Shown here piece by piece: positions 1 through 64,000 of a stretch of 64,000 nt of DNA; position 1 is the first letter of the stretch; every line of letters starts with the position of its first letter. Made by a program: the position numbers and the translations under genes. Source of the stretch: Geosiphon pyriformis uo1 (lineage: Eukaryota > Fungi > Glomeromycota); the NCBI GenBank assembly GCA_016748015.1, contig JAAOMT010000135.1:802018-866017 (forward strand), given 5' to 3'. The notes below the pieces were generated by a model, which saw only the letters and a list, made by a program, of their open reading frames with translations, had not been told where the DNA came from and did not search any database.

Positions 1-968
1 AACAGGAAGCAAATGAGCTTACGATATGATTTTTCGCGGACAATAATTCATTTATAGTATACTAATTCGCCATTAGCTTTCTTAACGATTGCATTCATTT
101 GTTTTATCCTTCGAAAAATTATAATATATTCTTAAATTTTTGTCATTGTGAATAAATTAACAAATTGCACGAAGATAATTAGAACACATTGGATTGGAAA
201 ATTCAGAATTTTTCAGTTTCAAAGTTCAAATATTTAATTCAAGGATTTTTAAAACCCGTTTTTATAATGAATAAAGTTTTTATCATAATTTATTTTTCAA
301 TAAAATCAAAGTTTAATTATTTCTGTTATTTTTCATTATAGAGAATATTAATTATTGTATTAAACCTTTGTAATTCAGCAAATATTCCTCTAATCCCAGC
401 TTCCCAATTTGATTTGAAATTCAGACGTTGCTATGGTTGGAATAATACTCGATTTTAAAGAATGATAACGAAGCACCAGTCGCAATTTTTTGCATTGATT
501 ATAGAAAAGAGATAGGATGGGCAAACTGTTTGCTAACCCCGAAATTTGGTTGAAGGGAGATAGTTTTTTCAAAGCGCACAAATCACTTAGGAACAATTAG
601 GTTTGTAATTCAGATTGTCCTATAAATTCAAGGTTTTTATCAGTATAGGATTTCATTTAATGCTATATCATGACCTTTTAGGAATTCGCGTGAAAAATTA
701 AGCTTAAAGGAATGACTTCCCATTTCATAACATGTTATTCTAAAAAAAGTTTATTAATTCCTTACCTAATTCTTTAATGACAAAAAATTTTATTCTAAGA
801 AATCAATTAATTGTTGATAATAATAGAAAAGGCCTGCATAAATATAATAGGTAGTAAGAGTTCTTAATGTACATTTTCAAATTATTTTTAAAAATGATAT
901 ATTACAAAAAGATATTCGACCAAAAAAACCCATCGTTGAAGTTTAGTGCTTGCGGTAACCATTCAGGA

Positions 969-2157
969 TTACTCATAGTATGCTCCCTCCTCATCTAATG
1001 TGTTTTAGGTTTAAATCAGAAAATTGATTTAAAATGAGCAAACGATAATAACTTTCTTACCTCCTCTATCATCCATGTCCCAAAGATCATCTCCTTCCCC
1101 ATCATCAAAGTAATTATCTGCATAATCATTTTCTTCTTCGTACTCTTCTTCGTCCACGCGATTCTCCAAAGGTTCCTGGTCATCATCCTTATCATCCTAT
1201 TTCAACATAATACAATCAAATGATGTGATTAAAAATAAGAATCCTCTGAATAAATAGATAATTAATTCGCAAAAGTAAAAAAGATAATTAACCGATGGTT
1301 TTTCTTTACCCTCCGCAACGAGTAACGCGTCAAAGTTTGAATTGATATCTATTCGGGTTTTCCTTCTTCTGGCTGTATAGATATTTAATCAGAATATCAG
1401 CGACATATTTGATAGCAATGAGGCTGACAGGAAGAAAGACCAATAGAGTGAATACCTTCGGCTTGCACTGCGACTGATGGATCAAGTACGGAGTGAAGCT
1501 CATCAGGAAAAAATCGGATATCTGTAGATTCATTACATTAATATATGCTCCAATCAACTAGGAAATATTCTAAACAAATGACAGAATATCCACATGGAAC
1601 CCGTGTCTTTACCTGTCTTGATATCTCGCAATAAGGGTTTTATGGGTTTTGGAACGACCAAATCAGTATACTTTTCAATAGCTATTCAAATAACCAAGGT
1701 CATTACCAAAGAGTAACATGAAAAGAAATCCAGCTTGCTTTCTGAGGGTGTAGTAAATACCAGGGGGTTTTATAGGAGGTATCATATGAGCAGCGGTCTC
1801 TTTGAATATAACCTTAAAATGGATGAGCCGCTTGGTCATTTCTTTTTGATCTGCGGACAATCTTTTATGAGGTGGAAGTTCCATTTCCTGTTATATAGAG
1901 TGGGAAAAACAAGAAATGGTCTTCAAAGCGGCGTTCCTAGACACTCGGGGTGACGAACTTGGAAAAATAAAAGTACGAGCACTACGTACAGGAAATGCGT
2001 CCAAAGGCCCTTCTGGTTGATACGCTTTTTGTATATCACTCCAAGAGACGCCATCCATTGCCAAAGGCCGGCCAAAGGCCCCACTGCGACCTCCTCTACC
2101 GCGAAAACCACCTCGTCCTCGTCCGCGTCCGCGACTTCTTGGGGCAGCCATAGCCAT
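969..2157 (-). CDS. RPC31: RNA polymerase III subunit C31 (Rpc31/RPC7), 7 exons
   Basis: Hand-spliced GT-AG exons 2157-1990, 1887-1761, 1681-1613, 1521-1456, 1372-1293, 1196-1061, 994-969. Product has an RG-rich N-terminus, IEKYTD and FFPDEL motifs, and an acidic C-terminus ENDYADNYFDDGEGDD typical of Rpc31. Confidence 0.88.
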
Positions 2158-2380
2158 TTTATTTGTGTTCTATTCTACGAGAAATAGCTAATTTGGGAAT
2201 AGCATTTAAGGCAGAGCAGTATATATAGGACTTGACTAACCTTCTTTCGTTCGTGTATTATGTCTTCCAGTAGGCTTGGAAATCGTTACTTGAACGTTTA
2301 ACTTCGATCTATCACGAAAACAATAACGATAAAAAGTTATTCTCAACAAAACCGAACTTCAAGCAATGATGATGGATGAG

Positions 2381-4028
2381 TCGCCAGGATGAGAGCTGAT
2401 GCTCTTGGGACAGGATAAGAGCTGGCCAAGAGTCCCTTTAGTTAAACATCAATTAAAAAAAAGTCCTTCCTCAGCCTTTAGCAGGTATTCTCATAAGAAA
2501 AATGTTCATTTTAGAAATGGATTTATTAAATATAGGAAATTTCGGTTCAATAACTATTGGGGAGTTTGAGTTTTTTTTATTTCTGTAACGACTTTATCAA
2601 ATGATAAATTCTCCGATAGTTCAGTACACGACTTTTGCATTTGTATACTCTAATTGGCCTTAGGATTTCTTCAACAAATTATGAGTGTGCCAACCCCATT
2701 TTGGTGATTTTGACAGTATATTTTGACAGCCACTTGTTGAGAGAACCGTTCTTTAATATAACATTATTTTAAAGGGAACTTCAGTTGCGAAAGTCCTGAA
2801 AGAGCATTTGAACTTCTTGGACCGTATGTGTACTTGACAGTCAAGCTATTTTTAGATGGTTTTACATAGCCAAAACAGCCATCGGGATTGGTACAAATAG
2901 GACCCTTGTAATAACTTAGGTAAAGTAGTGGCCACATGCGTGATTGGATGACACGAAAAAATCTCTTCATACACGCGTTTGTTTTCGTACTTCCAAATCC
3001 CTATATAAAAGCTATCATATAAATCACAAGACGCAATTTTTTAAAACACATTTACATTTTTTGTTTTTTGCCTGACATTGCAACGCTAATACCTCGTCTT
3101 ACATACGCATCCTTCTATCACCAGCTTTCAATGTCTTGCTTGGAACTAACAACTTACATGGTCAAGAGGCTCAAATGCCCTCGTAATTACTTATNNNNNN
3201 NNNNNNNNNNNNNNTCGCCAGGATGAGAGCTGATGCTCTTGGGACAGGATAAGAGCTGGCCAAGAGTCCCTTTAGTTAAACATCAATTAAAAAAAAGTCC
3301 TTCCTCAGCCTTTAGCAGGTATTCTCATAAGAAAAATGTTCATTTTAGAAATGGATTTATTAAATATAGGAAATTTCGGTTCAATAACTATTGGGGAGTT
3401 TGAGTTTTTTTTATTTCTGTAACGACTTTATCAAATGATAAATTCTCCGATAGTTCAGTACACGACTTTTGCATTTGTATACTCTAATTGGCCTTAGGAT
3501 TTCTTCAACAAATTATGAGTGTGCCAACCCCATTTTGGTGATTTTGACAGTATATTTTGACAGCCACTTGTTGAGAGAACCGTTCTTTAATATAACATTA
3601 TTTTAAAGGGAACTTCAGTTGCGAAAGTCCTGAAAGAGCATTTGAACTTCTTGGACCGTATGTGTACTTGACAGTCAAGCTATTTTTAGATGGTTTTACA
3701 TAGCCAAAACAGCCATCGGGATTGGTACAAATAGGACCCTTGTAATAACTTAGGTAAAGTAGTGGCCACATGCGTGATTGGATGACACGAAAAAATCTCT
3801 TCATACACGCGTTTGTTTTCGTACTTCCAAATCCCTATATAAAAGCTATCATATAAATCACAAGACGCAATTTTTTAAAACACATTTACATTTTTTGTTT
3901 TTTGCCTGACATTGCAACGCTAATACCTCGTCTTACATACGCATCCTTCTATCACCAGCTTTCAATGTCTTGCTTGGAACTAACAACTTACATGGTCAAG
4001 AGGCTCAAATGCCCTCGTAATTACTTAT
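2381..4028. other. 20-N assembly gap (3195-3214) flanked by an exact 814-bp overlap duplication
   Basis: 2381-3194 is identical to 3215-4028. The inverted paralogous copy near 38.3-39.1 kb has this sequence only once. Confidence 0.9.
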
Positions 4029-6070
4029 TATTATTTATCTATTTTTTGTATTTTCTTCATTCGTTAACAAACATAATACAGAATACTGGAAGCGACCCAT
4101 CTCCAGATGGGGGAGTATTTCAAAATGGGATATGATTTATAGCCAAAAGAATTCGATGAAGGGTTCTCATGATGCCTTGTCAAGCGATATCAGGCGCTTG
4201 ATTAAGTGGTTCCCAGATCACAAATCAGCTGTCCTGAAACTGAAGGCATTTGAAAAAAAATTGGTTAGTGTTTTTTCCTCTTGCTAAAATGACATCGCGT
4301 GATGTAGTTCCTTGCTCACAAAGTAATATTTGCACGCATTCTCGCTGAAATACTCAATTGTGAAATTTCAGCCGAAAACTAATATTGAGGAAGAAACGTC
4401 AAAGCGCAAAATTACAGGTAAGGAGTTGGATTGGGAGGTATTCTTTTTCAACTCTCAATCAATCTTTCATCTTTAAGTTGAGAAAAAGAGCGCAAAGAAG
4501 CCTCGCATTGAGGCAACAGAAGCTGATGAAAGCAGCTTAGACGAGCAGGAAGAGAGTCAGGCGTCAGGGAGTGATGATTTGCTCAATCGGCCGTATGAAA
4601 AGGTCCTTGAGCAGATTAAAGCCGTTCAAATGGACGACACAGCAGCCTTCATTAAGTAAGGTCTTTCCTATTAAAATTTAACTTTCCTTTGATTTATTGG
4701 TAAAATATTTGATTTTTTGAATTCCCTTGTACAGCCCTTTGTACTGGGGGGTTATTGATCTTCGCCAGGCCAAGATTTCCCCAAGTCCATTTCTTCTCCG
4801 AGGAAAGGAGCTTTTACCCCAGCAAGAATATGAACGGCTTTGTAGCCTTATGGGCAACATAGTCGAAGAGGAAAGTCATTTAAACGATTCATCGGCCGGA
4901 TTTTTGGAGGCCATTGAAATTTCGGGGAATAAAAGTATTGGGGATCTTGGTATGCGGTTTCGGGCCAATGGTACTGCGGGCATTGGAAATCTAATTCGAG
5001 AAGGAAATCAAAAGGCAAAAGCCTTATTACGGAATTTCAATGAATTTGATGAGGACACCCAGTACATTGCAGAATGTTTTTCAGCCATGTAAGTTTTTTT
5101 TATTGGTTTATTTTTTAAATTAACAATTTAAATATTAATTTGGATATAAAAGTGCTAGATGGCTAAAAGATTTCAATGGTGACACACATTCTGAGAGGAA
5201 CGTGGATGGGTTTGCTCTTTTGCAATTAGCTAAAGTTCCCGGTGCAAGATTCGATTAGTATGTTGATTTCTTTTTTTATTTTTTATTTTTGTATGAATAT
5301 AACAATTATGCTTTGACATGTAGTGGTGAAAACCATTCTCAGGCGGATAAAGAAGAAAAGGAATCTCGCTCTAATTTGGCTAGGATTGGAAAACCCTGTG
5401 ATTACCTTTTTCGTGTATATAGTTTTTTTTATTCTTATACTTTTTTTATTAATGGATTTTTAGTCCTAATTTTTTTATTAATGCGTTTTTAGTCTGGCCA
5501 TCAAGAAATTGGATGTGGTGAAAATTCAGGTCCAAAATGCAAAGATTCCATGGATAAAGCAAATACAGACTTTATCGATGTTGTGAAAGTTGCCCGTTCA
5601 CAACATATCGCTTTTCTGACAGAGTGTACTGAAACCAGTGGTCTCGATCCTCTTTCAACCATTGTGCAAGATGCATGCGAGCTGATTGTGATTCCTTTTT
5701 TTCAGCTAATAGGATATCGTATTCGGTTTTATATTTTGCTGCAAGTGAGTGGAGAATTATATGCAATCTGGCAGTGGGGATCAGAGTTATTGCCGACTCA
5801 TGATGACCATGTGAAGAAATTATTGTCAGTGTGCAAATTGTTTTTTCTTTATAGGGTGAGTACCAAAAAACTTTTGTTTATTTTTAATAATAATCAAGGT
5901 CTTACTCTGGAATTTTATGTTCTTTGTAGAATCTTTTGGCTAGAGTACAAAGGTTGGGAACAGCTGCCATTGATAAAGCGAAAGGAAGGCTTCAGTGGAA
6001 TTCTGTGGTTTTGGAAAGGAAGGCAAAAATTCAAATAAGCGGGTTGATAGAAAAAGAAAGATGTGAATGA
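3965..6070 (+). CDS. Multi-exon protein with a C-terminal PD-(D/E)XK restriction-endonuclease-like fold (Crinkler/CR-REase-like family)
   Basis: Nine GT-AG exons join in frame from ATG 3965 (MSCLELTTYMVKRLKCPQYWKRP...) through NPLYWGVIDL, SERNVD, GENHSQADK, IGKPCDYLFR and QEIGCGENSGP to TGA 6068-6070. The D...ExxxxE spacing resembles fungal REase domains; the family call is from motif memory. Confidence 0.6.
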
Positions 6071-8726
6071 ATATTAATTTGTAATACTAGAGTAGGCTCT
6101 TTTGTTTCCGCAAAAAGTAATCATGTAAAAAAAAAAGAAGACAATGCGAGGGAGCAAAAGGAAAGGTCTAAAATACATAGAAAAAGTAAATGGATATAAA
6201 AGCCTAAAGATAAAAGTATGAAAAAGACTTGTGCAATTTTTTCACTTGAAGGATACGCTGTCTCAAAAATTAAAAATGATGGAAAACCTAAAAACTTAGA
6301 TATTCTATGTAAAACGAGGAAAAAAGTGCAAAACTTTTCGCGAAAATAATATGTTGATCCAAAACTTTGTTGCCATTGTGTGGCACCAAACAGAAAGTCT
6401 ACCATCAATTCGTAAGAAAGAACCCTTGCCTGGATCCGTGAATCTCAATGGATTATCCAAACATTCATTAAAACTTGTAAGGTTTATGATTCATTTTCAA
6501 AAGAGGGATACTCCGCAGATTTCTGATCTATTTGGTCTTTATTTCCACAAATAATATTTTGTATAAATTTTTACCAAAGTTTACTCTCACACATGATCCC
6601 CTTTACTTTGTTGCTAAACTGCAGCACCGTTTGGAATGCTCCTTTTCTTTGGATTAACAATAGTCAATACATGGAGGTTTTCTTCCCTCTCAGGAAATAA
6701 ATACTCGGACGTTATCGAAAGTTTATATTTTCAATCAAATTGCTAATATTTGATGCATTGTCATTTTTGATCAAAAATATTTAGCTGTTTTTCGCAATGA
6801 GGAGCAAAATTTTTTTTGTCATTGTAATTATGTGCCGGATTTCACGTGATGTTAGATTTAATCTTTTTTTTTGGTTATTTTGAATCTATTTTCCCTTATC
6901 ATGTTTCTATGGATTTTATCGATAGTAAATTTTTAAAAAAAGCAGAGGGATTTAAAATTGATGTTTTGATTTCATTATAATGCGAAAAATGAGTTTAATT
7001 AAAAGAAAAACAAGAAAGAAAAAAAAACAAACAATGAAACAAAAAAGAATTCTGGGACTTATCATTTCCAGTTATGCGCCTCGATAACATGCAAGATGAA
7101 TATGGAAAATTTTAATAAGATGAAATGGCCTAAAAAAATTCGGAATCTAATTAGCATTCACATACCGATTCGCTCATTGTTGACAGTTTAAAAATCCCAA
7201 AAATAATTTTTTCTAATTTGAATTCCCAATTTTGAAAGAATTTCTCTCAAATGTTTGTAATACATGAATTGTGCTTTAAATAGTATTCATGCTAAACTTT
7301 TTTGGATCCTGGGAATCTTGGCGATTTTTTTCAGTGCTACAAACTTTTCTTTCACTATTTTTTTTTTTTTTAAAAAGTTCCCATTTATGAATTTATCATT
7401 ATCACTATTATTTTTATTTTTATTTTTATCAACAATGAATCATGATATGAAAAAATTCCTATTGCATTCTATTTTCTGATAAGTCTTAATTATCATCGAC
7501 AATTATAATTCGAAAAATGGAATTCTGCCAAAAATTATTCATGGGTGCAATCATTTACGGGTATTTACCCATTAAAAACTACCATTACCAATGGTGCAGC
7601 GGGGAAATAAATTATTAACGATTAAATGCAACAAAGGAAATTAAAAAGAATAGTTTCTTATTCATATTTGAAGATCTTTAGTCCACCCTTCCATATAAAG
7701 ATTCATAATAATTAAAAAGGAAATCATTAGCACTTTTCTTTTATAATTAAAAGAAACGAGAAAAAGGTTGTTCCTGTTGCTCCTCTTCCTTTAACATAGT
7801 TCAAAGATGATATTCTTTATCGCATTAGTAGAAAAATATACCTTTTTAAGAATTTTTTTAATTTTTAATACATGAAAAAAACGCTACCTTTTAACTTGTA
7901 AAAAGCCAGAAATTCGATTTGAAAATTTATCGGCGATAGTACATTTGTTATTCGCTCATTATTACCGAGATTTTTCATCATCCTTCTCTGGTATCATTAC
8001 TTTTGAAATGGTTGATAAAAATTAGGAGACAAAACTTCATTGCACCAATCCTGCACCCATAAGTTTTGAACAGGTAGAAATTTCAAGCGATTTGTTCATG
8101 TCTACAGTATAATGCATGTGTCCATACAAACGGCGAATACCACGATTATCATGCAGTTAAAAGTGCAAGTGGATGGACACGTTGTAACCGGATTTCAAAA
8201 TCATTACCAAAAAGAGCCTTCAAAAACCGGACATTGTAGTAAGAATGACGTTCTATCATGAAATTTTGACGTTTCTTACCAAGAAGGATGATGATGAAAA
8301 TGATGATTATGAGTTTATTTTTATCGTTTAGCTTCTTTTTATTGTGTGTACCCGGTGATGCGGCGGCGTATGTTAATCATAATTTCAAAAAAATTTGTGA
8401 TATAATAAAAGGTATATATTATGCTTCTCACCAGAATTGATTTATACATCAATTAATGGTTTATTGTATTAAAATCTAGCTTCTAAAATTGGATAATAAC
8501 ATGTAATTTATTGCCCGAGGTTTGTGTTCCAAAACTTTTACTGGCCAAGTCATTCTATTTAGGTATGTAATTTTATATTCATATGTTCCTGTAGGTCAAC
8601 TGTTCTGTTCCTCTCTATCTTCATTAATTCCTCTCCTTTTTTTTGTTCCCCTCTACCCTTTAAAAATACCACTCTTTAAACCCGACCCGTTGTCGTTCCT
8701 TGGGCTGGTCTTTAAAGAACTCCATT

Positions 8727-8765
8727 AACAACAACAACAACAACAACAATAATAATAATAATAAC
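8727..8765 (+). repeat. (AAC)n(AAT)n microsatellite upstream of FKS1
   Basis: Read directly. Confidence 0.95.
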
Positions 8766-9283
8766 AAAACCACAACAAAAACAACATCACTCCAAAATAA
8801 ACCCCTAGTTACTCTTATCCTTTTACACGCGCGCGACTATCCCGACTACGACCACGGGCTCGAAAGTTCCTATTCCTGTTATTAACTAGTTAAGTGCGAA
8901 CAAACCCACTAACTCAGTTCTCCCTCTTCCCCATCACCTCTTTCTCAAATTTTTTTAAAGAACCTTTTTCTTTCTTTCTTTCTTTCTCACTCTCAACTAA
9001 TTTTACAATCACCTTTTTCTTTACCTAAAAAAGGTTACATTTTATAAGTTAGTCTTTCAAATCAACTTCCTAATAAAGTTCAAAAAAGGAGTTTTTTTTG
9101 ACATCTCAATAACAGAAACTGTTTATACATATCCCGGAAAAAAAACTTGAGATTCTATGTATGATCCTGAATTTGTGTTGTAGTCTCGAAACCAAAAATT
9201 TTCACTCCCTTCCCTTTCACATCAAACACCTGGACGCTTGTTATCTAATATAATAACCAAACAATTCGACAACTAAAAAAATA

Positions 9284-9328
9284 ACCACCACCACCACCAA
9301 CAACAATAACAACAACAACAACAACAAC
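9284..9328 (+). repeat. (ACC)n(AAC)n microsatellite
   Basis: Read directly. Confidence 0.9.
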
Positions 9329-9627
9329 CAAGTCGACAACAAATAAGAATCTAAAACCAAGAAGAAATCACCGTCAAGAAATTCCCGAAAGCCCAGACGA
9401 AAGAATCAAGTGTCCGTCCGTGACTGTATGTGCCTATCTTTGTGTACGTGTTTATGTGAGAGAGAAGCAAGGGTCATTTAATCTTTGGAAAAATTCAAGT
9501 ATTATCAAATTTCTTTCTTGCCAATTGTTTTTTATATATATATCACATTCTCCTCCTCTTTTCTACCTTTTCGCGTTTCTTATTTTTGGTGGTAAAATTT
9601 GAATAAAAAGTCTTATCTATTATAAAT

Positions 9628-9630
<3 letters not shown>

Positions 9631-9660
<30 letters not shown>
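9631..9660 (+). repeat. (AT)15 microsatellite
   Basis: Read directly. Confidence 0.95.
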
Positions 9661-9663
<3 letters not shown>

Positions 9664-9954
9664 TATATTTATTACGTTATTCAATTCCACATACGCACTA
9701 TATTAAACAAACGAAACGCCATCTTCGAATTTATATTGGATTTATCTTCTGACTTACTTTTTTATCTTCTTCTTTTTTTTTAATTATTACTATTATTATT
9801 ATCGCCGGGATTCACACTTTGCCTGTCGATTGTATATAAAATTATTTGCATCTGATATATAAATATAGACTGGACCTTTCTCTTAACCAAGAATCAACAT
9901 TGATCTTGTCTAAAAACCAAAAATTTAATTAAATATTCAATCCAAAAATTAAAA

Positions 9955-12900
9955 ATGGCCCAAAATTACAACCAACGAAGCAATTCTGGTAACTCTGGCT
10001 CTAGTAACAGTAGTGATAGTAGTAGGATACGATACAATCATCACCAAATTGAACAGCAGCAGCAACAGCAACAACAATATCGACAACGATCATCGCCACA
10101 TTCACCCTCTCGACATGAACCAGTATTACCACCGCCAATTCATCCTAATTATCAAAGGAATCCTAACCTTTCGCCAAATTTTCCTCATGCTGCTTACAAC
10201 AACAACAACAATTATTCACAACAACAAGGTTATTCTCGTTCACCTCCAAGTCAAGATAATGGATCTGCACAATATCATAATCACCCTAGCCCAAGGCTTG
10301 AAACACCAACAACTCCTCTTCCTCAACAATACCTAACATCACCATCTACCACTTCACCTCGCTCTCCCTTTAATTATCCTCCTTATGCATCACGTGAACA
10401 ATATCCACCGCGTACGGTGAGTCAACCAGATCCAAAGGATGTGTACCCATTGGATGATATAAATGATTATTATGAGGATAGTGATTTGGACGATTATAAT
10501 CTTGATCGAAGAACAAATCAACAACCCCCCGTAACACAAATTGCTTCCAATCAATATTATAATGGTGCCCGATATCTTGCTCAGGATGATCCTGCATACC
10601 CTGCTGAAGCTTATCCGGCTCAAACTGACCCAAATAGAGGTAAATTATTTTTTAAAATTCTCCAACAAATGTTTCTATGCATTCTATATCGTGATTCAAC
10701 TTTTCTTTATTTTTTTTCGTTAGGTACCTCTGAAAATCAGATGTCACCTTTTTATTCACGACCGACCAATGGTCAAGATCGAGCAGATGAAAATAATCGT
10801 AAGGGTAAGGGACGTGGTGAAGCAGATTCCGAAACAGAAACAGACAGCGTGAGTGATCTTACCCCGAATTCCGCGTATTCTGGTGAAGCCGACAATTATG
10901 ATTATGGAGCTACGCGTGGGGTCGACGATTCAAGCCGCTATACGATGTACGCCTCATCACAAGATTCATTAATGCACGTATTAGACCCCAAAAAGCCTCA
11001 ATATTATTCTCCCTCTCAAACCACTTACAATGGTGAAAATTCCTCGACGGCATCTGGACGTGAGACACCACAATACTATGGTCTAGATTATCCACATCTT
11101 CCACCTGGTAATCAACGCTCAAAGGAACCTTATCCAGCTTGGAGATCCGATGATCCTCAAATCCCTTGTTCAAAAGAAGAGATTGAAGACATTTTCCTGG
11201 ATTTGACAAACAAATTTGGATTCCAGAAAGACAGCATGCGAAATATGTATGATCATTTAATGATAATGCTTGATTCACGTGCCTCTCGAATGTCTCCAGC
11301 ACAAGCACTTTTGACTTTGCATGCTGATTATGTTGGTGGAGAGAATTCCAATTATCGCAAATGGTATTTTGCCGCTCAAATGGACATTGATGATGCCCTT
11401 CACAATCCACATAAGAATGGGATTCCGATCGCGCGACAAAATTTCGAAGACGTCCGAGCAAGCGAAGAGATGTGGAAAGAACGTATGAATTCAATGTCAC
11501 AATATGATCGTGTTCGTCAGTTGGCATTATTCTTGCTTTTGTGGGGTGAAGCCGCTCAGATTCGATTCACGGCGGAATGTCTCTGCTTTCTTTTCAAGGT
11601 GGCCGATGATTATTACCGAAGTCCTGATTGTAAAGCAAAAGTACAACCGGTACCTGAGGGGGAATATCTCCGAAACGTTGTCACTCCACTATATCGCTTC
11701 ATTCGTGAACAAGGTTATGAAGTAATTGGTGGAAAATTCGTGAAACGGGAAAAAGATCATGCAGAAACGATCGGCTATGATGATATCAATCAATTGTTTT
11801 GGTACCCAGAATCGATTGATCGTATCAGACTACATGATCGTAAAACACGTCTAATGGCGATGCCACCTAGTCAACGATATCTTGTCCTGAGTCAGGTCGA
11901 TTGGAGTCGCGCGTTTGAGAAAACTTACAAAGAAAAACGTACATGGCTTCATTTGGCCGTCAACTTTACTCGAATATGGATAATTCATGTTGCCGTTTTC
12001 TGGTATTATACCGCGTACGTTGCTCCATTTCTCTACATGGACGAGAATTCAAAAGAACCGGCTGTTAAATGGTCCGTTGTCGCTCTTGGTGGGGCGGTGG
12101 CTACTCTTTTCATGATCGTCGGATGCATTTGTGAATTTTTCTTCATTCCATTGAAAGGTGCTAATGTAAATGGTTTGGTGCAAAGACTACTCATGCTGTT
12201 TATCATTCTGGTAATAAACGCCGCACCAACCTGGTATATAGTCAAGATCAAACGTACTGGATCAACCGCGCTGATGATTAGTCTAGGACAACTCTTTATC
12301 TCTTTAGTCACGACTCTCACTTTTGCCGTATTGCCGAGTTCCGCACTGTTCGGTGGGCCATCAATAACTTCAAGGAAAAGTTTACCTCGTCAAAGTTTTA
12401 CCGGAAATTACCCGCCGCTCAGAGAAAGAGATCGCATTCTATCGATTGGTTTATGGGTCTGTGTGTTTGGATGCAAGCTGATCGAATCCTACTTCTTCTT
12501 GTCACTTTCTTTCAAAGATCCATTGAAAGCTATGCATGGTATGAGGGTTCTTAATTGTGGTGATAAACTTGCTGGCAGTACCCTTTGCACCTACATGCCT
12601 GTGATGGCTATCGTAATCATGTTCTTCATGGATCTTGTATTGTTCTTTTTGGACACTTACCTTTGGTATATCATCTGGAATACAATCTTCTCTGTGACCC
12701 GTGCTTTCTACCTTGGAATCTCCTGTTGGACGTCTTGGAAAGTTATTTTCGCAATGTTGCCTAAACGTATATATGATAAAGTTTTGGCCACATCAAACAT
12801 GGACATTAAATATAAGCCAAAAATCCTAGTATCTCAAGTTTGGAACGCCATCATCATTTCAATGTACCGTGAACATTTACTCTCGATTGAAAACGTTCAA

Positions 12901-15900
12901 AAGTTACTTTACCAACAGGTGGGTCAAAATCGATGATTTTCGTCGTCCGTCATTCATCACAAATTTCAATTGTCTAATATTTTTCCATTTTCTCTATCAA
13001 GGGCGGCTCTGAAGACGATGGAAAGCATGATCTAAGAGAACCAGAATTTTTTGTTGCTCAGGCTGCTAGTTCCAACAAAAGTAAATACTTTCCCGCATTA
13101 AGCGAAGCTGAACGTCGAATTTCTTTCTTCGCCCAGAGTTTATCAACCCCGATCCCTGAACCTCTCCCCATTCCCAGCATGCCCACTTTTACGGTATTGA
13201 CTCCCCATTATTCTGAAAAGATTCTTCTATCATTACGTGAAATCATTCGAGAAGAGGATCAAAATACTCGGGTCACTTTGCTGGAATACCTAAAGCAATT
13301 GCACCCAATCGAATGGGATAATTTCGTCAAGGATACGAAAATTCTCGCCGAAGAACATAGTATGTACCCCGGAACTACTGGTTTCTCGGCATTTCCGAAT
13401 ATTTCAGAAAAGGACATTAAAAGCAAGAAGTTGGACGATTTGCCATTTTACTCTGTTGGTTTCAAATCTTCTGCGCCAGAGTTCACCTTAAGGACACGAA
13501 TATGGGCTTCGCTACGGTCTCAAACCTTATATCGCACGATATCCGGCTTCATGAATTATTCAAAAGCTATCAAACTTTTATATCGTGTCGAGAATCCATC
13601 AGTTGTTTCAAGTTACGCCAATAATCCGGAAAAACTGGAGCGCGAACTGTCTTCAATGGCCCGTCGAAAATTCAAATTTTTGGTCACGATGCAGCGGTAC
13701 AGTAAATTCAACAAGGAAGAACAAGAAAATGCCGAATTCTTGTTACGAGCTTACCCTGATCTTCAAATTGCCTATCTTGAAGAACAAGCACCGGAACAAG
13801 AAGGTCAAGAGAATAAGATATTTTCAGTCTTGATCGATGGTCATTGTGAGGTTCTTCCTGATGGTAAACGGAAACCCAAATATCGGGTTCAATTGCCTGG
13901 AAATCCAATTCTCGGTGACGGCAAATCGGACAATCAAAATCATGCCATCATTTTTTATCGAGGCGAGTATCTTCAACTGGTGGATGCGAATCAGGATAAT
14001 TATCTCGAGGAATGTCTCAAGATTCGAAACATTTTGGGCGAGTTTGAACAATTCGATGCCCCTCAAACTTCTCCCTATTCGCCCGCTTCAGAACCGGTCA
14101 ACAAAAACCCGGTGGCCATTGTGGGTGCTCGTGAATATATCTTTTCGGAGAATTACGGTGTGTTGGGTGACGTGGCCGCTGGCAAAGAACAGACTTTCGG
14201 AACCCTGACGCAACGTATCATGGCAATGATAGGCGGTAAATTACATTATGGTCATCCAGACTTCTTGAATGCTATTTTCATGACGACTCGTGGTGGTATC
14301 TCTAAAGCTCAAAAAGGTTTGCATCTGAATGAAGATATTTATGCGGGAATGAATGCATTCTGTCGTGGTGGACGCATCAAACATACCGAATATTATCAGT
14401 GTGGTAAAGGTCGTGATCTTGGTTTCGGATCAATTCTCCATTTCACCACCAAGATTGGTACCGGTATGGGTGAACAGATGCTCTCCCGTGAATACTATTA
14501 CATCGGCACCCAACTTCCGTTGGACCGTTTCTTGACCTTTTACTATGCACATCCTGGTTTCCATGTGAATAACATATTCATCATCTTATCGGTACAACTG
14601 TTCATGGTTGGTATGATGTTTATTGGAGCTCTGGCCACCTCACTCACCCTCTGTGATTACAATCCTGACCCTCAAGCAAGACGAACCCCAGAAGGCTGTT
14701 ACGATCTCGTACCGGTCTACGACTGGATAAAACGCTCAATCATTTCAATTTTCGTCGTGTTCTTCATTGCTTTCTTGCCCCTCTTTTTACAAGAATCGAC
14801 CGAGAAGGGATTCCTTCGAAGCCTTACACGATTAGGGAAACATTTTATGTCACTCTCTCCATTCTTTGAAGTCTTTACCACGCAGATCTACGCCAATGCT
14901 ATCATGACCAATCTAAGTTTTGGTGGTGCTCGATACATCGCCACCGGTCGTGGATTTGCTACCGCTCGTATCCCATTCTCCATCTTGTATTCCCGTTTCG
15001 CCGGCCCGAGCATCTACTTTGGAATGCGGATCTTGCTAATTCTGCTCTTTGTCACCATGACCATGTGGATACCGCATCTCATCTACTTTTGGGTTTCTGT
15101 AATTGCTTTGTGCATCTCACCTTTCCTCTTCAACCCACATCAATTCTCCTTCACCGACTTCATCATCGACTATCGAGAATTTCTGCGATGGATGTCACGT
15201 GGTAACTCCAAAACGCATGCGAATTCTTGGATAGCGTATTGTCGGGTTTCAAGAACAATGATCACTGGTTATAAACGCAAAAGATTAGGACATCCTTCAG
15301 AGAAACTGGTTGGGGATGTATCTCGACCAAGTTTCGCGGTTATCTTCGTATCTGAAATTTTATGGCCATTCTTCACCGCCGTGCTTTGTGTGATTGCCTT
15401 CATGTTCATTAAAAGTTTTGATCAACAGACACTGAACACTCCTAAAAAGGGCACAAGTGCTCTCATTCGTGTGGTCGTGATTGCCCTGGCTCCCATGTTT
15501 TTAAATGCGGTGATGCTGGCCAGTTTATTCCTCATTTCTGTATGCATGGGCCCTGTTTTCAATGGTTGTTGCGGTAGCAAATTCGGGGCGATAACCGCCG
15601 GCATTGCTCATTCGTGGGCTGTTGTCAATTTAATCGGCGCTTTCGAGGGATTATGGTATATCGAATCGTGGAAACTTAATCATGCAGTCCTAGGTATTAT
15701 TGCTACAACAGCTATTCAGAGATTTGTCTTCAAGGTGTTGATTACTTTGTTTTTGTCACGTGAATTCAAACATGATGAAACGAATCGAGCGTGGTGGACC
15801 GGTTCTTGGACTGGTCGAACTCTGGGTAAATCTGCGATCGTTCAACCATTCAGAGAGTATATATGTAAAATAGTGGAAATGGGTTTATTTGCCGCGGATT

Positions 15901-16169
15901 TTATTCTTGGGCACATTATATTATTCATGCTGGCACCTCTCTTACTGATTCCTGGTATAGACAAGATCCACTCGACAATGTTATTTTGGTTGAGACCTAG
16001 CAAACAGATTCGTTCTCCGATATTCTCGATAAAGGAACGTTCGCGACGGAAGCGTATAGTTTGGACTTATGGGTTAATATTTTTGGGTATGATTGCTATT
16101 TTCGTTGGGTTAATAGCTGGGCCATTGATGGTTGGCTCGAAGGTCAAGAAAATTAATGTACCAATATGA
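9955..16169 (+). CDS. FKS1: 1,3-beta-D-glucan synthase catalytic subunit (GT48)
   Basis: Exons 9955-10639, 10724-12918, 13002-16169. Motifs [91 protein letters not shown]; hot spots FLSLSFKDP and DWIKRSII. Confidence 0.98.
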
Positions 16170-17191
16170 ATTTAAAGGAACAATAGGCTAATTAAGTAGT
16201 CAAATTTGGATTTTTTACCGATTCAAAGAACGTTGGACAATAATTTCATACGTCTTTTTCGGTCTTTTTTATTAATCACAGTCTAGTAGAATATGATTGA
16301 TTTTTTTTTTTTGGGGGGGGGGGTCAAAAATGACACTTTTGATTTGACAAATTTCGTCTCTGTAATAATGTTTTCATCCCAACCTTTTTCCCATTCCCCT
16401 TGTTTTTGGTAATTGATTACTCTTAGAAATTCTAGTTATCATTTTAATATTTTTGTTTTTTGTTTTTTTGATCGCCAAATTTGGAAATTGTACGAATTTA
16501 TTTTCTATATAATATTTAAATTATTTTTTAATCTCGTCAGATTTTGAAAAAGTTCACCAAATAAAATGCTTTGGTTCCTTTCATTTTTATATTGTGGTTG
16601 TTTTCTCTTTTTAATAATTAGTTTGATGATGGCATTTAACCAAAGTCAGAGTGAACCATTAAGAATCAATTGTTTTCTTATGAATTTCAAAACTTGAAAG
16701 TTTCTTTGGTCACTTCCCTTAATAAGAAAGATTTTCTCATATGGCCTTAGGGGAGATAGCACGTGAATCCAATTTCAAAATGAGTCTGACGATCAAGACA
16801 CCATTACCTTTACCAAAAGAGAAATCTTGCAAACAGGTTCTCGGTTGGACATCTCTCAACCAATCATTGGGTAGACTCACATGCTGCTAATGTGACGATA
16901 ACCGTTGTATTTTTTCCAGGTGATCGGTTCTAATACATCTTAAATTAGTATGCCATCTTTGGCCAAGCTGTACGACTGTGTGTAAGGATTAAATCAAATT
17001 AGCATCAACGGTCCTAGGCAAGATTTAGCCATTGATACACCAACACCTGATAAAGATTCAAGCTCTATGCATTTAAAAGAGTATTACGGTAGAATATTAT
17101 TCAACTTCCATAACACCCATACAGCCCAAGTTTTGCGCGTAAAAGCAAACTTCAAATCAACTTCAACAGTTTGTTTTCACACCTTTTTCAA

Positions 17192-20100
17192 ATGTCGTTA
17201 CTCAATGATCCCGAGTAAGTTTTGTGATAAAGACTAGCAATGGAAGGGAGAACTGTGTATACGGTGTCATTTCCTTATAGTCGTTCCTCTTCCTTCCGCA
17301 CATAACGATCAAGCCGGAAAGAAGGCTGATTTTTTCTTGGTTTTCTAGGTACCTCGTCCATAACCTCCGAATCGGATATTTAAGACGGGTAGACGACCCG
17401 TATGCCACACAAATCATAAGTTTTTCACCAACGGTTTTATCAAATGACTACATCAAGATAGCAGCGTCGTCGTACCCAGAAATGCAAGAGTGTCATTCCC
17501 CGAACACGAGTATGCTCTTGTCGAGCTCTGGAGATTATTTTGACTTACGACCTTCTGGTAACGGTGCTGGTGTTTCTCCTATCTCTACCATCAACAGTGC
17601 TGGCGGAAAACGCACTAGAGGCTTAACCAACCAAAATAATCAAAACGGTTCAAGAGGACGAAGGAGTGATCCATTATCCGGGCAGAATACGCGTGACTCC
17701 GATGGCAGTAGAACGGTTAATGGGGAGACTGCAGATAGTGATGATGGAACAGATCCGGAAGTGGAAGATAACAAGTAAGTAAGGGAATAGTGGTGATCTC
17801 TAGCATATTTCGAACATGTCTCGAATGGGCTCCTATCTGATCTAATAAGATCTGTGATCAAACATTCTATTGTTGTAGATACATCATCTTTTTGATTTCC
17901 TCTGTTAAATCTTCGTCTCATGATCTTGTTATCTTTTTAGCAGACCACATCGTCACTCTTTCGCCAAACTCAATATCACGCATCCACCGACCAAAACACC
18001 GCCTCCTGTAGTCATAACATCTCCTTCAAAACCACCCAGGTCACGTCCTACATCGCGTAATCCTCACCTGGTTGGAATCTCATACTCACCGCCGTTGGCT
18101 GCTCTAAAAACATCACCCGACAGTATAATTGGCTTATCATCAACCGAACAAACTCCGATACTCTCACCCAACTCCTCACCAGAACTTGATAAGGAAATCA
18201 TCAATGATAGGCGTGGCTCCGAAGCATCAATGCTGACGGCGGATGAGGGGATAGAATTGCCACCTGATACTCCACCACCCCGGGCGAAATTATCCGAAGT
18301 GGAAGAAAAAGAATTCATCCCAGAAGCACCAAAATTTATTCGTAGGCCGAAAGCATTTTCGGCTCTTTCGACTCTGATTGAAAATCAAAAAACTAAATCG
18401 CGTAATCCATTTAGCGAGGATTATAGCTTTTTTGCTGGTAAAGGTGAATTAAATCCGATGAAGCTCAAGATATTCTTCCCGTTCAGCTCTGAGCCACTAC
18501 GCCCGCTTGTTCTTACGGTAAAACGCGAGGCCACCGTCGAAGAAGTAATTGGTTATGCACTTTATCAGTATTGGGAAGAAAAACGGGAACCGACGCTTGA
18601 TGAACGAGTATGTAGTGTCGTTCACTGGAACATGAAAATAGTGGAAGATGACGGAGAAATCGATGAGGATTTTCCAGGTAAATTGATGATCGAATCTTGC
18701 TTATAGAAGGAAATCTTTTAAATCCCATCTTTACGTTTCGAGTGTTCCCTTTGTCAATTCACATTTCTGCACGATAATGGTCGATTTTCATTTCCCCACA
18801 GCTTTGGACAGAACCAGTAAAATCTCCAAATTTCTTTTCAATCAATATGGCTTATGTGAAGCTCCTCCAGATCAAGGCAAGCCTTTCTTACTTTTATTAT
18901 TATCAATATTATAGATTGATCATCTTATCTTCATTCGGAAATACTAGTCATATCAAATCAACAGCTTCAAAAAACGAGGCTTCCGCCAAAAGAAGTCTTG
19001 TCTACGCCACCTGTTTCAAAACCCAATAGGGATACGTCTGTACCTGTTTCGACAAAAACCGACACGATAGTCAACACAAACGGAATCATACCAATTGTGG
19101 CTGCTCCAGCCCCAGTGGATCTCAGCAACCAGGTTTTTCTTCGAGTACGGTTGACTCCGTATTCAGATTCCGAGGTTGCTCATACCACTACGATAAACGT
19201 CATGGGTGAACAACGCCTGTATGATGTCCTTGAGAATGTCTGTCGAAAACGCAAATTGGCTAGCAAAGAATATACCTTTAAGGGTACAGAAAAAAATCTA
19301 TACTTGGATTTGGAAAAGACGGTCGATAGTTTAGGAGTTAATCCCGAGCTTGCACTAGTTAAGAAACCACCGAATGGTAAGTCTATATATGCCATCCGTT
19401 TCTAAAGAGCATCAGACATTCGTCGAAACAGAAATCAAAAGAAACATTCCATGTTACCATGACTTTTATTTAGATTTCTCTAATAAAGAATTTTAATCAT
19501 TATATTTTGCAGGTTTTCGGATGCCCTCAAAACAATCGCGAAAGACATTAGAAGAACCGATCTATGTATCTTCTACTGAGTACATGTCGGTTTATCAAGT
19601 AAGAAAATGGCTGATCTAATAATATCTAATTGCCTAATCATCTCACTTGCCAAGTGACTAAAATCCGTACCACCCAATTATACTTGACAGAAATATACGG
19701 TAAATCGTAAGATGCCAATGTTTGTGGGCCGACATGAGCGATCACTTGCAATCGATGGTGATTACATCCACATAATGCCGTCCGAGTCGCGAACCATGTT
19801 CGACTCAATGAAGACGGTAGGCCTACCCCTAAATTTTGGGTTCGCTGTTGTCTACTGATGTTGATTACCGTGGCCCCTGGGGCATTTGTGATTAGAAATT
19901 CGTCAATTCACAAAGGTTTTGCTTTATTCAAAACCAGTCCTCATATCACATCTCATCGGTTGCCTCGTGCAAGCTAACTAAGAAAGTTCCAACTAATTTC
20001 AAGTTGATTATTTACCGAGATTCCGGGAATAAAACTTATGATTTTGAAGCCGCAGACTCGAAACAAGCTGGTATCTATCCGATCTTATTTCATCAAGTGA

Positions 20101-20220
20101 GATTCATCAATACACAAATTTTTATTAATTTTTATCAATATTGCTCCAGCTGAAATTTGCACCAAAGTAAAATTTCTAATGGGCCTTTACAAAGGCGAAC
20201 AGAACAAAACGCGATCATAA
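17192..20220 (+). CDS. SIN1: TORC2 subunit Sin1/Avo1 (CRIM, RBD and PH domains)
   Basis: Spliced start MSLLNDPE|YLVHNLRIGYLRRVDD; CRIM region ATVEEVIGYALYQY...IVEDDGEIDEDFPALDR; RBD VLENVCRKRKL; PH KYTVNRKMPMFVGRHERSLAIDGDYIHIMP...YDFEA; stop at 20218-20220. One GC-AG intron (18877-18947). Confidence 0.93.
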
Positions 20221-20691
20221 TTCTTACCATAATATCTCCTTCATTTTCTTCTTTCGATTGTACCCTATCCATCTTCCTCCCTCCTGTAACTTATTGACCC
20301 TAAATATAACTAACCTCCCTTGTACAGTTTTTTTCTTTGCGTGTACCTGTAAATAAAAGTAAATAAAATCTTTAAAGAAATTTAAAGCTTTGTACGGCAA
20401 CTTTTTGACAAGAACGATTTAACTTTTTTCCCAGTTACGAATACCGCTGACAAAAATAAATTTCATCCACTGTAAATTATGATTTTTTCTATATATTATT
20501 GGGGCAAAGAAGTATTGGTCATTTCCTTTCGTCTTAAGATGGGTCAGAACCTCGAAAATGATTATGAATTCATCATTCTGATTGGGTGAGAATACGTTCT
20601 CCGATAGTAGTGGATGATTTATTGAACTTTCAAAGTCATTGATCCTAAATAAATAGGAGTTGGGTTTAAAACTATCTTCACCAGAAGAACA

Positions 20692-21996
20692 ATGCAAAAC
20701 TACGTGTTCAACCAGTCAACACGTCCCGGACGTCCTGAACGTATAGAACGTGGTGGTGACCGGCAGAACCGGCTAGATCGTCAAGAAATTATAAAAGAAG
20801 CGGAGCAAGGCCCAATAACTGAGTTGGCTCCACGAGAGGATTTCCTTATCCTGAAATCCGGTTATCTCACGATCCTTGAGTTGCGACCTCTATTTCGGGG
20901 CTTTGACCTTCGGTGCATCATACTTGAGCAATGTAAGCCTTGAACGTAAACAAATCAGCCTTTGAAAATTTGTGAGTCGAATTTATTGCTCTGGTTTTGA
21001 ATCGATTAAAAGTTAGAACCTTAATTTTTTTGTAATCTTTGCCATTCTTCTGTGTTAGTATCAAAGAGGTGTACCCAAGGAGGCCAAGAAATGTACCATT
21101 TCAGAGTTGCCGATCATACGGCTGTATGTACTCTGGTAGTATGGGAGGAAGGAAGTTGTTTAAAATCGGGAGATGTTCTCAAGATCAATAATGGGAAAGT
21201 AGATGAAATTATTGAGTTGGGTTAGTCTATCGCGTGTTCTAAATCTTTAATTCTTTTTCAGGGAGGTAAGGCTTTACAACGGAAAATTAGAATTAACGCC
21301 GGTGAAGAATGTTGGGAAAGTTCGACGATATGATCAGTAAGTTTTCATATACAAAAATGTCTGCCATATTATTTTAATTTTTATTGCAGCTATTTCCGTT
21401 TTAATCATTAATTATTATTCAGGTATTGTTTGAAATTTGTGGAAAATGAAAAACCTAACCTTTCGATGTTCAATTGGATAAAGGATGTAAAGGATGAAAC
21501 GGATAAGAATTTTGTAAGTACCATATACTTCTAGTACTGGATAATTGAATATAACCAATTTCAAGGTTTATTTTTATTAAAGATAGCAGTGTATGGTCCC
21601 AACATGACACCTTTTTTTCCTAAAGATCGTGAAGCTAGACAGCAAGTGCCGCTTCCATCTTTTTCGACATCACAACGAACACCTGGTGCAATGCAACCAC
21701 AGCGACAAGCACCTATAGGCTCGACACATCAACTAATTCATGAAGCTCGTCCTCGTCCGCCATTACGTCAAGGATCGTCTCGTCGAGACTCCTATCGCGG
21801 GAATAATGATCGGTCTAGAGGCGATCATGATTATGATCGCAGAGATTTTGATCGTAGTTCAGGGCGTGACTTTGAACGAAAGAGTTTCGTTCATCGAGAC
21901 CTGGATAAACCTGAGGAAGATGATGGAATGCAATTTGGAAGTTCCTCAGGCAACATGAGAAACCAACAAAGTAGGAAGAAGCAGAGGTTTGAATAA
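20692..21996 (+). CDS. SOSS complex subunit B / SSB1(NABP)-like OB-fold ssDNA-binding protein with a disordered R/D-rich tail
   Basis: Exons 20692-20932, 21059-21194, 21262-21336, 21423-21513, 21583-21996 give FDLRCIILE...FRVADHTAVCTLVVWE.G..LKSGDVLKINNGEVRLYNGKLEL...YCLKFVE..PNLS, collinear with SSB1/NABP OB folds. This model needs a non-canonical donor at 21195. Confidence 0.75.
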
Positions 21997-22576
21997 TCTG
22001 CAAGGTATTCCCCTTTTGCCATAGTATTCGAAATTAGAGTTTCTTTTCAAATCTAATCAATTCTCTATTTACAAAACTGCTTCTTTGCAGGATTTCAGAT
22101 ATTAAAAGATAATACCAGTATCAAATAGGGTAGATTAGATACGGGCGAATAAATTTTGCTAATAGCAGTTTAAAGTTATTTATGTCTTGTAATATTTTTT
22201 CTATAGATATGTAAGTCAGCATTATTTCCATATTAAAATCACGACGAATTGGTTTTCCATCTTTATCCCATTTAGCTAATGAAATTCCCTTCCAAAATAT
22301 AAATGCATATGGTCCTTGAAGAATCGGTTGGCTTCCATTTAATTCATTAAATGAATCGAGTATTGTTTTAGGGAATTGTCCCTTTTCTTCAATTACTAAG
22401 GTGGCGTTAGTGGCTCTATTTTATTTACTTTTGTAGTTGAGGTGGCGGTGGTGTTCCGTTTTGAGAAATGAGGCTTGACTCTTGGATAAGCAATAAGCAT
22501 ATGATATTATGCACATATCAGGGGTGACTCTTACTATTCTTGAAAATATCAGAATTTCAATCGGCACCCCTTTCCA

Positions 22577-24518
22577 ATGGCCGACAAGAAAAAACGTCTC
22601 GTTTTCTCTATATTGCAATTCTTAGAAAGCTCTATCAAAGACGGCACAATAAAACAAGACGATGTAGAGGGCATTGAAGTTGCTGGTTTGGTTTCACCAT
22701 CCGTTCAGAAAGGTTGGCTCATTTAAGTGTTAGCTCAGACTTGTCCCTTTGCATAGTACAATGCATCGGGGAGGCCTTCGGGGTGGATCCACAAGATCCT
22801 GAACAAAAATCTTTATATTCAACGAAACATGCTTTACCAATTATCTTCAACATGGCGGTTGAGGCTGAAGAAAGATTATCGAAAAAGACTGGTCCGGTAT
22901 CGTATTTCCCTATTATGGGTGATTTGATTTGTTGAAAAAATGTTGAACAATTACTTTATATCATAAGAGCGGCACTTTCAGAGCTGTTCCCGTTTCTGGT
23001 ATCAAACCTTTATATTTATTTATAATCATAAGCTAATCATTCAAAGTTTTCCAATATTTAACAATTGCAATTATTCTTTTTACTTTCAATCTAGCAAAAA
23101 CTGAACCTGAGAAAAAGGTATTTGAATTCATTAACCTATATATCTCTTTTATTTTGATTTTAAAGATTAAATCTTACTTCGTCCCCATTTATAGCCAAAT
23201 GAATTAACTGAAGAAGAAAAGAAAAAGTCAGAAGATTTAAAAGCGGCCGGTAAGACTCATTTGAATGAATTTGATAATTTTTTATATTTCTTCACTTTAA
23301 TTATATTTTTACAAACAGGTAATCGAAAAGTGGCCGAGAGAGATTATGCAGAAGCTGTAAAATTATATGGTGAAGCGATAGTTATAAATCCAAATAATGC
23401 AGTTTATTATGCTAATAGGTATTTATCGCTTAGAAATTATTGTATATACTTTATTAAGTGTAGCCTCATCAAAATACAACTATGGAAAACGGAACAAAAT
23501 TTTATTCATCTATCATAAAGGGGTTACTCAGCCCAAAGGCGAAGTGCGACTAGTCACCCGGAACGCTTAAGTTGACTCTTGATAGATAATACTGATCTTT
23601 TGCCCCATCAACCTTATATTCTTTAACCTTTAGAGCTGCTGCATATAGCCAAATGGGACAGCATGAGAAAGCCATCGATGATGCCACAAAATCCACTCAA
23701 ATTGATCCTTCTTATAGTAAGGCTTACAGCAGGCTTGGGTAAGCTTACAAATTATTATTATTATTTTTTAAACAAGATTTCTTAATAAACTCATCACATC
23801 TTGACAATTCAAAAAGTCACGCGTACTACTCCATAAATAAATATCAAGAAGCGGTAGAGGCCTACGAAAAAGGCCTATCACTTGACCCAAACAATACAAT
23901 TTTGAAAAATGCCCTTGCGGCTGCAGAAAAACAAGTTAGTGAGATTAAAAAGGATCAGGGCCCTAACAGAACACCTTCAGATCATAGCTCGCCCACCGCT
24001 CCTGGTGGTGGTCTTCCTGAAGGGCTTGCGGGGCTTGCAGGCTTAGGAGGTGGAGCTTCTGGCGGCGGGATCGATTTTTCTTCTTTGATGAATAACCCAC
24101 AATTGATGAGTATGGCGAGCCAAATGATGCAATCCGGAGCCTTTAATGATCTTCTGAATAATCCTAACCTTGCGCAGATGTTTGTATAACATTTCTTTTT
24201 TTTTTCATCTTAAATGATGCTGAATTTTTCGTAACAATTTTATGATAGGGCGAATAACATGATGCGTAGTGGTCAGCCACCAAATATACAAGAAGCGATG
24301 AATAATCCAGAGTTAATGAATATGTAAGTATATTAAAAAATTCGGGCTTGCTGAAACGGTTTTTAACACCTTTAATAAACTGGCTTGTTGACTTTCAAAG
24401 GGCTCGTCAATTCGCCAATAATAGGCCTAATGCAGATGCACCGGGACAACCCTCAGCCACTAATGATCCTCAAGATGAGGATGAAACCGCATCTTCTAAC
24501 GGCAAGGACAGTAGTTAG
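22577..24518 (+). CDS. SGT2: Small glutamine-rich TPR co-chaperone Sgt2/SGTA (GET pathway)
   Basis: N-terminal dimerisation domain MADKKKRLVFSILQFL...EGIEVAVQCIGEAFGV; TPRs SEDLKAAGN...AVYYANRAAAYSQ...YSKAYSRLGHAY; STI1-like C-terminus LMNNPQLMSMASQMM. Multiple short introns; stop TAG at 24516-24518. Confidence 0.93.
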
Positions 24519-24878
24519 CTTATCTCATTCAATAAATAATTTAAGACTCCTTGATATAATAGATGCTATCCCAATTTCAATGAAAGATTTTTGAGCAGAG
24601 AGCCTTTCTTTTAGGCTGATATTGGAGACAACTTGCATGATATTTGGGGCGATAGTATTTAACCATTTTCCGCGTTTTATATCCGAAACAGGATATAGAT
24701 TTATTCAAGACATATATTAAAATCCCGCCCTTTTTCACGCTTCCGTGCAACCTATATCATTTAATTCTATTGAGGAGTTTCCTCGTTTTAAAGTTGTCTG
24801 AATAAACTTACAAAATATCTTTTGTGCTATGAATTTATTTTACCTCTTAGATTAAATACTTTAAGCCTATAGAATATT

Positions 24879-27403
24879 TTACCTATTTTCAATTTCGCAA
24901 AAACGTACGGCACAAAAAACGAACGGATATCCGCGTTGGTACCAATTTCGAAATGTTCTACGAGTGCTAATTCGCGGATGAGTGGCCCAAGAGCCACCAA
25001 GAATTACAGCGTGTTTCGTATCAAAAAAATCTGAAGAGTAACCTGGATAGAGCTCACTCTTTTTGAAGCCAACGTGCTCGTCAAATTGTGTGTCAGTCCA
25101 CTCCCACCCAGATCCAATTGTGTGCACTTCCTTGGCATCCAAGGGTACATCAATTGGGTGCCAGTGTAGGAACCCAGTGTTCGAAGATAAATCGGTTGCA
25201 TGAGTAAAAAGTTTATAGAATGATTGCAGCTCAGCCTCTGTTGGCAATCGCATTCCCTTCCATTCGGCATATTTAGAAGCTTGTTCATGGCTTAACATCA
25301 CAGGCCAATTCTTTGCCACAGAAATATCGACAGAGCCAAACACTGTCCGCACGTTATATGCAATTGATTGCGATGATATTGATGAGTGATATACAGAGGG
25401 GATCCACGAAGCGGGATAATATTCATTGTTCGCTTGAGTAGTTTCTAAAAAGGTGAGATACTCTTTATTGGTGACTGGACGAGATTGGATTTTGAACCCT
25501 TGTACATCAAGTTTTCTAGAAGGACGTTCATTGTCCCAGCCGAAAGCTAAAGTCAATGGATCTGTATCATCCATTTCTTCGTTATCATCATGACCAAGGA
25601 TCACGGTTTGCGATGGTATATCAATAAGACTTGCTTCTTCTGCTTCCCGCTTTGCTATGTGCCATTTTGGAGGAATGATCCCTTTAGGCGGAACGGTATT
25701 AGGTGATTGAATCAACATATAAAGAATTGTCTCAAGATGCATGGCTTCATGCTCAAAAGTCATCCACAGAACCCTTCCTAAACGCCGCGTCATGTTTTCA
25801 CCATGAGACTCGTACACTTTGAGAAGCCTTTGTCGTACCAGATCACGGAATTCCAAGATAGACTCGAGGGATGGCCATTCGTTTGGGACAATCGAATGTG
25901 GGTGGCATTGAGAAGGATTGTCTATATCAGGATCAATACCACGCTCGAAAATATCCGCGAAATTTTGAGGATCAGTAAATCTTTCGTTAAAGTATTTGGC
26001 CAAATTAATGTCTAGGAATGCGGGAATATGCCCGAGATAAAATATGAAGGGATGTCGAAGAGCAATTGGTTTTTCATTATGCATCTTTGGAGTAATCATG
26101 GTTATCGTAACTGTATCCCAGGACTTCCATAGTTCTTTCCATTCGTCAACTGAAGGCCTGCTTTTTAACTTGATACGGTTAAAGTGGAATGGAGATTTTT
26201 GAACTATATGAAGATCGTATTGTGAAAGCGAATCAGGCCAACTTTCGATAAATTGCAAATGACTGTCATGAATCAACTTGGCGGTTTCGAACGCGTCATA
26301 TTTGTAAGAGTATTCAATATGGATTCGTTCCCCCTCTTTAAGATGAATACTGGTTTTTTTCTCGGTTTCTGGGGAGATATATTCCAGAGTGTGTTCAATT
26401 TTAGCCTGGTAATAGGCCTCGTGCCGTCCCTCTTCACAGTTGTATTTGGCAAGATATTTGAAATTATTACGATTTATAAAAGGTTGACCACCTAGAATTA
26501 TATTAACGTGGTCCAATCCATTCATTATAAACTCGGAAGTTATTCCCTTTCTGTCATTGTATGCAAGAGCCACTTTTTGAGGATCATTTCTCCGGTCTAT
26601 GCCAATCAAGAAAAGATCACCAACTTCCATTGCTCGTAAGCGAAAATTGTTGATAAAAGTGGCAGCATCCTCACGGTTGAAATTACCAATCGAAGATCCC
26701 AGCCACATAATGGTTTTCGGAGTTTCCGGGGTGAGTTTCGAGACAAATTTCATACCTTCTTCATATGTACCCAAGAGACCTATTAAAGTCACATTAGAAA
26801 TTTCTCTGAGGGAAGACAAAGATTTTTTGAGTTCATCCTCTATGAGATCGAGGGCATAATAGGTAACTTCCTTCTTATTTCTTGCAAGAGCATTAAGGAT
26901 CAGCCGAGTTTTTCTTAATGAACTGTTATACGATATGATAATTGCCAATGAAATAAACGAGATAAGTATCATTAATAAGAACAACATCGATCTCCTTTTT
27001 TATATGCCACGTTTGTCGATCCTAATCTAGAAAAGATGCATCCAGAATCAATGATATAAATAAATTTTTACCCTGCCCCCAACTCGATGATGACACTTCC
27101 ATTCTTGACATATTCAACAATTTGATCCACCTTTCGAGTCAATATGTCTATTTCAGCATTGGTCAGATAATACTCTTCCAAATACGTAATTTCATCAAAA
27201 AGTTGCAACCCGCGATCGTTGTATAAAACAATGGTTGGAATCGATTTCATACACGAAGAGTCAGGCGTAAGTCCTTTAAGGATTTCGTCGGCTAAGTTAT
27301 AGGTAGAAGTGGCTGGTTGACGAACATCATAGATTTTAAAGCTTTGAGTCGAGTATAAGACACATTCTTCGGTAATAATCGCTGAAATGGCATTTGGTGA
27401 CAT
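24879..27403 (-). CDS. EGT1: Ergothioneine biosynthesis protein 1 (histidine N-trimethyltransferase + DinB_2/FGE sulfoxide synthase fusion)
   Basis: Exons 27403-27072 and 26922-24879 join to give ELGAG|SLRKT. Motifs LFDEITYLEEYYLTNAE, WLGSSIGNF, EYSYKY, LRHPFIFYLGHIP, iron-binding FEHEAMHLE, FGWDNE and RNWYQ. Confidence 0.95.
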
Positions 27404-28504
27404 TTAATAGGGAGTAATCATTCGGGAAGACAGCAGAATACTACTTATTTATAAATTTCACAGGCGCCAAAAAAGGAAATTATATATTACACTATAATTA
27501 GTAAAAATCCGAATAGATATTCAATCATCATTTTATCTGGATCATAATCATGGGAACTCAAGACCTCATGAGCGATAGAAAGTCCCACGTGGAGAGCAAA
27601 AACATTCGATTCTAAGAGAACAAACAGTTTATTTTTGGGCGTATTTAAAACAACCACTCAAAAAAGTTAGCATTCAATTCCTTGAGAAATTTCATAATAA
27701 AATTCAACCAGGAGTTAAGAACATAAAGTAAGGAAGATGACTTTACATCTTTTTATTGTGAGGGCAAAACGCATAAAGCACTTGGAGCTTATCAATTCAG
27801 ACCCGACTATCGGAACAACCTATTCTTGTGCTACGGCCCCTGTCTTTCTTTTTAAGCATAAGTTTTTTGTCATTACTCTTATGTATTATTCCGGTGCAAG
27901 ACTTTGATCAGCAATTTATAAAACCGTCTTATTCGCATTAAGATTAGTTAACATTTATGTTTTACCCGTTTAGGGAAGGTTCCTTAAATTCTTCAGAAAA
28001 TTCTGATCTTCTTGTTCAAAGGGAAAACCAATCAAAAATTCGACATAAAACTAAACAAATGCATTTAATAAGCATAGACTAGATAAAGAATATCACATTT
28101 AAGCAGATGTGGAATATCTTTTCAGAGATCATAATCTCAAAACTGTCTAACAGTTTCTATTGTTTGTTTAATACATAGTATTACAACACCTGAAGAGTTA
28201 TGCAGATATAGGTGACGAGGAATAAGTTATGAGGTTATGAGCAACAAAGAAAATTTAACAAACCCGAGGAAAGATTAGGAAAGACAGCAGATGGTGCAAG
28301 GTCAATGGTTTTCCTCGTGGAAATGATTAAAGGGGCTTTTCGTCCAAGAGACCCATTTATCCATCACGCGATCTACCAAAACCTTGTTTGGCGCGTCTCT
28401 GGCTATTCGTCCTTTTTATACTTTATACAAATAGGTTATATTACAAAGTATGAATAAGATAAATATCACAAGTATAAATTTTTAATTTTTTAAGTTGGTT
28501 GTTT

Positions 28505-29484
28505 TTACTTGGCTGTCCCCGCCGACTGTGAGTTCGTGACTTGTGAAGCTTTTCTCAATTCCGTAAAGAAATCGTTCCCGTTGGCCATATGTCCTTCAAG
28601 TGAGATAAAGGAAACATTAATAACAATAAACCGTCAATAATTCAAATTTTATTGCAGGATAATGTTTCAGGGCTCCGAATTTGATTTTTCCCATCCTCAC
28701 TTAGATAATTTCTAATGCCTCTTATTTATGAAACATATCTCACCTCGCGATCCCCAAGCGGGACCTCCTGGTCTACCCCAGACTTCCGGGGGTCTGTACA
28801 ATTCTGGTTTTTCTTTGGAGATCCCCAATGTAAACTTTTTTGAGAATATGCTAAGAGTGGTTATATGAACTCAGAATTGAGTATGCCTAATTACCAGCTT
28901 CAGGTATATTATTATCATGTAGTCTGTCAATTGCCTCCTTCCAACCTAGACAATTTTGTAAGGGATATTCAAGTACCTACAATCTCTAATCGATAAAGAT
29001 TTTAGAAAATTCTTACTGTTACTCAAATAAGTAGTAACTTCCTGTGCGTTGAAATTATTGACGGGAATATGTTCTTTAGTTTGTCGCATGCTGGGCAAGG
29101 CGGGACCAGGACCAGAAGCAAACGAAGAGTTCGAGGCTGTTGAAGTAAGAGTTGTTGGAGAAGGAGAGGCTGCCGCTGTCGGAATGGGTGGCGGAGTCAT
29201 GTGAAGTTCTTTATTTTTACCTGGATAAAATCACAAAAGGGAAGATTTCGAGTCAAAATTTAGTTAAAAAAACTATTGGTAAGTTGACAAATGTCGCTTA
29301 CCGAAAGAATTTTTCCGTTTGGGATTATATTCACGTCGGTCTGTTTGTTTCTTGAGGCTACGATTGAAATTAACAAGGACTGAAAGTTTTAGACGCTATA
29401 GCTTGATCAAAGTAAAGCAGATAGATCTAAAAGCCCACAGCGTTCAACATACTGTTTATCTTCTTCTCGGGTAGGAACAGCCAT
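28505..29484 (-). CDS. Small conserved fungal protein of unknown function
   Basis: Six GT-AG exons splice to MAVPTREEDKHLKKQ...EHIPVNNFNAQEVTTYL...GPAWGSRGHMANGNDFFTELRK...AK*. I recall HxPVxxFNAxEV and MANGxDFFxELRK from uncharacterised fungal proteins. Confidence 0.7.
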
Positions 29485-29813
29485 TTTATATGTTCTCTAA
29501 AGGGTTGTGAAAAGAGCGAAAAAGTTCCCGATGGAACACAGAAAAAGCAAATTGTTCGAAATTGAATTGGGTATGTGGTTGGGTAATTAAAAAAAATGTA
29601 CCTTTGTTATAATATGATCGATTCTTTAGGCTAAGTCAAGCGACCATCAAAATATCTTTGATAAAAAACCAGTTGCTCGAAATTACCGGATTCTCGGTCA
29701 TAATCGGAAGTGATTTAGAACTTCAAAAGTTATATATGTTTATATTTTCGTTTTATCAATCTTTGCCACACAAAATAACTTATTAATATAATAGAAAACA
29801 AATGTTGAATTAA

Positions 29814-32450
29814 TTTTTTTTTAAAATGCTTTATTGAGTGTACATGTTCTCTAATAAATGCAGCTCATGCCCTTTCTACATATCCAACTACACTATATAA
29901 TACATTGGCATATACTCTACTAGAAACTTGAGTCTAAAAATTCTTAACCTATCAAATTAGAAACATCTAATAATAAGCGCAACAGCTTTCCTTAAACGCA
30001 TAAAACCTAAGTGGTACCACATTTGTTCAACACATTTATACCTAACTTATTACCACATTTTCCTGAAGTTAAATGTGCTATTCTTTAAAAACAAACTTAA
30101 TCAAAGCTGTATAAATGCTTTTATAAACCTGAGTATTTATGTTTTCATACAAAGACATCAAATTTCTCAAATTCCAAAGAATCTTGTATTTGTTATAATA
30201 TGCTTTAAAATTTATCTGCAATTTCATTATAGGGTTTTTTTAACAATAAACAACATATTATATAAAGCTTTTACAACTTATATACAAATTTTAACAGTAT
30301 TTTTATTTGTAATATCAAATTTGAAAATGCTAAATCATAATCATTTTTTTTAATTAACAATATTTATTATATTTCTGTTTAAGAATTTGTTTAAAACAAG
30401 TAAATTTTTATTTTGTATAATGCTTTATTTTATACAAATTTCGAACATAAAATTTAATATTATAATTATTACAATATTTATACTTATAAACCAAATATTT
30501 TTTATATAACTATTAAAAACTATGTACTTATAATTATTAACTTATTTATTTTCGTATTTTTTATAATATTAAAGTGTTTTTTAACTTTAATTTAATATAT
30601 ATTTTTTTCTTAATTATATATTTTTAAAATTAAGTTTATTGATTTTTAATTAAAATATATATAATTATTTTTGAAAATAAAACTTTTTTTCTTTTTTTTT
30701 TTTATAACTACATTTAAAATAAAAAGTAAAAAGACTACAAATATTATAGTATTTTGTATAATTATTTTTTTTAAATAATATTGTAGTAAGTTAATTTTAA
30801 AACATTTTTTTGGTTTTAAGTAAAATTTTTTTTTTAAAGTTATATTAAAGCAATACACTAAAAATAGTTTTAATATAATTACTATTATCTTAAAATATTT
30901 TAAAATATTTAATTATAAATTAATACCCAAACTATTATTTTCTTTTTCTTTTTTTTTTAATTGCATAAATTTTAAAAAAACCAAAACAATAAAAAAACAA
31001 CTTTTTGATTCTTTTTTTAAATTAATTATTAATTTTTTTTGTCTTTTTTATTTTTTGTTAATTTTATAATATTTAATTTTGTTATAATTAAATAATAATT
31101 AATTGTTTGTTCTAAATAATAACAATAAAAATATATTAATTTATCTTAATTTGAATTGGTTTTTGGTTATATATTAATTTTTAATTAATTATTATTAATT
31201 ATAATAAGTTATATTTTAATATATAACTTTAATTATTTACATTATAATATTACTTAATTTAAAAAATTAAGCTAATATTATGAAAATTAAAACAAATTTT
31301 TTTTGTTTTTTGGTATTATTATTGTTATTAAAAAATTTTTGTTTTTTAATATTATTATTAATGCTATTTTGTTATTAATTCTATTATAAATAAAACTGAT
31401 AAATTTCTAATAAGCTAATTTTATTTTAAAAGTATTTTTTTATACTTTAAACTATATAAACTATTAAATTTATAATAAAATAACCAATTTTGTGCTAATT
31501 ACTTTATATAATTATTTTGTAAAAAAAATTAACCTAAATTTTTATTTATAAGTTTCTTAATATGTAATTACTTTATTATAAAAGTTAATTTTTTAATTTC
31601 TTTAAATATTATTATTAAAATTGAGTTTTTTAATTTTATTTGTTTTTTTATACTTAAAATTATTAAGCTTTTAATAATTTTTAAATTTTTTTTATTGTTG
31701 TTATTTGTAAAATATTTTAAAAATTATTTTTAATGTTTTTGGTAAAATTTTAGTATTAAATTAAAATTTGTTAATATTTAACAATATATTATTATTTATT
31801 TTATCTTTTTTAATATCATAATAATTTTGTTTATATTAAAATAAATATATAATATTGCTTTAATTAATTTAAATAGCTGGTTATATGTAAAAAATATGTA
31901 ATTTATGGTTAATTTAAATTATTTAATTTAATATATTGTACTAAATTGTGTTTAGATCTTAATTATTAAATTAAAAAAATTATTACAATTGTATTTATTT
32001 GTTAATCAATTTTAATTAATAAATAATAATAAAATTTATAAATAATTAAATAATTAAAGAAAATTATTACTTTATATAATATTTTTAAAGTTAAATAATT
32101 GATTTTTTAAATTATATAATTTTTAAAATCAGTTTATTAATTTTTTAAATAAATAATTAACAATATTTAAATTATATAATTATTATTTTTTGGTTTAAAA
32201 TTAATATATTAAAAAAAATTAATACTGTTTTAAGTATTAAAATTTAAATTATTTGATTTTTAATCATAAAATGTTTTTAAAAACCTTTTTTTTATTAATT
32301 TTTAAATATAATAAGAATAAAAAATAATATTAAAAATATTTTACTTTATTTTTTATTTACTCAAATTTTATGTAAATTATTTTTATTTCTATTAATATTT
32401 TTATATTTTTAATAATAAAACTGATAAAATTATTTGTTAATACTTTAACT
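29814..32450 (-). mobile_element. Extremely degenerate LINE (ORF2 remnants and 3' end)
   Basis: Minus strand ends AATAAA...A-run at about 29835-29814. The reverse complement near 30560-30940 aligns, via transitions, to the RNase H region of the LINE at 51700-52010. Inner boundary approximate. Confidence 0.6.
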
Positions 32451-32459
32451 AAAAACCTA

Positions 32460-34255
32460 ATACAAAAACTTGTTTAAATACCAAAAAAAATCAGTTTTTA
32501 TGTATAATTATTTACAAAAATATAAACAAAAAAAATATAAACTTATTTTTAAATCTAATATTATTAATTTATTTATTAGTTTTTTAATTTTAGTTATATT
32601 AAATTCTAATATATTTAATGTGTTTAAATTATAAAAAAATAAAGTTAATAATAAAACCAATAATATAAACAGTATTTCAAATCTTGAAAACTTAAAAAAC
32701 TTTATAATAAAAAAAATTCATTATATAATCTTAGATAAATTAAAAAGTAATAGAAATATAAATAAAACAATTTTATATTATATTTAAACAAAAATATATA
32801 ATCTAATAAAATTATTATATTTATTTTTAATTAATAAAATGTATAATAATAAAATATTTAGCTTTTTTTTACTAATTACAATTAATTTGAAATTTATAAT
32901 TATTTTATTTGTAAAAAAATCAAAAAATTTTAAATCAGTAAAATTTTTTGTATTAAATATTAATATATTAGTTATTGTAAAATAAATTTGAATAAAAAAA
33001 TTTTTTTAGTAAATAAATAGGGGTTAAAATATTTACTTTTTTAAAATTATTAAATTAAATTTTATTTTTAATTAAGTTTAAATTTAAAGATTTGATAATA
33101 GCTAAAAAAATTATAATAAATACAAATTTAAAAAAATTAATATTTAAAATTATTAAAAAAATTTTAGTTAATTTTATTAAATTAGTATTATTTATAATCT
33201 TTTTCAAGTTTGGTAAAATTATCTCTATTAAAATATAATTGATTGATTTATAATAAAAAACTATAGTATAATTTAGTAAAATAATTGTTAAATTAATAAT
33301 TGTTAATTAGTTAATTTTTATAAATAAAAATTTAATATATATAATTAAAACAAATATTAACAAATAAATATAAATATTAGATATTATTATATATTTTTTT
33401 GATAAATATTATAGCTTATAATCTTTTTAATATTTTAAAATTATATAATAAAAAACTTATATTATTAATTAAAATTTGGTTTTTTATATTTATATTAAAT
33501 ATACTATAATTTGGTTTATTATTAATAAAAACAGAACTTTTATTATTTATTTATTTATAATTTTTTAAAAAAATAAATTATACTAAATTGAATTAAAAAT
33601 ACAAGTGTATATTAGTTCTAATTAACAAAACTATATTTTATTATTTTCTGTTAACAATTTTTTAGATTTTGATTTAATTTTAATTCAAAAATTTATCTTT
33701 TTATAAAACAAGTAAACAAGTTGACAAAAAATTAAATACATTTATATTAGTAGTTTTTTAATCTTATTTTAGATATAAACTATTAATAATTTTTTCTATT
33801 ATAAAATTAAAAAAAAGTTTAGATGTATTTATTTATAATAAAACTGTTTTAATTTATGATTTTTTAAAAATTTAAAATATTGTTAAGTTAAAAAAATATG
33901 TGCAAAATTTATTTAAAACTGTCTTAAAACTTATAACCAAAATTAATTGCTTTAATTTAACTTAAAAATCAAATAATTTTTATTTTAAATAATAAAAAAT
34001 AACCAATATTTGAAGAATAAATAATTCTACAAAACAAAAAAAAATTATAAAATAACATAAAAAATCAAATAATTTAATTTTTATTATTACTAAAACAAAA
34101 TTTAATTATAAATAAGTTTGTTAATATATAAGTTTACATTTTTAACATAAATTTTGGTCATTTAAATTTTAATATTATAATTATTATAAATAATTATTTA
34201 ATTAAATATGTGTGTAAAATTTTTGAGATTGTTAGTAAACTTTTGTTAATTAAAT
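32460..34255 (+). mobile_element. Extremely degenerate LINE ORF1 fragment
   Basis: About 32560-33350 aligns by eye, via C>T/G>A changes, to ORF1 of the LINE at 46500-47300. Boundaries approximate. Confidence 0.6.
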
Positions 34256-34650
34256 AATATTGTTAAGAAAAAAAAATTATTGGTATTTTAAGTTTTAAGT
34301 TAGAATAATTATAATATTGTACAAATCTATTATTTTGACTTAAAAATAAACAAAAATAATCTTGTTGTTGTAAATAATTGTTGTTGTTGCAAACAACATA
34401 AAAAAAATTTGGTAAAAAATTAGAATTTTTTTAATAATTAGGATAAATTAATAATAATATTATTAATTTATGTTGAAAAAATAAATATAATAATAATTAT
34501 TGTCAATATTGTTGTTGTTGTTACTGTTGCTGCTGCTGCTGCTGTTTAATTTGATAATGATTGTATTGTATGTTATTATTATTACTATTGTTATTAGAGT
34601 CTGAATTACCAAAATTGTTTTGTTAATTGTAATTTTGGATTATTTTTAAT
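34256..34650 (-). pseudogene. Hypermutated copy of the FKS1 5' end (about 125 codons)
   Basis: For example, the reverse complement of 34299-34328 (agatttgtacaatattataattattctaac) matches FKS1 10261-10290 (ggatctgcacaatatcataatcaccctagc). The CAG/CAA polyQ tract is still visible at about 34510-34545; the ATG is mutated to ATA. Confidence 0.9.
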
Positions 34651-34965
34651 TTTTAAAATTTTTAAGCTGTTAACAATAAACAAATTAGTTGGTAAATACT
34701 AATTAAATTCCGAATTTTTTTAGGCTATTTTATTTTATTAAAACTTTTTATATTTATTTGTATGTTATTAAAATAGATAATTAAAGTAATAAGTTTAAAA
34801 ATTTTTTTTTAATTGATTGATTTTTTTTTCTTGTTTTTCTTTTAATTAAAATTTTTTTTCATATTATAATGAAATCAAAACATTAATTTTAAATTTTTTT
34901 GTTTTTTTAAAAATTTATTATCAATAAAATCTATAAAAAAATAAAAAAAAATAAATTCAAAATAA

Positions 34966-35720
34966 AAAAATATATATATATATTACATCATTATTAATTA
35001 TTATAGAACTATTTCTTTTTTCTCTTAATGAAATATGTAATCAAACATTTCATAATAGTGTTATTTTACATTATAATAATATGCTATTTATAATACATAA
35101 TTATAAATACATGTATTATAAATATATAATATAATATAATTAAACTTGTATAATAAATATGATCAAACTTATGATCAAAATTATTATAAAATATATTAGT
35201 CTAAATATTTTCACTTACTATATTGTTTTATTTATATAAAAATAATTACAAATTTGTATTTAATCTAATATGTTTTTTATCTTCTAATCTAGTATATTTT
35301 TTATTCATATTTTTTATTTTCTAATCTATTATATCTTTAATATTGTATTTTTGATTTTATTTATTATTAAACTCTTTTAATATGCAAGCTTTTCTAACCA
35401 TACTATAATACAACAAGTTTTATATTTATAAAACTTTTACAAATTAACACCAAAAATTTTATAATATATTTAAATATAATTATATAATAAATACAAAAAA
35501 ATTTATTATATTAAAAGTTTAATTTATATATTATAAATTAAATTGTATTTTTATATTCTAATTAACTAATAAATCATGTACTATTTAAAATTATAAGATT
35601 TTTATATTTTTATATTCTAATTAACTAATAAAAATTCAAAATTATATGCTATATAAAATTATATAAAACATAAAATTTTGAATTTTTTCTTTTATAATAG
35701 CATAATATATGTTTATTTTC
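34966..35720. mobile_element. Degenerate non-autonomous insertion, possibly PIF/Harbinger (Tourist-like)
   Basis: Interrupts the duplicate at donor position about 6875-6877. TAA on both sides (34963-34965, 35721-35723), with weak roughly 20-bp AT-eroded terminal inverted similarity. Confidence 0.4.
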
Positions 35721-36488
35721 TAACCAAAAAAAAATTAAATTTAATATCATGTAAAATTCAATTTATAATTACAATAACAAAAAATATTTTGTTTTTTATT
35801 GTAAAAAATAATTAAATGTTTTAATTAAAAATAATAATACATTAAATATTAGTATTTTAATTATATTTAAGTATTTATTTTCCGAGAAAAAAAAACTTTT
35901 ATATATTAACTATTGTTAATTTAAAGAAAAAACCAATCTAAATAGTACTGTAATTTAATAACAAAATAAAAAAATTAAATATAAATATAAACTTTGATAA
36001 AAATTTATATAAAATATTATTTGTAAAAATAAAAATCAAATAGATCAAAAATTTGCAAAGTATTTCTCTTTTGAAAATGAATTATAAATCTTATAAGTTT
36101 TAATAAATATTCAAATAATCCATTAAGATTTATGGATTTACAAAAGTTTTTTCTTATAAATTAATAGTAAACTTTTTGTTTAATATCATACAATAACAAC
36201 AAAACTTTGAATTAACATATTATTTTCATGAAAAATTTCACACTTTTTTTTATTTTACATAAAATATCTAAGTTTTTAGGTTTTTTATTATTTTTAATTT
36301 TTGAAACAGCATATTTTTTAAGTATAAAAATTACATAAAAGTTTTTTTATATTTTTATCTTTAGACTTTTATATTTATTTATTTATTTTATGTATTTTAG
36401 ACTTTTTTTTTGTCTTTTTTGTATTTTTTTTTACATGATCATTTTTTGCAAAAACAAAAAAGCTTATTTTAGTATTATAAATTAATAT

Positions 36489-38358
36489 TTATTCATATTT
36501 TTTTTCAATTTTTCTGGTATTTTTTTTTCTATTAACTCACTTATTTAAATTTTTGGTTTTTTTTTTAAAAATTACAGAATTCTATTGATGTTTTTATTTT
36601 ATTTTATTAATAATAACTGTCTTTAATTTTTGTGTTTTAGCCAAAAAATTTTACAAAAAACATAAAATTCTAAAATAAAAGTTTGATTATTATTAAAAAT
36701 AAACAAAAGTTTTTTGGTATTTATCTTATAAAAAAAAACAATTTACATACTGACAATAATTTTTTATATGGTTATTATAAGTTGGCAATAATTTTAATTT
36801 TTATTATCATATTGTATATAATTTTTTACTTATTTATAACAAAATATAAAACCAAATATAATATCTTATTAACTAAAAAAAAGGAATTGCAATTAGCTTA
36901 TATGCATTTTATACAATGATTAATAGAGAATTGAGACTACTGGTTTTAATATACTGTAACAAAAAACCAAAAGATTATAAACAGGCAATTTTTACAACAT
37001 TAATAAAGTCTGTTTTTGCTTTATTTATAAAATTTTTGTATTTTAGATCTGAATTTTTATTACATTTAATTTTTTGATGACCAAACTAAAAATGCATTAA
37101 TAAAAAAATTAAGACTAAAAATGCATTAATAAAAAATTATAAGAATAAAAAAAATTATATACATAAAAAAAGTAATCACAAAATTTTTCTTTATCTGCTT
37201 AAAAATAGTTTTTACTATTACATGTCAAAGCATAATTGTTATATTTATACAAAAATAAAAAAACCAACAAATTTTGTACTGAAAACTTTAACTAATTGCA
37301 AAGAACAAACTTATCTACGTTTTTTTCAGAATTTGTGTTACTATTAAAATTCTGTAATAAAACTTTTGTCTTTTGATTTTCTTCTTGAATTAGATTTTTA
37401 ATGTTTGCAGTACTATTGGCTCAACATTGTATACCAAGATTCTTAATACTTTTATTTCCTAAAATTTCAATGGCCTCCAAAAATCCGGCCAATAAATCAT
37501 TTAAATAACTTTTTTTTTTAACTATATTGCTCATAAGACTACAAAGCCATTCATATTTTTGTTGGAATAAAAGCTCCTTTCTTTGAAAAAGATCAATAAC
37601 CTTTCAATACAAAGAACTGTATAAAAGAATTCAAAAAATTAAATATTTTACCAATAAATCAAAGGAAAGTTAAATAGGAAAGACCTTACTTAATGAAGGC
37701 TGCTGTGTCGTCCATTTGAACGGCTTTAATCTGCTCAAGGACCTTTTCATACGGCCGATTGAGCAAATCATCACTCCCTGACGCCTGATTCTCTTCCTGC
37801 TCGTCTAAGCTGCTTTTATCAGCTTCTGTTGCCTCAATCCGAGGCTTCTTTGCGCTCTTTTTTTCAATTTAAAGATGAAAGATTGATTGAGAGTTGAAAA
37901 AGAATACCTCCCAATCCAACTCCTTACCTGTAATTTTGCGCTTTGACGTTCCTTCCTCAATTTTATTTTTCGGCTGAAATTTCACAATTGAGTATTTCAG
38001 CGAGAAGGCGTGCAAATATTACTTTGTGAGCAAGGAACTACATCACGCGATGTCATTTTAGCAAGAGGAAAAAACACTAACCAATTTTTTTTCAAATGCC
38101 TTCAGTTTCAGGACCATTTAATCAAGTGCCTGATATCGCTTGACAAGGCATTATGAGAACCCTTCATCGAATTCGTTTGGCTATAAATCATATCCCATTT
38201 TGAAATACTCCCCCATCTGGAGATGGGTCGCTTCCAGTATTCTGTATTATGTTTGTTAACGAATGAAGAAAATACAAAAAATAGATAAATAATAATAAGT
38301 AATTACGAGGGCATTTGAGCCTCTTGACCATGTAAGTTGTTAGTTCCAAGCAAGACAT
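36489..38358 (-). pseudogene. Pseudogene copy of the REase-fold gene at 3965-6070
   Basis: The 5' part (38358-37640) is nearly identical to the donor apart from a few SNPs and short deletions. The 3' part is saturated with C>T/G>A changes. Confidence 0.9.
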
Positions 38359-39949
38359 TGAAAGCTGGTGATAGAAGGATGCGTATGTAAGACGAGGTAT
38401 TAGCGTTGCAATGTCAGGCAAAAAACAAAAAATGTAAATGTGTTTTAAAAAATTGCGTCTTGTGATTTATATGATAGCTTTTATATAGGGATTTGGAAGT
38501 ACGAAAACAAACGCGTGTATGAAGAGATTTTTTCGTGTCATCCAATCACGCATGTGGCCACTACTTTACCTAAGTTATTACAAGGGTCCTATTTGTACCA
38601 ATCCCGATGGCTGTTTTGGCTATGTAAAACCATCTAAAAATAGCTTGACTGTCAAGTACACATACGGTCCAAGAAGTTCAAATGCTCTTTCAGGACTTTC
38701 GCAACTGAAGTTCCCTTTAAAATAATGTTATATTAAAGAACGGTTCTCTCAACAAGTGGCTGTCAAAATATACTGTCAAAATCACCAAAATGGGGTTGGC
38801 ACACTCATAATTTGTTGAAGAAATCCTAAGGCCAATTAGAGTATACAAATGCAAAAGTCGTGTACTGAACTATCGGAGAATTTATCATTTGATAAAGTCG
38901 TTACAGAAATAAAAAAAACTCAAACTCCCCAATAGTTATTGAACCGAAATTTCCTATATTTAATAAATCCATTTCTAAAATGAACATTTTTCTTATGAGA
39001 ATACCTGCTAAAGGCTGAGGAAGGACTTTTTTTTAATTGATGTTTAACTAAAGGGACTCTTGGCCAGCTCTTATCCTGTCCCAAGAGCATCAGCTCTCAT
39101 CCTGGCGATTCATCCATCATCATTGCTTGAAGTTCGGTTTTGTTGAGAATAACTTTTTATCGTTATTGTTTTCGTGATAGATCGAAGTTAAACGTTCAAG
39201 TAACGATTTCCAAGCCTACTGGGAAGACATAATACACGAACGAAAGAAGGTTAGTCAAGTCCTATGGTACAAACCATTTATAGTCATCAAACAATTTATA
39301 TAATTTTAAATTGTATCTAGTCTTCCAATTTTAATAATATTAAAAAACTAAACCGTAAATATGATAGATTAAGTTCTTCTCTTTCACATTTACGGTTTAC
39401 TTTTTTGAATTATATTATATTTTATAAAGTTATTAAAGTTTAAAATTAGCCACTTTTATTATTAATCTTTAATTTTCGGATGCCGATCAATCAGATTTTA
39501 GCCAATCAGCAATCATTAAAGTCACGTTACCACGTGATAAATCATCATAGTATTATCATTTTCAGAAAGACTTTCAATTAATATTAATCTAAAGATATAG
39601 TATCTTTTGGTTTGTGTGTTTTTTGCTGGTGATATGGCACCATTAACCATAAATATTCTATTTACACCATTATCATATTTAGTTGTCATTATTGGGACAG
39701 AAATTCAGATATCAATATTGTTTATATTAAGTGTTAAAAGAATTGTAAAAGTATTATGAATAATTATTAGAGAATTAGGAATGTTATTTGCACTCTATTT
39801 GTAACCTTGTATTCCTCTTGATAAACATTGAGAACAACTGGCTTTGGTGCTAAAAGCAGCAGATTTAAGGCAAGAATTGGAATAACTGTGACATAATTGG
39901 CTGTCAGCCCAAAAATAATACTATAAGCAAAATATTTGGTATTAAGAGA

Positions 39950-42370
39950 CATTGTAAAAGATTAATCACTTGTCTCAACTCTTATACCTTGAAACAAGAA
40001 TGTGACTCAAAATTTATGAAAAAAATTAATGCAATTAATTTTTTAATAAATAGACTTTGCAGTAAATTATAGATGGGTTACTTTTTTTTAAAGCATCATA
40101 TATACAACATATGTTTTTTAATGACTGATGTTTTAAACACTTCTTTTTCATAAAATTTTAGAAATAGATTGTGTTCTATTGTTATTCATAGAAGATAGGA
40201 ATCATAGTAGTATATATTAGCCAATCAAAAGTAGACATAGTAAAATAAAAAATTCTAGAATTCTTCTTAGAAAAATTACAGAATTCTAGGAATTACAGGA
40301 TTCTTATATGAGGAATTCCAGAATTCTTGACAGAAAAAATAAAAGAATTGAGGAATCTCAAATATATATATAACAGTAATATTAGAAACAGAAAAAACAG
40401 ATTTTTCAGTTTAGATTTCATTTAAGCAATCTTCTAATTTACAAATATCAATAAATAATTATTTGTTATATCAATTCATTCTTTACTATCAACATAAAAT
40501 GTTGATAGTAACTGATACTTAACCATACTAGAACAATAGCTCTTGATTATAGCTATTGACAGGATATTAACATTCATTGTCTTGGCTTATTTCTTTATTT
40601 TTTTTTATTTTTTATTTTTTTTTGTTATTTCTTGTTGTTGACTAATTGATTAAAAATTAAAGCACTGAGTTATTAACATCAAGAATTGTTTGGTAAAAGA
40701 CTCTTGCAAGTGAGTAAAACACATAAAAAATATGAATTGCTTATCAAAGAATTGCTGACCACCAAACCAAGAAAAAAATTAATGGAATTGCAATTCCAGA
40801 AGACTACTGAAAACAATTATTAAATCTCTGTTCATTATACAAAGAACTCAACCTAAATCTTCAGACAACCTAAACTTTCAGACAACTTAAATCTTTAAAT
40901 AACCAAAACCTTCAGATACTAACATTATTATATCAGCTATTGAGCACCAAATTATGAGTTTATTATTTGTTTTAAGACTTTAAATAATCATCTATAATAC
41001 TGTTTGATAAGAGAAATAATTAAAAGCTTAAAAATGTAAAGCATAAAAGTAGTATTTATGATTAAAAATTAACTTAATCAGGTCTAAAAAAAAAGAACCC
41101 ATAAATTGTTTTTGCAATCTATAAAAGATAAAAAACATTAAGCAACTTTGAAAATTTTAACCAGTATCATTTTTATTATAATGTGAATACTTACTTTGAA
41201 TTCACAAATAACTTTTCAATAACTATAATATTGTATTTTAAAGAATTACTTGAATTTAAAAGATATACAAAATCCTCTGTAATAAAGGTTTCTAATTAAA
41301 TTTAATATTTGAATAATTAATTATACCAAAGAGAAATATAATAACTAAAATACCTATTATGTATTTGACCAAATTATAATCTAGTTTTAGAATTGGTTTT
41401 CTAGGCTGTAAAAGAAATTTCAATTGTTGAATATTTTAACAACTTATTAGAATATGATATATAATAGCTTATTATAGTAATCAAAAAACTTATATCAGTT
41501 GGTATTAATTTAGGGAAATCAGATTGGAATTGAAAGATTTTTGGCTTTATCTTGATTAAAAGAACTGAAGTTGTCTTAAAGTCTATAATCTTGAATAGTT
41601 CTTTTTTGTTAGTATTGTATATTTTCTAACAAGTTCATTTTAATGCAAAAAATGTATAAAATATAATAGTTCAAGTAGATAAAACCCAGATTTTTTTGTA
41701 AAGGTCTAATAAACTTTTCACTTATAAGAATTTAGCATCTTTGAAAATATGTAAATTATTATTAAAATACATGACATTTTCGAAATCAATTGCAAGTCCT
41801 AATTGAATTCATAAATAAATAATATTCTTTTCAAATTTTTTACTAATGTAATATAGAAAACATATATCAAATATTAAGTAACTAATAGAAAAGAAGTGTA
41901 TAATACCAATCTTAATAATATTTAAGAATCTTGGCTTTTTGATTATATCATAATATTCTGGATATTCTTCTTTGAATGGTAAATCTATAAATAATTTGGC
42001 ATATTATCGATCACTAAATATGAAAATGAGAGATTATAATTAGGCTATAATACTAAAATTGAAATTTATCTCAAATATTCTTATCTACTATCTTTTTGAT
42101 CAATAATCATTTGCAATAAATCTTTTATTAGCTTTAAGAGATCGGCTTCAATTTGAAAATCAGGTTTTTTTGAATTGGTTGTTTAATTGTCAATGTTAGA
42201 TTTTTTTGCCCAAATTTCTTGTTATAAGTCAAAAAATTTTTTGTAGTAACTATTTTTATTGATGTTACCTGAATTTTCAGCTCAAATAATCTCCCCAATC
42301 CCAATAAAAAATTTTTTTTGATGAATGCTAAAAGAGCTTTTTTTGATTGCTTCTTATTCAGAACTACAAA
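39950..42370 (-). pseudogene. Degenerate intron-containing Bromodomain + BAH gene (Rsc1/Rsc2/polybromo-like) inside the transposon
   Basis: Bromodomain: LLKLIKDLLQMIIDQKDSS|DR*YAKLFIDLPFKEEYPEYYDIIKKPRFLNII (YPEYYDIIKKP at 41964-41932) and EFN*DLQLI(F)ENVMYFNNNLHIFKDAKFL (about 41810-41722). BAH: KLDYNLVKYII|EDFVYLLNSSNSLKYNIIVIEKLF, QFMGSFFFRPD, (T)EHNLFLKFYEKEVFKT (40179-40128). Stops and homopolymer frameshifts are present; ends approximate. Confidence 0.8.
40180..40999 (+). mobile_element. Degenerate solo LTR of the Gypsy family seen at 56.9-64 kb
   Basis: Starts TGTTATTCATAGAA and ends TATAATA (eroded TGTAACA); collinear with LTRs 56901-57738 and 60107-61005. 4-bp TSD CTAT/CTGT; it splits the BAH exon. 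Confidence 0.85.
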
Positions 42371-42547
42371 ACAAAAATTAAAGTTTAAATTAGAACCAAA
42401 GAGATTTAAAGAATAGATATATATCTGAATTAAAAACATTATTTTTATTATAATACAATTTTATTGTACAACATTACACAGTTTAAATTCTTTAATTCTG
42501 TCCAAGCACCAATTACACACTAGATTAATATTAAATTACATAAAAAA

Positions 42548-44649
42548 ATGCCACTTTATTCTAAAGGAAAAAAAAAGCTAAAGATCAAGTTAGAAATACA
42601 AAAGAATCATATAAAAAAACACATCATACCACTTTAATAAATGATCATGATATTGAAGTAAATAAATTTAACAGACTGGATGTTAGTAATAGAGAGTAAA
42701 ACAACAATAATAATAGTAAATGAGATGATACAGAAGATATAGAAGCTGTAATTAAAATAAAAAAACTCAGTTTAGTATAGAAAAATAACAATTATCTAAA
42801 AAAAAAAGTAAGGCCCTTACATGACAAAAAAAACACCAAAGTTAACCTATTATGATAAATATGAACAAATAATTTGTTCACCATAGCAGCAGCCAGAACT
42901 AAAAAAATTATCATTTTCTTTAATATTAGTGATGCTCAAATTACAGATTTACAATAGTCTGAATCTAATTAATCTTTAAGCAATTCAGAAAGTGAGGTTA
43001 ATCCATATGCTAATTAAATAAAAAAAGAGCAAAAGTTAAAAGAACATTTAGAAAAACAATATGTTCAGTTAACTGTTTTCGAATATAATCAAAAAAGAAC
43101 TATTTTTGAATATCTTACCTTGTTAAATAATAATAATGGACATGAAAAAATTAATGCCAGTTTGAAAATTGTCCAAAAAGTTTTTATTGATGGTAGTATA
43201 TAGAAAGCATAAAAAATTTGATATTTTGCAAAGTATTGGTTGCTTAATAATAAGTTTCTAACATTAAAACATAGAAAACACCAAAAAACAATTAGAATAA
43301 TTAATGATAAAGACATTGCAGAAAGATGTTATATTTGGATTAGAAACCAAAACTTTAATGTCATTCCAGCCATATTTAAAAAATTCATTGAGCATGAATT
43401 GTTTTCTAATATTAAAATAATAATAAAAAAAACTATTAGTCTTATGACTGTAGTAAGATGGCTCAAAATTCTTGGTTATTTATTCTAACAACATCATCAA
43501 GGCTTATATTATAATGAACATAAAAAAAATAATGTCTTACAATCTTGAAAAAAATTTTTAGAAAAAATATTTGAGCATGAAAAATATATAAAAGTGAATT
43601 TATGGATTAAATACATCCTAACTTACTTAATAAAGAGAAAAAAAGAGTTTTTGTAGTTCATAATGAATGTATTTTTTATTCAAATAAAAACAAACATGGC
43701 ATATGAACTGAACATGAAAATTTGCCACTAAGAAAAAAAGGAAATGGAAGATCAATTATGGTTAGTAAATTTTTAACTGAAATTGATGGATGTTTATATT
43801 TACAACAAAATAATATAAAAAACTATTTTAATATACCAGAAAAGGCACAATGCTATTTGCAACCTGATATAAATCAAGATAATTATTGGACAGCAAACCA
43901 TTTTTTTAAACAAATTAAATATAAAGCAATTCCAATTTTTGAGAAATTATATTCAGATTGTACAGCTGTATTTGCTTTTAATAATAGCTCTAAGCATACA
44001 GTATTTAGTAAAGATGTTTTAATTGCAAACAAGATAAATTTAAGTCCAGGTAAAAAGCAATCATTAATGTAAGATACTTCTTTTGAATTAAATAATTAAT
44101 TACAATTGATGATCTTTCTGAAACATATTCAGATAAAAAACTTTGAGAATTGCTTAAAAGAATTAAACAAGTATTAATAAAATGAAAAAAATGGCCATCA
44201 AAAGAATTAGTATTAGAATACCAAAAATGCAAAAAAAAAATCAAAGATTCTTCAAAAATTTCTTGTTGTGCACATTGAGTAATATCTTTGAAATTCGATT
44301 TTCTTGCTCAAAAAAATACAATTGAAGAATTAATCAAAAATATGAGACATGAGTGCATTTTTTTTCCAAAATTTTATTGTGAATTAAATTTTATTAAAAG
44401 ATATTAGAAAGCTGCTAAAAGATATGCACATAACAAATGTGATTATTCATGAAAAAAATTATAAAGAACAGTATCTAAAAGTCTTGAATCAGTATCTTTA
44501 ATAACTATTAAACAATTTTCAAGAAAATATTGGTGTTATATAAATCTTTATAGAAAAGATTTTAGTGGAAAATTAGTAAATCTTATAGAAAAATTCCAGA
44601 TAATATTCTTAAAGAATTAGACAAATTAAATAATATTCAAACTTTGTAA
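42548..44649 (+). pseudogene. Degenerate DDE transposase of the element 39265-44833
   Basis: LVVHNECIF (HDE), PLRKKGNGRSIMVS, AIPIFE...AVFAFNNSSKH (FDNS), FFPKFYCELNFIK (PKFHCELNFIE) and terminal SYRKIP. All three presumed catalytic residues are one G>A change away from D/D/E. Confidence 0.85.
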
Positions 44650-44919
44650 TACTGTATTTGGTTTTATATTATATAAAATTTACTAAAATTTTATTTTTTA
44701 TTATAAATAATATATTAAAAACACATATATTATAACCAATAAAATTTAATTATATAAATAAAAACATGTAAAGATTATCATTTAAAATTTCGGACTGATC
44801 TATATTTTTGATGATTATAAATGGTTTGCATCATATATATACTGCTCTGCCTTAAATGTTATTTCTAAATTAGCTATTTTTTATAAAAAGTCTAAAATAG
44901 ATGTGATTATAAGAAAAAA

Positions 44920-46215
44920 AAAATTTTGGACAATATTTTAAGTATTTAGCATTAACAATTAGTTATAACAAAATGTTGAGTATAGTTAAGGATTTGTCAA
45001 ATGACAAAGCCACTAATTTATCTAATATTATTAATGAACTTTAAAAACATTACAACAAATTTGTGTTAATATTATTATTAAATTTGTTGAATTGTTGTGT
45101 TTTATGTAAGTCAGTTTCTTAGTTTTAAAAGAAGGCTTGGATGTTAATAATTTTTAAACTATATGAATAAAAAAAGGGTTTTGATCAACACTAAATTTAT
45201 TGTTTTAATTAAAATATATCAGAAAATTTTATTTAAAATTTTTTTAGACAGAAATTTTTTGGCTTGCAGCAAATTTGAAGTGTTTTATGATAACAATTTT
45301 TATTTTTAAGAGATATATCAATTCAGTTTCTGATTTTTGTAGTGGATTTAGTAATAAAAATATGTTTAAAAAAAATTATAAGATTTAACTGGTCTTATAA
45401 AATATATATAAAGCATAAAATTCTGTTAATTAGTTATATTTAAAAAACAGTTTGGTTAAAATTAAGATTTATAAAAGATTTTTTGGATTTTTTGGAAATA
45501 TTTACCAATTAAATTATATTAGATTTTAAATTAACAAATAAATATAAAATATAGAATAGTTTAGAATTGTTTTAATAATTTTTTTTTGTATAAAGTAAAA
45601 AAACATAAAAATTTATATAAATATTATATTAATATTAAGTTTATAGCCAAAACAGATAAGATTAAAAACTAAATTGGTTTAATTTTTTATTTAATAATTA
45701 AAGCTTTTAATAACATAATTTGGATAAAAAATAATTAAACTGCTATTTAGTATATTTTAAATATTATAAATATGTTTTTTATAATTAATAATATTTTAAT
45801 AAACAATAAAAAAACAGTAATTATTTTTATTAATCAAAAAATTAAGTATGTGTTTTTATTAATTAATAATCTGTCAATTTTTATTGTAAAAAAAATATAT
45901 AAATACTTAGGTATTTTTTTGTTAATAAATAATTTGTTTAAATTTAGTTTATTAAAAACTTATTTTAATATCAAGTTTTTTGTAAATATAATTCTAAAAA
46001 AAATTATATTAAAAAAATAATTTTATTATTTAATTTTTGTAATATTATAATTAATTATTAATTACAAAATTTAGTTTAATTTTGTTTTTAAAAGTATATA
46101 TAAATAAAATACTTTGATCAAAAAAATATAAAAATAAAAATAAATTTATTAAGAAAATTTTCAAGTAAAATTATTTATTATTTTTTTTTGTATAATTTAA
46201 AATTTTTTAAACAAA
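44920..46215 (+). mobile_element. Highly degenerate LINE ORF2 (RT) fragment
   Basis: Collinear, via transitions, with about 49690-51055 of the better preserved LINE. ORF 45772-46020 mirrors ISINNNKTVVIPIN...YLGIFLS. Confidence 0.8.
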
Positions 46216-46363
46216 TACAGTGAACTCTCTAAAAAAATCTTTCTCTTGTCAATTCTCTAACTACAACAAGAGCAAAAGATAATTTTGAAGAAATCGTTTT
46301 TCTTTTTCCCTTTCCCCTCAATCCCTATTAATTATTTCTTCTAACTTACCTTTATTTGTTGTG

Positions 46364-48228
46364 ATGGAACTGGTGGGCTCATCTGCTGGTGGTTCTGGTT
46401 CGGATTCAGCTGGTTTAGGGACCCGCCAGAGTGCTAAAAACAAGCGTGTTGATACAGTTTATGCCCATAGTGCATCCTACAAGAAGCCTAAAAAGCCTGC
46501 AGCTAGTGTTTCAGTCAAGTCATCCACTGGTCCTTTATATTTAAAAGATTTGGGTGGTAATGATAGTAAGCCAGCGGCATCCTGGGGAAGCAGAGTGGAT
46601 AGTGTTTCTGGTAATGTAAGTGGTCATTTGGATGTCAAGAATTTGGAGAACTTAGTTGCTGAGAAGACAAGCTATGTTGATTCAGGTGAGAATGACGAAA
46701 TGAACAAGACTATGCTGCATAGGACTCGCATTCGGACATATGTGTTGAAACAATCTCTTAAGGCACCTCTATTTGCTACTATGAACAACAATGACAACAA
46801 TTCCGTGTTGCCACCTCCTAAAATCAATAGGTCTAATCAGCTGCCCTCTTCTAAATCATGTGTTTTTAAGAGTTGGAGTTTTGGGCCAGTGAAATTGTTT
46901 GCTCTGGATGTGAATTTGTTAGCTATTCCTAGCAGGACTAATAGTGATAAGTTTATTTCAATCAAAAATTTTTTTTACAAAATTGATGGTTTTGGAGGAG
47001 CTTCAACTCCTTCAAAATTTCCTGGTGTTATCCGTTCAACTTTCACAAGTGAGTCTAGTTTGATCAAGGCCAGAGAAATGGCAGTTCATGAGAAAATTGT
47101 TGTCAATGGTAATCTCAAAAAAGCAAACATTCATTCGAATCGGGAAGTGATCATTAAGGAGATCCCAGTTGATTTTCCAAAGTTGGCTGTGGAATCAGTT
47201 TTTTCTAAATTTGGCAGGATTGTTTTCATCAGAATGCAGTTGATTGGTCTTTAACAAAAAGTCCTGATTGAATTTGAGTCATCAAAAGTTGCCAGTTTGG
47301 TTGCATCTAAATGGTCGGTTCTTGTGGGAAAGAATTTGGTGTGTGTGGTATTGGTGGTTAGTAATAAACAAACATGGTATCAAGAGATCAGCATCAGGCA
47401 TTGCTTTATACTCTTCTAGTTGGCACCACTGCTCATGATTTTTCTGGTCTGTTGGATTTGTATAGTGGGAAGACCTGTGTTATTGGCCATAATCCAGTTA
47501 CGTATGTTTGAGATAGGTGTGCTGTTATTTGTTTTGCTGATGAAGCTTCCAAGTTGACTGTTTTTGGTTCGGTTCTGGGCTGGTCTTTTTCTGGCTTGCT
47601 GCACTGTATGCAATCTGTGTGGTCATACTAGTGGAGTGTGTTTAGTAAGTGAGAATTCTGGTAGCCATGAGAAAAAAGTGGTGACCAATCTGGATCGTGT
47701 TTGTTTGGCCAGTATTTATAAGAAGAAGCAGGCACCTGTTACTCGTCCAGTCTCTTTTGGTGAGAGAACTTGGGCATTGGTGGTTGGTGCTCCTTCAGTG
47801 TGTAGTTCTCATAGTGATGGTTTAATTCTTGGTTCCAACAAAGTTGGTAAACCTCTCCCTTCTGTTGTGAATGATTTGAAAAAGCATTTGGTAAATATTG
47901 AAAGCAGTCTCGTCAGTCTCGTGGGACAAATTGGTAAGTTGGCTAAGAGGTTGGATTCACTCGTGCCAGCAGTTTCCCAGCCTAGCCCTGGATGTCAGCT
48001 GCTAGTAACACCCCATTGCAGAATCAAGGAGAGGATATAGTGATGGGAGTGGGTTTGGGTGATGCCACTGGTAACAAGACTGCTGCCGTTGTGGGTTCAA
48101 CTGCCTCACCTGAGGTTGTGAAATTGGAGACCATGTTGGAGGGTCTTGCTGCTTCAGTTATGAGCTTATTAACATGCTTGGATGGTTTGGCTTTGACAGG
48201 TGATGTTCCTCTTCTACCTCTTTCTTAA
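46364..48228 (+). pseudogene. LINE ORF1 (RRM-like region, zinc knuckle, coiled coil)
   Basis: VIIKEIPVDFP...VFSKFG (RRM-like), CTVCNLCGHTSGVC knuckle and heptad-rich C-terminus, with internal stops and frameshifts. Confidence 0.75.
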
Positions 48229-51200
48229 TGAGTGGTCTAATATGGAAAATTGCTATGTGTAATGTTCATGGATTGAACAATCCTGTAAAGCAAGATGATG
48301 TAATTTATTGGCACAAGGATATGAACAATTTGGTTTCTATTTTTACAGAGTCAAAGCTTAAAGATAAAGCTTGCCCATGGCTGATTGACAAATTTGATGG
48401 TGTTCATGTTTTTACTTCTGGTCTGGATTCTGGTTCTTTGGGTGCTGGGGTGTTAATCATAGTGAATTCTTCTTTGGCAAAACATGTCTGCAAAATCTTT
48501 GAGGTGTCTGGTTGGCTCCTATTCATCAAGTTGCTTTTCAAAAATAAACTTTCAGTGTCTATTTTGGGGCTCTATACTGGTGCTTTATCAGTGGTTCAGT
48601 TTTCTTAGGCTGGTAAAATCAACTCTCTTATTACCAAAGCCATTAATGAGTCTTCTTTTGTTATTCTTGGTGGTGATTTTAATGAGGATAATTCTCACAA
48701 ATGTGCCAGCTTTAAGAAATGTTTTGATTTGGGTTTGATTAACTTTCTGGGGGGGAGCTCTTTTGTGAAGTCACCTACTTGGTGCAATTTTTGTGATATC
48801 TCTAAAACAATTGATTATGTGTTTGTTTCTTCTAATTTGGTTGGTGTGGTGGTAGATTGTGGTGTGGATGGCATTGAAGAATATTTTAATACTAATCACA
48901 AGGCTGTTTATGTTTCTGTGAAACTGAGTGGCCTGCTCAATGTCCAGCTGAATTCACTGCGCAAACAAGCTAATAGAGATCATTGGAAGTATGATATCAA
49001 AAATACCAGTGAGATTAAGTGATCAGAATTCAGGAATGCTACAGCTGCTAATGCTATTATGTTCTCAGATAAGTTTGTTGTGGCTAAGCAGTTTTCTGAT
49101 CTGAATGCAATATGAGACACTGTTCGTAAGGTTATGGTTCTTTCGGCTGGTAGAACGTTCAAGAAAAAATGGTTTAGGAGTTTCAATTGTGTTTTTAATA
49201 AGATATCTTTCCAGTTTCATAAACTGGAGCTACTTGTGTCTAAACTGGTAAAGACTTCTCGGTTGGTTTCTAGTGGAGATTTTGCCTTGTTGTTAAATAC
49301 TTAGAACAGGTTTGATTCTGTGGGCGCTTTGCCAGTGAGATTTCTGTTTCTTTCTGGTGCTGGTTTTGATGCAATTTGTTCTGGACTGGCTAAGGCAAGG
49401 AAGTCTTACCGCTCTTCTAAATTGTTGGAATCTAAGCGTGCTGAAGAATTTAGTGTGAAGCAGGCTATTGAGAGGAGAATGGAGAGTTTTGAGGTAGATA
49501 AAGGTCACACTATTAGAAGTGTTTTGGAGTATTCTTTTCATAAAGTGGTGTTGGATCATTTGGTGGATGGTGGAGAATTAGTCCTGGAGCCTGAGTTGGT
49601 TAAATCTAAGGTGGATAGAATCATGGAGGGTTGGACTAGGAAATGTGCAGTGGCTTCTGATATCTCTGGCGATTGGACAAGGCAATTTCTGCCTTTGGAT
49701 CATGTCTTCGATAGTGTCTTCTCTGATATAATGTATTCAATCAGTTTTGATGAGATGTTTGGTGTTATTTCAAATTTGTCCGATGGGAAAGCAGTTGGTC
49801 TTTCTGGTATTCCTAATGAACTTTGAAAACACTGTAACAAGTCAGTCTTAGATATGCTTTTGGTGCTCTTAAATTTTTGTTTGGGTTGTGAATCAGTGCC
49901 TGGACTTTGGAGGGAAGTCTGGGTTTCAATGATTCTTAAACCCTACAAGTGGGAAGGGGTTTTTACAAATACCCACTCTATTGCTTTGATTGAAACAACT
50001 CACAAGGTTCTTTCCAAGATTCTTTTAGATCAGATCTCTCTGGCTTGTAGTACTTTTGATGTTTTTCGCAGGGACAATTTTTCTGTCCTAAAAGGTACGT
50101 CTACTCAATCACCTATCTTTGCTATTGGTTTGGTGATCAAAAATGCTTTGGAAAAGAACCGAAAGTTGTGGCTGGTTTAAAGAATATGTGCAAAGCTTAT
50201 GATTCTGTTGGTTGGAAGCATCTCAAGAGAAGTTTGATTAGGATCAAAATGTGTGACAAATTTATCAGATTTTTTGGTAGCATTCATAATGGTCGCACTA
50301 ACAGAGTGATAACAGATTTTGGTTTGACTAATGGATATCATGTTCAGGATAAATTGAATCAGGGGGAGGTTTTTTTGCCACTTCTCTGGTGCATATTTTA
50401 TGACTTGTTTTTGTGTGAGGTTAAAAGACAGGAGAGCATTTGTGGTTACAAATTGATTTCTCATTTCATTTCTAAGACTGGCTGGGTGGAATCTCAAGCT
50501 GGGCTGTCATCATTTCTGGTCACTGGTGCTTTTGTTGATGATACTATCTGGGTCAGTAGCAGTCAAGCTGCTACACAACACATCCTCAATGTTGCTAGTG
50601 AGTTCTTTCATTTAAATGACATTTCGATAAACAATAACAAGACTGTGGTCATTCCTATCAACTGTCAGGTTATTGCTCCTTACCTAACTATCAGTGATAT
50701 GCCAATTTTCATCGCTAAAAGAGGTGAACCTCATTGTTATCTGGGTATTTTTTTATCTTCTGATGGTCTTTCAAAGTTTAGCTTGGTTAAGGTGCATTCA
50801 GATATTCAGTTTTTTGTCAATCTCATTTTGAGAAAAGTTATTTCAGATAAACAGTTTGCTTATTTAGTGTCTTCAGTTCTCTTTTCTATTGTCAGCTACA
50901 GAACTCAGTTCAGTTTTATTTTTCTCAGTGTGTGTAATAAATAAGACGCTTTAATATGTAAGGGCCTAAAATCCAAATCTGGGCTGCCTTTGGACTTTCC
51001 TAATGATGCACTTCATCATCTTTTTTTGTACAATTTAAAAACTTTTAAGCAGATTTAGGCTGAAAGCAAGTCAGCTTCTATTATTGTTTTTGCAAATTCA
51101 ATTGGTGTTTTGAGTCACTTGTTTTCTCATAGGTCTCACGATCTTCAGGTTCTCAGCTGGCGTCCTCATCACCCTTTGTTGTTTTCTGTTTGTGTTAGAG

Positions 51201-52910
51201 TCAGCCCTTCAAACAACTTTTTGGCAGGTGTGGTTCATATTTTTTCTAGATGTAATTTGTCTTTGGGTGGTTCTCTGGCCAGTGTTTTTTGTCTTTGGTG
51301 TAGTACTCCTGTCTTTAGTACTTGGTAAGATAATTTTTTTCAAATGTGTCTCTTCCTTCAGATGTTATGGTATTGCTTTTGTAAAACAGCTTTGTGACCA
51401 GAATGACATTGTTTTTGATTGGAAGACTTTCAAGTATTGGAAGAGACTGGACCCCCGTGGCCCGGTCCCTTCTTGGTTTGATCTATCTGTACATTTTCTT
51501 GGTGATATAGCTTCTCCTTCTGGTCATTCCCCTTATAAGGGTGTTGGTGGTTTTTCTGACATCTGTTAGTCTCTTGGTTTTGGTGTTATTTGTAATGATC
51601 TGTTGAGTGTAGGTGCTGCCCACCTTTCTGTGTATACAGATGGGTTTCTGAATAACTTGGGCACTGTTAACATGTTGGCTGGTACTGCAGTTTTCTTTGA
51701 GGACATTGATTTGGGTCAGGGTGTGGAGGTTTTTGGTTTGGTTTCTTTTACTTTGGCAGAGTTGCAGGCCATTGCTTTGGCACTTGAGTGTGTTCCTTCT
51801 TTTTATTCAGTTGACTTGTTCTCAGACAGCCAGACAGCTATTGATGCTTGCAGGTCGGAGTCTTTATCAGTTGGCCCTAATTTCAGGAATTGTTGTTGGA
51901 TTGAGCATTGTCACATCGCCAATGTCATTCATCGCAAAAATTTGAATGTTAATTGAATTAAGGTTAAGGGCCATTCGGGTGTCTCAGACAACAAGCGTGC
52001 TGATGTGCTAGCTAAGAATGCTGCCCTTTTTGCCTGGCACCTGTTCCACTTGATCAGTGAGAGGTTTTTGAAGGCTGGTGTTGATATGGTTTCTGGTAAT
52101 TCAAGGCATTTTGTTTGTGACATATTCAAGTCAATCCATTGCATGCATTAGGAGGTTGGTTCTGGGTCCCAGGTTGTTCCAGGTTGTTTGCATGCTAATA
52201 TTGACTGGTTGAGGTCCTCTCTGGTGTGGCACTTGGATTCCTACATGGCGACTGGTTTTACTAGTATTTGAATGACTGGCTTTCATACATATTTCATGAA
52301 AGCCCTTTATCATCGTCTTCCTGTTGCTGTGCAAAAGCATCTATATAATAGGTATCCCAGTGTGGTTTGTTTGTTCTGTGGTGAGGTTGAAATCTCAGAC
52401 CATGTTTTTTCTTGCTCTTCTGATGCTGATGGTCGCGCCAATTTGTTAGACACTTATGCAGCTGTCTGGGAGGTGCGTTTTGGTCTGTTTCGTTTTTCTT
52501 TGTGCATATTACAGTTGTTGTCGACTTGCATTTCAAATATGACTGTCAGTATGGCTCTGTGTAAGGGTTTTGTTTTCAGCAATTGGTATTGCGAGTCTGT
52601 TTCTGTTTACAAGGATCTTAAGGTGGCAGTAGTCAATATTGTGAATTTTGTACAGGAGTTTTGTCTTGCATTTTGTGATAATATCTGGCTGGTCCATGTG
52701 AAACACTGGGCCATTATGGAGAAGAATAAGTTGATTTCATGTAATAGTTCTATTCCTGTCACTGTTTCTGGTTTTTCTGCACAGCTTTTGGCTGGAGTGA
52801 TTAGGTTGTTGAGTGTTGCTGATGCACTCGGCATTAGTTTTGGATATCATAAGCATTTTTTGTTTTATGCAGATGTTGGTGACATGGCTTCTGTTTATAT
52901 AAGTGCGTAG
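48228..52910 (+). pseudogene. LINE ORF2 (AP endonuclease, RT, RNase H, C-terminal Zn finger)
   Basis: APE: CNVHGLN, TESKL, GGDFNE, IDYVF, TNHKAV. RT: KAYDSV, QGEVF.PLLW, AFVDDT. RNase H: VYTDG, AELQAI, FSDSQ, KVKGHSG..NKRAD. Zn finger: CLFCGEVEISDHVFSC. Several in-frame stops. Confidence 0.92.
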
Positions 52911-53225
52911 TGTTGTTCTGACTAGTCTGAGTGTCTGGTTATGTGTAGCAAAGGCATGATTCATGCCTAGTTTAGATCATTTGTATGATGTATAACACTA
53001 GGTGGTGTTTGGACTCCACTTGTTAAACTTTAATAATAATAAAAAAAAACTTTCTTTATAATCACACCTTTTAGTCAGCACATTTGTGGTAACTATAGAG
53101 AAATGAGACTATAAAAAATAATTAATATCTTATCACATGATCTATATATCACATACATAATATAATAACTAATTATATATATTTTATTTAAAAAAACTAT
53201 CTATTTGCAACTGTTTTTTCTCTTC

Positions 53226-54742
53226 TTAAATTTTGAGAACAGTATTACAAATTAATGTTCTCAAAGTTTTAAAAAAGTCTGAATCAACTTTTTCACTATA
53301 TTGCTCTTCACAATAGTACAATGTATCTTTAAATGCAATTTTATTTTGATGTGTAGATAGCAAAGGCAAAGGTTTATCTTTATTTTTACTTTCTAAATCT
53401 TTATTTGTATTAGAATTTCTACTATACTTGTTGTTAATAAGATCTACAATTTCATTTTCTGAGACATAAGTGAATAATAGTTCAAACTTGTTAATATTAA
53501 TGAAGTCTATTGTCAATAGCTTGTCAATATCAATGTGCTCAATAAAAACTTGTACTTTTTGTAAGAGTTTTCGTTCAATATCTAATGGATGAGCTGACAT
53601 TTGACTATTATTCAGAATTCCCATATGACGCCAACAGTTTTGGATTGTAGTTGTTGTTACTGCTGACCACGTATTAATTAGAAAGTCAACTATATCCTTT
53701 AATGTTACTGTTGATATTGAAATCATGTCATCATACTGATTAATAAGATAGAAAAGAAACAACTTTCAGTATTGTGCCTTAAAGAATGCAATAATTCCTG
53801 CATTTAATGGTTGCAAATGGGATGTTGTATTGGATAGTAGGTATCTAATCATAATATTAGATAATACGGAAAATTTTCTACCATGGAGACCAGCATTATC
53901 AAGCAATAGCAAAATCTTTTTTTTTTTGTGACGCATTTTTTCATTTAATAAATTAAGCCATTTACTAAAAATATTGGTTTGCATCCATGCTTTTATATTG
54001 TAATGATAAGTAATTGGAAGTGCATTCATATTAATATTGTGAAAACATCATGGCTTTGTAGCTTTGCTGATAATTAAAGACTGCAACTTGATCCTGCCTG
54101 TTGTATTACAAGCAAAAAGTATGATAATTTAACTCTTATCATGCTTGGTGCCAGAAGTAGATCTTGTTGTCAAAGTTGTATTTGGTGGCATTCTAAAGAA
54201 TAATGCTGTCTTATCGGCATTGTAAACATCATTTAAATCATATTCACTAATAATCTCATGCAGTTTCTCTCATTTTTCTGGTAAAATTTCTAAGGAGACA
54301 CTGTTTGCTTTGCCATGCATCTTAATATGATGCAAATTATGATGTTTCTTGAACTTTTCTAACCAACCATCTGATGTTTTAAAGTTATTTTCTTTCAGAA
54401 ACTTTTTAGCAAACTTGAGAGCTTTTGTTTGTAAAATTTTCCAGTAAGAATGCAGTTGGTAGCTAGTGCTTTAAGCATTCATTCTCCTAGTGCATCATTT
54501 ATTTTCAAAAACATCTCTTTTCTGTCCTTTGTCAATTGACCAGAGTTGTCAGATACATTTTTTTCAATCCATTGGTCTGATTTTGCAAATATCTTTGTTA
54601 TAATGAAGTGATCAACCTTTAGATTAAATATTTTGATAAGTCTATTTGCTGAGTAGTCAAGATGCTCTAATTTGTACTGGCAAAGAGCCTTTTTAGTCTC
54701 CAAAAAAATTGCTGCTCACTTTTGGTTCGTGTTTTTTGGCAT
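53226..54742 (-). pseudogene. pogo/CENP-B family transposase remnant
   Basis: FKTSDGWLEKFKKHH (CENP-B HTH), VYNADKTALF, KAWMQTNIF, LLLLDNAGLH, LQPLNAGII and TIQNCWRH. Confidence 0.88.
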
Positions 54743-54959
54743 ATTAATAAGAACACACTTTTTATTGCATTTTGCTTTTATAATGTGTTGATGTATCTGT
54801 TATGTCTCAAATGTCATTTTGCCTTATATCTAATCAGACATGTGAAGTGTCTCATGTTATATAAAGTGCCCCAGATTATAAAAAGTGGCCAAATTATAAA
54901 AATAAAGATTTTAATTCAACTGTAGGATTCTAAGTGCAAATGACAGATTTTTGGTAAAA

Positions 54960-56110
54960 AGAAACCTAATTTCGATAATACATCTGCAACACTTTTTGCC
55001 TCTTACCCCCAACTAATGATCAATAATAAAAACTGTCAATTTGATCCTCCGTATACTTACATAATTGCATAGAAGATAACACAATATTATGTTGTCAAGC
55101 TCTCCAAATACAGCAATGCCTATATCAATTAGAATATTGATATAAAATACTTTGCACAATGTTAAGGATATTGGAGTAAAAGTCAACTGCAGTTTTTTAA
55201 AAAATGTCCTGATCATCATAAGTTGTGAGATTTAATATGTAATATATATAAGCATGTAATGGCTTTCAAATTAATGTGGCTATATATTGTTTTTAAGGAA
55301 AATCCATCTGTTGAAAGTTACTTAGAATGGGCCCAAAATAAAACAGATTTCATGTTTAGGTTAAAGTATGAACAAGTCTTTTTTTATTTACAAGCAATTA
55401 TTAACTTTTGTACTGAAGTTTGTTTCAATAGGTCTTCATTAAGACTCATGGCTAGACAAATGTTTGCACCAATTTGGTCTGCTTAGCACTATCCTATTTA
55501 CTAATTAATTGAAATTGCTGATGAAAAACAATGGCTATGATTGAAGCCTAAAGTTTGCAAGCTGATTCAAAAAAGAATTGTAATTTCTCAATTTAAACTT
55601 TCAAATCAACATCAAGACCATGATGTAATACTTGAAAAAATTAACAAAATGCTCAAATTGTTGATTCTTTCTACATTTTTACAACAGCATTGGGAAATTG
55701 CAATATGTAACTATATCAAATTTGAGAAATTGCATATTAATCTCTTTAATGTTATTGAATATTCTAAAAGTAAAATATACAGATCTTGTACACGTTCTAG
55801 CTTTATTGCTGAATCAAATTAATTTCAAGTTCAGATAAAAAAGACACAGTTTGTAAATCCAAATATCTCTAATCATGTTTTTCATAATATTGGCCATGAA
55901 TGGATATTAAGCAAAAAAATAAAAAATTCAGTGAAATTGCATGGATGAAAAGAATAGACTTTCTTAAAGCAAGGCAAATTAAGAAAACATTGTTAAATAC
56001 TTGGAAACCAATTCCAGTAACAAGTGAAAAAACAGATCATCAAAAAATGTAAATTTGTTAATAAAATCACAACTATTACCTATTATTAACTCTTTAATAT
56101 CTCTTTTAAG
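54960..56110 (+). pseudogene. Degenerate repeat-family ORF, possibly a DUF6589-like putative transposase
   Basis: One frame with scattered stops: FFKKCPDHHK...LKYEQVFFYLQAIINF...FAPIWSA.HYPIY...HQDHDVILEKINK. The family assignment is from memory and weak. Confidence 0.4.
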
Positions 56111-56900
56111 TGATTATGTTTTCGAAACTTATCAAGTTAATTGTGTGACAGCCTAATAAATATCCTTTAAGAAGTTAGAAATATATTGTATTGTGTACAG
56201 TTTTGTTTATCTTGGGTTGGGTGTATTACCATTTATAATTGGCATTTTTAAAACATGATATGTTGAGTCTAGGTCCGAATCTTCATTCTGTGTGATTATG
56301 TTTGGATTATGAAAAACATTCAACACAGATTTATTTGCCCCAAAAAAGTTGATTTTTAATATATTTTTAAAACTATCAGTCAAACTTTTGCTTGCTAATA
56401 TTAAATATTGGTCGAATAATAAATATAATTGCTAGTATGGAGTCTTTTTTTAATTGCAGATGTCAAAATTGGTGTGAAAATGTATTTATTGGATATATAT
56501 CAGAATCTTTATGCTCTGAGTTTTATTACTAGTCACATTTCTCTTCCTAAAGAAAAGTAAATTCAAATTCTGTTTCCAGTTGATTTGCTTGAGCAATGTC
56601 TCATTAACAAACTTGTTCCCAGAGAATTCCATTAGGCCATTATTCTCGCTTGTAAATCTGTTAATTCCTTCTCCCAATATGGAGAAAAGTAATCTTGTTA
56701 GCCAAAGTTTGATTCAGAATAACTTCATCAATACCTACAGCAACAGTCTCCAAAGCACTATCAGCCTCTAAAGCACTACCAGTCTTCAAAGTACCAAGAG
56801 CAGCAGTACTGTACTATATGTCAACTATTATTAAAACTCTCATAATATCTACAAACAACAAGCCAGATATAATAGTTCCATCATTGTCTTCTGATGGTGG

Positions 56901-57738
56901 TGTTACAAATGATTCTTTGGGGTCTCGAATCAAATAACAAACCCATAACTTGGTGCTCAAAAGCTATTTCCATTGATGATGTTTTGAAAGTGTTGTATTT
57001 GAAGGTTTTGATGGAGTTCTTTGTATAATGGACAGAGGTTCAATAGTTGTTTTATCCGTAGCTTCCCAAACTTGCAAGTCTGTTAATTTTTTTTTCAGCT
57101 TGGTGACTGGCAATCCTCTGGTAAGTAATCTGTATCTTCTGTACATGTCCTACCCTCTTGCAGAGGTTTTTTACTAGGCAATCCTTGATGTCAGTAATCA
57201 GTGCTTTCAATCAATTGGTTAGTGCACAATAACAAAATCACAGAAAATAAAGAAATCTAAAGAAATAAGCCAAGGCGAGTTTCAGATTAGTATCTTATTA
57301 ATAGCCATGATCAAGAGCTATTGTTCCAGTGTGGTTAAGTATCAATTACTATTAACATGAAGTGTTAATAGTGGAAAATGGATTGAGATATGAAATAATT
57401 ATTTATTTGATAATTGTGTTTCTAGCTAAGGATTCTGTAGTATTAATTCTGTCTTTTTTGTTTCTAATACTACTGCTATATATACATATTTGAGATTCCT
57501 TAATTCCTCAATTCCTTGCAACAAGAATCCTGGAATTCCTGGAATCCTGCGATTCCTGATGAGAGGAATCCTGGAATTCTGGAATCTTGTAATTCCTCAT
57601 CAGGGAATTCTAAAATTCCTGGAATCCTGCAATTCTTCTGAGAAGAATTCTGGAATTCCACATTTACTACGTCTATCTCTGATTGGCTAATATCTACTGA
57701 CTAATAATACTATATTTTTCTATATTCTATGAGTAACA
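56901..57738 (-). repeat. 3' LTR (838 bp)
   Basis: Minus-strand TGTTACTCATAG...TGTAACA termini, homologous to the two solo LTRs. Confidence 0.92.
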
Positions 57739-57753
57739 TTATTCTCTCCTTTT
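57739..57753 (-). promoter_or_regulatory. Polypurine tract
   Basis: AAAAGGAGAGAATAA immediately 5' of the 3' LTR on the minus strand. Confidence 0.85.
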
Positions 57754-58381
57754 AATATTGAGCTCCATCGAAATTTAATTCCTTTAATTCTTCCTTTTGA
57801 ATTATTTTTTGAACTTCTTTTTCGAGTATTACTTGTGTTATTTGAATTTGTAATTCTTCAAATTGGGCGTTGGTCATTTTTCCCAATTGATTACTTATAA
57901 CTGTGTTCATTGCTGTGTTGAATAAAATTTCTGGTCAGTCTTGAAATTTCATATATAGCCGGTAGATGGCTCAAGCTTGTGTGATTAAATTGTTCTTTCC
58001 CACAAATTGTTCCAATTGTCTCAGTATTGTTGTGTTAAATAACTGTTTTGTTCTGTTGGTGTACAAATTCTGGATATTTACGTGTTGTCCCAAGTAAAAA
58101 TGACAATAGTTTTTCGGAAATTGTTGTGTTCACCAAGTCCAAGTTTCTCTGGTAAGGTCTTGGTATAATTTGACTATTTGTTGTTTGTTTATGGCCAATT
58201 TTATCTTGGTCATAATCTTGTCAACAACATTTTCAAGTCTTTTCTGTGCTTTGTGTTGTGGTATCTTTGCCATATTTTTATAACAAATGGTTTGTTAATT
58301 AATTGTAATTTCCATTTCTTGGTGTTAGATCAATTAAAAGAGTTGTTGTGCTAGTAAGTAGATGTTGTCAGTTATTTCCAT
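57752..58381 (-). pseudogene. Putative extra ORF (about 209 aa) between pol and the PPT
   Basis: Single frame from ATG 58381 to TAA 57754-57752 with six internal stops, all TAA/TGA (one C>T from CAA/CGA). Confidence 0.55.
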
Positions 58382-60106
58382 TTTTCTGGTATCTTTTGTC
58401 GCATTGACCATGTTTTTATATACTCTTTTGTTGTTTAATTTTACATGTTTGGTCTAATAATTATGATTGGTTTCCAGTCTCGTGGAATCTTATCTGGTTG
58501 GATTAGTATTCTTTGTACTCCCAGCTGTAGAATATTATTGGTAAATGCTAATGCTATTTGGTAATATGGTTTTAGTTAATCACTATGTGCTGCTTTGGCT
58601 AAGATTCTGTTGTCCAGTTTTAATTTGTAAGCTCTATTTCCTAGAATTTTTTCTATGTGAAATGGTCCGTCCCATTTGGGGTCAAATTTCTCACTCCATT
58701 GTTTTTCCACTTTAGTATGATGTAAAAGTACTTTGTCTTCAATCTTAAATTCAACTGGTTTGTCTGGTAGTTGACTATTGTGTTTTTTTTTCTGTTTTTT
58801 TTGTGACTTTTGAATATTATCAGCTGCTTTTCTTCGTTTGTTTTCCAATGTTTCTATTAAGTCTTATGTTCTTCTCAGCAATGTTTCTTGAAAATTTTTT
58901 TCTGTTATTGGTTTAACTGGATATGTATTAATTTCTCTCTCTACTGGTAATATTGCTGTTCTACCGTATACTAATTCAAATGGTATTGTTTGTGTAGTAT
59001 CTTGCTTCATTGTCTGATAAGCAAATAATACTGATAATATAAACAAATCTCATTTGTTCTGGTTTTTTTGGCTGAGTTTGACAATTGCTTCACACAATGT
59101 TTTATTAAATCTTTCAACTAGACCATTTGTTTATGGATAATATGGTGATGATAGTGGTCTCTTAATTCCGAATCTCTGGCTTAATTCTGCTAATGTTCTA
59201 TTCACAAAGTGGGTTCCTTGGTCTGATAATAGTTCTTTTGGACATCCATGTTGACAGATCAAATCTTGATGAATAAATTCGGCAACAGATTCTACATTTA
59301 CTCTTTGAATTGCTTTCGCCTCTGGCCATTTAGTGAGATAGTTCATGGCTACTGCTATATATTTGTTTCTTCTGCTGGTGATTGTTAATGGTCCGACTAA
59401 ATCAATTCCAATCTGGTCAAATGGTTGTCCTACTTTGATTGGTCTTAATGGTTTACTGGGTCTTGTTCCTCCTTTTTGCTGACAAGCATCACAATTTTGA
59501 ACATATTGAATGATGTCTGGGTACATTAATGGCCAATAGTATCTTTTTCTGGTTCTTTCCATGGTTGTTTCTTTATGAAAATGTCCTGCAGTTGGATCTG
59601 AGTGCATGTTGAACAGTATTGTTTCCTTTTCTGGTTTTGTAATTACTCTGGTTGGTTGATCTGAATCTTTTCTATTTTTCTGATAAAGTATATTTTAGTG
59701 AGTGATAAAATATTTGGATTGTTGTTTGATCCTCTTTTGTTCTGGTTAAGATAATTTCTTCTTGAACTGTTGAGTATCTATATAATGTTGAAGTTGTTGA
59801 TATTTTTGTGTGTTCATCTTTTGTTATATTTTTGTGAGTATTGTTTTGGTTTTGTTATATTTTTGGGTTGAAATGTCCTTAGATTTGTCTCATTCATGAT
59901 AAACCATCAGCATTTCTGTTGTCTTTTCCCTTTTTATAAAGTATCGTATAATTATATGGTGCAAGTACCATTTTCCATCTAAATTGGCAGCCATCATCAC
60001 ATTCTTGCTTTTGAAGTGATGTTAATTCTTTATGATCCATATATATATCAATCTTTTGCTTAAGTATTTGTTCCACTTCATAACTGCCCAATAGATTGCT
60101 AAGTGT

Positions 60107-61005
60107 TGTTACTCATAGAAATATAGGAAATATATTAACATAATTATTAACCAATCAGAAGTAAGCGTAGTAAATGTGGAATTCCAGGATTCCTCTTAGG
60201 AATTGCAGAATTCCAAGAATTTCAGGATTCCCAACAAGGAATTGCAGGATTTCAGAATTCCAGGATTCCTCTCAAAAGAATCACAGGATTCCAGGAATTC
60301 CAGAATTCCTGTCATGAAGAATCGAGGAATTGAGGAATCCCAATTATGTATATATAGCAGTAGTATTAGAAACAGAAAAGACAGAATTGATACCACAGAA
60401 TCCTTAGCCAAGAAACCAATCATCAAATAAATAATTATTCCATATCTCAATTCACTATTCACTATCAACACTTCATGTTGATAGTAATTGCTACTTAACC
60501 ACACTGGAACAATAGCTCTTAATCATGGCTATTGACAAGATACTAACGGACCAAATTGCCTTGGCTTATTTTCTTTATTTGCTTTATTTTTATTTTTTAT
60601 TTTTTTTATTTTATTTCCTTTCTTTCTTTGATTTTGTTGTTGTATACTAATTAATAAAAAGATTAAGCACTGAGTTATTGACGTCAAGAATAGTCTGGTA
60701 AAAGACCCAGAAATAAGGGTAGGATTTTATATATATTATCGGATAGCTTACCAGAAGGGCACAACTGCCAGACTAAATCTGGCCACCACGCTGAGAAAGA
60801 AATTGGGAAAACCACTTGAGGATACAACCACTATCAATCTTATTGAATCTCTGTCCATTGTACAAAAAACTCCACAACAAAATCTTCAGATCAACCAAAA
60901 CCTTCAGATACTATACCTTCCACACATCATTCACAAAAGTAGCTTTTGAGCACCAAGTTACGAGTTTATTATTCAATTCCACAACAGAAATAATCACCTG
61001 TAACA
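60107..61005 (+). mobile_element. Solo LTR (899 bp) inserted antisense into the Gypsy RNase H
   Basis: TGTTA...TAACA termini and TSD GTGT (60103-60106 / 61006-61009). Excision restores the frame EQEHLAIYWAV. Confidence 0.93.
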
Positions 61006-62609
61006 GTGTTCTTGTTCTGGTGTTCCATAGTTTTTTTTGGCTGGTGTTAGACCTCGGCTGGCATATGCTACTGGATGTTCTCTGCTGTCTGGTCCTCTCT
61101 GAGATAGTACTGCTCCCAATGCTTGGCCAGATGCATTGGTGGTAATGATAAATGGTTTGCTGTGATCTGAAAAGATCAGTACTAAAGCTTGGATAAGCTT
61201 TCTTTTCAGAATATCAAAAGCTTCTTGTTGACTTTCTGTCCATTCATATTTTGTATTTTTGTTTTGCAGTTGGTTGAGTAACTGCACTATCTTGGAGAAG
61301 TTCTTGATAAAACATTAATAATAGCTGGCAAATTCCAAGAATGATTTCAGTTCTGTTATATTGGTTGGCACTGGAAAGTTCTTTACTATCTCTATTTTCT
61401 CTGGATCCATTTTGATGCTATCTTTGCTGATTATGTGTTCCAAGAATTTTAGTTCTGTCTTGTTGAAGAAGCACTTTGTTGTATTTAACTTTAGTCCTGC
61501 TCTTCTTAGTCTTTCGAACACTTGTTAAAAATGATGAAGATGATCATCAAACGTTTTTAAGAATACATTGGTGTTGTCCAAGTATACAACTACTGATTTC
61601 CATAATAAGCCAGTATAAACAATTTCCATTAGCTGTTGGAAAGTGGCTGGAGCATTGGTTAAGCCAAATGGCATCACTTCAAATTCAAAATTCCCTTCTC
61701 TAGTGGTGAATGCTGTCTTTTCTTTGTCAGCTGGATTTATGGCTACTTGCCAATAACCACTATCCAAGTCTAATGTTAAGAACCATTTGTTTCCACTGAA
61801 AGCATCAAATAATTCCTGTATTTGTGAAGTTGGATAGCTGTTTCCACGAATTACACTGTTGAGTTTCCTGTAGTTCACACAAAATTGGATTTTTCCATTC
61901 TTTTTACAGACAAGTACTACTAGTGACAACCATGGGCTTATTAATGGTTGAATTAGCCCATTGTCCAGCATTCGGTTTATCTCTTGATGAATGATCTTAT
62001 GACTGGCTGGCAGCACTCTGTATGCTCTTTGTTTAATTGGCATTGCATCTTCAGTCTTAATTTAATGCTGGATAATGTCAGTTTGGCCAAACTCGTTTTT
62101 ATTGACAAAGATGTCCTTGAAATTGTTAAGCAACATTTTGAGCTGCATATGTTGGAGTGGATCTAAGTTTCCTATGTTCATTTGTTCTAATTGTTCTGGT
62201 TGGAGTAAATAATATTTGTCTTGTCTATAGATTGTTTGTGATGTAATGTCAACATATCCACAAAGTTGTAGAAAGTCTAGAATGGGGTTTGGTGGTTGGT
62301 TTTCTATTTCTGTGGTTAAATATCTAATGGTGGTTCTTTTTGGTATGTTGATGACTTTGCCAGTGTTGTTGTAGATAGGAATTTTTATGCGGCTATAGCT
62401 TTTGGCTGGTATGTGGAGATTGATTAGTCCAATCTCTCCTGATTTACAAAGGTTTGCTTCAGCTTCAAAAATCTGTTCTTTGCTCCTTTTCCTTCCTTTC
62501 TATTGCTAGCATGTGCTGACTATATGGTGGAATGGAAATAGCTTGACTGGTTGAGATAATTTCTCCTTGGCCAACAATTTCTTCCTCCATTATATTAACT
62601 GGTACATCT

Positions 62610-63000
62610 ATTCTATCTGTTGACCCAAATCCCTGTATCCCTCTTGCTGTTATTCCTAACTCTTCCCTATTTCCCACTGGTACTAACTGAGCTATCTTAA
62701 CCAATAGTAAGAATATTGCCTATGCTATCTTTTCATTTGGCTCTATTATATAGGCTTTTTTTGAGTCATTTTGTAGCATAGTGATGATATTTCCTACATA
62801 TCCTGCATTAATTATTCTTCTTTTTATATTAATCCCTCTTTTTGCTAAACTACTTCAGAATGCTAGTTGAACCATTATTGTTGCTGGGATTTCCAGTGCT
62901 ATTTTCAGATCAATACAAGTGCGCAAATGTGGTTCCAATTTGATAACATTTTTTTCAGGATATCTCAGCTCAAACTCTGCATCGATATTATGCGCTCATT
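62610..63000 (-). pseudogene. dUTPase domain within Gypsy pol, upstream of RT
   Basis: All five trimeric dUTPase motifs are recognisable: DAEFEL (DAGFDL), *SSL (RSSL), IINAGYVG (IIDAGYxG), IA* (IAQ) and RGIQGFGST. Confidence 0.88.
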
Positions 63001-64000
63001 CTAACATGATGTTTTCACCATTGTCACTGTACCATTTTAACTCCTGTTCTTTGAAGAGATTTGGTAGGGCAATATATTGTTCGTAGTTAGGATCGGAGTT
63101 TGAATTGTTAATATTTTTGTTGCCACATTGCGCAGAGCTAGAACCAGTGTTTTCATTGTCATCATTGTCAGAGTTTGAATCGGGATTGTAAACTAATTCT
63201 GATTCCAATGCACAGCTGTTGATTGGTTTTTCTTCCTTAAGGATTGTGTAGATCATATGTAATAGTGGATTGTAGATGAGGTTACACTCATCACAATATT
63301 GGAAGTCACATGGAATTAAACAGTGGTCACATAATCTGGTGTTTATTTCTTCTAAGCATTGCGCCTGTTTCTCCCTTGTGGGTGCTAATTCCTGGTAATG
63401 TTCATGAAATTGCTCTGGATCTAGAAGATTTATGACTGGTTTTGGGTCCCAGTCAAGTTCTATGGGCTTTGGGGGATTGTTTTTGATTTTTCTGATTTCT
63501 TTAGGTGTTGCTTTTTTTATTTTGGTGATTGCCATTCTCCAAATTTTGTCATCATCATGTGGACAACTGTCCAGTCGCTGCACGGCTCTTTTCCAGGCTG
63601 TTTCTATTGGAGTTCCTTTCCTTATCCAGTTGCTTATTAGAATTGTGTATTGACATGACATGTCGTACATTCCTCCACATTTTGGGATGTCGTTCCACAT
63701 CCCTTCATCTAGCAGGATCTTCCTACAAGTGAGACAAGATGGTTATCCCATTTTCCTTGCCTTTTTGGTCATCCAAAGTGTTTGAGTAAGCATGGACAAC
63801 AGTAGAACTTTGTTGCAATGTGGTATTCTTTATCATCACCACAGCATGCATCTATTGACGACAGTTTCTTGCTGCAATTGACACATACCAGTCTTGGCTG
63901 TCAATAATTGGATTGTTGTGAAGTGTGGTGGGTGTAGAAATTATAAATGGTGGCGGTTGGTGGCATTCCTTCTTTTTTTTTTTTTTTTTTTTTTTTTTTT

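Follow-up and report, generated by a model that had tools for sequence, protein, structure and literature searches.

Chromatin-related modules are carried within several kinds of mobile element, among them chromovirus chromodomains, VANDAL VANC and KDZ/Zisupton-linked domains, and in these cases the modules are kept intact across elements. The element described here, from the genome of the mycorrhizal fungus Geosiphon pyriformis, likewise holds a chromatin-related module, but neither maintenance nor targeting was seen for the Geosiphon cargo. As a TIR element with captured gene DNA it resembles the Pack-TYPE elements (Pack-MULE, Pack-Mariner; PMC8903248), and its TIR-bounded derivatives of 0.75-1.25 kb fit, judged by size, non-autonomous carriers of gene pieces. 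It differs from them in that the full 4.8-kb element retains a transposase, in that the host is a fungus, and in that the cargo is ~70% identical to host exons, as opposed to 93-98% in the plant examples (PMC8903248).

Two further systems invite comparison. Sailor (DD82E) elements have a D-to-E spacing of 78-111 and mostly a TATA duplication, the spacing in Tc1 being 34 (PMC8533490). The Geosiphon element shares with IS630/Tc1/mariner (ITm) transposons, the group to which Sailor belongs, short TIRs, a TA duplication, a DDE triad in DDE_3-like motifs and a single transposase ORF close in size to the longest Sailor enzymes; however, with a spacing of 138, a TA rather than TATA duplication and a 2.1-kb insert it falls outside Sailor. 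The ciliate Tec/TBE elements (PMC7325037) have extra opposite-strand ORFs inside ITm TIRs, as found here, but those ORFs are intact and conserved, whereas the Geosiphon cargo was frameshifted in the founder and is absent from relatives.

Anatomy of the element and its family

The window (the whole 64,000-nucleotide stretch of contig JAAOMT010000135.1 that was analysed) contains at 39265-44833 one C>T-hypermutated copy of an element that is present ~80 times in the genome. Judged by its anatomy, namely 27-bp TIRs, a TA duplication and a DDE_3-type transposase, the element is IS630/Tc1/mariner (ITm)-like and predicted to be an autonomous cut-and-paste transposon (Table 1). The TIRs match at 24 of 27 positions in the window copy and at 26 of 27 in the family consensus, and the TIR has 161 matches genome-wide, the reversed control having none. 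The TA duplication is demonstrated by an unoccupied paralogous site at window ~2225, and TA borders every readable end of the other family copies. These observations bear out the TIRs, the target-site duplication and the plus-strand transposase of the preliminary description.

The catalytic codons lie at 43662 (D), 43980 (D, Asn in the window copy) and 44396 (E), corresponding in the consensus to D381, D487 and E626 with 138 residues from the second D to the E. The DDE_3 profile matches a sister copy with E=4e-4, a value below the Pfam cut-off, and the transposase falls with DDE_3 clusters at 0.94-0.98 in the Atlas; a PDB search with it gave no match. A Rhizophagus relative has a transposase with 74% amino-acid identity (dS 1.8, 1.3-2.3). 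Elements free of cargo are found in Rhizophagus (L051, 3.3 kb) and on a contig from soil (L062), and all relatives with a readable left end are of this kind, and no cargo was found beside the transposases of L051, L062-L070 and L072-L074, most of these contigs being too short to tell. The nearest transposase relatives (L071, L073, L074) are partial sequences.

The family forms one young group with 0.3-1.1% non-transition divergence, and no clear older subfamily is present among the matches listed. The copies are heavily C>T hypermutated; one, 98% identical to the consensus, was left out of consensus building and provides an independent check on it. The least mutated copy lies on contig C54. 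The full-length element measures 4.8 kb, of which the cargo insert makes up ~2.1 kb. The LTR recognised in the preliminary description is a solo LTR that is missing from sister copies and was thus inserted later, at this site only; LTR relatives lie in the window at 56985-57557 and 60278-60908.

Table 1. Coordinates of the features in the window
Feature	Position	Strand	Remarks
Flank	38295-39265		inverted duplicate (99.8%) of window 2225-3194; region upstream of RPC31-like gene
Left TA target-site duplication	39263-39264		right copy 44834-44835; empty site one TA shorter
Left terminal inverted repeat	39265-39291	+	27 bp
Last cargo exon, RSC4 Ig-like	39591-40005	-	140 codons; 92/140 identical to host exon
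BAH exon (TEHN...EVFKT)	40082-41003	-	29 nt shorter than host exon; in-frame stop
Solo LTR	40180-40999		4-bp duplication 40176-40179 / 41000-41003; splits BAH exon
BAH exon (LQKRFAGS-FFRPDQ)	41074-41117	-	
First BAH exon (GDFVYL...ERLFVNS)	41197-41276	-	BAH E=0.006 on raw window piece
Linker exons	41355-41405 and 41494-41625	-	8/17 and 14/38 identical to host exons, respectively; intron positions same
Bromodomain helix B/C exon	41722-41839	-	1-bp deletions at ~41820 and ~41785, plus 3-bp deletion
Bromodomain ZA-loop exon	41911-42013	-	Bromodomain E=8e-4
Cargo 5' part: linker exon with bromodomain helix Z at its end	42085-42363	-	preceded by intron and short stretch 42423-42450
DDE transposase	42548-44649	+	716 aa, intact in family consensus
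Right terminal inverted repeat	44807-44833	-	27 bp

A broken, partial chromatin-reader gene on the opposite strand

The cargo corresponds to the 3' half of a polybromo/RSC4-like gene of Mucoromycota with the architecture Bromo-ANK-Bromo-BAH-RSC4_Ig-like, of which the host homologue is G9A89_020961. It shares with this gene the second bromodomain, the start of the BAH domain, the Ig-like tail and the intron positions, but is frameshifted and lacks bromodomain 1, the ankyrins, half of the BAH domain and the low-complexity exon. The profile matches confirm a spliced, degenerate Bromo+BAH gene on the minus strand, and all seven internal introns retain GT-AG; the gene extends, however, into the Ig-like exon that had been missed. 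At the 5' end the short stretch 42423-42450 resembles the end of the parent's last ankyrin exon and may be a remnant of it, as suggested by 27 nt that match where the homologous splice donor lies. A possible cargo ATG at 42448 lies ~100 bp from the transposase ATG, the two genes being head-to-head.

The bromodomain had been described as full. Its conserved Asn codon is present at 41761-41763, a position compared with polybromo, but it lies downstream of a premature stop and the domain is full only if two shared 1-bp deletions are bridged. The ZA-loop exon is identical to the host at 24 of 34 residues and to Ambispora at 26 of 34, and in copy L021 it matches Bromodomain with E=7.5e-6, over the cut-off. 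The BAH exons are likewise present, but they amount to the first half of the domain only: the next host exon, holding the rest of BAH and ~290 low-complexity codons, is missing from the cargo. The T-run of exon 41074-41117 varies in length, the in-frame length being the commonest (7/15), and exon 40082-41003 is of equal length in 9/9 aligned copies. The Ig-like exon is open in the consensus, while in the window copy it is interrupted by stops and a 25-bp deletion has removed the stop codon; PF22994 matches the annotated C54 copy with E=0.0015 and the host protein with 6e-5.

The cargo is family-wide: of the 57 copies marked by their transposase, at least 51 have it within 20 kb, which confirms that it belongs to the family and rejects a one-off insertion. 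Both 1-bp deletions in the helix B/C exon are present in 26/26 aligned copies, and at a marker for the second deletion all 56 genome matches have the broken form and none the intact form. Copy-specific decay can be dismissed as the source of the frameshifts given that the lesions are common to all copies, as can splicing around them, because a reading of the consensus shows no acceptor that would bring back both helix B and Asn. Hence the founder combined an intact transposase with a cargo bearing at least three frame-breaking lesions, contrary to the intact consensus cargo ORF envisaged earlier. Its frame ends 17 codons into the helix-B exon, short of Asn, and no single frame holds a four-helix bromodomain with the conserved Asn. 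Because the founder cargo was frame-broken, the second gene was unable to read acetyl-lysine in this expansion, and the proposal that it reads acetylated chromatin is ruled out to that extent. The cargo was very probably dead throughout the burst. A 538-bp cargo deletion occurs in 10 of 29 fetched loci and, given that deleted copies and the short derivatives have spread, the cargo is dispensable in cis for transposition. No active element with an intact accessory ORF was found.

Origin of the cargo

The preliminary description compared the cargo with the Rsc1/Rsc2/polybromo subunits of RSC/PBAF. The RSC1/2-type gene adjoins the left edge of the window and is hence a tempting parent. Orthology to RSC1/2 was judged by whether the closest host gene is of RSC1/2 type with a C-terminal WF..PPLD tail. 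The cargo exons are 65-84% identical to G9A89_020961 as against 39-58% to the RSC1/2-type gene (73% vs 39% for the first BAH exon), and the cargo ends in the RSC4 Ig-like exon, so that RSC1/2 is rejected as parent in favor of a Bromo-ANK-Bromo-BAH-Ig gene. G9A89_020961 is the best genome match for every exon tested, with the same exon order and intron positions. The near-identity to a host gene that would point to a one-off capture was nevertheless not found: the cargo shares 74% of amino acids with G9A89_020961 at dS ~1.9 (1.5-2.7), the introns are unalignable and the host has changed ancestral residues that the cargo retains. Host and Ambispora orthologue are separated by dS 2.0, the cargo being equally distant from the host, and saturation is approached at a dS near 2. 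The cargo branch has an omega of 0.069 (2dlnL 26.5 against omega 1) and a neutral tail of at most ~0.07, indicating host-like purifying selection over at least 90% of the branch with frameshifts only afterwards. Trees place the cargo outside Geosiphon+Ambispora at 81-82%, while a cargo+Geosiphon clade is not rejected by the tree test (p-AU 0.22). GC3 of the cargo (0.35) and its intron GC (0.29) are as in the host gene, but composition does not discriminate because Ambispora shares the GC3. Searches for a donor genome and for a cargo-bearing relative in other species found neither, and in a search with the Ig exon across 1.84 billion representatives the transposon-type matches with a name were all from Geosiphon. 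Glomerales and Diversisporales orthologues were not retrieved by a search that reached some lengths only, from which their absence does not follow.

Combining these data, we suggest, at what we regard as about an even chance, that a related but unsampled fungus was the source of the captured cargo, which then came in horizontally. The ancestral element had the layout TIR, ~300 bp, transposase and TIR, with the transposase probably binding the 27-bp TIRs, as anatomy and family knowledge suggest, and duplicating TA; in this family ~2.1 kb of gene DNA, introns included, lies reversed in front of the transposase, ~100 bp from its start. During the purifying period the cargo would have been an ordinary gene of an unsampled Archaeosporales-like fungus, where the transposon may have taken it up before a putative horizontal entry to the Geosiphon lineage. 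The frameshifts followed the purifying period, and only after them did one founder expand to ~80 elements, which C>T hypermutation killed. The dS of 1.8 between the transposase and that of Rhizophagus hints weakly at transfer, and among horizontal transfers in fungi those of Tc1/mariner elements are the commonest (bioRxiv 10.1101/2025.06.16.659975). If the donor was indeed foreign, a small cut-and-paste transposon has moved a nuclear gene, introns included, from one fungal lineage to another, and the cargo is a surviving sample from a lineage not yet sequenced.

If the present host gene had been captured recently, in the manner of Pack-type elements, the exon order, the intron positions and the best genome match of each tested exon would be accounted for. 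Such a capture is nonetheless extremely improbable: with a dS as large as that to Ambispora's orthologue the cargo is no recent copy and the homologous gene not its direct source, and C>T damage does not explain the divergence because the independent copy confirms the consensus. Alternatively, a Geosiphon paralogue duplicated soon after the Geosiphon/Ambispora split could have remained functional, been captured recently and since been lost or left unassembled, consistent with the unrejected clade, the host-like composition and an assembly in 792 contigs. We consider such a paralogue unlikely, since protein and DNA searches of the Geosiphon genome found no second copy, long retention followed by loss around the time of capture is required, and the GC3 is that of Ambispora also.

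It is also unlikely that the cargo was once a functional accessory gene, captured long ago, kept as a compact bromodomain-BAH-Ig protein selected for chromatin tethering or anti-silencing, and broken only in the copy that founded the last burst. The long purifying branch, the GT-AG introns, the arrangement head-to-head with the transposase and its nearby ATG, and the compact form, in which the N-terminal half is gone and the long low-complexity exon was lost in frame, speak for this history. Yet the loss halves the BAH domain and is expected to be in frame one time in three, the 5' end resembles a cut ankyrin exon, and the host-like omega is sufficiently explained by a host gene without a new function; in addition, the marker is intact in none of the 56 matches and the relatives provide no cargo-bearing element. 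On this unlikely reading an ITm lineage would have kept a captured bromodomain-BAH-Ig gene as a working chromatin reader over approximately the span since the Geosiphon/Ambispora split, and intact elements with both genes would persist in early-diverging mycorrhizal fungi that are as yet unsampled; an ITm element would then encode an acetyl-lysine reader of its own, a case of which we found none in the literature searched. Very unlikely, finally, is an altered function in which a short product (Ig alone, or half-BAH+Ig as in KAG9305422.1) or cargo RNA acts on host RSC or silencing. In several copies the matched stretch of the Ig exon has no stop, short derivatives retain the Ig end of the cargo, and one copy is 98% identical to the consensus; but the commonest deletion takes half of this exon, which has no evident start or promoter of its own and adjoins the left TIR, so that end-retaining deletions keep it anyway. 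We return to capture in a related fungus as the preferred reading, under which the cargo now does nothing for transposition and is a dead passenger.

Insertion sites and gene models

The window copy lies in the TATATATA run of the flank, ~70 bp before the ATG of the RPC31-like gene of the intact duplicate, which we take from a motif to be a candidate RPC31. The promoter targeting proposed on this basis finds no sign in the readable copy flanks, where all readable ends lie at a plain TA. Of 22 right flanks, 6 start with TATA; a flank reaches at least 30% GC in 7 copies, the remaining flanks being AT-rich. These plain TA ends and mostly AT-rich flanks give promoter targeting no support.

The element clearly exemplifies the capture of a gene by an apparently autonomous ITm-like transposon in an early-diverging mycorrhizal fungus. 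It is also a source of false gene models, as KAG9305422.1, KAG9301117.1 and KAG9302055.1 look like pieces of the element.

A transposon family from a single founder

The element that carries the cargo, a minus-strand Bromodomain-BAH-Ig gene piece, is bounded by terminal inverted repeats (TIRs) of 27 bp and lies inside an inverted duplicate that is 99.8% identical to window 2225-3194. The unoccupied duplicate has one TA fewer, which proves the TA duplication given in the preliminary description.

The consensus transposase is an open frame of 716 codons with D381, D487 and E626, the C-terminal part of which matches DDE_3 (E=4e-4). The element differs from Sailor in its D-to-E spacing (138 residues here) and TA duplication (PMC8533490), and we file it as IS630/Tc1/mariner-like without a named family. 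Relatives free of cargo, i.e. a full 3.3-kb Rhizophagus element and a soil contig, run from left end to transposase in approximately 300 bp.

Of four degenerate patterns of 31-32 letters searched genome-wide, the transposase pattern gave 57 markers and the TIR pattern 161 matches, equivalent to about 80 elements; the 33 copies scored have identities of 84-88%. Copies differ from the consensus by 5-17% in C>T and G>A changes and by just 0.3-1.1% in all others, and this low non-transition divergence indicates a young burst from a single founder. The reconstruction of this founder is validated by an independent copy on contig C54, which was left out of consensus building and is 98% identical to the consensus over 2 kb. 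This copy, at a contig end, is nearly free of hypermutation. In the family copies C>T hypermutation is strand-symmetric, affecting 57% of CG sites and 27-38% of CA, CC and CT sites, and is RIP-like yet not CpA-specific. Insertions are at TA in mostly AT-rich flanks, a reading limited by the missing annotation and by hypermutation that spreads into the flanks. The LTR family of the solo LTR in the element is also inserted in at least eight other transposon copies at differing positions.

Features of the window and of Geosiphon contigs (C-numbers)
Feature	Location	Size	Remarks
Element under study	window 39265-44833		TIR-bounded
Solo LTR	window 40180-40999	820 bp	later insertion
Same LTR family	window 56985-57557, 60278-60908
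Large inverted duplication	window 2225-7204, 34649-39265		identity 99.8%, 93%, ~74% with distance; second copy increasingly hypermutated
Exact repeat	window 2381-3194, 3215-4028		short N run between; possibly assembly artefact
ORF without Pfam match	window 46361-47254	297 codons	starts GC-richer stretch; possibly retroelement ORF
Host gene G9A89_020961	C728 295500-300700		Bromodomain, ankyrins, bromodomain, BAH, RSC4 Ig-like
Host RSC1/2-type gene	C663 799000-801800		bromodomain, BAH, WF..PPLD tail; ends just left of window base 1
Short TIR-bounded derivatives	C446, C568, C623, C651, C657, C658, C667	~1.25 kb
Short TIR-bounded derivatives	C354, C544	0.85 kb
Short TIR-bounded derivative	C664	0.75 kb

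Parentage and state of the cargo

The cargo is a spliced gene with GT-AG at all seven internal introns, and in exon-by-exon profile searches single exons match Bromodomain and BAH, as had been proposed. Its final exon, overlooked before, is RSC4 Ig-like (140 codons). Judged by exon sequence, the parent type is the host gene G9A89_020961 and not the RSC1/2-type gene: each exon tested is closest to G9A89_020961 (65-84%, versus 39-58% to the RSC1/2-type gene), the intron positions of which equal those of the cargo. The neighbouring RSC1/2-type gene is rejected as parent on these lower identities, and its closeness to the window looks like chance. Ankyrins within a polybromo/RSC4-like protein were not expected; the bromo-ankyrin-bromo-Ig core also occurs, in some cases without one domain, in Ambispora, Paraglomus, Actinomortierella and Calcarisporiella.

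The cargo comprises the 3' half of a parent-type gene, reversed, approximately 100 bp ahead of the transposase start. The bromodomain was described as full with its acetyl-lysine-binding Asn kept; in fact two 1-bp deletions in the helix-B exon are shared by 26 of 26 aligned copies, and the founder frame terminates 17 codons into this exon, ahead of the Asn. For the second deletion, the genome-wide pattern search found 56 broken forms and no intact one. In the last BAH exon 29 nt are missing and a stop is present, the exon for the remainder of BAH is absent, and there may be two further, weaker lesions at the cargo 5' end. Of the 29 loci fetched, 10 share a deletion of 538 bp that runs across BAH and Ig. 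The cargo was very probably already dead when the family expanded. Of the proposed two-gene family with a reader of acetylated chromatin, the feature is real and the cargo family-wide, but in this family the cargo does not work as a chromatin reader; compared with transposons that carry accessory chromatin genes, it lacks an intact ORF.

Ig-exon matches without a nearby transposase or bromodomain marker number 26, several of them within TIR pairs 0.85-1.25 kb apart, and most short derivatives are of this kind.

Where the cargo worked

The odd feature of the cargo is its deep origin. Over 273 domain codons the cargo protein is 74% identical to Geosiphon and 73% to Ambispora; dS is 1.9 between cargo and Geosiphon host gene and 2.0 between the two hosts, and no cargo intron is alignable. 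The cargo was therefore not copied recently from the host gene, and the near-identity proposed as the mark of a one-off Pack-TE capture is absent. The element resembles Pack-type capture (PMC8903248) in the mode of gene capture and differs in being autonomous and in that its cargo is distant from every host locus.

A codon model with three branches gives the cargo branch a dS of approximately 1.5 and an omega of 0.069, well under 1 (2dlnL 26.5); single-domain estimates of omega are noisy, all at most 0.15. Under a two-phase model the neutral tail can be no longer than about 0.07, and a purifying dS of at least about 0.9 is required. These likelihoods pool codon columns across separate exons, and the longer tree used one database protein (P0021). 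The cargo falls outside Geosiphon plus Ambispora at 81-82%, with alternatives unrejected (p-AU 0.22-0.25). The long purifying branch and short neutral tail imply that the cargo was long a working gene somewhere and decayed only briefly.

By our own judgement, there is about an even chance that the gene worked in a related fungus, from which it would have been captured by a transposon and then transferred horizontally. A foreign donor is consistent with the single young family, the missing paralogue and the host-like omega, and horizontal transfer agrees with the known mobility of Tc1/mariner elements in fungi (bioRxiv 10.1101/2025.06.16.659975). Alternatively, the cargo worked inside the transposon itself, with which its compact, head-to-head layout agrees; however, no intact or foreign cargo-bearing element was found among 1.84 billion representatives, nor an intact or foreign cargo beside related transposases, most of them on short contigs, and we regard this as rather unlikely. 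That the cargo served as a Geosiphon paralogue, since lost, we likewise consider improbable. For the origin in a related fungus, the transposase gives a weak hint of transfer: its dS to Rhizophagus, 1.8, does not exceed the one that separates the host gene from that of Ambispora, a nearer relative.
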